Positions 1 to 60,269 of a DNA stretch of 60,269 nucleotides are shown one piece after another. Source of the stretch: Macrostomum lignano (Eukaryota). The stretch is from NCBI GenBank assembly GCA_002269645.1, contig NIVC01004113.1, positions 1 through 60,269 on the forward strand, given 5' to 3'. Each line of letters opens with the position of its first letter. The stretch's first letter is position 1. The translations under genes and the position numbers were made by a program. Under the pieces are notes generated by a model. That model was not told the origin of the DNA, made no database searches, and saw only the letters and a program-made list of their open reading frames with translations.

Positions 1-28
1 TAGCAATCCGGCCCGCTCAAGGTTTGCG

Positions 29-172
29 TCTCTTCTCAGCTCTCTTCTCAGCTCTCTTCTCAGCTCTCTTCTCAGCTCTCTTCTCAGCTCTCTTCTCAGC
101 TCTCTTCTCAGCTCTCTTCTCAGCTCTCTTCTCAGCTTCTCTTCTCAGCTCTCTTCTCAGCTCTCTTCTCAT
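29..172. repeat. 12-bp tandem repeat (CTCTTCTCAGCT)n
   Basis: Direct reading; about 12 copies. Confidence 0.9.
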
Positions 173-2273
173 TCGCTAGGTTCTTTACCTGCTCCAAAAA
201 TTAAAGAATAAACTTGCCGATCCCTGAGCAAACGCACAAGAGCCTAGATCGCATCAAACGGCTGTCTCACTACTGTTAAATTGAATTCTCATAGCCATTT
301 AGTGTCACTCATTGACCGCTATTATTGAGGAGTGGATTAATTAGCAAGCAGTACAACAGTGATTAACCTAACTAGCAAATCAATTAACCAAAAAATCAAA
401 TTTCTGACCTGTCAATCAAAATTAAGTCGAATCCATAGCGACCCCTATTTAGCTGGGGATGAAAATCATTACCAGCAACAATAGCCGGGCTGCAATTAGC
501 TCTTTTCCAGGAAAGTCAAAGACAATTAGTCCAGAATGGTCGGTCGCTACACTTTTCTTCGCGATAAACAGCAGCCTTGAGAGCGTTGTCTGACCTGTCA
601 AGAAAGTTTTTGGCAAATCTCCGTTCTAATGACCCGGCGGTGCTGCTCCCCTGTCTGCTGCATTTTGTTGCGCACTTTAGAGAAAAATGGCAAAGAAGAC
701 AGCAGCAGAAAACAGCCGACTGGACACCGAAAGAGGAATTGTTTCCTATGAAATTCCACACTCAACTCTGTAATCGCTAATCAGGCGAGAGTTTCGGTAT
801 ACAAAATTTTTCTCTGGCCCCAAGAGAAGCACTTTGGCCTCGCCTGTTGGTGGCTGCATTGGTGCACTAGAAACTCGAATCTCTGGCCCCTCCATCGCCT
901 TCTGTTTAGGATTAGAGAGACCATGGATTCCTTGGCCCACTGTGTGTGAGGTGGGGGGGGGTGCTGATGGGGTAAACGGAAAACAGCGCATCCGCAAAAA
1001 TCTTGCTTGGCCAACACGACCCCAGTCCCAACCCACCGACCCGCTCTCTGATAACCTCCTGTCAATCAGCATCACCTGTCAAAGCTGCGCTTCTGGGCAC
1101 GGAGGGTTGCATGTCGAGGACTAGTATAAGGGCTATGTTTGGGAGAATTTTCCCCCGCTATCGTGTCAGTGGCAGCGGGTGCAGAGTGAGAGATGCTTTC
1201 AGTCTTGGCCCTGTTCCCGGCAGTGCAGCGTGCTTGTGATTGATGGATTGGCCTAAGCATCTCCTGCTGATGGGTTGCATCACTCAGCTGAATAGGGGAG
1301 CGGCCTCAGCATCTCAGGGAGCCCCCGGTTCCACTGCAGCGATTCTCCACTTAACTCACTGGCTTGGCTGCTTCATGGCCCACCACTTTACTAAAACTGA
1401 CCTGGTGACAAGGACACTTTCAACTAGAATATGGAGTGGAAACTCTTTGCCAAATAGCTGATGTTCAGTTATTAAATGTATCTGTCTATGACAGTGCAGG
1501 TCTTTAAACATTTGCACCTCAAAGACTAGACGGACAATTCACCGTATGGCTGCGGGCCGGAGGAGGGAGAGAGGAGAGGGAATAAAGAAGAGAGAAGAGA
1601 GATTGGAGATAGAAGATACGAGGGAATAAAGGAGAAGAGAGGAGACGAAAGGAAAGGAAAGATGAAAAGGGAGTGGAGAGAGGAGAGGAGGAGATGCGAG
1701 AGAAGAGAGGAGAGAAGGGAGAGGAGAAAGAGAATAGAGAGAGAGAGGAGAGAAGAGAGAGGAGAGGAGAGAAATGAGAAATAGATGATTTTTTTGCGTT
1801 CTCAACTTAATATTGCTTAAGTGGGGCCGAAGTCTGACTTGTGGGGGAGGAGTTTCTATTCCAGTTGCTGATTCAAGGAGTCCTTGACCGGGGCTGGCAT
1901 CTCGCAGGCCGTTAAATCTCCCGCACGTCAGATTGGAGGCGGCAGGCTGGGCGCAGCTTGATGGATGAGATTGAAGTTCTCGGGCGCCCGAAGCGCGCAA
2001 AATCGTGAATCTGGAGAGGGACTTGAAAGATAGAGTGAGAGAGGGGATTATCCTGTCATAAACTCCTCATCCCATCAATCAGGATTTCTATCTCGTCTAC
2101 ACTTGCGCCATTTCAATTTACGAGTCGATGTTAATTCAAAGTCCTGAGCTCGAATCCAAGGAGAAAGAAGTTTTGGAAGCATCGCTCATCATTTTCGAAG
2201 GGGATAATACGCTCCTCTATCAGACATTTTGGAGAAAATGGGTTGGGGAAAAAGTTTTTGGGAAAAAATTTAG

Positions 2274-2665
2274 TGGTTGTAGAACTCAGGGGTGTAGAAC
2301 TCAGGGGTGTAGAACTCAGGGGTGTAGAACTCAGGGTGTAGAACTCAGGGGTTTAGAACTCAGGGGTGTAGAACTCAGGGGTGTAGAACTCAGGGGTGTA
2401 GAACTCAGGGGTTTAGAACTCAGGGTTTAGAACTCAGGGTGTAGAACTCAGGGGTGTAGAACTCAGGGGTGTAGAACTCAGGGGTGTAGAACTCAGGGTT
2501 GTAGAACTCAGGGGTTTAGAACTCAGGGTTGTAGAACTCAGGGGTTTAGAACTCAGGGGTGTAGAACTCAGGGGTTTAGAACTCAGGGTTGTAGAACTCA
2601 GGGGTGTAGAACTCAGGGGTTTAGAACTCAGGGGTGTAGAACTCAGGGGTTGTAAAATTCAGGGG
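2274..2665. repeat. 15-bp minisatellite (TAGAACTCAGGGGTG)n
   Basis: Direct reading; explains the repetitive tail of ORF 2128-2430. Confidence 0.9.
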
Positions 2666-3056
2666 CTGTAATAGAATTCTTAAATTGTGAAGTCTTATTC
2701 AACATTTTAAAAAATTGATTCATTTTATTCGTTTAATTTTCTAAATTCACTACTGACTTCAATTAGTAAGTAGCACTTAATAGAATGGGGCACAATTAGT
2801 TACATTTTGAAAAAATCTGTCGCAAAAATTTACGAATTTGTGAACAGAGTTGCCGGAACACCTCAAGGTATTAAACAGAATGAGTGCAAACACAAACCCT
2901 TAGCTGCCTCAAACACAAAAACTGATTCAACAAGAGTTCGGTTATTTCCTATTTACTTTCTGAGCGGCTGTCTCCGGCTGACATATAAGACTGGCTGTCC
3001 CGTCAGACCAAATCCGCTTGCAACTCCTTCACTGTCAGAGATACATGTAGAGCGAA

Positions 3057-6000
3057 ATGTTCAGTCTTTCGAACTGCCGTTTTGTGAAGCTTTTGCTGGC
3101 TGTCTTGGTAACAGGCTGGAGCAGTGAAACCGCCTTGGTTCGGGGCGATGAGGTAAGTGCATTGTTTCCATATGCAAAATAACCTATCCCACACAACCTA
3201 TCCCACACAACCTATCCCACACAACCTATCCCACACAACCTATCCCACACAACCTATCCCACACAACCTATCCCACACAACCTATCCCACACAACCTATC
3301 CCACACAACCTATCCACACAACCTATCCCACACAACCTATCCCACACAACCTATCCCACACAACCTATCCCACACAAACTATCCCACACAACCTATCCCA
3401 CACAACCTATCCCACACAACCTATCCCACACAACCTATCCCACACAACCTATCCCACACAACCTATCCCACACAACCTATCCCACACAACCTATCCCACA
3501 CAACCTATCCCACACAACCTATCCCACACAACCTATCCCACACAACCTATCCACACAACCTATCCCACACAACCTATCCCACACAACCTATCCCACACAA
3601 CCTATCCCACACAACCTATCCCACACAACCTATCCCACACAACCTATCCCACACAACCTATCCCACACAACCTATCCCACACAACCTATCCCACACCCAA
3701 TATCCCACACCCAATATCCCAAACCCAATATCCCACACCCAATATCCCACACCCAATATCCCACACCCAATATCCCAAACCCATCGTTTCCAGCATATTT
3801 GGGTGGCACAAATAGACGGAGGCAGCCCAGTGGCTCAGTGGGTGGCGGACTCGCTCGGTTTAATTAACGAAGGAAAGGTGAGTCATTGATAACAAATCTG
3901 AGACACCTGACCGATAGAAAAATCTAATCGTTTATCGAGTTCTCCTACCCACTTAAATGCAATTATGCAGATCCCTACCTGAGGAACAAATTTATTTTCC
4001 GCTTGTCCGAGTCCGGCAACCAAAGCGTTGGGAGAAATTTCCTGCTGGCTCCGCTGCAGCTCAGGATTAACCGCAGCCTGCACACGCATCCGGATGTTGC
4101 TTGGGTCTCCTACCAGTCTGCTACTAAAAGGACTAAGAGAGACTTGCTGAAGCTGAGCGAGGTGAGGTCAGCTGATATGAGATGAGGGAAATCCGAAAAG
4201 TTCTGAAACCCACACGCAGGACCTTTAAAAATGCAGCAATTTAATCATGTTTTGATAATCATAACACCTTTTCGAGATGCCATTTCAATGACGCCATTCC
4301 AATAACACCATTTTAATGACTACATTCCAATGACCCCATTCCAATGACCACATTTCCATGACCCCATTTCAATGACCCCATTCCAATGACGACATTTCTA
4401 TGACCCCATTTCAATGACCCCATTCCAATGACCACATTTCTATGACCCCATTTGAATGACCCCCTTCCAATGACCACATTTCTATGACCCCATTTGAATG
4501 ACCCCATTCCAATGACCACATTTCTATGACCCCATTTGAATGACCCCTTCCAATGACCACATTTCTATGACCCCATTTGAATGACCCCATTCCAATGATC
4601 CCATTCCAATGATCCCATTCCAATGACCCCATTCCAATAACCCCATTTTTATGACCCCATTCCAATGACGACATTTCTATGACCCCATTCCAATGACCAC
4701 ATTTCCATGACCCCATTTCAATGACCCCATTCCAATGACGACATTTCTATGACCCCATTTCAATGACCCCATTCCAATGACCACATTTCTATGACCCCAT
4801 TTGAATGACCCCCTTCCAATGACCACATTTCTATGACCCCATTTGAATGACCCCATTCCAATGACCACATTTCTATGACCCCATTTGAATGACCCCCTTC
4901 CAATGACCACATTTCTATGACCCCATTTGAATGACCCCATTCCAATGATCCCATTCCAATGATCCCATTCCAATGACCCCATTCCAATGACCCCATTCCA
5001 ACGACCCCATTCCAATGATCCCATTCCAATGATCCCATTCCAATGATCCCATTCCAATGACCCCATTCCAATGACCCCATTCCAATGACCCCATTCCAAT
5101 GACCCCATTCCAATGATCCCATTCCAATGACCCCATTCCAATCGACCCCAAAATCAATCGGTAGAGAAAGCGCCTCTCCCGGTATCCTGATCCTCCTATC
5201 CCAATCCGCCGCCAGATCCCAGGCCGGGACCAGAGCCCGCCAGACTGGCAATACCCCGGCGTCCGAACCGGTTCAAGCCGGTTCTCCTCGGCTCGATTCT
5301 CAACCGGCCAGAACCGGCCAGAGTCGCCGGATGGCGAGCCGTTTATCGACCCGTTCTGGCCGCGGCAGTGGTACCTGCACGACGCCAGGAGCAGCAGGCG
5401 GGAGCCCCGCCTCGACCTCATGGGCGTGGCTACCGTCTGGTCGTGGAATTTCACCGGCCAAGGCGTCACGGTCGCCGTGATTGACGACGGAGTTGAGAGC
5501 GATCACCCCGACCTGGTGCGCGCCTTTGATCCTGAGATCAGCTACGATTATGCGAGAGGCATCAGAGAGCCCAGGCCGGTGTACTTTAACTACAGAGAGC
5601 AGCTGTGAGTGCCCCGAGAATAATTGCCACCCTGGCGCAACGCCTTCGGTGACCTCATCCTGCAACCAACGCTGAGGCATTGTTGCCCATTCCGCAGACT
5701 CCCCTGAGCAGGCATACAAGCGCGTGGATACGTACGCAGTCACACGCACAGGCACACACTCACACAGGAGTGTACAGCGGCCCCTAACTTTATTTATCGT
5801 TAGGCATGTACACTTCACTGTGCCTTGGGGGTTGGCCTTGATGGCTGTGAATGGCACTGAGCTGCTGTGCCCTCCAGCAATAATTTAGTACATCCCAGAA
5901 TCATGTACTCCCTAGAATGCACTTCTAGCAGTCACTATCTTTTACCCGCAGAGAGGACGGCAGAACCGGGACCTGGTGAGTGACAGGTGCAATGAGGTTT

Positions 6001-9000
6001 TATAGACTAATTCATGAAATAAACTTACAACATAGCGGGGCTCCAACATTAAATATATGATGCCATAGCAACCACCGCACATACACTAACAGTCCCATAG
6101 CAACCACTGCATATACATAGCAATTACGACACACACACAGCAGCGATACCATAGCAACCACAGTGCATAATAGACTTAAGAACGCCATCAACAACCTGCA
6201 GGCACGGCACCCGCTGCTCCGGCGTCATAGCCATGACGGCCAACAACTCCTTCTGCGGGGTCGGCATCGCCTTCAATGCCCGCATCAGCGGGGTGAAAAT
6301 TCTCGAGAACGACGCCAGCGACCTGCGCGAGGCGCGGGGCCTCACCCACGCGCTGCCAAGAGTGCACGTGTACTCGTCCAGCTGGGGACCCAGCGACGAC
6401 GGCGCCACCATGGAAGCGCCGGGCGATCTGGCGCGGGAGGCGCTGAAAATTGGCGCCGAACAGGGGCGCGGAGGCCTCGGCGCCATCTACGTGTGGGCGT
6501 CGGGCAACGGCGGCGGCAACGGCGACAACTGCAACTGCGACGGCTACTCGGCCTCGATGTACACCCTGACGGTCAGCAGCGTCAGTCAGAGCCTGGAGTC
6601 GCCCTGGTACGCCGAGGACTGCTCGGCGTCGATGACGGCGGCCTACTCGAGCGGCGAGGACGGCCAGCAGCAGGTGGTCACCACCGACCTGCGGCACCAG
6701 TGCGCAGCCGACTTCAGCGGCACCTCGGCTGCGGCACCGATGGTGTCAGCCATGGCCGCGCTGGCGCTCGAGGCCAAGTGAGGCTAGAGGCAGGGGGTAC
6801 CCAAACCCATCCCATACCAAAACCTATCCAATACCCAAACCCAACCCATACCAAACCCATCCCATACCCAAACCCATCCCACACTGAAAACCCATCCCAC
6901 ACTGAAAACCCATCCCATACCCAAACCCATCCCATACCCAAACGCATCCCATACCCAAACCCATACCATACCCAAACCCATCCCATACCCAAACCCATCC
7001 CATACCCAAACCCATCCCATACCCAAACCCATACCATACCCAAACGCATCCCATACCCAAACCCATACCATACCCAAACCCATCCCATACCCAAACCCAT
7101 CCCATACCCAAACCCATACCATACCCAAACCCATACCATACCCAAACGCATCCCATACCCAAACCCATACCATACCCAAACCCATCCCATACCCAAACCC
7201 ATCCCATACCCAAACCCATACCATACCCAAACCCATACCATACCCAAACCCAACCCATACCAAACCCATCCCATACCCAAACCCATCCGACACTGAAAAC
7301 CCATCCCACACTGAAAACCCATCACACACTGAAAACCCATCCCACACTGAAAACCCATCACACACTGAAAACCCATCCCACACTGAAAACCCATCACACA
7401 CTGAAAACCCATCCCACACTGAAAACCCATCACACACTGAAAACCCATCCCACACTGAAAACCCATCCCACACTTATAATCCATCCCAAAGGGATAACCC
7501 ATCACACACTGAAAACCCATCCCACACTGAAAACCTATCCCACACTGAAAACCCATCCCACACTGAAAACCCATCCCACACTGAAAACCCATCCCACACT
7601 GAAAACCCATCACACACTGAAAACCCATCCCACACTGAAAACCCATCCCACACTGATAATCCATCCCAAAGGGATAACCCATCCCACATGATCCCCAATT
7701 CTCCCACCGTCAAGTCCGAATTTGACCTGGCGCGATTTTCAACACGCCGTCGTGTGGACGTCGCAGTCGGCACCTCTTCGCCGACGCAGCGTCGCCGGCT
7801 GGCGTCGGAACGCAGCCGGGCACCGCTATCATCACCGGTTCGGCTTCGGGATATTCAACGTGGCGGCGGTGATCCGGCTGACCGAACCGGCGGCTTGGCG
7901 CCGGGTGCCCGACGCTTCCACCGTGGAACTGGACGACTGGAACTGTGGCGGAGGATGGTGAGAGCGGCATTCTGATTGTAGCCCACGGTCCCATAGCAAC
8001 CGTAACAAGGCAGTGTTCCATAGCAATCATATACATGATGCCATAGCAACCACGGCAACGATAGAAACTATAGCAATCCAGTGGTTTCCATAGCAACAAA
8101 GACACCATCCAACCAACGATCCCATAGCAACAATCACAAAAAGCGATGCCATAGCAACCATCACAAAAAGCGATGCCATAGCAACCATCACACCAACGAT
8201 CCCATAGCAACCATCACAAAAAGCGATGCCATAGCAACCATCAAAAAAACGATCCCATAGCAACCATCACAAAAAGCGATGCCATAGCAACCATCAAAAA
8301 AACGATCCCATAGCAACCATGACAAAACCGCTCCTATAGCAACCATCATAAAAACAATCCCATAGCAAGCATCACAAAAACAATCCCATAGCAACCAACA
8401 CAAAAACGATCCTGTAACAAGCTCTTAGCATCTGCAAGGGATACATGAATTTATACTCATATGTCTCCAGGCAGATCAGCCAGTCAGAGTCGTTGCACTG
8501 CACACTGTATGTTAGCGAGAGTCAGACAGCTTCGGTGAAGTACCTGGAGCATGTACAGCTGAGAGTCGACTTGCGCTACTCAGAGCGCGGGGCGCTGGCC
8601 ATCCACCTGACATCAGGAGCCGGTGAGCATAGTAGAGTACGAGCAGCTGCACCAGACTCCCGTCTGTCTGAGCACGGTTGTTGTGCCTGTATATTCTCCT
8701 AACCTGAGATCAAGAGCCTCAGATCCAGCCCATCACCCCTTCGCTAACCCTAGGCTTAACACGAAAATCACAAAAATGGCACGTTTATTTTATCATTCTA
8801 CATGTACAGTAGAATCTTTCCAACCAAAAAGCTTTATGAATATCAATAGAGCTATAAGAGAGGCACAACATATCAAAAGATGAACACTGGGTCTGCCTGC
8901 TATCAAAAGCAATAACAATTTCTGGGCTGAAAAAATGAAAGCCTCCTATCTTTGTAATGTATTTTTTCGGTAAAACCTACCTCCTGAAATTTTCTCAGAA

Positions 9001-10745
9001 ACGTAATCTCCTGTCCTTCTTATTGAGTAGTCCATGGTTCCTGTGCTCCCGTTCCCCCTCTACTCTATAGCAAAATTGCCTTCTCAAGCTGACACCTCTC
9101 ATTATCAAAAAAACTTTATCTCCACCATCTAGTTCAATTCCTTCGTCCCCTGGTGAAAATAATCTCCCCCCCCCCCACCGGTAGCGTGTGGTGATATCCT
9201 ACAGTAAACTCCTGCATCCTACAGTAGAATCCTGCATCCTACAGTAAAATCCTGCATCCTACAGTAGAATCCTGCATCCTACAGTAAAATCCTGCATCCT
9301 ACAGTAAACTCCTGCATCCTACATTAAAATCCTGCATCCTACAGTAGAATCCTGCATCCTACAGTAAACTCCTGCATCCTACAGTAAACTCCTGCATCCT
9401 ACAGTAAACTCCTGCATCCTACAGTAAACTCCTGCATCCTACAGTAAACTCCTGCATCCTACAGTAAACTCCTGCATCCTACAGTAGAATCCTGCATCCT
9501 ACAGTAAACTCCTGCATCCTACAGTAAACTCCTGCATCCTACAGTAAACTCCTGTATCCTACAGTAGAATCCTGCATCCTACAGTAGAATCCTGCATCCT
9601 ACAGTAAACTCCTGCATCCTACAGTAAAATCCTGCATCCTACAGTAAACTCCTGCATCCTACAGTAAACTCCTGCATCCTACAGTAAACTCCTGCATCCT
9701 ACAGTAAACTCCTGCATCCTACAGTAGAATCCTGCATCCTACAGTAAACTCCTGCATCCTACAGTAAACTCCTGCATCCTACAGTAAACTCCTGCATCCT
9801 ACAGTAAACTCCTGCATCCTACAGTAAAATCCTGCATCCTACAGTAAACTCCTGCATCCTACAGTAAACTCCTGCATCCTACAGTAAACTCCTGCATCCT
9901 ACAGTAGAATCCTGCATCCTACAGTAAAATCCTGCATCCTACAGTAAAATCCTGCATCCTACAGTAGAATCCTGCATCCTACAGTAAACTCCTGCATCCT
10001 ACAGTAGAATCCTGCATCCTACAGTAAAATCCTGCATCCTACAGTAGAATCCTGCATCCTACAGTAAAATCCTGCATCCTACAGTAAAATCCTGCATCCT
10101 ACAGTAAAATCCTGCATCCTACAGTAAAATCCTGCATCCTACAGTAGAATCCTGCATCCTACAGTAAAATCCTGCATCCTACAGTAGAATCCTGCATCCT
10201 ACAGTAAACTCCTGCATCCTACAGTAAACTCCTGCATCCTACAGTAGAATCCTGCATCCTACAGTAAAATCCTGCATCCTACAGTAGAATCCTGCATCCT
10301 ACAGTAAACTCCTGCATCCTACAGTAAACTCCTGCATCCTACAGTAGAATCCTGCATCCTACAGTAAACTCCTGCATCCTACACCCTGCATATCAACCGT
10401 AATCCGCTCACTCGCAGGCTCGGGAAGCCAACTGTTAACGCCGCGCCGCAAAGACAGATCCAGCGATGGCATCAGAAACTGGGAATTTCTCACCGTTCAC
10501 TTTTGGGGAGAAAATCCCGCTGGGAAGTGGCGGCTAGTGATTGAAGACCAGGTAGGCATGAGACCCATCTCTCAGCAGTTCGATCCCGCAATAGCAATAT
10601 CGTCATCAAATCGATTTCATTCCAGTCGTCCAGCAGGGCCGGTCGCCCGAGATTCGGCTCCGTACAGTCGCTCAGGCTGCGGCTGCGAGGCACGGCTGCC
10701 TTGCCGCCCCATCGGGCCAGCGCTGACAGGCGGGATGGAGACTGA
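3057..10745 (+). CDS. Kexin/furin-family proprotein convertase (signal peptide, prodomain, S8 catalytic domain, P domain; no TM or Cys-rich tail), about 680 aa
   Basis: Exons: 3057-3152 (signal peptide MFSLSNCRFVKLLLAVLV); 3794-3877 (HIWVAQIDGGSPVAQWVADSLGLINEGK); 3971-4161 (HPDVAWVSYQSATKRTKR, needs +1 nt near 3978); 5165-5604 (FIDPFWPRQWYL, VAVIDDG); optional 5952-5975; 6202-6777 (HGTRC, WASGNGG, GTSAAAP); 7715-7957 (LTWRDFQH); 8471-8622 (LEHVQ); 10418-10551 (HFWGENPAGKW); 10626-10745. All introns are GT-AG with consistent phases. The D/H/S triad and oxyanion Asn are intact. Confidence 0.92.
3177..3782. repeat. 14-bp minisatellite (CCTATCCCACACAA)n filling convertase intron 1
   Basis: Direct reading. 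Confidence 0.9.
4255..5145. repeat. 14-bp-based minisatellite (CAATGACCCCATTC)n in convertase intron 3
   Basis: Period 14 at 5041/5055/5069, with 42-bp higher-order variants. Confidence 0.9.
5625..5860 (-). mobile_element. tRNA-derived SINE, 3' part
   Basis: Reverse complement matches the 3' half of 39639-39997 (CAGGCACACACTCACACAGGAGTGTACAGC, TAACTTTATTTATCG). Confidence 0.75.
6795..7690. repeat. 17-18-bp minisatellites (CCCATCCCATACCCAAA / CCCATCCCACACTGAAAA) in a convertase intron
   Basis: Direct reading. Confidence 0.9.
7990..8410. repeat. Degenerate ~30-bp CCATAGCAAC-containing repeat
   Basis: Direct reading; the same motif occurs at 6060-6160. Confidence 0.75.
9198..10382. repeat. 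20-bp minisatellite (CCTACAGTAAACTCCTGCAT)n, about 59 copies
   Basis: Direct reading; highly homogeneous. Confidence 0.95.
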
Positions 10746-10792
10746 CTGACGGCCCGTGACGGCAGCTTGCTTGTCTCTCCTTTCCTCTGCTC

Positions 10793-11000
10793 TCCTGTCC
10801 TGTCCTGTCCTGTCCTGTCCTGTCCTGTCCTGTCCTGTCCTGTCCTGTCCTGTCCTGTCCTGTCCTGTCCTGTCCTGTCCTGTCCTGTCCTGTCCTGTCC
10901 TGTCCTGTCCTGTCCTGTCCTGTCCTGTCCTGTCCTGTCCTGTCCTGTCCTGTCCTGTCCTGTCCTGTCCTGTCCTGTCCTCTCCTCTCCTCTCCTCTCA
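10793..11000. repeat. (TGTCC)n microsatellite just after the convertase stop codon
   Basis: Direct reading. Confidence 0.95.
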
Positions 11001-11589
11001 TCTCCACCCCATTCTTTTCCTCTGCTCTCCTTTGGACCGTTCTTTCCTAATATCTCTCTATAGTACACTTACCCCCTTAGCTATTCAGCTGTGAAGTCTT
11101 CAGCCTCTTAATACACATTTGGTGGTAGCCTCTCCTGCTTGCATAAAATCAAGCATTAAATACCGGAGTAATACGTTGTTCTGCAATTCTCGACTGCCTC
11201 AGGTTTATTCTAGAGGTTTACTTAGCAGCCACCCATTAGATGCTAGCCAGAGTTCATGCAGCTGTGAATGCAGAAACTGATGTGCAAATATGGGATATGC
11301 CTGCACCTCCGCTGCACTATAAGCACGCGCTTCTCTCGGCACTTAGAAGCCATCAGACACTGCACTGCAGAAATCAAGACATCGAGCTATCAACTACCGA
11401 AGCCGCAGCTAAAATAATAACATGTATCTGCTGATAAACTTTGAAACTTTGAACTTAGAAAAATGTGTAAGAAATTTTTGTAATGACATTCTTAACAAAA
11501 TTTACGGTTGCTATTGTTTCAACTAACTGAAAATTATTGCGTGTCCTAGCAAAAGGAATCAAAAGGAAATGGCCGGAGACGCAGAGAAC

Positions 11590-12665
11590 CGAGAGTGACA
11601 CAACGACAATCGAGAGTGACACAACGACAATCGAGAGGGAGGCAAATAAAATCGAGAGTGACACAAATAGAATCGCGGGTGACACAAAAAAGAATCGAGA
11701 CACAAGAATTGTGACACAACGAGAATCGAGAGGGACACGGAGAGAATCGGGAGTGACACAAAGAGAATCGAAAGTGACAACGAGAATCCAGAGTGACAAA
11801 AATAGATTCGGGAGTGACACAAATAGAATCCAGAGTGATACAAATAGAATCCAGAGTGACACAACTAGAATCCAGAGTGACACAAATAGAATCCAGAGTG
11901 ACAAAAATAGATTCGGGAGTGACACAAATAGAATCCAGAGTGATACAAATAGAATCCAGAGTGACACAACTAGAATCCAGAGTGACACAAGTAGAATCCA
12001 GAGTGACAAAAATAGATTCGGGAGTGACACAAATAGAATCAAGAGTGACACAAATAGAATCCAGAGTGACACAAATAGAATCCAGAGTGACACAAATAGA
12101 ATCCAGAGTGACAAAAATAGAATCCAGAGTGACAAAAATAGATTCGGGAGTGACACAAATAGAATCCAGAGTGATACAAATAGAATCCAGAGTGACACAA
12201 CTAGAATCCAGAGTGACACAAATAGAATCCAGAGTGACAAAAATAGATTCGGGAGTGACACAAATAGAATCCAGAGTGATACAAATAGAATCCAGAGTGA
12301 CACAACTAGAATCCAGAGTGACACAAGTAGAATCCAGAGTGACAAAAATAGATTCGGGAGTGACACAAATAGAATCAAGAGTGACACAAATAGAATCCAG
12401 AGTGATACAAATAGAATCCAGAGTGATACAAATAGAATCCAGAGTGATACAAATAGAATCCAGAGTGATACAAATAGAATCCAGAGTGATAAAAATAGAA
12501 TCCAGAGTGATACAAATAGAATCCAGAGTGATACAAATAGAATCCAGAGTGATACAAATAGAATCCAGAGTGATACAAATAGAATCCAGAGTGATACAAA
12601 TAGAATCCAAAGTGACACAAAGAGAATTGGGAATGACACAAAGAGAATTGGGAGTGACACAGAGA
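11590..12665. repeat. 21-bp minisatellite (GAGTGACACAAATAGAATCCA)n
   Basis: Direct reading; produces spurious 350-410 aa ORFs on both strands. Confidence 0.93.
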
Positions 12666-13019
12666 GAATCAAAAGTGGCGCATTCAAACTATCAGAGATT
12701 GAAGCGAGTGGCTAAGAGAGCAATTGCTGCCCAGAAATTGCAATCAGATAGACTCAGCTGTCACAAACAGCGCCCAAATAATCTCCCTTCTTGTCCTCAC
12801 GCCATCCTCCCTCTTTGCCTCAGCACGAGCTCCACAGTTTGTTCCAACGGACGCCGGAACTTCTGCACTTAGATGGCCATTTCCTTTCCCTTTGTGTTCT
12901 CAGGCTCAGGAACAGCTTAGCAACTCCAATATAAGCATCGGGTTATGGCACTCGTATTGCCCTTTCCCGCTGTAAAAAAGCAGCAAGCAATAAATATGCA
13001 ATGAACAGGATGGATGCAG

Positions 13020-13765
13020 CATCTCTCTGATTCCCCTCACATCTCTCTGATTCCCCTCACATCTCTCTGATTCCCCTCACATCTCTCTGATTCCCCTTAC
13101 ATCTCTCTGATTCCCTCACATCTCTCTGATTCCCCTCACATCTGTCTGATTCCCCCCACATCTCTCTGATTCCCCTCACATCTGTCTGATTCCCCTCACA
13201 GCTGTTTCAGATTCCCCTCACAACTGTCTGATTCCCCTCACATCTGTCTGATTCCCCTCACATCTGTCTGATTCCCCTCACAACTGTCTGATTCCCCTCA
13301 CATCTCTCTGATTCCCCTCACACCTGTTTCTGATTCCCCTCACATCTCTATGATTCCCCTCACATCTTTTTCTAATTCCTCTCAAATTTCTGATTCCCCT
13401 CACATCTGTCTGATTCCCCTCACATCTCTCTGATTCCCCTCACATCTCTCTGATTCCCTCACATCTCTCTGATTCCCCTCACATCTCTCTGATTCCCCTT
13501 ACATCTCTCTGATTCCCCTCACATCTCTCTGATTCCCCTCACATCTCTCTGATTCTCCTTACATCTCTTTGATTCCCCTTACATCTCTCTGATTCCCCTC
13601 ACATCTCTCTGATTCCGCTCACATCTCTCTGATTCTCCTTACATCTCTCTGATTCCCCTCACATCTCTCTGATTCCCCTCACATCTCTCTGATTCCCCTC
13701 ACATCTCTCTGATTCCCCTCACATCTTTCTGATTCCCCTCACATCTTTCTGATTCCCCTCACATC
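13020..13765. repeat. 20-bp minisatellite (ATCTCTCTGATTCCCCTCAC)n
   Basis: Direct reading. Confidence 0.93.
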
Positions 13766-14269
13766 TCGTTCTACTTTTTCCTGCTTGAGGTCTGGTTGGC
13801 AAGTTGGCAAGAGGAAGCAGAGAAAAACCAAAACTATTCTAAGCAGAACTGTATTGTTTCAGAGGCTTTTTCTGTCCAGAGCTTTATTGATTCTGCACCA
13901 ACTGGCGATTCTTAAGTCTCCGTGAGTCTTTTGCATAAATAAATAGTCAGTGGGTCTCTCCAGCTGCATACAGAATTAGGGCACTGGAATAGGTGCAATA
14001 GAGGAGCATATTTAAAGGCAGAGAAAAAGCAAAAAAAGCAGATTTTTCACGGTTGGATTAAAATCTAAATAATTAAGCCCTGGAGTTGCTGCTGACAGAA
14101 AAGTTTAAAGTACTGAGTGTCATTAAATTCGTTTTGTAAATTATAACAATCATATGTGAATAGAAATTTTTATAATGATAGATTCAACTTATTAATAGAA
14201 GAAACAGGGTAAAAACAAAGAAAATTTTAGTTAAAAACTGGAGAAAAATCTTTTCAATTTTGCATTTTA

Positions 14270-15530
14270 CAACCATCCGTCACTCCAACAAGCATCCGTC
14301 ACTTCTGCAAGCATTCGCCACTCCTGCAAGCATCCGTCACTCCAACAAGCATCCGTCACTCCTGCAAGCATCCGTCACTCATACAACTGTCCGTTACTCC
14401 TACAAGCATCCGTCACTCCTACAAGTATCCGTCACTCTTACAAGCATCCGTCACTCTTACAAGCATCCGTCACTCCTGCAAGCATCCGTCACTCATACAA
14501 CTGTCCGTTACTCCTACAAGCATCCGTCACTCCTACAAGCATCCGTCACTCCTGCAAGCATCCGTCACTCCTACAAGCATCCGTCACTCCTACAAGCATC
14601 CGTCACTCCTGCAAGCATCCGTCACTCCTACAAGCATCCGTCACTCCTGCAAGCATCCGTCACTCCTACAAGCATCCGTCACTCCTGCAAGCATCCGTCA
14701 CTCCTACAAGCATCCGTCACTCCTGCAAGCATTCGCCACTCCTGCAAGCATCCGTCACTCCTACAAGCATCCGTCACTCCTAGAAGCAATCCGTCACTCC
14801 TACAAGAATCCGTCACTCCTACAAGCATCCGTCACTCTTACAAGCATCCGTCACTCCTACAACCGTCCGTCATTCCTACAAGCATCCGTCACTCCTACAA
14901 GCATCCGTCACTCCTACAAGAATCCGTCACTTTTACAAGCATCCGTCACTCTTAAAAGCATCCGTCATTCCTACAAGAATCCGTCACTCCTACAAGCATC
15001 CGTCACTCCTACAAGCATCCGTCACTCCTACAACCGTCCGTCACTCCTACAAGCATCCGTCACTCCTAAAAGAATCCGTCACTCCTACAAGCATCCGTCA
15101 CTCTTACAAGCATTGCCACTCTTACAAGCATCCGTCACTCCTACAACCGTCCGTCACTCCTACAAGCATCCGTCACTCCTACAACCGTCCGTCACTCCTA
15201 CAAGCAACCGTCACTCCTACAACCGTCCGTCACTCCTACAAGCATCCGTCACTCCTACAACTGTCCGTCACTCCTACAAGCATCCGTCATTCCTACAAGA
15301 ATCCGTCACTCCTACAAGCATCCGTCACTCTTACAAGCATTGTCACTCCTACAAGCATCCGTCACTCCTACAACCGTCCGTCACTCCTACAAGCAACCGT
15401 CACTCCTACAACCGTCCGTCACTCCTACAAGCATCCGTCACTCCTACAAGCATCCGTCACTCCTACAACCGTCCGTCACTCCTACAAGCATCCGTCACTC
15501 CTACAACTGTCCGTCACTCCTACAAACGTC
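14270..15530. repeat. 19-bp minisatellite (GCATCCGTCACTCCTACAA)n
   Basis: Direct reading. Confidence 0.93.
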
Positions 15531-15553
15531 CGTCCCGAACACCCGCCGCTCAG

Positions 15554-18526
15554 TTAGGGCGCAGTCGCGTAGACGTACTTCTGCCAATCGACGCTGGTCT
15601 CTACGGCCTCCTCAACCTCGCTGTCGGTGAAGAGCAGCAGGCGGCAGTCGCCAGTCCGTCGGTTGTACAAAAACGCGCCCACGAAGGTTTTCCGCATCTT
15701 AGCAGAGGCCCGGAACGCGCAGGCCGCCACACCGCCTTCTGGCTGATCAGAGCCGGTAGTGCTCTGCTCGCTGCAGTAGTCGTTAAACGTGTTGTACGGC
15801 GACCGGCGACTGAAACTGGCGGGGCGCCAACCAGCCTGAAGGCGCTGGCAGCCCGGCTCCGACTCTGGCGCTGCTGTCGGGACTGGCGCCTGGTGGTTGG
15901 CATTGGGGGGTTTATGACGTACGCAGTCATACGCACAGGCACACACTCACACAGGGGTGTACAGCGGCCCTAACTTTATTTATCGTTAGGCATGTACACT
16001 CTCTGTGCCTTGGGGGTTGGCCCTCAAGGCCGTTAATTGCACGAGCAGAGCCAAGCCGAGATTCCAATTTAGCCCCAAATTAATGTGACTGCACTTGGAA
16101 TCGAGCCTGGGCCGCTAACGGGGGTTGGATAGATTGGACTGAATTGGATGAATCTAGTTGGATTTATCTAGAGAAGGATAGACAGGGATGGACAGGGATA
16201 GACAGGCATAGACAGGGGATAGACAGGGGATAGAAAGGGATAGGCAGGGGATAGACAGGGGATAGACAGGTGATAAAATAGACAGAGGATAGAGGGATAG
16301 ATAGGGGATAGAGAGATAGAAAGGGGATAGACAGGGATAGACAGGGATAGACAGGGATAGACAGGGATAGACAGGGATAAACAGGGGAAAAAGGGATAGG
16401 GGACTATATTGGATTGGATAGAACAGAGTGGGCTGGATCAGATACACTGGATTAGCAGTGGAAGGATGAAGCAATATTGTGGGTGACGATGCATAAATGA
16501 TAACTTGGCTTTTTGCATCAAACTGGGGAATGGAGGGAAATAAGCTGGAGAGGAACGAAAAATTAGCTAATGGCCGATGGAAAGGAAGCTGGATTTGAAG
16601 AGAGTCATAAACATGCGGGCTCATAAAAAACTTAATCTATTAGAGCTAAATTCACAATCGCATACAACGCATAAACACTTTAAGTAGGGTAGCTCATTGT
16701 GCAGTTGTGCAGTTGTTGCAAAAGTTTTTTTAGCTAATAGATAGCTTGATTGACAAAAAACTTGAAACAATGGCGCCTAACCCGGGCGGTTAGTCAGGCT
16801 AACTGGCAATCAATCAACTTGGCACGGCTGCACCTACGAGCGTAGGCTGCCTACCTACCCCCTACACAGTCAGCCTACCTGACAGTCCGCCTACCTGACA
16901 CACAGAGAACCTACCTGACACATAGTGAACCTACCTGACACACAATGAACCTACCTGACACACAGTGAACCTGACACACAGTGAACGTACCTGACACACA
17001 ATGAACCTACCTGACACACAGTGAACCTACCTGACACACAGAGAACCTACCTGACACATAGTGAACCTACCTGACACACAATGAACCTACCTGACACACA
17101 GTGAACCTGACACACAGTGAACGTACCTGACACACAATGAACCTACCTGACACACAGTGAACCTACCTGACACACAGGAAACCTACCTGACACACAATGA
17201 ACCTACCTGACACACAGTGAATCTACCTGACACACAGTGAACCTACCTGACACACAGTGAACCTACCTGACACATAGTGAACCTACCTGACACACAATGA
17301 ACCTACCTGACACACAGTGAACCTACCTGACACACAGTGAACGTACCTGACACACAATGAACCTACCTGACACACAGTGAACCTACCTGACACACAGTGA
17401 ACGTACCTGACACACAATGAACCTACCTGACACACAGTGAACCTACCTGACACACAGAGAACCTACCTGACACATAGTGAACCTACCTGACACACAATGA
17501 ACCTACCTGACACACAGTGAACCTGACACACAGTGAACGTACCTGACACACAATGAACCTACCTGACACACAGTGAACCTACCTGACACACAGGAAACCT
17601 ACCTGACACACAATGAACCTACCTGACACACAGTGAATCTACCTGACACACAGTGAACCTACCTGACACACAGTGAACCTACCTGACACATAGTGAACCT
17701 ACCTGACACACAATGAACCTACCTGACACACAGTGAACCTACCTGACACACAGTGAACGTACCTGACACACAATGAACCTACCTGACACACAGTGAACCT
17801 ACCTGACACACAGTGAACGTACCTGACACACAATGAACCTACCTGACACACAGTGAACCTACCTGACACACAATGAACCTACCTGACACACAATGAACCT
17901 AACTGACACACAGTGAACCTACCTGACACAGGAAACCTACCTGACACAGAGGAAACCTACCTGACACAGAGGAAACCTACCTGACACACAGTGAACCTAC
18001 CTGACACAGGAAACCTACCTGACACAGAGGAAACCTACCTGACACACAGGAAACCTACCTGACACACAATGCCAGCCACATCCGTACAGTCCACATCGTC
18101 CAGTCCGTCGCCTCCCTTGACCAGCAGGCAGTCTTGGTTGCCGCCCAGATTGTTGGGCCTCCCGCTGCGCCAGACGCTGTTCGCCACCGCCAGATTGCCG
18201 CGCCCGTTGACGAGCCGCCAGTCGGTCCTGTCGGTGTCGCGCTCGTCGGCGAGGTCGGCGGCGCCAATCCAGAGGCGCGGCGTGAAGCTGGCTAGCGCCG
18301 AAATGGCGCCGGAGTCGGTGACGAGCTCGGCGCCAAGCAGAGCGCACTGGCGATTCGCTTCGCAGAATGTCACCTGAGGCTCCTGACGGATGAAGGTGCA
18401 CACGGTTGAGGACAAATTCTTGCTGAAGCCAGGTGGACAGGCGCTGGTGGCTGCCTCAGACAGGTCAGTTAGCAGCTGCACAAGCAGCAAAAATAGCTTT
18501 GAATTGTCAAGGCCGAGTGGCTTCAT
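15554..18526 (-). CDS. Secreted C-type lectin domain protein with a C-terminal PAN/apple-like domain, about 267 aa
   Basis: Exon 18526-18059 has a signal peptide and CTLD (CPPGF, C..C, LWIG, WRSGRPNN, QDC, LDDVDC), ending at donor CAG|GTAGGT. Exon 15889-15554 (acceptor CCACCAG, phase 0) reads YCSE..ACAF..GAFLYNRRTGDCRL. The link to exon 2 and the PAN call are less certain than the CTLD. Confidence 0.75.
15918..16116 (-). mobile_element. tRNA-derived SINE, internal fragment in the lectin intron
   Basis: Reverse complement matches 39683-39895, including the B-box-like GCTCGATTCC. Confidence 0.8.
16160..16400. repeat. (GGGATAGACA)n 10-bp repeat
   Basis: Direct reading; same family as 19970-21010. 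Confidence 0.8.
16870..18065 (-). repeat. 20-bp minisatellite made of the lectin exon-intron junction (CACTGTGTGTCAG|GTAGGTT)n
   Basis: The unit overlaps the real donor at 18059/18058; about 55-60 copies with higher-order repetition. Confidence 0.9.
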
Positions 18527-18761
18527 CGCTGTGAGTTCACTGCTTAGTCCGCCAGCGGGTGGTGGTTGCCAGGGAATTTATAGCCAAAAAACGGTTCCTA
18601 TCAGCCATTGGTTTGCAGTCTTCGGGTCCCGAACTGCAGCTAATAATACTCTCAGCTATTTATTTCACCTTGCTTGACCGCTTTATACTACTCATTCAGG
18701 CTGAGTAGTATTATGCTGACATGCTGGAGATGACACACTGGAATCATTTTTCAAGTTTGAG

Positions 18762-19130
18762 CTCACCTGGCTAACACACACAGAATCATACTCACCTGGC
18801 TAACACACACAGAATCATACTCACCTGGCTAACACACACAGAATCATACTCACCTGGCTAACACACACAGAATCATACTCACCTGGCTAACACACACAGA
18901 ATCATACTCACCTGGCTAACACACACAGAATCATACTCACCTAGCTAACACACACAGAATCATACTCACCTGGCTAACACACACAGAATCATACTCACCT
19001 AGCTAACACCCACAGAATCATACTCACCTGGCTAACACACACAGAATCATACTCACCTGGCTAACACACACAGAATCATATTCACCTGGCTAACACACAC
19101 AGAATCATACTCACCTGGCTAACACACAGC
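18762..19130 (-). repeat. 29-bp minisatellite (ATTCTGTGTGTGTTAGCCAG|GTGAGTATG)n containing a consensus 5' splice site
   Basis: Direct reading; about 12 copies. Confidence 0.9.
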
Positions 19131-19134
19131 ATCA

Positions 19135-19495
19135 AGGAAGGAGGGAATCGGAGGGAGGTAATTGGATGTAGGAAATCGAATGGAGGGAATTGGATGGAGG
19201 GAATTGGATGTAGGAAATTGGATGAAGGGAATCGAATGGAGGGAATTGGATCGAGGGAATTGGATCGAGGGAATTGGACGGAGGGAATTTGATAGATGGA
19301 ATTAGATAGAGAGAATTGGATGGAGGGAATCGGATGAAGGGAGTTTGATGGAGGGATCAGAAGGAGGGAATTGAAAAAAAGGCAATTGGATAGAGGGAAT
19401 CGTAAGGAGAGAATTGTATGGAGAGAATTAGATGGAGAGAATTAGATGGAGGGAATTGGATGGAGGGAATTTGATACAGGGAATTTGATACAGGG
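19135..19495. repeat. Degenerate 14-bp repeat (GAATTGGATGGAGG)n
   Basis: Direct reading. Confidence 0.75.
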
Positions 19496-19969
19496 ATTCA
19501 CCTGGCAAACACACAAAATCACACTGAGCTCACCTGGAGTCCAACTATGGAGTCTTACAAGACTGACCTTCCACATTGCTAATCAAAGAGCACCCAACTA
19601 ATAAATCAAAGTGAGTAACAATTTCCTGTCGAAAAAATGCGAAATGCCTCGAAAAAGTTTTTCCCTAAAAATTTTCCAATCACTGGCGGGAAATTCTGCG
19701 CTAAAAGGAAAAGTAATTAACTGGGGATCTGTTGACAGCTTCTTCCTTCCTTTCTTCTAAGGACTCAACAAATCTCTTTGGGAAAAGCTTTCAGACGCGG
19801 TTAATTACTAATCCTTTGAGCAACCGATGGAAAGATTTATCTGAGCCGGAATTAGTCTGTGCAGCTTTGCAATTCAATAATCTGTGAGCAGGGCTGTGTT
19901 AAATCAGATTAGCTGTTCCAATTGAGAGACGGTGCTGTGCGGCAGGCAGGAATTTGGAACGCGAAGAGG

Positions 19970-21010
19970 GGATGGACAGGGATAGACAGGGATAGACAGG
20001 GATAGACAGGGATAGACAGGGATAGACAGGGATAGACAGGGACAGACAGGGATAGACAGGGATAGACAGGGATAGACAGGGATAGACAGGGAAGAGGGAT
20101 AGACAGGAATAGACAGGGATGGACAGAGATAGACAGGGATGGACAGGGATAGACAGGGAAAGACAGGGATAGACAGGGATAGACAGGGATAGACAGGAAT
20201 AGACAGGGATAGACAGGGATAGACAGGGATAGGCAGGTATAGACAGGGATAGACAGGGATAGACAGGGATAGACAGGGAAAGACAGGGATAGACACGGAT
20301 AGACAGGGATGGACAGGGATAGACAGGGATAGGCAGTTATAGACAGGGATAGGCAGGGATAGACAGGGATAGACAGGGATAGACAGGGATAGACAGGGAA
20401 GAGGGATAGACAGGAATAGACAGGGATGGACAGAGATAGACAGGGATGGACAGGGATAGACAGGGAAAGACAGGGATAGACAGGGATAGACAGGGATAGA
20501 CAGGGATAGACAGGGAAGAGGGATAGACAGGGATAGACAGGGATAGACAGAGATAGACAGGGATGGACAGGGATAGACAGGGAAAGACAGGGATAGACAC
20601 GGATAGACAGGGATGGACAGGGATAGACAGGGATAGGCAGTTATAGACAGGGATAGGCAGGGATAGACAGGGATAGACAGGGATGGACAGGGATGGACAG
20701 GGATAGACAGGGATGGACAGGGATAGACAGGGAAAGACAGGGATAGACAGGGATAGACATGGATAGACATAGGATAGACACGGATAGACAGGGATGGACA
20801 GGGATGGACAGGGATAGACAGGGATAGACAGGGATAGACAGGAATAGACAGGGATAGACAGGGATAGACAGGGATAGGCAGGTATAGACAGGGATAGACA
20901 GGGATAGACAGGGATAAACAGGGATAGACAGGAATAGACAGGGATAGACAGGAATAGACAGGGATAGACAAGGGATAGACAGGAATAGACAGGGATAGAC
21001 AGGGATAGAG
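19970..21010. repeat. (GGGATAGACA)n 10-bp minisatellite
   Basis: Direct reading. Confidence 0.93.
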
Positions 21011-21619
21011 GGGCAGAAAGTGGATAGAGGGGTTGAGATTGGATAGAGGTATAGAGAGTGGATGCATAAATAACAAGATGAGAGCTATACACTCGTTCGG
21101 CTCTTGTATAAAATTGCTCAAAGTTTACAGCAGAAAAAAGTCTGAAATGAAATTCGAAAACCGTTCTCAAAAAAAGTACAGAAAAGGTGAAATGAAAGAA
21201 AAGAAATGGCCGACATTTTTGATGGATGATGTTTACCGAGCAAGTCCAGTTTAAGCAGAATAGTCACGTGACTTGCGCTCAAGTCGCCTGAAGGGCACAC
21301 AAAGGGGTTTTGCTTGTAATTGCCTCGACTGGAAGTGAAGAATGTTTTGCTCCAAGGCAAGCAACTGTTGAGTGGCTACAATACAAGATCACAGCTCACT
21401 GCGTTATTCTGCCCCCCGCTGGTTTCCCAGCTTCTCTACTGCAACATCGTTAAATTGCCATGAGAATTGTACGAAGACAAAAACAATTCTTTTTCAAACC
21501 ACTCAATGTCATCGTTAGCAATCTTAGTTGTTCGCTCAGCACCGCGTTACTCGCTAATTACAGCTTTCGCTGGTCCCAGGGCCGCGAGACTGCAGTCTCG
21601 AGCACTGACAGCCTACCCT

Positions 21620-22355
<736 letters not shown>

Positions 22356-22850
22356 GTCAAAAGATATTCACTATTTATAACAAAATTAGAGCATAAAATA
22401 TTTATGTTAATGTTCTGAGAATTGTCGAATTTTTTATTTACTGATTTTAATATATAGTTCTGAAGTCTGAATTTTAAATATGTGCGTATGTAAAGTATGT
22501 ATTTTAGAATTATTTGCTTTATCGTACTGTTACACATGCGAGAAAATGTGCGTTTGCGATTTCATTTCGGTAACTCAGAGCGAAGCTAGTATTTGGGGAT
22601 TGTTTCATTAGCTAAGCGTGCAGTTGCGCTGCAAAAATATTTTGTGGCGATCAGAAAACGGTGAAGTTCTACTTAGTTAAAACGCTTTAAAAATAGCTTA
22701 TAGTCGGCTACAGGCTGTGTGCTTAAATAGGCGGGAAAGTCTTGCTTGGGGAAAAACTATGAAGTGTCAACAGTAAAAGTTTTTACTCGGTTCGAACTTA
22801 GACAACTTTCAAATTTTGGTATCCATGGCTCGAGGATAACTGCCCAAGCT

Positions 22851-24561
22851 TCACAGTCCGCGCTGGATGACCGGAATGATGCCCTGAAGCAGCTTCACCC
22901 ACACGGCCTTGTTGTCCACGAAGGCCTTGCCGAGTCGGCGCTCGAATACAACAGCCAGGGCCGCGTTGAGGTCCTGCGGAATGCGGGGCAGTGGGAGGCG
23001 TGAATGGCTGCGGTGAGGGGTGAATGGCTGCGGTGAAGGGTGAATGGCTGCGGTGAGGGGTGAATGGCTGCGGTGAGGGATGAATGGGTGTGGAGAGGGG
23101 TGAATGGCTGCGGTGAGGGGTGAATGGATGCAATGAGGGGTGAATGGATGCGGTGAGGGGTGAAGGGCTGCAGTGAGGGGTGAATGGCTGCAGTGAGGGG
23201 TGAATGGCTGCAGTGAGGGGTGAATGGCTGCAATGAGGGGTGAATGGATGCGGTGAGGGGTGAATGGCTGCGGTGAGGGGTGAATGGCTGCGGTGAGGGG
23301 TGAATGGATGCGGTGAGGGGTGAATGGCTGCGGTGAGGGGTGAATGGATGCGCTGAGGGGTGAATGGATGCAGTGAGGGGTGAATGGATGCGCTGAGGGG
23401 TGAATGGATGCAGTGAGGGGTGAATGGATGCAGTGAGGGGTGAATGGATGTGGTGAGGGCTGAATGTATGCGATGAGGGGTGAATGGGTTCGGAGAGGGA
23501 TGAATGGATACGATGAGGGGTGAATGGATACGATGAGGGGTGAATGGATGCGCTGAGGGGTGAATGGATGCAGTGAGGGGTGAATGGATGCAGTGAGGGG
23601 TGAATTGATGTGGTGAGGGCTGAATGTATGCGATGAGGGGTGAATGGGTTCGGAGAGGGATGAATGGATGCGATGAGGAGTGAGGGCCTCACCTCGAAGT
23701 GCTTCGCGGAAAGGTGGTGGCTCTTGTGCGAGGCGCCGATGAGCTCCAGAGAGCTGGCGCACACCTCCATGTCGTCCAGACTCTGGATGGCGCCGTCCAG
23801 CGTGTTGACCACCCGCAGCGCGTGGGCCCGCATTTTCGGCATTTTCTCCAGCTCGGCCCGGCTCTTGCCTTTGAAGTCGCGGAACAGTTCCTGGTGCTGG
23901 GGGAACATCTCGAACAGGCTGCGGATGATGAGGGGTGAGTCAGTGCTGTGAATGTATGTCAGTGTGCCAATGTATGCCAGTGTGCCAATGTATGTCAGTG
24001 TGCCAATGTATGTCAGTGTGCTAATGTATGTCTGTGTGCCAATGTATGCCAGTGTGCCAATGTATGTCAGTGTGCCAATGTATGTCAGTGTGCCAATGTA
24101 TGTCAGTGTGCCAATGTATGTCAGTGTGCCAATGTATGTCAGTGTGCTAATGTATGTCTGTGTGCCAATGTATGTCAGTGTGCCAATGTATGTCAGTGTG
24201 CCAATGTATGTCAGTGTGCCAATGTATGTCAGTGTGCCAATGTATGTCAGTGTGCCAATGTATGCCAGTGTGCCAATGTATGCCAGTGTGCCAATGTATG
24301 TCAGTGTGCCAATGTATGTCAGTGTGCCAATGTATGCTAGTGTGCCAATGTATGTCAGTGTGCCAATGTATGTCAGTGTGCCAATGTATGTCAGTGTGCC
24401 AATGTATGTCAGTGTGCCAATGTATGTCAGTGTGCCAATGTATGTCAGTGTGCCAATGTATGCCCTTACGTCATAAAGACGTCCATTCCAAGGGCCTTCT
24501 TATCCTTGATTGCTTGCTGCCAGCCGCTCAGGATAATCTTCTTCTCAACCTCGTTAAGCAT
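22851..24561 (-). CDS. Globin A (intracellular single-domain globin, 146 aa)
   Basis: Exons 24561-24470 (MLNEVEKKIILSGWQQAIKDKKALGMDVFMT), 23918-23693 (LFEMFPQHQELF..KMRAHALRVV..ASHKSHHLSAKHFE) and 22973-22851 (DLNAALAVVF..VIQRGL*). Intron phases 2 and 0 fit the ancestral B12.2 and G7.0 positions. CD1 Phe, E7 His and F8 His are present. Confidence 0.95.
22995..23690. repeat. 20-bp minisatellite (GGGGTGAATGGCTGCGGTGA)n in globin A intron 2
   Basis: Direct reading. Confidence 0.92.
23945..24462. repeat. 18-bp minisatellite (GTGTGCCAATGTATGTCA)n in globin A intron 1
   Basis: Direct reading. Confidence 0.93.
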
Positions 24562-25035
24562 GACGAACTGCTTGAATAGCTTTCTGGTTAGCAACTGCAG
24601 ACTAAGTTTGCTTTGAGCTGTCTACTGAATTTTCGTTACCAAAGAACAGAAGCTGCGGCCTCTTTTGTAACCCCCGCAGTCTTGCTGTGTCCCCCTTCCA
24701 GGGCATCGGTTGGCCCTGGCTGACAAGTGGAATTTGTTGACTTCTCTGACAGTTCAGTTACATCGCTGTCTACTTATAGTACGAAAGTAAGAATGTTTTG
24801 CTATATTTCTAAGCGAAAAACTGAACACAACGAGAAACAGGAAAATTGTCAATCAAAGGTTGACCTCAGCTGGTAAAAACCGATTTTTTATTGCTGTGAG
24901 CGCTCGTGTCTCATCTGATACGAGGGAATCAGTATTGAATATTTAAATAACTTAATGGCTGAATTTCAGTTATAGTCTGCTGTTAGAATTTTCAGTGCCT
25001 GCATGGGTTGCAGCGCCAGCCTCACATGCCGCGCT

Positions 25036-25252
25036 AGTAGTATGAGTTTATGCAACTCTGCCGCACTTGCACTGCGGAGATAGGCGGTAATGAAAAAGGA
25101 TAGGAGGACGTAAAAGAGCCAGCTGAGATAGCCAATGGAAATAAGGGGCGTGGGGTGGGTGTGATTGGCTGGGTGGTGAAACGCTCTTGCAACTCTGCCG
25201 CACTGGGGGAGGCAGGTAGCAAAGCAAAGAATCGGAAGGTTTTGGAATAGCA
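25036..25252 (+). repeat. Left TIR of the Maverick-derived element (217 bp)
   Basis: Reverse complement of 31021-31238 with few differences; direct copy at about 30408-30622. Confidence 0.95.
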
Positions 25253-25568
25253 GAGTAAACAAATTAAAAACAAGTTAGGCATGGCGTGGAAACGTCCACC
25301 TCAATTTGTGTCTGGCCTATGCAACTCCTCGGCGTCCCCCACTGATAGGATAGGATATCCCACTGACAGGATAGGATAGGCATACTATCCTATAGCATGC
25401 CTATGCAACTCTGCCGCACAATTTGTCAGTGCGGAGTGAAATAGATAAGAGAGAGGCTCTGGTCTTCTTGAGTGTCTGGCTCTGGCAATTCTAATAAATG
25501 GGCAATAAACTTTGTAACGGGTGCGGGGCTTGAGTGGAAAGGGTAGGGTTTGAAGTGGAGGTGAGGTT

Positions 25569-25855
25569 GGTGAGCTCTAAAACAGTTGTTCAACTCTGCC
25601 GCACTTTCACTGTGCAGGGACAGAGAGGTGAGCTCTAAAACAGTTGTTCAACTCTGCCGCACTTTCACTGTGCAGGGACAGAGAGGTGAGCTCTAAAACA
25701 GTTGTTCAACTCTGCCGCACTTTCACTGTGCAGGGACAGAGAGGTGAGCTCTAAAACAGTTGTTCAACTCTGCCGCACTTTCACTGTGCAGGGACAGAGA
25801 GGTGAGCTCTAAAACAGTTGTTCAACTCTGCCGCACTTTAATGTGCAGGTACAGA
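25569..25855. repeat. Subterminal 58-bp tandem repeat x5 of the Maverick element
   Basis: Units at 25571, 25629, 25687, 25745 and 25803, each containing CAACTCTGCCGCAC. Confidence 0.9.
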
Positions 25856-26013
25856 GAGGTGGGCTCAAGGCGCACTGGCATTGTTAATAAATGAGCAATA
25901 AACTTTGTAACGGGTTGTGTGGCTGATGCCGACGAGCAGCCGCTGCTTGATGCCGAATAAGCAAAAAAGGGGTGGGTGCTCATTCTGACACCCACCCCAC
26001 TCCGCTTTGAGGG

Positions 26014-26021
26014 TATATAAG
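26014..26021 (+). promoter_or_regulatory. TATA box (TATATAAG) upstream of the PC4-like gene
   Basis: About 90 bp upstream of ATG 26106; motif evidence only. Confidence 0.5.
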
Positions 26022-26105
26022 CCCCCGATTTTTTAAATTCAACGGTAAATCTATTTTTTTCTTGAATTCGATTTCACAAGTTTTCGAAGTGATTTTGTGT
26101 GAACT

Positions 26106-26837
26106 ATGGATATTAGTGAAGGTTACAGAGTGCAGGTGCAAGAATTCGAAGGCCAGAAATACATCGCGATCAGGAAGTTTTACCGACATGGCAGCACAGC
26201 AAGCCTCAAGCCTGGTGTTCCTGGTTTCAACTTGAATGTGCAGCAGTGGACGAAGCTAAAGGAGTTAAAGCGCTCCCTGGTGAAGTCGGCTCTGAACAAC
26301 GAGCTCAAGGTCATCAAGCTGGGCTTCGACAAATTTGTTCAAGTCAAGGATGGCCTCATCTGGCTGAAGCGGCTGCCTGAGGACTGCTGTGATGAATTTA
26401 TGAAGCGCAACACCGTGCCGCTGTCTCCGAGGCTCTGGCAGAAGCTGTGGCAGACTTCGGACTGGATAGACCAGCAGCTATCAGAGCCCTACCAAGGTGC
26501 GGGGGCGAAGTACGAGCTGAGCTCATCCGAAGATGAGGACGAAGACGCCACCCTCATACTGCCGGTCAAGACTGAGGCTGCTGAAGGCGAGGAGGAGGTC
26601 GGCTCACCATCGGAGCTGACAACCGACATCGAGGCTGTGACTTCCACACCTTTGGCCAGAGCCGGCACATCGACTGGGAACATCCCGGCGGAGGACACGG
26701 ACCTACAGCAGGATCCGGTGTGGTACCGATTCCGGGCTCATGCCGCTGAGGTGGAGAACAATCGGAAGCGAAAACTGCCGTATCCTCTGCGCAGGCAGGA
26801 GACAATGAAGGTGTCTAAGCTGCGTTTTGAAGACTGA
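26106..26837 (+). CDS. PC4/Sub1-like ssDNA-binding protein (one clear and one degenerate PC4 repeat, acidic linker, basic tail)
   Basis: YRVQVQEFEGQKYIAIRKFY..KPGVPGFNLNVQQWTKL fits the PC4 pattern (VSVSEFKGKxxIDIREY..PGKKGISLxxEQW). A second unit reads IKLGFDKFVQV..TVPLSPRLWQKL. Confidence 0.75.
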   Translation: MDISEGYRVQVQEFEGQKYIAIRKFYRHGSTASLKPGVPGFNLNVQQWTKLKELKRSLVKSALNNELKVIKLGFDKFVQVKDGLIWLKRLPEDCCDEFMKRNTVPLSPRLWQKLWQTSDWIDQQLSEPYQGAGAKYELSSSEDEDEDATLILPVKTEAAEGEEEVGSPSELTTDIEAVTSTPLARAGTSTGNIPAEDTDLQQDPVWYRFRAHAAEVENNRKRKLPYPLRRQETMKVSKLRFED

Positions 26838-27205
26838 GCTGGAGGTTGGATGAGACTGATGAGACTCAAAGGATAATTCAGTTTGGTTTGCTTTTGTCTA
26901 ATTTTATTCAGCTAAGTTAAGTTTTGACAATTGTCGTAACCGTTTAGTCTTATTTATTCAGGTGTTAACAAACCAAGTTTATACTTAAATGCATGCAGTT
27001 TATACTTATTTGCACTACTCAGTGTAACTATTTCCTGCAATCTTCTTTTTAAGATCACCAACTGTTCGCAGTCCCTAAGTTAAAAAAATATAATAAGTGT
27101 ACGCTGTATGAGTTTAATATTGGAATAAAACCTGTCTTTTAAAACGCCAATCGTTGTTCTTAAGAAAAACATACCTGTGTACATCTGGTTCTTTTTCATT
27201 TGAGG

Positions 27206-28273
27206 ATGGAAAAAATTTACTTTGACCCACAACAGCCGGCTAGTTTTTCTAGTGCTTCCAAACTGTTGAATGAAGTTAGGAGAAGAGGAGATCACATATC
27301 CACTAAGTGCATAGAACAGTGGCTCAGTGAGCAGCCAGTGCACACCCTACACAAGCCAGCTAGAAGGCGATATCCAAGGGCCCCAATCATAGTGCGGGCT
27401 ATCGATGATCAGTGGGAACTTGACTTGGTAGAAATGATTCCATTCGCAAAGTATAATAAAGGCTACAAATATATTCTTACATGTATTGACGTACTGTCAA
27501 AGTGTGCTTGGGCCAAGGCACTGAAAAATAAAACTGCTACAGAAGTGAAGTCAGCATTCGAGAGCATACTGAGAAGTTCAAAGCGCCAGCCACGCACAGT
27601 TCGCACAGATCAGGGGAAGGAATTTATCAACTCCACTTTCCGTCAATACTGCATTGACAGAGGGATTCTGGCTTTCCCAACTAACAGCGAGCAGAAGGCG
27701 GCTGTCATTGAGCGATGGAATCGAACTCTGAAAAGTAGAATGTGGCGCTACTTCACCTACAAGAGTACACTGCACTGGCTTGATGTGCTGCCTAAGCTGG
27801 TAAAATCTTACAACAATACCTATCACAGAAGCATCAAAATGGCACCCACTAGTGTCTGCAAAGAGAATGAATCTGAAGTGTGGATGAACCTGTACGACGG
27901 AAAAGCAGTCGAGACTCTAGAAAAATTAAGGAAGCCTAAATTCGCTGAAAACCAGTCAGTGAGAATTTCCAATGCTCCACGGCTATTCAAAAAGGGATAC
28001 AAAGCGAGCTGGAGTGAGGAAGTGTACACCGTGGTGAGCAGAGCCCCAAAACATTATCCCTACATGTACAAGATTAAAGACATGCGGGGGGAAGAGATTC
28101 GAGGACTCTTCCATGAGCACGAGCTGCAGGCTGTCCCGGACTCACAGCGGCTGTATGTGATTGAGAAGATCCTGAAAACGGAGAAGCGGAAGGGAAAAAT
28201 TCGCTATCTGGTGAAGTGGGCCGGCTACGACTCGACTGGCTGGGTGGATGAAAAAGACTTAAGAAAGGTTTAG
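27206..28273 (+). CDS. Polinton-type DDE (rve) integrase with C-terminal chromodomain
   Basis: QWELDLVEM (D), RTDQGKEF (D), AVIERWNRTLK (E), YNNTYHRSIKMAP, WSEEVYTV; chromodomain YVIEKIL..YLVKWAGYDSTGWV; intact ORF. Confidence 0.95.
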   Translation: MEKIYFDPQQPASFSSASKLLNEVRRRGDHISTKCIEQWLSEQPVHTLHKPARRRYPRAPIIVRAIDDQWELDLVEMIPFAKYNKGYKYILTCIDVLSKCAWAKALKNKTATEVKSAFESILRSSKRQPRTVRTDQGKEFINSTFRQYCIDRGILAFPTNSEQKAAVIERWNRTLKSRMWRYFTYKSTLHWLDVLPKLVKSYNNTYHRSIKMAPTSVCKENESEVWMNLYDGKAVETLEKLRKPKFAENQSVRISNAPRLFKKGYKASWSEEVYTVVSRAPKHYPYMYKIKDMRGEEIRGLFHEHELQAVPDSQRLYVIEKILKTEKRKGKIRYLVKWAGYDSTGWVDEKDLRKV

Positions 28274-28292
28274 CTTTGGCACATCCCTCATC

Positions 28293-29120
28293 ATGAAGTT
28301 TATCTTTATAATGCGAACTATTTTGATTAACAGTGAGCATGCTGAAGGTACTCCTAGTGACTTTAATTTTTACCTGTCTTCACCTATTTACTTGGATCGA
28401 AATGTGGACTATGAGGCAGGTCTGGCTGAAATCCATCTGCCTGCTGCATGGTTCAATGTTGACGAGCCTTACTGCTTCACTGTCTCAGATGGAAGAGAGC
28501 ATGAGGCCCTGGTTCTTCAACCCGGACGCTTTGCTAGAGTGGAGGAGCTGGTGGAGCGCCTGAATGAGCTGCTGGCCAACTCTGATTCGCTGTTCTTTGA
28601 TGCGATGAGTGACAGGGAGTCTGAGATGGAGGCTGATGAGTCCGGCCTGATGGGGCGTAGTGGCAACAGGGAATTTGGTATGAAGTTCGAAATCCGCAAC
28701 TCACGAACTGTGGTGCACAACAACACTACGAGAGCAGAGCTGTTTCTCCCATCCAGCAAAATTCTGCATTGGCTGGGATTTGGAAACCAGGCTGTGAAAA
28801 TCCAGCCAGGGAGCCGCGTGTCCGAGCATTGCATTGGCTGTCCGCGCACCAGCTTAATCAATGTACACTGCAGTGTCGTTGAGTCAACTAATTGCAACTG
28901 GGGCTCCTTGTTGAGAACAGTTGGAATGAAAGCTGGCATTGAATGGGGCAACTATCAAACAAAAATATTTAAGAAAACAATATTCTTCCCGATTCAACGA
29001 ATCAGTCTTCTTCACAGCATTCGAGTTCAGCTGCGGGACATCTATGGTTGCCCACTGATTGCCCAGACTCACAGCCCTGTTCTTCTCACAGTTCAGATTC
29101 GGGAGAAACGCATTCAATGA
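28293..29120 (+). CDS. Minor capsid protein (penton) of Polinton/adintovirus type
   Basis: N-terminal TPSDFNFYLSSPIYL..YEAGLAEIHLPAAWFNV and C-terminal FFPIQ..IRVQLRDIYG resemble Polinton penton motifs; sits between integrase and hexon. Confidence 0.75.
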   Translation: MKFIFIMRTILINSEHAEGTPSDFNFYLSSPIYLDRNVDYEAGLAEIHLPAAWFNVDEPYCFTVSDGREHEALVLQPGRFARVEELVERLNELLANSDSLFFDAMSDRESEMEADESGLMGRSGNREFGMKFEIRNSRTVVHNNTTRAELFLPSSKILHWLGFGNQAVKIQPGSRVSEHCIGCPRTSLINVHCSVVESTNCNWGSLLRTVGMKAGIEWGNYQTKIFKKTIFFPIQRISLLHSIRVQLRDIYGCPLIAQTHSPVLLTVQIREKRIQ

Positions 29121-29506
29121 ACTACCAGCAGCTGATCCAGCAATATTCGGGGGTGAGGACAGGACACGAAAAGCCTGCACTCTATGGCTGTGGGAGCTTC
29201 CCTGGGATCATGACATACCAGCCTCCTCCAGCGGCTACATCCTTATCCTCAACGCTTAGCAATGTCAGGCGCAAAAGAAATACTGAAGCAAGTCCGAAAC
29301 GATTGAAGAAGAAGAAGCGCACCCGAAAGGCAACTGGTGGCGATCGCCCCAATAAGAGGTCCAATGGAAGAAAGCCGAGCAAGGCTAGTGGGAAAAAGCT
29401 TAAGAATAGGAAGACGAAAGCAAAGAAGAATAGAGCAGGCGGAGGAAAGCGAAAGCAAAAAGTCAGCAAGAAAACTGTGAAACGCGTGCTCGACTCTCTG
29501 TCATAG
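29117..29506 (+). CDS. Small basic core/DNA-condensing protein (pVII/pX-like), 129 aa
   Basis: ATG overlaps the penton TGA (ATGA); LYGCG fits the adenain consensus (M/L/I)xGx-G; very K/R-rich C-terminal half. Confidence 0.65.
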   Translation: MNYQQLIQQYSGVRTGHEKPALYGCGSFPGIMTYQPPPAATSLSSTLSNVRRKRNTEASPKRLKKKKRTRKATGGDRPNKRSNGRKPSKASGKKLKNRKTKAKKNRAGGGKRKQKVSKKTVKRVLDSLS

Positions 29507-29508
29507 AC

Positions 29509-30411
29509 ATGGCTTACGGATTCAATCCCAGACTTGATTTATTTAAAACGCCCGTTTTACAAACCTGCATTGAAAAAGCTACTTATGTTGATATTCACCC
29601 AGTAAATTCCATTAGTGCAAACTCCCCCATTGAATTTGACTGCCACCAATCTGCCGATGAATACACAGATCTGCTTAATTCTTTTCTTTATATTCGCTGC
29701 CGCCTTGTGAGACTGGATGGGGGTTTGCTGAGGGAGGATGTTCGAGATGGAGATGGCATCATCACCGAGCGCAGAGACAGTGATGTGCACCCAGAAAACT
29801 TTGTTCTGTCTACAGCCTTCTCAGATGTAATTGTGAGCATTAATCAGCGAGTGGTGTCTGGTGGAGACCAGCTCTATCCCTACCATGCGTACTTCAAAGC
29901 ACTAATGTGCTCATCTGATGCCCAGCAACTAAAACTTTACCCTGCTGGCTTCCTGGAGCCGGACTCGGCAGCTGAAGAGCACACGGAGAGCCACAGGGAA
30001 TCCCGATGGATGGAGTATGCGGGGCCGCTCTTCAGCGATGTTTTCCAGTGCCCAGTGTTTCTGCTAAGCAATCTGCACTTGCACATCAAACTGGTCCCCA
30101 GCGATGGGGCCTTTGCCATCAGAACCCCGAATGTAAACAACGCGGCTTATCGCATGGAAATCTCTCACAGCATTCTGCATCTTCGCCGAGTCAAAGTGAT
30201 GCCCCACATCAGCCTGGCTCACGAGCAGGGGCTGACAAACCAAAATGCACTGTATCCCATCGAGCGAACTGAAATGCAGAACTTCATCCTACCCCAGGGC
30301 ATTCAATCTAAAAACATTGAAGGATTCACTCATGGAAAATTGCCGAAGTTCATCATGCTGGCCTTCGTGAGCCACCGAGCATTCAACGGTCATCATCACG
30401 CGAGTCCGTAG
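29509..30411 (+). pseudogene. Major capsid protein (hexon, double jelly-roll), C-terminally truncated at 300 aa
   Basis: LDLFKTPVLQTCIE..HPVNSI..PIEF..YTDLLNSFLYIR and LPKFIMLAFVSHRAFNG..SP resemble Polinton MCP motifs. The stop TAG (30409-30411) comes from the internal TIR copy. Confidence 0.88.
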
Positions 30412-31233
30412 TATGAGTTTATGCAACTCTGCCGCACTTGCACTGCGGAGATAGGCGGTAATGTAAAAGGATAGGAGGGCGTAAAAGAGCCAGCTGAGAT
30501 AGCCAATGGAAATAAGGGCGTGGGGTGGGTGTGATTGGCTGGGTGGTGAAACGCTTATGCAACTCTGCCGCACTGGGGGAGGCAGGTAGCAAAGCAAAGA
30601 ATCGGAAGGTTTTGGAATAGCAGAGTAAACAAATTAAAAACAAGGTAGGCATGGCGTGGAAACGTCCACCTCAATTTGTGCCTGGCTCGGCAACTCCTCG
30701 GCGTCCCCCACTGTGTTTATCCTATAGCATGCCTATGCAACTCTGCCGCACAATTTGTCAGTGCGGAGTGAAATAGATAAGAGAGAGGCTCTGGTCTTCT
30801 TGAGTGTCTGGCTCTGGCGATTCTAATAAATGGGCAATAAACTTTGTAACGGGTGCGGGGCTTGAGTGGAAAGGGTAGGGTTGGAAGTGGAGGTGAGGTT
30901 GATGAGCTCTAAAACAGTTGTTCAACTCTGCCGCACTTTCACTGTGCAGGGACAGAGGTGAGCTCTAAAAAACAGTTGTTCAACTCTGCCGCACTTTCAC
31001 TGTGCAGGGACAGACAGTTGTGCTATTCCAAAACCTTCCGATTCTTTGCTTTGCTACCTGCCTCCCCCAGTGCGGCAGAGTTGCATAAGCGTTTCACCAC
31101 CCAGCCAATCACACCCACCCCACGCCCTTATTTCCATTGGCTATCTCAGCTCTGGCTCTTTTACGCCCTCCTATCCTTTTACATTACCGACTATCTCCGC
31201 AGTGCAAGTGCGGCAGAGTTGCACAAACTCATA

Positions 31234-31238
<5 letters not shown>
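30408..31238 (+). mobile_element. Maverick-derived mini-element (MITE-like, ~830 bp, both TIRs, no genes)
   Basis: Left TIR at about 30408-30622 (first A missing), a subterminal copy of 25253-25700, and right TIR 31021-31238. Confidence 0.85.
31021..31238 (-). repeat. Right TIR of the Maverick-derived element (218 bp)
   Basis: Reverse complement of the left TIR; followed by the TSD CGCGCT. Confidence 0.95.
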
Positions 31239-34549
<3,311 letters not shown>

Positions 34550-35462
34550 GTCTGTCGGCTCACTGAATTATCTAAACACTTGTAAATGTGTCGGATATCT
34601 GCGATAATAACGCAAATTTAGCTGTGCTGCATTTGCCAAGTTCACTGACAAACAACAAGACGATTTGTTATAAGCAAGCTTCAATAGCACCCACCCCCAC
34701 CCAAAGGGCTAAAACACCAACCTATAGTGTTACATTTAAGTCAAGACAGAGCAGAGACGTGCGGAGAGCAATGGAAAATGAGCACACGTGCAGAGTCAAA
34801 ATCACGATTGATAGTACACGCAGTAAAAGCGCACGCCCAACCCCCAGGCGTGGGCGCTTTAATAATAGAATTCACACTACTTTTAGTAGCCAACCAAAAT
34901 CAATGATTCGTATGTCGTATCACTCGGTTTAATTGAAGAGCGTTTGAAGCTGATTACAGAGCGGTAATGCGCCCGAGACTCTCAACCCAAGCCTCGGGTC
35001 AAATTTCCGGGGACATACATGTGTACATAAAAATTTATATTCATTACTCGTATTAACAAAATTTAAAAACCTAAATTGCCTTTTTGTGGGTATTATACAT
35101 TTTCTGATGACGAGAAACCTGAGTACAAAACAGTGATTGGACCTGTTTGGTCTGTGATTGGCCTTGCTACCATAGACAAAAACTCAATCACTGGCAAACG
35201 TCTCTGATTCAATATAAAATCTGATGGCTTATTTAACTGACGTTTAATGGGCGCCTTTGCAGCAAGGAATCAGCAGTCTATGGTACAACTACTTCTATAC
35301 CGGGATGATTTGATGTCGCAAATAGAAAACGACAAAAAGCGTAAATGAATAACGCACAACTAATAGTATATACATTAATACTATAAGTTAACCTAACGTA
35401 AGTGTAACCTAACGGCGCCCTCTGATTTTCCCATTAACGCCCTTAAAGCATGGGTATTACTA

Positions 35463-36705
35463 TTAGGGTGAGCCAAGTCCGGAATTTGAACAATTTAAAA
35501 CTATAACAAATAGTGTCAAGAACAAACAGTTTACAGCGATGTGATGTAGTTGCCATTCAAGGCCCTGAACCCCTCCCATCTTGCTGGCAATGCCTCAATC
35601 CCCTCCCTCCAGAAGCTCGCAGGCTTTGAATCAATCCATTTCTGCACTGCCTGCTCCACATGTTGCTTGTTGGCGAACCGCTGTCCATCACAAAAGCTCT
35701 GGAGAGACCTGAACACATGGTAGTCGCATGGCGAGAGGTCTGGCGAGTATGGTGGGTGGGGCAAAACACTGAAGCCCAGGCTTGCCAGCTTGGCCTGGGT
35801 GAGTTTTGCTTTGTGAGGCCGCGCATTGTCGAAGAGGAGCACCTTGTCGCGGTGTCCCGGGCACACGGATCGCAGCAAACGGGCGACCTGCTCCAGTTCG
35901 CTGCAGATCACCTCCGCGTTCACAGCCATGCCATGCGGGACTACCTCCCAGAAAACAGGGCCAGACGAGCAGAACCAGAAAGAGAGCAGCTCCTTGCCGC
36001 AGTGGGCGTTCCGCATTGGGCAGCTGGGTGGTTCTTCAGAAGCATCGACCCAGACGGCTGATGTGCTTGGGTTCTCATAGCAGACCCACTTCTCGTCTTG
36101 AGCTATTATCGACTTGAGAAAGTTTGGCGAACCGGCCTGGCAAAGATTCGAAGTTGCCGCATCCACCCTGGCTCTCAGCTGCTGAGGTGTCAGCTCATGG
36201 GGCACCAGAGTTGGCTTCTTCGGCACCTTGTCCGCAGCATGCAGGCTCCGCCGGACCGTGCCACAGGACACCCCAGTAGCAGCTGACAGCTTGCGCACGC
36301 TGTAGTCCGGATTGTCCTCAATGGCTTGGAGAACGGCATCGCCATCAGCAGCAGGGGGTCGGCCTGACCTCGGCTTGTCCTTCAGCTCATAGTTCTCCTC
36401 AGCAAAGCGAGAGAACCAGTCGTACACGGACGACTTGGCAACTCGCGATGTGCCTCTGCTGCGTTGCGTCCCGCATGAAAGTGGTTGAGCAGAATTGCTC
36501 GCCATTCAGTTCTTGGCTGTTCCATTGGATGCGTTTGCTGGCTAAGTAGGCAGGGTCTGGGGAACTGAGCGATGTTAAGCTAAAGAGTGATGATAAGGCT
36601 GGCCAACAGTATAGTAGATGGTTGGTGCTTTTAAGCTTTTCCATAGACAAAAATTAACTAAAAGTTCGATTCTAAAAAATTCCGGAAACTTTTGGCTCAC
36701 CCTAA
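35463..36705 (-). mobile_element. Mariner (DD34D) transposon, 1243 bp
   Basis: Imperfect TIRs (TTAGGGTGAGCCAA..TCCGGAATTT), TA TSD at 35461-62 and 36706-07, and a transposase ORF. Confidence 0.95.
35531..36525 (-). pseudogene. Mariner transposase with a frameshifting deletion in the first HTH
   Basis: The native N-terminus MEQPRTEWRAILLNHFHAGRNAAEAHREL (ATG 36525) is out of frame with AKSSVYDWFSRF..LVPHEL..QDEKW..FDNARPH..YSPDLSPCDYHVF. Confidence 0.85.
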
Positions 36706-36713
36706 TATTATTG

Positions 36714-36834
36714 TGCCATAGACATTTGTGTCCTTGACAAAGTGGGACAGAATAATCGGGCGTTAAATGTCATTGACTGTCCGCTAATTTCGATATTTCT
36801 TTACTGCAAGCGGGCTTAAATGTAGTCTATGGCA
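36714..36834. mobile_element. Small MITE-like element with TGCCATAGAC/GTCTATGGCA termini
   Basis: 10-bp perfect TIR plus imperfect extension; the CCATAGAC/GTCTATGG motif recurs at 37419, 37493, 49380 and 49991. Confidence 0.45.
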
Positions 36835-38254
36835 TTAAAAGGCAAGAATAAGTGCCCAGCGGGCACAAAGGTCATGGTACAATGCTTCCTCTCAATAGTT
36901 TTCTACATGTATGCTAGCTTCAAAAAAGTCTGCACGCACTAAACAGGATTTCAATTTTAGGACCATCAAAATGACGATTAGACTTCACTCCGCGTGCAGT
37001 AGAGGACTCACAAGACCCACCAGAAGCGACAAACTCACCGGTGGGACCGCTGCTCGGGTTTGCTTCTGGAACAGAGATGCCTTGTAAAGCACTGGACGCA
37101 ATATCCTAGCCACCTAGGCAAAAGGGAAAGACGATTCTCAGACATCCTGGCACTCCAAGTCGGTCGAACCAAGCAACTCACCCATGACGGCTTGTCGAAG
37201 GTAAAGATGATAGACACACCGATACAGCAGCAGTTGGATTCTCAAATGAGTTGAAAAAATCAGAGAAGTCGAAGGCTTCCTCAGTGCCAGCCCTAGCAAA
37301 TTGAACAGCACAAATCCTCGGTAAAGCAGTTAGACTGATTTAGTCGTACTCGCTTCTCTCCGCTTTAGACATTCTTTCACTTGCTGACTGCCTTAAGATA
37401 ATTCTTACTAAAACATTGTCTATGGCCCGCGAGAAAGATTTAAGACTGTATGAGAATCCTAAGCTGTTTTGAGAATTTCTACATACAAGTTTGTCTATGG
37501 TACCATTGTGGGGGCATCGCCCCACACCCCCAGCGGGGGCTCTGCTCCCTCACCCACTCCCCCTCAGCCACGGTCGACCAGATGGAATACGCCAAAAATA
37601 AGCAATCTGATTTCATATAAAATAATAGCCATTATGTTAAGCTGTCTATATGGTTAGAGTGTCCTTGGCCACTCCTTGGCCACACTAAGAGGGTTCTTGT
37701 TATATTAAGTTTCCCACGTAGTGAAATTTCGTTGTTGCTAATGAAGTTTTTGACCTGGTGGAAGTGGCTGTTATCCTTGTGAAGGATTGTGCTGCCGACA
37801 TTGTGAAAATTCGAGTTTGTGAACCCCGCCACTCCCGCCCCCCGACTTTAGCAACCGCTACTATCATCCGGACGGTGGTTACACCAGGTTTATCCAGCAC
37901 CTAAAAACTAGATAAACCGTCATATTGACTATAGCGATATTGCCCAAGGATACATGCCTATGCGATTGATTTTAGAAAAGACACTGCTTGGTTGATCATC
38001 GCTAAACTTTACTTTTTAGATCAGAAACTTATACAATATATTAGTAGTTAAAGCATCGGTAGACTATATACTCGTATATTTACGCATTAGAGCCAATGAA
38101 AACGGCAGGGTAGAGCCGTCAGGGATCAACAAAAAAGCTCAAGCTGCTGATAAAGCTCAAATAGAGAAAATTTTTATGAATTAGAAACTATAAATAATAA
38201 TAAAATAGATAACACAAACTCATTTATAACTAAGGCAGCGTTCGAAGGGCGGGT

Positions 38255-39135
38255 GCTTACTGAAGGATGAGAGGGTAGTGGCGGATGTTTACTGAAGAAT
38301 GGGAGGGTAGGGGCGGATGTTTACTGAAGGATAGGAGGGTAGGGGGCGGATGTCTACTGAAGGATAGGAGGGTAGGGGGCGGATGTCTACTGAGGATAGG
38401 AGGGAAGGGGCGGATGTCTAAGAAGGATGCGAGGGTAGGGGGCGGATGTCCAAGAAGGATGGGAGGGTAGGGGGGATGTCCAAGAAGGATGGGAGGGTAG
38501 GGGGCGGATGTCCAAGAAGGATGGGAGGGTAGGGGGCGGATGTCCAAGAAGGATGGGAGGGTAGGGGCGGATCTCCACTGAAGGATAGGAAAGTAGGGGG
38601 CGGATGTCTACTGAAAGATAGGAGGGTAGGGGGCGGATGTCTACTGAAGGATAGGAGGGTAGGGGGCGGATGTCTACTGAAAGATAGGAGGGTAGGGGGC
38701 GGATGTCTACTGAGGATGGGAGGGAAGGGGGCGGATGTCTACGGAAGGATGGGAGGGAAGGGGGCGGATGTCTACGGAAGGATGGGAGGGAAGGGGGCGG
38801 ATGCCTACTGAAGGATAGGAGGGTAGGGGGCGGATGTCCAAGAAGGATGTGAGGGTAGGGGCGGATGTCTACTGAAGGATAGGAGGATAGGGGGCGGATG
38901 TCTACTGAGGATGGGAGGGAAGGGGGCGGATGTCCAAGAAGGATGCGAGGGTAGGGGGCGGATGTCCAAGAAGGATGGGAGGGTAGGGGCGGATGTCCAA
39001 GAAGGATGGGAGGGTAGGGGCGGATGTCCAAGAAGGATGGGAGGGTAGGGGGCGGATGTCCAAGAAGGATGGGAGGGTAGGAGGCGGATGTCCAAGAAGG
39101 ATGGGAGGGTAGGGGCGGATCTCCACTGAAGGATC
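38255..39135. repeat. 28-29-bp G-rich minisatellite (GGCGGATGTCCAAGAAGGATGGGAGGGTAGG)n
   Basis: Direct reading. Confidence 0.92.
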
Positions 39136-39638
39136 ATTGCCCCACTGATAAAAAGGTAACCAATATATTTAACACAAAATAACAAAGCAGTGCAATTGAA
39201 CAAACGAACAAAGGTTGCAGTCAGTTTACATGTAAACTGTTTGGAAATTGTGACGCAATAAAGAAAACAAAAAACACGTGACCAAAAGCCGACTCGAATC
39301 AAGCATAAATTTGGTCTGCTTACTATAATTTAAACTTTGAAAAGCTACAAGTTGACTAAAAGCATAGCTGCTTTAAAAAAGCGACACAAAAGTATGTTAT
39401 GCACTTTTGCAAAAGTCTGGAAAGCTTAGAATCCAAAGAAAATGAAATACAGATTAAAGTGCTTCAACTAAACAAAGTTTTTTGTTCTCTCGCCGTCTAT
39501 AAAAACTTGATTTCCGCAAGAAAAAATAGTCGATTTATTGTACTGCAAAAATGTTGTTAATCCAGCTGAGAACTACAAAAGATCGATTGGTCAAGATTGA
39601 GTATGGAATGGGTTTGGAGTGAGTGAGGTGGGCAGATA

Positions 39639-39997
39639 GGGGCCGTAGCCTATTTGGTCTAGCGCGGTGCTCCGATGTACCAGCGGCCCAGGCTCGATTC
39701 CAAGTGCAGTCACAATTAATTTGGGGCTAAATTGTAATCTCGGCTTGGCTCTGCTCGTGCAATTAACGGCCTTGAGGGCCAAACCCACAAAGCACAGTGA
39801 AATGAAAATTGTAGTTCTAACCTAGCGATAAATAAAGTTAGGGTCGCTGTACACTCCTGTGTGAGTGTGTGCCTGTGCGCATAACTGCGTACGTAACCGC
39901 GCGCTTGTGCGCCTGCTCAGGGGAGCCAGCGGAATGGGCAGTAATGGTTCTCGCCGGTTGTGCGACAATGTCGCTCAAAGTGCGCCAGGGTGGGCAG
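39639..39997 (+). mobile_element. tRNA-derived SINE, near full length, antisense in the CHK2 3' region
   Basis: tRNA-like head GGGGCCGTAGCCTATTTGG (A box) and GCTCGATTCC (B box); two other copies in the window. Confidence 0.8.
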
Positions 39998-40130
39998 AGG
40001 AGTAAGTTGGGCGCGGCGGGTTCAAGGAATCTTCAATTAGGTACTTTTGGCTACCTATTTTCATTGAGAGCCTAACACAAAAGCGACGCCCACTCTACTC
40101 AGTTTGACTCTACGTAGCCTACCCCCCCCC

Positions 40131-43100
40131 CTACTGCACAGACATTTTCTTAGCCGGCTGTCTGTCTTCTGCCCCGCCGGCGGGCGTCTGCGACGGCCTC
40201 TTCCTGCCGCCGCGCACCATCGGCTTGGAGGTCATGGCGACTTCATCCGCGGCGACTTCATCCGCGGCGACTTCGTCGACAAGCGGCTGACCAGGTGACC
40301 AGTTGGCCAGGTAGTTGCCAGCGGCTGATGATGCGGCTGCTTCGCTGGCAGCTGAACTCTGCTGCTGCTGCTGCCGCTGCACCTGCAGCTGGCACTCCCG
40401 GTCCAGCAGCTGCCGAAGCTCCGAGAGCATTTTGTCATCCTTGAACCAGCGATGGGCGCACACCTGCCGCATGCTGAGCCGCCGATCTGTCTGCACAACC
40501 AGCATCCGCTTGATAAGATCGATAGCGGCAGGGTTCACGTTGCCCCAGTGCTCGGGCGGGAAGTTCACGTGACCGTCGCAGATCTGAGTCTGCAGATCAA
40601 AGTCTTTGCGTTCTTCAGTAAAGGGCGGATAGCCGGCAAGGCTGCGGGCGGCGTTTGGCAGTTCAGAGTTGCGGCGAGTGTGCGGAACAGCAATGGATCC
40701 CCGATTGTGGCATAGGGAACAGCAATGGATCCCCCGATTGTGGCATAGGGAACAGCAATGGATCCCCGATTGTGGCATAGGGAACAGCAATGGATCCCCG
40801 ATTGTGGCATAGGGAACAGCAATGGATCCCCGATTGTGGCATAGGGAACAGCAATGGATCCCCGATTGTGGCATAGGGAACAGCAATGGATCCCCGATTG
40901 TGGCATAGGGAACAGCAATGGATCCCCGATTGTGGCATAGGGAACAGCAATGGATCCCCGATTGTGGCATAGGGAACAGCAATGGATCCCCGATTGCGGC
41001 ATAGGGAACAGCAATGGATCCCCGATTGCGGCATAGGGAACAGCAATGGATCCCCGATTGTGGCATAGGGAACAGCAATGGATCCCCGATTGCGGCATAG
41101 GGAACAGCAATGGATCCCCGATTGTGGCATAGGGAACAGCGATGCATCCCCGATTGCGGCATAGGGAACAGCAATGGATCCCCGATTGCGGCATAGGGAA
41201 CAGCGATGCATCCCCAAAGTTAGCCAAAGGAATCCAGCCTTACCAGATGAAGAAAATGACACCCAGAGACCAGACGTCAACCTTGCTGGTGTAGGGCTGG
41301 CCATTGCTCTTCATGATCTCCGGGGCCAGGTAGCACTGGGTGCCGCAGAATGTCCGCAGCATGGTCTCGCTGGACACCAGCTTGGAGACGCCAAAGTCGG
41401 CCAATTTAACCAGCGTCTTGTTCTGGCCGGACTCCAGTAGTAGGAAATTCTCCGGCTATAGGTGGATAGGCGATTGAATTCGGTCAATGCTTTATCCTTT
41501 CTATAGAGTATAGGTAAACACAGGAATAGGTAGAAGGGCAGAAGAATTACCTTCAGGTCCCGGTGAGTTATGTCCTTATCGTGAAGATACTGTAATAAAG
41601 AAAAAGAACATGGTATGTGTTATTGAATGCGTAAATGAAACCTTATAAAATAAAAAATGCCATCGGTTTGTCTATTTTCGTTTCTGATATCCTAGTTTCT
41701 ATGCTTGTCTGCCTGTCTGTGTGATAGTGTATGTGTGTTTAGGTAGACTTTTCGTCGGTTGAACAGCCTCGTTAGCTGGACCTTTTGATTGCATGATGGA
41801 CCCTTTAGGTGGACCACCTCATTTTTTTCGGAAAGCACAGAAGAGGATTTAGCTTGACCAATTGCATAGTCGGAAAGACAGTCATCAGTGGTTCACGTCC
41901 TAATAAAAGTAGTTTGGATTTTAAGTTTGTTTTGGTTTACATGGACCTTGTACATCGTCCACCTAAACCACATTGCCGAGGTCCTCCTAACCTTTGCACG
42001 CTTGCTAGTAGCGTTTAGAGAACGTGTAGGGCAGCCAGCCATTGATTTGGAAAATTTACTAACCGCTCGTAACTTCGATTATCTTGTTGAAGCCACAATG
42101 AATTTTACGATGTTACGAATCGCTCGTAACTTTGATTATCTTGTTGAAGCCACAATGAATTTTAAGATGTTACGAATCGCTCGTAACTTTGATTATCTTG
42201 TTGAAGCCACAATGAATTTTAAGATGTTACGAATCGCTCGTAACTTTGATTATCTTGTTGAAGCCACAATGAATTTTAAGATGTTACGAATCGCTCGTAA
42301 CTTTGATTATCTTGTTGAAGCCACAATGAATTTTACGATGTTACGAATCGCTCGTAATGATGAATTTATGAGCAAGAAAAGCGAAGAGACATCTGATAGC
42401 TTTGAAACTCTATCGATTCCGCTTAAAATCGGCTTTAGCTTGAAGACGGCAGCCGAAGTCTACATGTTTTTGCCTTAAAAAGCGATTCATCATCAAAAGT
42501 CTAGGAAAGAAGAAACTTTTTTTAGAGTCTGGGTCTCTAAAAGCGAAAAGACTCTACCATCGCCCATCTAACTTTGAAGGAAAGAAAAGCTGAAAAAGCC
42601 TTTACTCTGCCCAGTAAGATCCTTACATGCTATTTAAAGCAGGCGTTGGCCCCGGCTGTAATCTATCCGTCGGAAACCTTCAAATTGACACTTAGACTGG
42701 GAAGCAAAAAAGTTTGATCAAGATGACGTCAATACTGAATCTCTACTCAGTGAGCTTAATTTGAAAATAAAAAACAATGTTCCTTCCGTATATGCGCGGC
42801 AAACGAGAAGAAAAATTGGTTCCTCTGCTCGTGCAACTAGAGGTGGCCACTATAATTAATAAGCTCATAAGCACCCACAATTCACCAACGGGCAACGAGT
42901 AAGTTTTTGGCATGCCCAATGGAATGCGATATCTATCACCGTTTGAAGCCATTACGCTCGTAAAAATGTCATTGTACAAGAGCTAGCGCTGTGTACGACC
43001 ACCTCCTGATGTGCAATCAATGTGCTAAAGTTAGAAATGCAGAGAAATTTGAAATTATCGATTGTAATCGCCAGAGTTTGAAGTTGTCTACTCTTGGGCT

Positions 43101-46100
43101 AACAAGGCGTTGTACATTAAACAGCTAAAGCCCACCATGAACATCCAACTTGGTGGTAGAGGGGCGAGTGTCCATCTAAGGGTGTTCTGACCCCATGCGC
43201 TTGCCTCTTATTTAGGGCCATCTAACTCGGTTACCCATTCTTACAATCTTTTGGCCTACTAGACTTTAAATAATTTACCATCTCTCTGAAAATATATTAT
43301 TGCCTTGCCTGAAGATGCCGAGTGTTCGGCGAAACATGTCGCGCGAAGATTGATTAATAAATTATAATTTCGTAATTTTGTAATTTCGTATTATCAAAGA
43401 TAATATGCGAATGTTCGCCTTTGCTTTCATTTTCCTGACTGAGCTAGCAAAAGTTGGAAAACGGATGCTTTCAATTGAATCAGGGAAGCTAGATCAGCTG
43501 AAAGGAAAGACACTGGAGGAAATCGAAGTTGTTGATATCGACGTTGACTTGGATGATTCAAATGAGGCTGAAATGGTTCCCAAGACAAAGAAGTCGGCGA
43601 AGTCTTCAAGCGAGAATGAAGAAATCAGCAACAAAACTGCGAGTAGCTTAGAAAGCGACCACTAGCAGCCGATTCTACCAGAGGCAAATCAAAGCGTTCG
43701 TTTCACAAAACTTCCGGAGCCGCATCAGAACATTATGACGAAAAGTAGACTTTCGGATCTACCTCTTTCTATGAAGCAATTAAAAGAACCAAATAGAAAT
43801 ATCAAGCCAACGACAAAGTCGCATCTTAATCCTCCATCTGATTCTATGAATGAATAACTCTTTTTGAGTTTTTGAGTGTTTGCCAAATTTCGAAGTGGCT
43901 GACGTAGTCTGGGTGATAAAGAGAGCAGCGGCCGACCCACTTCCTCAGCAAGCGAATAGAATTTTTCTGCCACTCGGGCCATGATTGAGGATGATGCCAG
44001 GTAACTACATGTGGCCTAGATAGAGACAGAAGTGGGCATATCATTGAGAACCATCCGCACGATCCTGCACTCCAGGTTCAACCTGAGCAAAATTTCTGCA
44101 TGCTTGGGTGCCTCATCACCTGACGGAGGAGCAAAAGGAGCCTCGAGTGGCTCGGTGCCGTGCCATGCGAGGAATATATCAATGCAGCTATTGTGGCTGC
44201 CACTGCTAACAAGGCTGCTGATGACGCTATTACTGCTTCCAATGTGGCTGCTACGGCGGCTAAGTTGACTGATTGGAGACTTGCAAGTGTACATGCGCAC
44301 TGTGATGTAATCGTACGACTGCCAGCCAATTACGCTGCGGCAGGCGCAGGCTAAATAGCCGAGCACGCGGCCAACTTCACAAGTGGGAAGCCGAGGCGGC
44401 AGATGCCGTTAAACAGCACGCAGCCGACTTGGTGCTACAGCACCCACCTTTGCTGGTCACAACACAGATTTACTTTCAACCAGTCTGTGCCGAGCAATTC
44501 GTCAGCCACGGCGCCTATTGGGCGCACCGCTTTAATCGGCTGGCACCTGTTCTTTACCGACAGCTTTGTTCGACGACCTCATTTGAGTGCGCAGACTACG
44601 TAGATCGCGCAACTGCCAATGCGCTAGTCGCAAATAAGTCTACTATTTAGCTATCATCATGACAATCAGGTCATCTGCAACGTGAACAATAGACTGGTAT
44701 TCAAAATAAAAAGTTGTAATTCGTACAGCCAACGCAACGCTGAGGCATGTATTTATTAGAAAATCACAAAAACGATCTAAAATCTGTGTTTACGTAGTAG
44801 AGATCTAAAGAATTAATCTACTGTTTATATACAGTGATTTTTTTATTCGTGGTCCGATTTCTTTACAAGCATAGCTAAATAGGCACATAATATCGCCACT
44901 CAATCACCAGCACGGCAAGGACGACAGTTCGCATGTGAACTAGTCGCTAAAAACCGCCTCAAGCGCAGCGGATATCCTATTGCGGAGGTAACCGCCTCCG
45001 CGCCGTCTGGGTGCCGGTTTGCGCGCATGGTTAGCCTCTATTTGGGTGACAGCGTCTTTTAAGACTGCTAGTAGGGGCGCAACAGCCTCGCCGGCCCGGG
45101 CGCGCCAAATTATCTCAACTACCCAGTGGCAAAGCCGAGCTCGGTCCGAGTTCGGACCGACGTCGGCTGGCCGACTTTAGCATGGCCGATCGAATGCCGA
45201 GTGGCCGACGTCGGCCCGAACTCGGGAGAACCTTGGGGTGCCGCGCCGTTAACCGATTAAAAGTTTTAATCAATTAAGCAGATTTTACCTACGATAATCA
45301 ATTCGATATGATTAGAAACGAACACCGCATAAATATAGATGAATAATTTACAACTGAAAAGCGACTCTTGCAATAAACAAAAACAACGCAATCATACAGC
45401 ACTTTTGATCCACCGAAGTGGTGCAATGTGCTTTTTACACATAATAATTGTGCTTTTACTGAATTAGTTTCCTCGTTGAGTAGGCAATTAGACTTGTATG
45501 GATTTATTCTCCTTCGAGACGACCATGAAGTCGTCTTCGAGGTACGAGGTAATAGGTACGGAAAATGCAAAGTACTGGATTTTAACAATTATATATATGA
45601 GTAATTTACCAGATGAAAGAAATAGCTTCGTTAGCAAAAATATAAATAAATGATTAACTGCTTTAGAATTTACTTAAGGCTTAATTATTGCTCCTTTTTT
45701 GCCATTCATTTGAATATATTGCTCCCGTGTGGGTCGACGTGGTACGTGGTGGTTTTTTAGTCAATTGTAATCAGTGCATGGCTCTTTTTAACGTGGCAAT
45801 TAATTTAGCTTCGTAGTTATTATTTTTATTACACGTTCTTCTTTGGAAGCATTTAGATGTTTCGGCAAAAATTCCAGAGACATACTTAGTCTTACAGTTG
45901 AAGTTGTAGCTAGTTGAAGTTGTATAACTACACACTGTAATGCAATGTAAACTTGCTTCTTTTTGGGTTTAATGGAGATTTTCTTACAGTTTATGAATAG
46001 GCGTATGAAATATGTTTTCATTAATAATAATTAGACATATTGCAATGGCAATTCACCAGCTATTTTCAGAATGGCCATCAAATAGTTATCTAGGAGTTAA

Positions 46101-49100
46101 AAGTAAATAAATATCTACAAAAATCATATTTTCATGATAAAATGTTGAAAAGTATAAGATTGCAATAGGAGTTACCATAACTGTAGGAATGATATCTAGC
46201 TTAGGTCATAAATCCTGTGATTTGAAAAGTCTAAAATAGCCTAAATAAAGCCAGGTTTTTAGGCTCCTATGATATTTTTATCCCTACTATATTTAGCTTC
46301 TTATTTTTTAATTTGTCTATGGCAATGCCATCATGAATTACATACAATCAGTTAATTTAAGGCATTGTTTATATACTATAGGCCAGAATATAATGCCAAT
46401 TGTGCATTTCATGGCAGGCAATTTAATGTAATTTTGCCAGATTTTTTACTTTTTTGAATAGATTCACAGCATTCATATTATACTATATTATTTTTCTAAT
46501 GACTTTTAGTATAACTATAGCATACTTATTTTACTATTATAGGTTTTTATTTATTTTTGCACTATAGACTAGATCTTGATGCTATTTTTATATACTAGGG
46601 CCCTATGCCATATTTAATATCAGTTTTGCACTGCAGGCCAGATTTGGGTATCATTTTTGTGTTTTTCCATTTATGCATTTGACTCCATTTTTTTTACTTT
46701 TTCATCATATGGCTTCATTTCTAACCCCTTGGTGTTCTAGATACAACACTCTGAGAAAATGGGGTGAGATTCTAAGCCTCCCCACAAGTGATGCAGAAGC
46801 AGCAGCACGACTCCCATGCTCATGACCACCGCATTGAGATGGGCAACGCAGTCGTTGCGAGGGACTTTGCTGCTGATGGCAGCTGGAAGCCTGTTGTTGT
46901 GACCGACTGCTCCAGGGCTGTGTCTCTCTTGCCAGTTTGACGATGGTCGAGAGGTCCATCGGCACATCGGCCTGTGGCAAAGCGGCCTGTGGCGCTTTCC
47001 AAAGTTGAGCGACCGCTATGTGCCGAGGTGCCTGACGATCAACCAGAGACCCCTGCGGAGACGCCTGGCCAGGCGCCAGAGTTGAGCTCTGCGGCGCCAC
47101 TTTGACGTTCGACCAGGGCAAGAGCTTAACCTGACCGGCTGCGCTACCAGTGACTATGGACTGTTCCTCTATGGACTGTGAACTGATTTGAGTCTTTTAT
47201 TACCGTTTTTATCCAACGCTTAATTTTTGTGGGGAGGAGTGTGGAGACTTGGCTGGGCAAATTGTTGTTTGTTTTGTTAGCTTGTTTTTACTCCGTGTTT
47301 TAAGGTGGTGTTTTACCAGTTTGCTGCGTGCTCCCTTCTGCGATATTTCGCTGTACATTCTTATGTACGCTCTGGATTCTGGCCGCTCTTGCTCTCCACC
47401 CTTGAGCCTCTTACACCCAATGTATCGTGCTCAATATTTACAATATAAATTGCAGTCCCTTTCCTCGTATCAAGCGTCTTGTTCTACAATCTAAAGTGAA
47501 GTCTTTACAGTTTATAATGTTAATAAATGCTCAACCAAATCCGTATCACAACCCTTAACTCAACCTCTGTTTTTAACTGTTTAGCTACTTTTTCTCTGTT
47601 TGTTTTCTTGCTTATTAGTTGAAAAGTTAATCTTGTATCATTATTAGCATTTGATAATACACTAGTGTGCTTGTGATGGATTTACTGTTGCGGTGTTCTT
47701 TTAACTCAATTATTTTAAGTTCTTCTAAATCGTCTTATTTCAAAATCATTTAATCCTGGACATGGTTGTTGGTTGTATATTTGTTGGGTCAGAGAACTGA
47801 GTCTGGTGGATATGTATCTAATTCCGAGGGGAAATCAATTAAACTAGTTATAATAGAGGCTCACCATAACTAGGCTCATATACATTACCACTGCAATGCC
47901 CTATTAACATGCTAGGATTGACATGGGACCTTTAACTCGATGGTTTCAATTCGTGTCATGTCGTTTTCCCATTCACCTTTTATTTTTCATGTAATACCGT
48001 ATTGTACATGTACAGTACAAGTCTATGGAAAGTGAAAGTGGCACCTACATGTAGTCAATCTGTAAGAAGCAATATAAGCTTTATAATAAGCTAAATAGAA
48101 AGTATAGTGCAAAGCTACTCGGCATTACCGCGGTCAGCCGACCTCGGCCCGAGGTCGTCGGCCCGAGCTAGAACCGCCGTCAACCCGCCGAGCTCGGCCC
48201 GATCTCGGTGGACCGAGCTCGGGCCGAGCTCGGCTTTGCCACTGGGTATTTATCGTATTAAATGCGTCGAAACATTAGCAAAACATTAGCAATTGGTATT
48301 TTTTACCCCAAGCACCGAATCCAATCCGAACACACACAACGATCCACGAAGTTCTTACAAGATGAATGATGAGTATTATATAGCTTTTTTTGAGGCGAAA
48401 TACCAATAACTATTCCCCGCCTGGACTTTGGCCCGGCATCTCCTCCGGTTTTCATCCGCTTCCATCCGATTTTTGTACAATTTGCGGACGAATAATCTTG
48501 ACCGGCTGAAATCGTCCGGTTTTTGTCCAGATTTTGTTACCGGACCAACAACCGGCATGGAAAGCAGAACAATTGTCCGCCCTACCGGGCGAAAGGCGGA
48601 CCATAAACCGGGCGAAAACCGACTTAACATCTCGACAGCCTGGCCCCCATACTACTCATAAATGAGTATTTAATATATAAATTATAAATACTCAGAGGAG
48701 TTATATAAGTAGCTTTAGAATTTGTAACGTAAAGCGCTTTTCCAAATGATTGGAAAATCACGCAACTTCCTTTTTGGTACTGTTTGGTACTGTAAATGTT
48801 TTTAGTTCCAATTAGACTGTTAACTCCTTAGTACATGAAGTATTGTGTACTGATTTTTGATGGTGAATTATGCAGCAAGGAAATGGGACGTGACCATATT
48901 TAAGTCGAGACGCGGACCACCGGTGCACGGAAGTACCACCCTAAAGGAAAGGAAAGGAGAACGACTCACTGCGTGAGCAGGTAAAAGTATCAATAGCTTC
49001 GAAGATGGAAAAATCTCTTTTACGGCAGTTCGAAACTGAGCAGCGCTAAACAGCCCAACTAAAGAGACAGGCCAGCGAGTGCAAAGCACTCTTATCTCAG

Positions 49101-52100
49101 GCCTCATTGGCGCTGTGTTCCACTCATGGCCGGAGGTATGGAGCGCACATCTCACCTTATCGACGGCCAATTATTAAATATTTCAAACGACACTAAGTCA
49201 CGCAAACGAATGTATTTTATCTTTGGCAAATAATAAAGTTATCTTTGAATCGTGATTCGATCAAATCAACTATCGTTCATTAGTCTATTTATGAGACTAT
49301 GACTATCTATGGCTCTATTACTGATGTAGAGCCAAAGCGAAGCCGAGGCCTTGAGAATATCATCCGAGGACTTTCTTTTCCATAGACATATTTGGAAAAA
49401 GGAGGAGAAAATATAGCATTTTGCAGTCAAGCCCGAACTGCGGGCATTCAAATTAGACGCTTGACCAGATCTCACTGCTGGCACAAATGCTATCTATGGC
49501 CTAGACAAAATCACACTGGTGGGCACTCAACCCAGACAAGGGGCATTCAAATTAGACAAGTTCTCAGGCGCATTGGCTGGGCAATTCAAGATCGTGTTGC
49601 GTCTGTTGTACACTGATGATCTCTTGACATCCAACATGTTGGCAATTTCAGCCACAGAGTCACCACGTTGGCATGCCCCAATAATGAGGTCACGCTTCTC
49701 TCTGGAAATTCTTGCATAGCGACGAATCGGATTGTCCATGGTCTTTCTCTCTGGCACACATAGACTTTCCGCTGCTTGTCTAATTTGAATGCCCGTTGTC
49801 CAAATTGAGTGCCCGTCAGTGTGTTTCAGTTTGTGCCACAGACATAAAGTTCTGCTTGACTTGGGGACGGATTCTGAAATTTGGCTCTTCCCTTCTTGTC
49901 TAATTTGAATGCCCGCAGTTCAAACCCGACTGCAAAATGCTATATTTAACCTACTGAAAGCAAAATACGCATCAATATCCAGTACAGTTAGTCTATGGCA
50001 CAAGCTATGTGACTGACTGGCTAAAGTGTTATAAATCGTCTACCTAGATGGAGCACTGAGCAGTCCATCCATTTGCATATATAATGGAACCATGGAAGAC
50101 GAATTAGATGTAGTGCTACGATATTTTTAAAGTAAAGAATCCGCTGCAACGAATCCTGCTGCTGGTAGTGATAGATTCGCTACGCTCTCGACTGACGAAA
50201 TACAAGGGAAGCTGGACGCTGCTATCCCACCAAATACGCGAAGGAAGGAACTATGGGCTGTAAGAATTTTTGACCAGTGGTTTGAGCAGCGACACAATCG
50301 AATTCTACATGGTGATACAACTGGCCTTCTCGTGTTGAAGGAGCGTCATGAATGGAACGCTTGCGATTGGAACTATCTATTAAAGATGTTCATTCTCGAG
50401 GTGCGAAAAGTCGATGGCACTAAATACAATTAATATTTATATTTACATCTAATATTTACATCTAATAGTATTAAAAATCCAGTAAATTTAGAATGGAGAC
50501 TTTTAGAGTATTTAGACCTTAAATATAATATAGACTTGTAAAACATTAGGTTTTAGACCAGTAAAGGTAAGTTTCAATCTAGTCTTAATCTCAGACTCTT
50601 AGTCTCAGTGGTCTATTCTTGTATATTAAACTTGTAGATTACAGTTGCAGTATAGGATTTACTTAGTTGTTAACTTGTTACTACTCTTAGCCTTTCACTC
50701 TAGCCTTTCACTTGGCTTTCACTCATTTCACTCAACGAAGAATTTAGTTGAATTATTAATTCAATGAATGAATGAGACTAAGTTCAATGTATTCAATGTA
50801 GCTTCAATGTAGCTTTTTTTATATGTTTTTTGAGGCCTACTACAAATGTTATTTCTAATTATATCAAATTTCAATCAAACTTTCAGCATGCCAAAAAAAA
50901 TAGATTGAAGTTACACCATTATGGCAGGTGTCCCTAAAGCCAGTGTTTGGAAGCTTTTTACTCAAATCATGATGTAAAAGCAAGATGTATTGTTTTTCAC
51001 ACAAAGCTTCAAACCAAGGGTGGCTCAACATCGAGTATGCGAGCACATCTGAAAATGTGCATTAAGTCCCTATTGATTCTCTGGCTATGGCCTCAGCTGA
51101 AAATATAAAATATTACACCACGTACAGGAGCAGGAACTAAGGCCACACCTGGAGCTCAACAAAAAAGACCTGCTGCTGAGCCTTTGACTTTTACCACAAG
51201 CCTGGAGTAACCAGCCTGAAAGTTCTCTTAAGCTCAGCTGCTCCTTCAAAGCAACCTAATAGTCGAATACATGACTCGAAAGCAAGAAGACGACAATGCT
51301 GTTTTTGCTCGAATGGTTGCCAAGAATGGTATCGCATTCCAACTATTCGTCACATTAGAAGACATTCGAACTAATTTCCATGCTCGAGGTTTCAAGGTCC
51401 CGGAGTCTTAGACCACACCAGCCATAATCTGGGTCTGCTGCGAGTTCAAGGATCTTTGAATGCCGAAGCTTGCTTGGGGTTGCTGGGTGAGCGTCTCAAC
51501 AATCTATATTTGAACAATAAATGAGATATTGTTGCATGCACAACTGATGCAGCTGCCATAATGGTGAAGTTCTGACGGCTGATCGGGTCGGAACAGCATC
51601 TTTGCTTCGCATATGGTGTTCATTTGGCTGTTTTTGATGTGTTGCATTGCCGTGCCACTACCTCGGAAAGCAAATTTGCAAAATTCTCTGTGGAGAATGA
51701 GCTGGATTCTGAGGATGCCGATGTAGCTACTCTGTGAGGATTCGAAAATGAGGAACCGGCTTCTGCAGTTGAACTTCCCCTGTGCACAATGACACACTCC
51801 AGACCTTTGCTAAAGCCAGTCATGGCTCGGAGCTGAATGTCCTACTCGATGTTCGGACTCGATGGAATTCCTAAATGATTCTACAGCCCGTACAGAACGC
51901 AATGCTCTAGTGTGATCTCGAATGACCATTTGATCATGACATTCAGCTCCTGAATGAGATAAGTCAGGCTCTAAATCCTATTGAGCTTGTTGTCAAAACT
52001 CTGTCTGCGTGACTGCAAAATTGTAACTACAACTGTTGGTCTTTCAGGGATTAGCGGAATAGGGGGCTGCCGCCTTACAGCTGTGTGACTTGCGAGCCCT

Positions 52101-52648
52101 CCAGCTAAGTCAAGAAAGTCAAAGTGCCTGCCAGTGTATCAACCCCAAGCCGCTCACCTTGACAGCTTGCGCCATCTGGTAGCACAGGAATTTGGCAGTC
52201 TCATTGTCGAATCCGCTCTGATTCGGCTGAGACGTAATTCGATCGAAAAGTTCGCCACCCTCCGCCCTGGTTGCGAAGATTTGGAAGGGGGATCATTTCG
52301 GGTCAAGCTCTATATTGCACTTTCTGGTTAGTCAGATTCGTATTAATCAATCAACCAAAGTAGCTAGAAGGCTTACAGTTCCAGGATGAGGAACACTCGA
52401 TCGTTTGAATCGAAAAATCGTTCGATTCGAACAATGTTCGGGTGGTTCAACTGCTGAAGGATGCTGACCTCCCGGCGGATGCTCATATCCGTCGTGAGTC
52501 CCGTGGGCAACGACATGCCTTTCTTGCTAATGATCTTCATTGCGTACCGGTGACAGGTGCCCGTTTCGAACACCAGCTTCACCTCGCCGAAGGCGCCGCT
52601 GAAATTTATTAGGAGAATGTCAACACTCCTTTTTATCTATCTACCTAC

Positions 52649-52717
<69 letters not shown>

Positions 52718-53763
52718 GATTATATCTATTTATCTATCCATCCATCACATACTCAAGTGAAGCCTCACCTGCCAAGAGTCTTGCTCACAGTATAGTGCTC
52801 GGTAACACAGGCTGGATACTGTTTCTGCAGGATGGCATCGAATTCTATATAGGTCCAAGCTTTATTTGTGTTAACTGCCAATGATATCTCATCATTATTG
52901 GCTAGCACTCTAGAGCGATTGCGACCTAAAGACGGATAGAAAAAAAGCATTATTTTCTAGCCCAGTGTTTGCAGGCATTCTACAAGTAGTTGATAATAAT
53001 AGAGTTCAACTTACCAACTTTTTGGCCATTAACAAACGTGCCATTGCTACTAAGGTCCTTCAGCTGGGTGTGAAACGAGCCGTCGTTAGCTTTAACCTAC
53101 AATTTCTTCATGCACTATAAGCTATGTCTCGGCCGGATAATAATGTCAAATAAATGTAATAATGTATGTGCTAACTTACCGCTTAATCTCCAAGTGCGTC
53201 TGAGAATAAGTCAGTAGATGCGGATCGTCGGAAACACTGAGAACGTGGCTGCAGTTCAAGTTCCTTCCAATCACCACTTTTTCGTCCTCTTTCAAGTCTG
53301 CGAATATTGGATTTATTGGATGCAGTAAAACAAACAGCTGTAGAACTTTCCATACGCTAAATTACTAAGTAAACACTTATTGATGGCTTTGAGTTTGAGT
53401 ATCTTACTCCAAATTCATTGGGTATGGCTTAACAAACTCGCTTAACTTTGATTTTTTAAGCTGAAATTTCCGTTTATAAATAGATTTTGAAAAATTCTTT
53501 AAAAAATATAAAGCTTTTCTGAAATTTATAATTTTCAAGAATAAGCTTTTTTGGTTTTCGATTTTTAAGAATCAATATTCCCTGACAAAATGTATTTATA
53601 TCCAAGAACTGTTGCCCCACCAATCACAACTCACAGATATTCTCAAAATGACCTCGCAGACTGAACAGTCTACCATAGCAGTCTGGCGGGTGGCGAGTTG
53701 CTCGGCCTCACCGCCCTCTTCCAACTCGTCCACAGCCTGGGTGCCAACAATCGGAGCTGACAT
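40131..53763 (-). CDS. CHEK2: Checkpoint kinase 2 (FHA + Ser/Thr kinase), about 526 aa
   Basis: Exons: 53763-53635; 53297-53180 (VVIGR..YSQTH); 53096-53015 (DLSSNGTFVNG); 52925-52769; 52598-52377 (GAFGEVKLVFE..MKIISK); 52266-52158 (EGGELFDR); 41589-41551 (HRDLK); 41455-41244 (DFG..RTFCGT..APE..DVWSLG); 40641-40131 (LAGYPPF..RKRP NLS). Needs two 1-nt insertions in homopolymer runs (about 53689 and 53180). Confidence 0.92.
40680..41215. repeat. 32-bp minisatellite in the last CHK2 intron
   Basis: Unit GCATAGGGAACAGCAATGGATCCCCGATTGTG, about 16 copies. Confidence 0.93.
42064..42358 (+). repeat. 57-bp in-frame tandem repeat x5 (ARNFDYLVEATMNFKMLRI)
   Basis: Units at 42064, 42121, 42178, 42235 and 42292. 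Confidence 0.92.
42985..43400 (+). mobile_element. 3' end of a Penelope-like retroelement (GIY-YIG C-terminus plus pLTR with hammerhead)
   Basis: SAVYDHLLMC..FEII..ALYIKQLKPTMNIQ (frameshifted), then a hammerhead motif and AATAAA at about 43356. Confidence 0.75.
43303..43348 (+). ncRNA. Minimal type I hammerhead ribozyme
   Basis: CTGAAGA (43309), stem II GCCGA-GTGT-TCGGC, GAAA, palindromic stem III ACATGT, cleavage triplet GTC (43338-40); stem I is only 3 bp. Confidence 0.72.
43985..44130 (+). pseudogene. Mariner transposase fragment
   Basis: IETEVGISLRTIRTILHSRFNLSKISA, then WVPHHLT after a frameshift. Confidence 0.7.
45122..48246. mobile_element. Non-autonomous TIR DNA transposon (CCCAG...CTGGG termini, TA TSD), about 3.1 kb
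   Basis: CCCAGTGGCAAAGCCGAGCTCGG matches the reverse complement at 48224-48246; flanked by TA; subterminal CCGAGCTCGG/CCGAC palindromes. Confidence 0.75.
49412..49944 (-). mobile_element. Internally deleted IR/DR-type Tc1-like transposon
   Basis: ~50-bp near-perfect outer inverted repeats; the DR GGCATTCAAATTAGAC occurs twice at each end; HTH remnant ISREKRDLIIGACQRGDSVAEIANMLDVKRSSVY. Confidence 0.75.
50170..50433 (+). pseudogene. CryptonA-like (KCTD1/ZMYM/QRICH1-related, DUF3504-associated) fragment
   Basis: RFATLSTDEI..IPPNTRRKELWAVRIFDQW..LLKMFILEVRKVDGTKY. Confidence 0.7.
51280..52020 (+). pseudogene. hAT transposase remnant
   Basis: DIVACTTDAAAIMVKF*RLIGSEQHLCFAYGVHLAV and LLDVRTRWNS motifs, with stops and frameshifts. 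Confidence 0.75.
52635..52745. repeat. (CTAT)n microsatellite in a CHK2 intron
   Basis: Direct reading. Confidence 0.9.
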
Positions 53764-53914
53764 GCCAGGTAAGCTTGGAACTAGAAGCAGAAACAGAGCT
53801 ATTCAGATATGACTAGATGCTTAGGCAATTCTGATATGCAATGATCATGATTTTATGTCGGACTTAATCACTAATCTCTGGGCTAAAGCAATTGCCAAGG
53901 CTCGGGGGCGGGGA

Positions 53915-55205
53915 TGCTGATATGCCAAGTCTCAAGGAGAGAATACCGAGATGCCCAAGTCTCAAGGGGGAATGCTGAGATGCCCAAGTCTCAAGGGGAA
54001 TGCTGAGATGCCCAAGTCTCAAGGGGAATGCTGAGATGCCCAAGTCTCAAGGGGAATGCTGAGATGCCCAAGTCTCAAGGGGGAATGCTGAGATGCCCAA
54101 GTCTCAAGGGGGAATGCTGAGATGCCCAAGTCTCAAGGGGGAATGCTGAGATGCCCAAGTCTCAAGGAGAGAATGCTGAGATGCCCAAGTCTCAAGGGGG
54201 AATGCTGAGATGCCCAAGTCTCAAGGGGGAATGCTGAGATGCCCAAGTCTCAAGGAGAGAATGCTGAGATGCCTAAGTCTCAAGGAGAGAATGCTGAGAT
54301 GCCCAAGTCTCAAGGGGGAATGCTAAGATGCCCAAGTCTCAAGGGGGAATGCTGAGATGCCCAAGTCTCAAGGAGAGAATACCGAGATGCCCAAGTCTCA
54401 AGGGGAATGCTGAGATGCCCAAGTCTCAAGGGGGAATGCTGAGATGCCCAAGTCTCAAGGAGAGAATACTGAGATGCCCAAGTCTCAAGAAGGAATGCTG
54501 AGATGCCCAAGTCTCAAGGAGAGAATGCTGAGATGCCCAAGTCTCAAGGAGAGATTGCTGAGATGCCAATGTCTGAAGGGGGAATTGCTGATAAGCCAAG
54601 GCTCAAGGGGATTTGCTGAGATGCCCAAGTCTCAAGGAGAGAATGCTGAGATGCCAAGTCTCAAGGAGAGATTGCTGAGATGCCAAGGCTCAAGGAGAGA
54701 ATGCTAAGATGACAAGTCTCAAGGGGAACTGCTGAGATGCCCAAGTCTCAAGGGGGAATGCTGAGATGCCCAAGTCTCAAGGGGGAATTCTGAGATTCCC
54801 AAGTCTCAAGGAGAGAATGCAAGATGACAAGTCTCAAGGAGAGAATGCTAAGATGACAAGTCTCAAGGAGAGAATGCTGAGATGCCCAAGTCTCAAGGAG
54901 AGAATGCTGAGATGCCAAGGCTCGAGGAGAGATTGCTGAGATGCCAAAGTCTGAAGAGGGAATTGCTGATAAGCCAAGGCTCAAGGGGGAATTGCTGATA
55001 AGCTAAGGCTCAAGGGGGAATTGCTGATAAGCCAAGGCTCAAGGGGGAATTGCTGATAAGCCAAGGCTCAAGGGGGAATTGCTGATAAGCCAAGGCTCAA
55101 GGGGGAATTGCTGATAAGCCAAGGCTCAAGGGGGAATTGCTGATAAGCCAAGGCTCAAGGGGAATTGCTGATAAGCCAAGGCTCAAGGGGGAATTGCTGA
55201 GATGC
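53915..55205. repeat. 29-bp minisatellite (GCTGAGATGCCCAAGTCTCAAGGGGGAAT)n between MRM2 and CHK2
   Basis: Direct reading. Confidence 0.92.
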
Positions 55206-55604
55206 ATTCGGTGATAGCCTTATTTTATTTGGTGCCTCCACAACAGGTGTTTAAATTCCTAGGATTATATATAAAAATAAAGGTTTACGCCAATGTTTGA
55301 ATTTATACCAGACAAATGCAAATAATTTTATATTTTACAAATTATACAGAACTAAAAGCTCAATCACACAAAAACTAAAATTTAAATTAAATATAGAAAT
55401 GCTGGAATACAGACAGTGTGTTAAAGTTGATCAGAAAATTACCAGTTTTGATAACAGATGGCACTCGATATTGCAGAGTAATCTCTTTATGTATTCGAAT
55501 TTAAACAGGCGACTGAATAGTAAAGAAACAAATGATGGCATTTCGTCGCTGCTGTCTTCGAGCGTAAAAGCTGACAGAACAGTCTATCGCTGACTTCACA
55601 ACAT

Positions 55605-55930
55605 GAAGTGCCAGTCCCACTGCCCTAAGGGTGCCATGCCAGTCCCACTGCCCTAAGGGTGCCATGCCAGTCCCACTGCCCTAAGGGTGCCATGCCAGTC
55701 CCACTGCCCTAAGGGTGCCATGCCAGTCCCACTGCCCTAAGGGTGCCATGCCAGTCCCACTGCCCTAAGGTGCCATGCCAGTCCCACTGCCCTAAGGGTG
55801 CCATGCCAGTCCCACTGCCCTAAGGGTGCCATGCCAGTCCCACTGCCCTAAGGGTGCCATGCCAGTCCCACTGCCCTAAGGGTGCCATGCCAGTCCCACT
55901 GCCCTAAGGGTGCCATGCCAGTCCCACTGT
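55605..55930. repeat. 28-bp minisatellite (GCCAGTCCCACTGCCCTAAGGGTGCCAT)n
   Basis: Direct reading; about 11 copies. Confidence 0.92.
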
Positions 55931-55954
55931 CTGATCCTACATATAGGAGCTACT

Positions 55955-56460
55955 CAAGAGTGCCAGTCACACTGCCTGATCCTAGTAGAGCTCAAGAGTG
56001 CCAGTCACACTGCCTGATCTTATTAGAGCTACTCAAGAGTGCCAGTCACACTGCCTGATCTTATTAGAGCTACTCAAGAGTGCCAGTCACACTGCCTGAT
56101 CTTATTAGAGCTACTCAAGAGTGCCAGTCACACTGCCTGATCACAGTAGAGCTACTCAAGAGTGCCAGTCACACTGCCTGATCACAGTAGAGCTACTCAA
56201 GAGTGCCAGTCACACTGCCTGATCACAGTAGAGCTACTCAAGAGTGCCAGTCACACTGCCTGATCATAGTAGAGCTACTCAAGAGTGCCAGTCACACTGC
56301 CTGATCACAGTAGAGCTACTCAAGAGTGCCAGTCACATTGCCTGATCACAGTAGAGCTACTCAAGAGTGCCAGTCACATTGCCTGATCACAGTAGAGCTA
56401 CTCAAGAGTGCCAGTCACACTGCCTGATCACACTAGAGCTACTCAAGAGTGCCAGTCACG
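55955..56460. repeat. 41-bp minisatellite (GAGTGCCAGTCACACTGCCTGATCACAGTAGAGCTACTCAA)n
   Basis: Direct reading; about 12 copies. Confidence 0.92.
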
Positions 56461-56472
56461 CTCACAAGTCAG

Positions 56473-57935
56473 TCAGGCAGACGGCAGTTGGAGGCCGCGG
56501 GCAACAAAGTAGAACTCGGCTGAGTCGCCCCTGCTAGCCGGCGGTTTGACTCGCCGCACGCCACCAGTAAAGAATCGATGCAGCGGCGCCTCTAGGCGCG
56601 CGGTCTCCGCGCCGTCCCAAAGTTTGCAGACAAAGCCGGAGCCCGGCCGGCCCAGACGAAGGCACAGCTGAAGCGCCAATTCGCAGAGTTCAACGCAGAC
56701 GGCGGAGTCGAGACTACGCTCGCCGGAAGCGCTCGGCGCCATGTCGGAGAGCACCCAATCGACTGGTCGGTCCGTCAGAGCTTCTCGCAGCGATGCCAGA
56801 CACTGGGCAGATCGGATGTCCACCTCGGAGAGGCAGACGGCATTCGGCACTGGGGCGATGTGTTGAAGGTCGAATGCTACGATCAGGGCCTGGCTGCGAG
56901 CCGGCTCCGGAACCTGGTAGAATGTGTTGGGGAGACTGAGAAAGTGACAGACAATGACCTTGAATTGAGCTCCCAAAAATAAAATATTTCCAGTTTATAT
57001 TTTTAGGCCGATGTGCAACCGACAGCGGCGCATCTGAAGGCTGAGTACGGCTGTTCAGTCCAAGGATTGGGGGGTCGCCACACTCCACATACACCCACAA
57101 TTATCCCAGTTGATGCTGGCCCCCATTTTACAGCTGGATGAACTGAAGCAATGCAGACTTAAGTGTCTTGCTCAAAAATACAAATCGTTCCGAGTGGGAT
57201 CGGGAATCGAACAAGCGACATTTCAGTCGTAAGTCCGATGCTCTAACCACTAGGCTACAAGCCCTAGGCTACAACCCCTCACTAAGCTACAACCCCTCAC
57301 TAGGCTACAACCCCTCACTAAGCTACAACCCCACACTAAGCTACAACCCTCACTAGGCTACAACCCTTCACTAGGCTACAACCCCTCACTAAGCTACAAC
57401 CCCTCACTAAGCTACAACCCCTCACTAAGCTACAACCCCTCACTAGGCTACAACCCTTCACTAGGCTACAACCCCTCACTAAGCTACAACCCCTCACTAA
57501 GCTACAACCCCTCACTAAGCTACAACCCCTCACTAGGCTACAACCCCGATGAATAAAATACGAACAGAAGCAAGCCTGCCGGGAGATAAGGTTAGCTATA
57601 GTAATAAAAAACATGAGGCAAACCTGGGGTCCTTTGAGCTGCCTAGCGAGCACTTGAGTCCAGGAGCCGGGAGCGGCGCCGCACTCAACAATGCACTGGC
57701 CGGGCTGGAAGAGGTTCAGCTTCTCGTGCATCTCCATCAATTTGTAGGCGCTGCGGCATCTGTAGGACTCGTAGCGGGCCTTGCGCACGTAAACATCGCG
57801 GAGCTGCCGGACAACCCACGGATTGCCGGGATTGCGGATTGCGCAATAGGCGCGGCGCTGCAACAGCAGAGTTTGGGAGCTGATTATTGACTTGGCTCGG
57901 CTCCTTATTGAAATATTCTGTGTGGAGGATATACG
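56473..57935 (-). CDS. MRM2: Mitochondrial rRNA 2'-O-methyltransferase (FtsJ/RrmJ family)
   Basis: Exon 57935-57624 (WVVRQLRDVYVRKARYESYRCRSAYKL..ECGAAPGSW) and exon 56913-56473 (VLSDMAP..VCKLWDG..VKPPASRGDSAEFY). The K-D-K-E tetrad is intact. Start codon unresolved. Confidence 0.9.
57187..57270 (-). pseudogene. tRNA-like sequence (tRNA pseudogene or SINE head) in the MRM2 intron
   Basis: TAGCCTAGTGGTTAGAGCA (A box) and GTTCGATTCC (B box); imperfect anticodon arm with CTTACGA loop. Confidence 0.6.
57250..57548 (-). repeat. 18-bp tandem repeat of the tRNA 5' end/A box (GGGGTTGTAGCYTAGTGA)n
   Basis: Runs directly into the tRNA-like head; about 16 copies. Confidence 0.85.
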
Positions 57936-57957
57936 CTGTAGGATTATACTGGAGTAT

Positions 57958-59298
57958 GGGGCCCAGCAACTAAGGATCTGGGAAGCTGGCCAGTAACTGA
58001 GGGTCTGAGAAGCTGGCCCAACAACTGAGGGTCTGGGAAGCTGGCCCAGCAACTGAGGATCTGGGAGGCTGGCCCAGCAACTGAGGGTCTGGGAGGCTGG
58101 CCCAACAGCTGAGGGTCTGGGAGGCTGGCCCAGCAACTGAGGGTCTGGTAGACTGGCCCAGCAACCGAGGATCTGGGAAGCTGGCCCAGTAACTGAGGGT
58201 CTGAGAAGCTGGCCCAACAACTGAGGGTCTGGGAAGCTGGCCCAGCAACTGAGGATCTGGGAGGCTGGCCCAGCAACTGAGGGTCTGGGAGGCTGGCCCA
58301 GCAACTGAGGGTCTGGGAGGCTGGCCCAGCAACTGAGGGTCTGGGAGGTTGGCCCAGCAACTGAGGATCTGGGAGGCTGGCCCAGCAACTGAGGGTCTGG
58401 GAAGCTGGCCCAGTAACTGAGGGTCTGAGAAGCTGGCCCAACAACTGAGGGTCTGGGAGGCTGGCCCAGCAACTGAGGGTCTGGTAGACTGGCCAGCAAC
58501 CGAGGGTCTGGTAGACTGGCCCAGCAACCGAGGGTCTGGGAAGCTGGCCCAGCAACTGAGGGTCTGGGAGGCTGGCCCAGCAACTGAGGGTCTGGGAGGC
58601 TGGCCCAGCAACTGAGGGTCTGGGAAGCTGGCCCAGTAACTGAGGGTCTGAGAAGCTGGCCCAACAACTGAGGGTCTGGGAGGCTGGCCCAGCAACTGAG
58701 GGTCTGGTAGACTGGCCCAGCAACCGAGGGTCTGGTAGACTGGCCCAGCAACCGAGGGTCTGGGAAGCTGGCCAGCAACTGAGGGTCTGGGAGGCTGGCC
58801 CAGCAACTGAGGGTCTGGGAGGCTGGCCCAGCAACTGAGGGTCTGGGAGGCTGGCCCAACAGCTGAGGGTCTGGGAGGCTGGCCAGCAACTGAGGGTCTG
58901 GTAGACTGGCCCAGCAACCGAGGGTCTGGGAAGCTGGCCCAGCAACTGAGGGTCTGGGAGGCTGGCCCAGCAACTGAGGGTCTGGGAGGCTGGCCCAGCA
59001 ACTGAGGGTCTGGGAGGCTGGCCCAACAGCTGAGGGTCTGGGAGGCTGGCCAGCAACTGAGGGTCTGGTAGACTGGCCCAGCAACCGAGGGTCTGGGAAG
59101 CTGGCCAGCAACCGAGGGTCTGGGAAGCTGGCCCAGCAACTGAGGGTCTGGGAGGCTGGCCCAGCAACTGAGGGTCTGGGAGGCTGGCCAGCAACTGAGG
59201 GTCTGGGAGGCTGGCCCAGCAACTGAGGGTCTGGGAAGCTGGCCCAGCAACTGAGGATCTGGGAGGCTGGCCCAGTAACTGAGGATCTGGGAGGCTGG
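57958..59298. repeat. 28-bp minisatellite (GGCCCAGCAACTGAGGGTCTGGGAGGCT)n upstream of MRM2
   Basis: Direct reading; no stop codons on the minus strand, hence three long ORFs. Confidence 0.93.
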
Positions 59299-59879
59299 CG
59301 GTGGCCCAGCTCGAGGGTCGGTGAGGTTGGAAACTGAGCTGTAATACAATCACTCGTAAATATTGGTTCATCACGCATATTCCTATATCCCATCTGTGCA
59401 AAAATAAAAAATATATTCTGCTCAGAAAAGCAATTAATCAACCAACAGACACAGTGCGGCAAACGCAGGTATTTGACTATATATTTATTTTCAAGTTCAA
59501 CAAGGTAAAAGCACATATCACAAGACAGTATACCAGAGTTTTACTATGCATCGATTAATATTTATTATGGACAATAGCTATTATTAGACAATGGTTTATA
59601 ACATTTATATAATAAATCTGGGTTAGTTATGCTTGTTTTGTTCCTTGAGCACACAATGACTAATGCAATATAAATATGAAGCTAAAAAAAGCATCAATTA
59701 CAAGCGCTCCTCAGGTCATATATTATCATGAATGCTAGAGAACATCAGAAAACTTAAAAGAAACGAATTAACAAAGTTGAACACGGTTTGTACAGATGGA
59801 TAAACCAAAGCGTTGCAAAGTATTTTGGAATTCTGCTGATCATATATCTATCAATCAGATCAGAAACTTTAACTAAAAC

Positions 59880-60269
59880 TTTGGGATCCCGATCAGATGA
59901 TTGGCGCATCGGGATTCTGAGGTCTCAATTAGGGATCCGATCAGATGATTGGCCATCGGGATTCTGAGGTCTCAATTAGGGATCCCGATCAGGTGATTGG
60001 CCATCGGGATTCTGAGGTCTCAATTAGGGATCCGATCAGGTGATTGGCCATCGGGATTATGAAGTCCCAATTAGGGATCCCGATGGCAGGTGATTGGCCA
60101 TCGGGATTCTAAGGTCTCAATTAGGGATCCCGATCAGGTGATTGCCATCGGGATTATGAGGTCTCAATTAGGGATCCCGATCAGGTGATTGGCCATCGGG
60201 ATTCTGAGGTCTCAATTAGGGATCCGATCAGTGATTGGCCATCGGGATTCTGAGGTCTCAATTAGGGAT
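59880..60269. repeat. 47-48-bp minisatellite running off the window end
   Basis: Unit GATTGGCCATCGGGATTCTGAGGTCTCAATTAGGGATCCCGATCAGGT. Confidence 0.9.

What the first reader, a model, noticed from the sequence alone, without database searches (positions are those of the whole stretch)
25022..31244. Virus-like element inserted two codons before a globin stop; its TIR supplies a new stop
The insertion splits ...CAG CGC G|GC ATG TGA. On the minus strand the TIR reads G-AG TAG, so VIQRGM* becomes VIQRE*. The protein is essentially intact, while the native 3' UTR and poly(A) signal are displaced by 6.2 kb. The perfect TSD implies a recent integrase-mediated event. This is a near-silent coding insertion that swaps the 3' UTR of a host gene.
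Basis: seen in the sequence. Interest (0 to 1): 0.75.

Follow-up and report, generated by a model that had tools for sequence, protein, structure and literature searches.

The report
Shortened Maverick element inside flatworm globin gene
A 6.2-kb cut-down copy of a Maverick/Polinton virus-like element sits five bases before the stop codon of one of three copies of a globin gene in the flatworm Macrostomum lignano. Its conserved end sequence supplies a new stop, which is a neat but ordinary example of a recent mobile-element insertion.

Summary
The window is Macrostomum lignano scaffold NIVC01004113.1. The element spans 25036-31238 (6203 bp). It has 217-218-bp inverted ends and a perfect 6-bp duplication (CGCGCT) on each side. 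It splits the last exon of globin B, so ...VIQRGM* becomes ...VIQRE*.

Two paralogous scaffolds of the same assembly carry the empty site, with one copy of the 6 bp and the RGM* ending. One of them is 99.2-100% identical in the flanks, so the insertion is real and recent.

The element is a deletion derivative of a Maverick/Polinton. Its ends are 5'-(AGT)2...(ACT)2-3'. It carries a PC4-like gene, an rve+chromo integrase, two small ORFs and a shortened double-jelly-roll capsid gene. All of these are collinear with a 14.4-kb relative that also has a protease and a protein-primed polymerase.

The new TAG lies inside the conserved AGTAGT end motif.

The element lacks its whole replication half. Its right end is odd: a direct copy of the left end followed by the inverted end. 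The two ends are only 94.6% alike, so the element is probably a composite.

Expression of the altered globin is untested. The next poly(A) hexamer lies 1.7 kb away.

The parts
34458..34549 (-). Globin B exon 1 (ATG at 34549)
   Evidence: Exons joined as they stand give a 145-aa globin. Pfam Globin 4.8e-13 on exon 2. Matches nerve haemoglobin 8oup at 1.8e-15.
33445..33670 (-). Globin B exon 2
   Evidence: Pfam Globin.
31234..31353 (-). Globin B exon 3 as it now reads, ending ...VIQRE*. The GAG codon spans 31239-31237 and the new TAG stop is 31236-31234, inside the element's end.
   Evidence: Translation. The intron ends in ...ccgcag just upstream.
31239..31244 (.). Right copy of the 6-bp target-site duplication (CGCGCT)
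   Evidence: Present once in the empty sites of L006 and L007.
31021..31238 (-). Right terminal inverted repeat, ending ...ACTACT
   Evidence: Inverted repeats I2/I3. 94.6% identical to the left end. The end motif matches the (AGT)2//(ACT)2 described for Mavericks (PMC8097293).
30408..31017 (+). Internal direct copy of the element's own left end: inverted-repeat sequence plus subterminal region with two 58-bp repeats. Together with 31021-31238 it forms a small unit of the form end-subterminal-inverted end.
   Evidence: Direct repeats D4-D6 at 96-98%. Inverted repeats I1 at 100% over 131 nt and I4 at 98%. Three-way comparison.
29509..30411 (+). Major capsid protein gene (double jelly-roll), shortened. 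300 codons remain, against 419-432 in relatives.
   Evidence: Thirteen homologues; the full-length ones are about 420-430 aa. AlphaFold model of the family has pLDDT 73. Top Foldseek matches are PBCV-1 Vp54, Sputnik and mavirus capsid proteins at E about 1e-12, plus adintovirus and bracovirus-borne proteins.
29117..29506 (+). Small basic ORF (129 aa from its ATG; K+R make up 25% of the longer 152-aa reading frame scored), in the position of the Maverick 'PW' gene
   Evidence: Position matches the module integrase - minor capsid - PW - major capsid - protease (PMC8097293). A 131-aa counterpart is present in L001.
28293..29120 (+). ORF of 275 aa (269 from the ATG shared with relatives), in the position of the minor capsid (penton) gene
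   Evidence: 58% identical to P0017 of L001. Counterparts in L010 and L011. The fold was not established (pLDDT 28), so the assignment rests on position only.
27206..28273 (+). Integrase: rve catalytic core plus C-terminal chromodomain, 355 aa, open
   Evidence: Pfam rve 5.6e-13 and Chromo 1.3e-05, both above cut-off. Same length as the L001 and L011 integrases. Shares all 32 invariant columns of a 16-member alignment, including D73, D135 and E169. The family is large: 2,477 clusters at E<=1e-30.
26106..26837 (+). Accessory ORF with a PC4-like (single-stranded-DNA-binding coactivator p15) domain, 243 aa
   Evidence: Pfam PC4 2.4e-09, 37 bits against a cut-off of 25. The same gene sits in the same place in L001.
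25253..25866 (+). Left subterminal region, including 5.2 copies of a 58-bp tandem repeat (25569-25866)
   Evidence: Carries the 14-nt motif CAACTCTGCCGCAC, which occurs 15 times, all in the element's end regions, against 0.03 expected.
25036..25252 (+). Left terminal inverted repeat, starting AGTAGT...
25030..25035 (.). Left copy of the 6-bp target-site duplication (CGCGCT)
25022..25029 (-). Displaced end of the globin B reading frame: (G)GC ATG TGA, i.e. the old ...GM* ending
   Evidence: Contiguous with the exon in L006 and L007 and in the UniProt model A0A1I8I8W0, which ends ...VIQRGM.
24887..24892 (-). AATAAA of the native globin B 3' region, 129 nt after the old stop and now 6.2 kb from the coding sequence
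22851..24561 (-). Globin A, the tandem paralogue (146 aa, ends ...VIQRGL*). Its ATG is 474 nt from the element's left end.
   Evidence: Identical to the NCBI protein BOX15_Mlig002954g1 (P0014).

Best explanation
One of the three paralogous copies of the globin A/B locus in Macrostomum lignano received an integrase-mediated insertion. The inserted piece is a 6.2-kb, non-autonomous deletion derivative of a Maverick/Polinton virus-like element.

Shown:
- The integrase made a 6-bp staggered cut at AGCGCG, inside the last codons of globin B, and this was duplicated on both sides.
- Every Maverick of this type ends in AGTAGT. That motif holds a TAG, which here falls in frame. The globin now ends ...QRE* instead of ...QRGM*.
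- The globin is separated from its own 3' UTR and AATAAA.
- The element keeps the accessory PC4-like gene and most of the integrase/capsid module (integrase, minor-capsid-position ORF, small basic ORF and a shortened major capsid gene). It lacks the protease, the ATPase and the whole replication module.

Inferred:
- The right end is a small end-subterminal-inverted-end unit abutting the shortened capsid gene, and the two outer ends differ by about 5%. The piece was therefore most likely already a composite of two family members when it moved, using the outer ends and an integrase supplied by itself or by a full-length copy.
- The globin protein is probably still functional.
- Its mRNA must either end at non-canonical sites or run at least 1.7 kb antisense into the element. 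With five other globin gene copies in the genome, the allele is probably close to neutral.
For: - Junctions, duplication and reading frames.
- Empty sites in L006 and L007 with a single AGCGCG and RGM*. Flanks are 99.2-100% (L006) and about 97-98% (L007) identical.
- Window identified as NIVC01004113.1 of GCA_002269645.1.
- The assembly consists mostly of three-copy paralogous blocks, with 2.2% SNPs among paralogues: PMC10733133.
- The element is collinear at 72-78% nucleotide identity with L001. L001 carries a PC4-like gene, rve integrase, a 269-aa ORF, a 131-aa ORF, a 427-aa capsid protein, Peptidase_C5, a P-loop protein and a 1281-aa DNA_pol_B_2 protein.
- Capsid fold.
- End motif (AGT)2//(ACT)2, 6-bp duplications and module order as in vertebrate Mavericks: PMC8097293.
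- Integrase open, full length, with conserved acidic residues.
- Outer ends 94.6% alike. The internal copy differs from both the left end (97.3% identical) and the right end (96.4%).
- Poly(A) hexamers.
Against: - No read-level or RNA data could be consulted. Exact-sequence look-ups of both globin B endings, of ORFs spanning the junction and of the element's proteins found nothing.
- This copy has no protein-primed polymerase, so it fails the strict definition of a Polinton. It is assigned by descent from, and collinearity with, a relative that has one.
- No second copy from M. lignano was available. The composite-origin step and the family's normal right end are therefore inferred.
- The minor-capsid assignment is positional only.
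- The source organism of the best relative (Logan run SRR31628403) is unknown.
Confidence: 0.9

Rival explanations
1. A full-length Maverick inserted here. It was shortened and rearranged afterwards in place, by deletion or by ectopic recombination or conversion with other copies.
For: The duplication and end motifs only show that the outer ends were integrated, not what lay between them. M. lignano paralogues differ mainly by indels (PMC10733133).
Against: A simple deletion does not create a second, direct copy of the left end next to the right end. The flanks differ from the empty copy by only 0-0.8%, which is too little time for the two ends to drift to 94.6% in place. Another copy's sequence would still have to be brought in.
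Confidence: 0.2
2. Two steps occurred at one site. A small 0.83-kb end-subterminal-inverted-end element inserted first and made the duplication. The 5.4-kb left part was added later at its left border.
For: The internal copy of the end lacks the outermost one or two bases of the AGTAGT motif. This is not what a clean nested integration would leave. The small unit's own two ends are 100% alike over 131 nt.
Against: It requires a second event to land exactly between the duplication and the first base of the resident element, and no second duplication is seen. No free-standing copy of the small unit was found in the window or in the paralogous scaffolds.
Confidence: 0.1
3. The insertion allele is in effect a null or strongly reduced allele of globin B rather than a near-silent change. 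The cause would be loss of the nearby poly(A) signal, antisense transcription from the element, or silencing of the element.
For: There is no AATAAA or ATTAAA on the globin strand for 1,690 nt after the new stop. All element genes run antisense to the globin. Five other globin A/B gene copies could mask a loss.
Against: The exons, splice sites and upstream region are intact and nearly identical to the empty copy, with 0-2 substitutions per exon. Only the last two residues, beyond the aligned globin core, are changed.
Confidence: 0.4
4. The junctions are an assembly artefact, with a repeat wrongly joined into the globin locus.
For: The genome is a repeat-rich neopolyploid that is hard to assemble (PMC10733133). 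No reads could be checked.
Against: A chimeric join would not produce an exact 6-bp duplication of the sequence present once in two empty paralogues. Nor would it place canonical Maverick end motifs exactly at both borders.
Confidence: 0.02
5. The 'empty' paralogues once carried the element and lost it by excision.
For: None specific.
Against: Both empty sites hold exactly one copy of the 6 bp, with no footprint. L007 is the more diverged paralogue, so two independent perfect losses would be needed.
Confidence: 0.02

Closest known systems
Mavericks / Polintons of animals, as described for vertebrates (Barreat & Katzourakis 2021, PMC8097293)
   Same: 5'-(AGT)2...(ACT)2-3' end motif. Perfect 6-bp target-site duplication. 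Inverted ends within the reported 46-1,447 bp range. Gene order integrase - minor capsid - PW - major capsid (- protease in the relative). Polymerase on the opposite strand in the relative L001.
   Different: The host is a free-living flatworm. This copy is 6.2 kb, against 12.7-24.6 kb for intact elements. It lacks polymerase, ATPase and protease, and has one shortened capsid gene. It carries a PC4-like accessory gene and an extra internal copy of its left end.
Adintoviruses / MELD viruses and virophage-type capsids (Sputnik, mavirus, PBCV-1 Vp54)
   Same: The modelled capsid protein of the family has the double jelly-roll fold and matches these at Foldseek E of 1e-11 to 1e-14.
   Different: Sequence identity is only 8-14%. 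There is no evidence here of a free virus form. This copy is integrated and incomplete.
Non-autonomous deletion derivatives and MITE-like end-only copies of DNA transposons (general knowledge of transposon biology)
   Same: Keeps the ends needed for integration while losing internal genes. The 0.83-kb right-hand unit has the layout of an end-only derivative.
   Different: This copy still encodes an apparently intact integrase. Composite formation from two copies is inferred, not shown.
Mobile-element insertions that provide a premature or replacement stop and a new 3' end to a host gene (general knowledge)
   Same: A host reading frame is terminated inside the inserted element, and the native 3' UTR is displaced.
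   Different: The stop lies in the conserved 6-nt terminal motif of the element itself, and the protein loses only one residue net (146 to 145 aa).

Membership tests
Maverick / Polinton | Retrovirus-like (rve) integrase | tested here: met
   Pfam rve at 49.5 bits (cut-off 32.6) plus Chromo at 25.5 bits (cut-off 25.1). Open, 355 aa, conserved acidic residues.
Maverick / Polinton | [quoted passage not shown] | tested here: not met
   No such ORF lies in 25036-31238. It is present (DNA_pol_B_2, 63.6 bits) in the collinear relative L001. This copy is therefore filed as a deletion derivative of a Maverick, not as an autonomous member.
Maverick / Polinton | Double jelly-roll major capsid protein | tested here: met
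   The family model (built on the full-length relative P0001) matches PBCV-1, Sputnik and mavirus capsid proteins. The window's gene is shortened, with 300 codons.
Maverick / Polinton | Minor (penton) capsid protein | tested here: inconclusive
   An ORF lies at the expected position and is conserved in four relatives. The model was unusable (pLDDT 28), and there were no hits in PDB, Pfam or PHROGs.
Maverick / Polinton | Adenovirus-type cysteine protease and packaging ATPase | tested here: not met
   Absent from this copy. In L001, Peptidase_C5 scores 26.5 bits (cut-off 21.3) and a P-loop protein has only weak AAA hits.
Maverick / Polinton | Long terminal inverted repeats | tested here: met
   217-218 bp at 94.6% identity.
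Maverick / Polinton | 6-bp target-site duplication | tested here: met
   CGCGCT on both sides, and once in two empty paralogous sites.
Maverick / Polinton | Conserved end motif 5'-(AGT)2 // (ACT)2-3' | tested here: met
   The ends read AGTAGT... and ...ACTACT. Motif as in PMC8097293.
LTR retrotransposon with chromo-integrase | Direct long terminal repeats at both outer ends, and a reverse transcriptase | tested here: not met
   The outer ends are inverted, not direct. No RT domain appears in any ORF. Relatives carry a DNA polymerase and capsid genes.
Ginger-type DNA transposons (rve integrase, no capsid genes) | Single large transposase/integrase gene, short (4-5 bp, from memory) duplications, no virus-type capsid | tested here: not met
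   6-bp duplication. A capsid gene is present. The relative has polymerase and protease.
Globin (host gene) | Globin fold domain, three-exon gene | tested here: met
   Pfam Globin 4.8e-13. PDB nerve haemoglobin 1.8e-15. 79% identical to the annotated M. lignano globin P0014, and identical in shared parts to A0A1I8I8W0.

The most novel reading that the evidence does not exclude
A minimal 'integrase plus capsid-module' Maverick derivative, bounded by ends taken from two different family members, moved as a unit after the recent polyploidisation of M. lignano. That would mean a Maverick system has been active very recently in this laboratory model. It would also mean that the conserved AGTAGT terminus works as a built-in translation terminator: the terminal 11 nt of this element's ends (AGTAGTATGAG) carry stops in two of three frames. 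This would soften the effect of insertions near the 3' ends of coding exons.
Probability: 0.35. Interest if true: 0.5.

Novelty: new member of a known kind. Interest (0 to 1): 0.33.

Why it matters
- It documents an exact filled-versus-empty Maverick insertion among the three paralogous genome copies of a neopolyploid model flatworm. I found no paper describing Mavericks in this genus in the library searched.
- It shows that the family's conserved end motif can close a host reading frame almost without cost.
- It offers a dated, clean example for asking how such elements shed their replication half yet still integrate.
- For the globin itself the likely effect is small, given five other gene copies.

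Tried and rejected
- Exact look-ups of the RE and RGM globin proteins, the element's proteins and junction-spanning ORFs, in the 15-billion-protein collection and its contigs. No independent read or transcript evidence was obtained.
- Structure prediction of the 275-aa ORF failed (pLDDT 28). Profile searches of it against PDB, Pfam and PHROGs found nothing.
- Scans of viral and metagenome contig collections with the capsid alignment gave no viral hit and one short metagenome fragment. No complete relative with both ends was recovered. L001 has no terminal inverted repeats on its contig.
- No other copy of the element or its ends lies in the window or in the paralogous scaffolds.
- Considered and rejected: LTR retrotransposon, Ginger-type transposon, misassembly, and excision from the empty copies (see rivals and membership tests).


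Full report
**1. The observation**

On the + strand the left junction reads ...TCACATGC CGCGCT AGTAGTATGAG.... The right junction reads ...CTCATACTACT CGCGCT GAATGACGG....

The element proper is 25036-31238 (6203 bp). The 6-bp duplication CGCGCT lies at 25030-25035 and 31239-31244.

On the minus strand the last globin exon now reads ...GTC ATT CAG CGC GAG TAG, giving ...VIQRE*. The stop is at 31236-31234, inside the element. The displaced remnant (G)GC ATG TGA occupies 25029-25022.

The tandem paralogue, globin A (24561-22851, minus strand), ends ...VIQRGL*. A two-residue tail after VIQR is therefore the native state.

**2. Host and empty sites**

Joining the three predicted exons of globin B as they stand gives a 145-aa globin. 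It matches Pfam Globin and nerve haemoglobin 8oup at 1.8e-15.

A protein search returned Macrostomum lignano proteins:
- P0014 (BOX15_Mlig002954g1) is identical to the window's globin A.
- UniProt A0A1I8I8W0 (P0015) is a globin B model that ends ...VIQRGM.

Looking up P0014's contigs showed that the window is scaffold NIVC01004113.1 of assembly GCA_002269645.1. Two further scaffolds carry the same locus.

In both of them (L006 = NIVC01002577.1 and L007 = NIVC01002576.1) the site is empty. The sequence is ...GTCATTC AGCGCG GCATGTGAGG..., with one copy of the 6 bp and the reading ...VIQRGM*.

The flanks of the window copy are 99.2-100% identical to L006 and about 97-98% identical to L007.

The Mlig_3_7 assembly of the inbred DV1 line is known to consist mostly of three-copy paralogous blocks. 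These differ by about 2.2% in SNPs and mainly by indels (PMC10733133). This locus is one such block, and the insertion is one such indel.

Three conclusions follow:
- The insertion is real, because an assembly error would not create an exact duplication of a sequence present once elsewhere.
- It is younger than the split from L006.
- The empty copies are ancestral, because there is no footprint in either paralogue.

**3. What the element is**

All sizeable ORFs lie on the + strand, antisense to the globins.

| ORF | Coordinates | Evidence |
|---|---|---|
| PC4-like protein | 26106-26837 | Pfam PC4, 37 bits |
| Integrase, 355 aa, rve core plus chromodomain | 27206-28273 | Both domains above Pfam cut-offs |
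| 275-aa ORF | 28293-29120 | No family hit |
| Small basic ORF | 29117-29506 | K+R make up 25% of the 152-aa reading frame |
| 300-codon ORF | 29509-30411 | Homologues are about 420-430 aa |

The best homologue of the 300-codon ORF, P0001, sits on a 14.4-kb Logan contig (L001) that is collinear with the window element at 72-78% nucleotide identity. The source organism of that contig is unknown.

L001 continues with the following genes:
- an adenovirus-type protease (Peptidase_C5, above cut-off);
- a P-loop protein;
- several small ORFs;
- on the other strand, a 1281-aa protein-primed-type DNA polymerase (DNA_pol_B_2, 63.6 bits).

An AlphaFold model of the 427-aa family (pLDDT 73, pTM 0.76) matches double jelly-roll capsid proteins with E of 1e-11 to 1e-14. 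The matches include PBCV-1 Vp54, Sputnik and mavirus. Adintovirus, adomavirus and a bracovirus-borne protein also match.

The following features are those described for Mavericks (PMC8097293):
- gene order integrase - minor capsid - PW - major capsid - protease;
- the 6-bp duplication;
- inverted ends within the reported size range;
- the end motif 5'-(AGT)2//(ACT)2-3'.

The element is therefore a Maverick/Polinton derivative. It lacks the polymerase that defines an autonomous Polinton (PMC5499653 abstract). I file it as a deletion derivative, not as a full member.

**4. State of the element's genes (counts only)**

- Major capsid gene: one truncation. The 3' part is missing, and about 70% of the usual length remains.
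- Integrase, the 275-aa ORF and the small basic ORF: no stops, frameshifts or length changes relative to L001, L010 and L011.
- PC4-like ORF: open, but 39 residues shorter than its L001 counterpart. I could not tell whether that is a break or a different start.
- Protease, P-loop ATPase, the other small ORFs of the relative and the polymerase: absent altogether.

**5. The ends**

The outer inverted repeats (25036-25252 and 31021-31238) are only 94.6% alike, with 9 mismatches and 3 gap columns in 223.

Immediately inside the right repeat lies a direct copy of the element's own left end (30408-31017). It comprises the inverted-repeat sequence plus the subterminal region, with two 58-bp repeats instead of 5.2.

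The right 0.83 kb therefore has the layout end - subterminal - inverted end, like an end-only miniature element. Its two arms are 100% complementary over 131 nt. The internal copy lacks the outermost one or two bases of the end motif.

The flanks differ from the empty paralogue by under 1%. The 5% difference between the outer ends cannot have arisen in place. The two ends must come from different family members.

The simplest reading, which is inferred, is that a composite of a shortened element and an end-only unit was integrated as one piece. Rearrangement after insertion and a two-step history remain possible.

A 14-nt motif, CAACTCTGCCGCAC, occurs 15 times, only in these end regions, against 0.03 expected. 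It is a candidate protein-binding site of the ends. This too is an inference.

**6. Consequence for the globin**

Shown:
- The protein changes from 146 to 145 aa, differing only in the last two positions. These lie beyond the region aligned to solved globins.
- The exons differ from the L006 copy by 0-2 substitutions each.
- The native AATAAA, 129 nt after the old stop, is now 6.2 kb away.
- The first AATAAA or ATTAAA on the globin strand inside the element is 1,690 nt after the new stop.

Inferred:
- A transcript of this copy would need a non-canonical 3' end or a long 3' UTR antisense to the capsid gene.
- It may also meet antisense transcription or silencing of the element.
- With two empty paralogues and three globin A copies, selection on this allele is probably weak.
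- The element's left end lies 474 nt upstream of globin A's start codon, so globin A's upstream region is also altered.

**7. The stop codon is not a coincidence of this copy**

TAG is part of the conserved AGTAGT terminus.

The terminal 11 nt, AGTAGTATGAG, carry stops in two of three frames (TAG and TGA). The third frame closes after 15 codons. This is read directly.

The same TAG also closes the shortened capsid ORF where the internal end copy abuts it.

**8. Comparison and novelty**

This works like, and descends from, animal Mavericks/Polintons. It is unusual only in four respects: its host, its PC4-like accessory gene, its composite shortened form, and its position five bases before a host stop codon. 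I found no paper on Mavericks in Macrostomum in the library searched.

Mobile-element insertions that terminate a host frame and displace a 3' UTR are well known in general. I rate it a new member of a known kind, of modest interest.

**9. What led nowhere**

- Exact look-ups for transcripts or other contigs.
- Fold and profile searches for the 275-aa ORF.
- Collection scans for complete relatives with both ends.

Noticed in passing
window 25053-25836, 30424-30994, 31070-31221: The 14-nt motif CAACTCTGCCGCAC occurs 15 times exactly, only in the element's end regions. It appears once per 58-bp tandem repeat and twice per inverted end, against 0.03 expected by chance. It may be a binding site for the integrase or another end-recognising protein.
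   Followed up: partly
window 30400-30420: The TAG of the AGTAGT end motif that ends globin B also ends the shortened capsid ORF, where the internal copy of the left end abuts it.
   Followed up: partly
window 22851-24561 and 25022-25036: Globins A and B are head-to-tail tandem paralogues (about 79% amino-acid identity), only 460 nt apart. The element's left end is 474 nt upstream of globin A's ATG, so globin A's upstream region is also changed. The element's genes run antisense to both globins.
   Followed up: partly
window 35531-36505 (-): A 324-aa ORF with Tc1/mariner-type transposase domains (Transposase_1, HTH_32, DDE_3). This is another mobile element just upstream of globin B.
   Followed up: no
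window 22995-23683, 23939-24462, 31399-32250, 32732-33230, 33943-34346: The introns of both globins are largely made of minisatellites and a (CT)n tract: 20 nt x34, 18 nt x29, 14 nt x61, CT x250, and 18/60 nt. Array lengths differ between the three paralogous scaffolds.
   Followed up: no
P0016 (UniProt A0A1I8FJD1): A 220-aa M. lignano entry named 'DNA helicase' is made of in-frame and out-of-frame pieces of globins A and B. It looks like a mis-built gene model.
   Followed up: no
L006, L007, L008 gene tables: Globin B is not annotated in the NCBI annotation on any of the three scaffolds, filled or empty. Only the older UniProt/WormBase model covers it, and that model skips part of exon 2.
   Followed up: no
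window 26106-26837; L001 218-1066: A PC4-like single-stranded-DNA-binding domain protein is a conserved accessory gene at the integrase end of this Maverick lineage. The one literature search run for this combination returned only a C. elegans transposon-gene catalogue, which I did not read.
   Followed up: partly
window 40131-41174 (-), 57336-59516 (-): These are host gene fragments: a protein kinase, matching the FHA-kinase gene next to the globins on the paralogous scaffolds, and an FtsJ-like methyltransferase.
   Followed up: no
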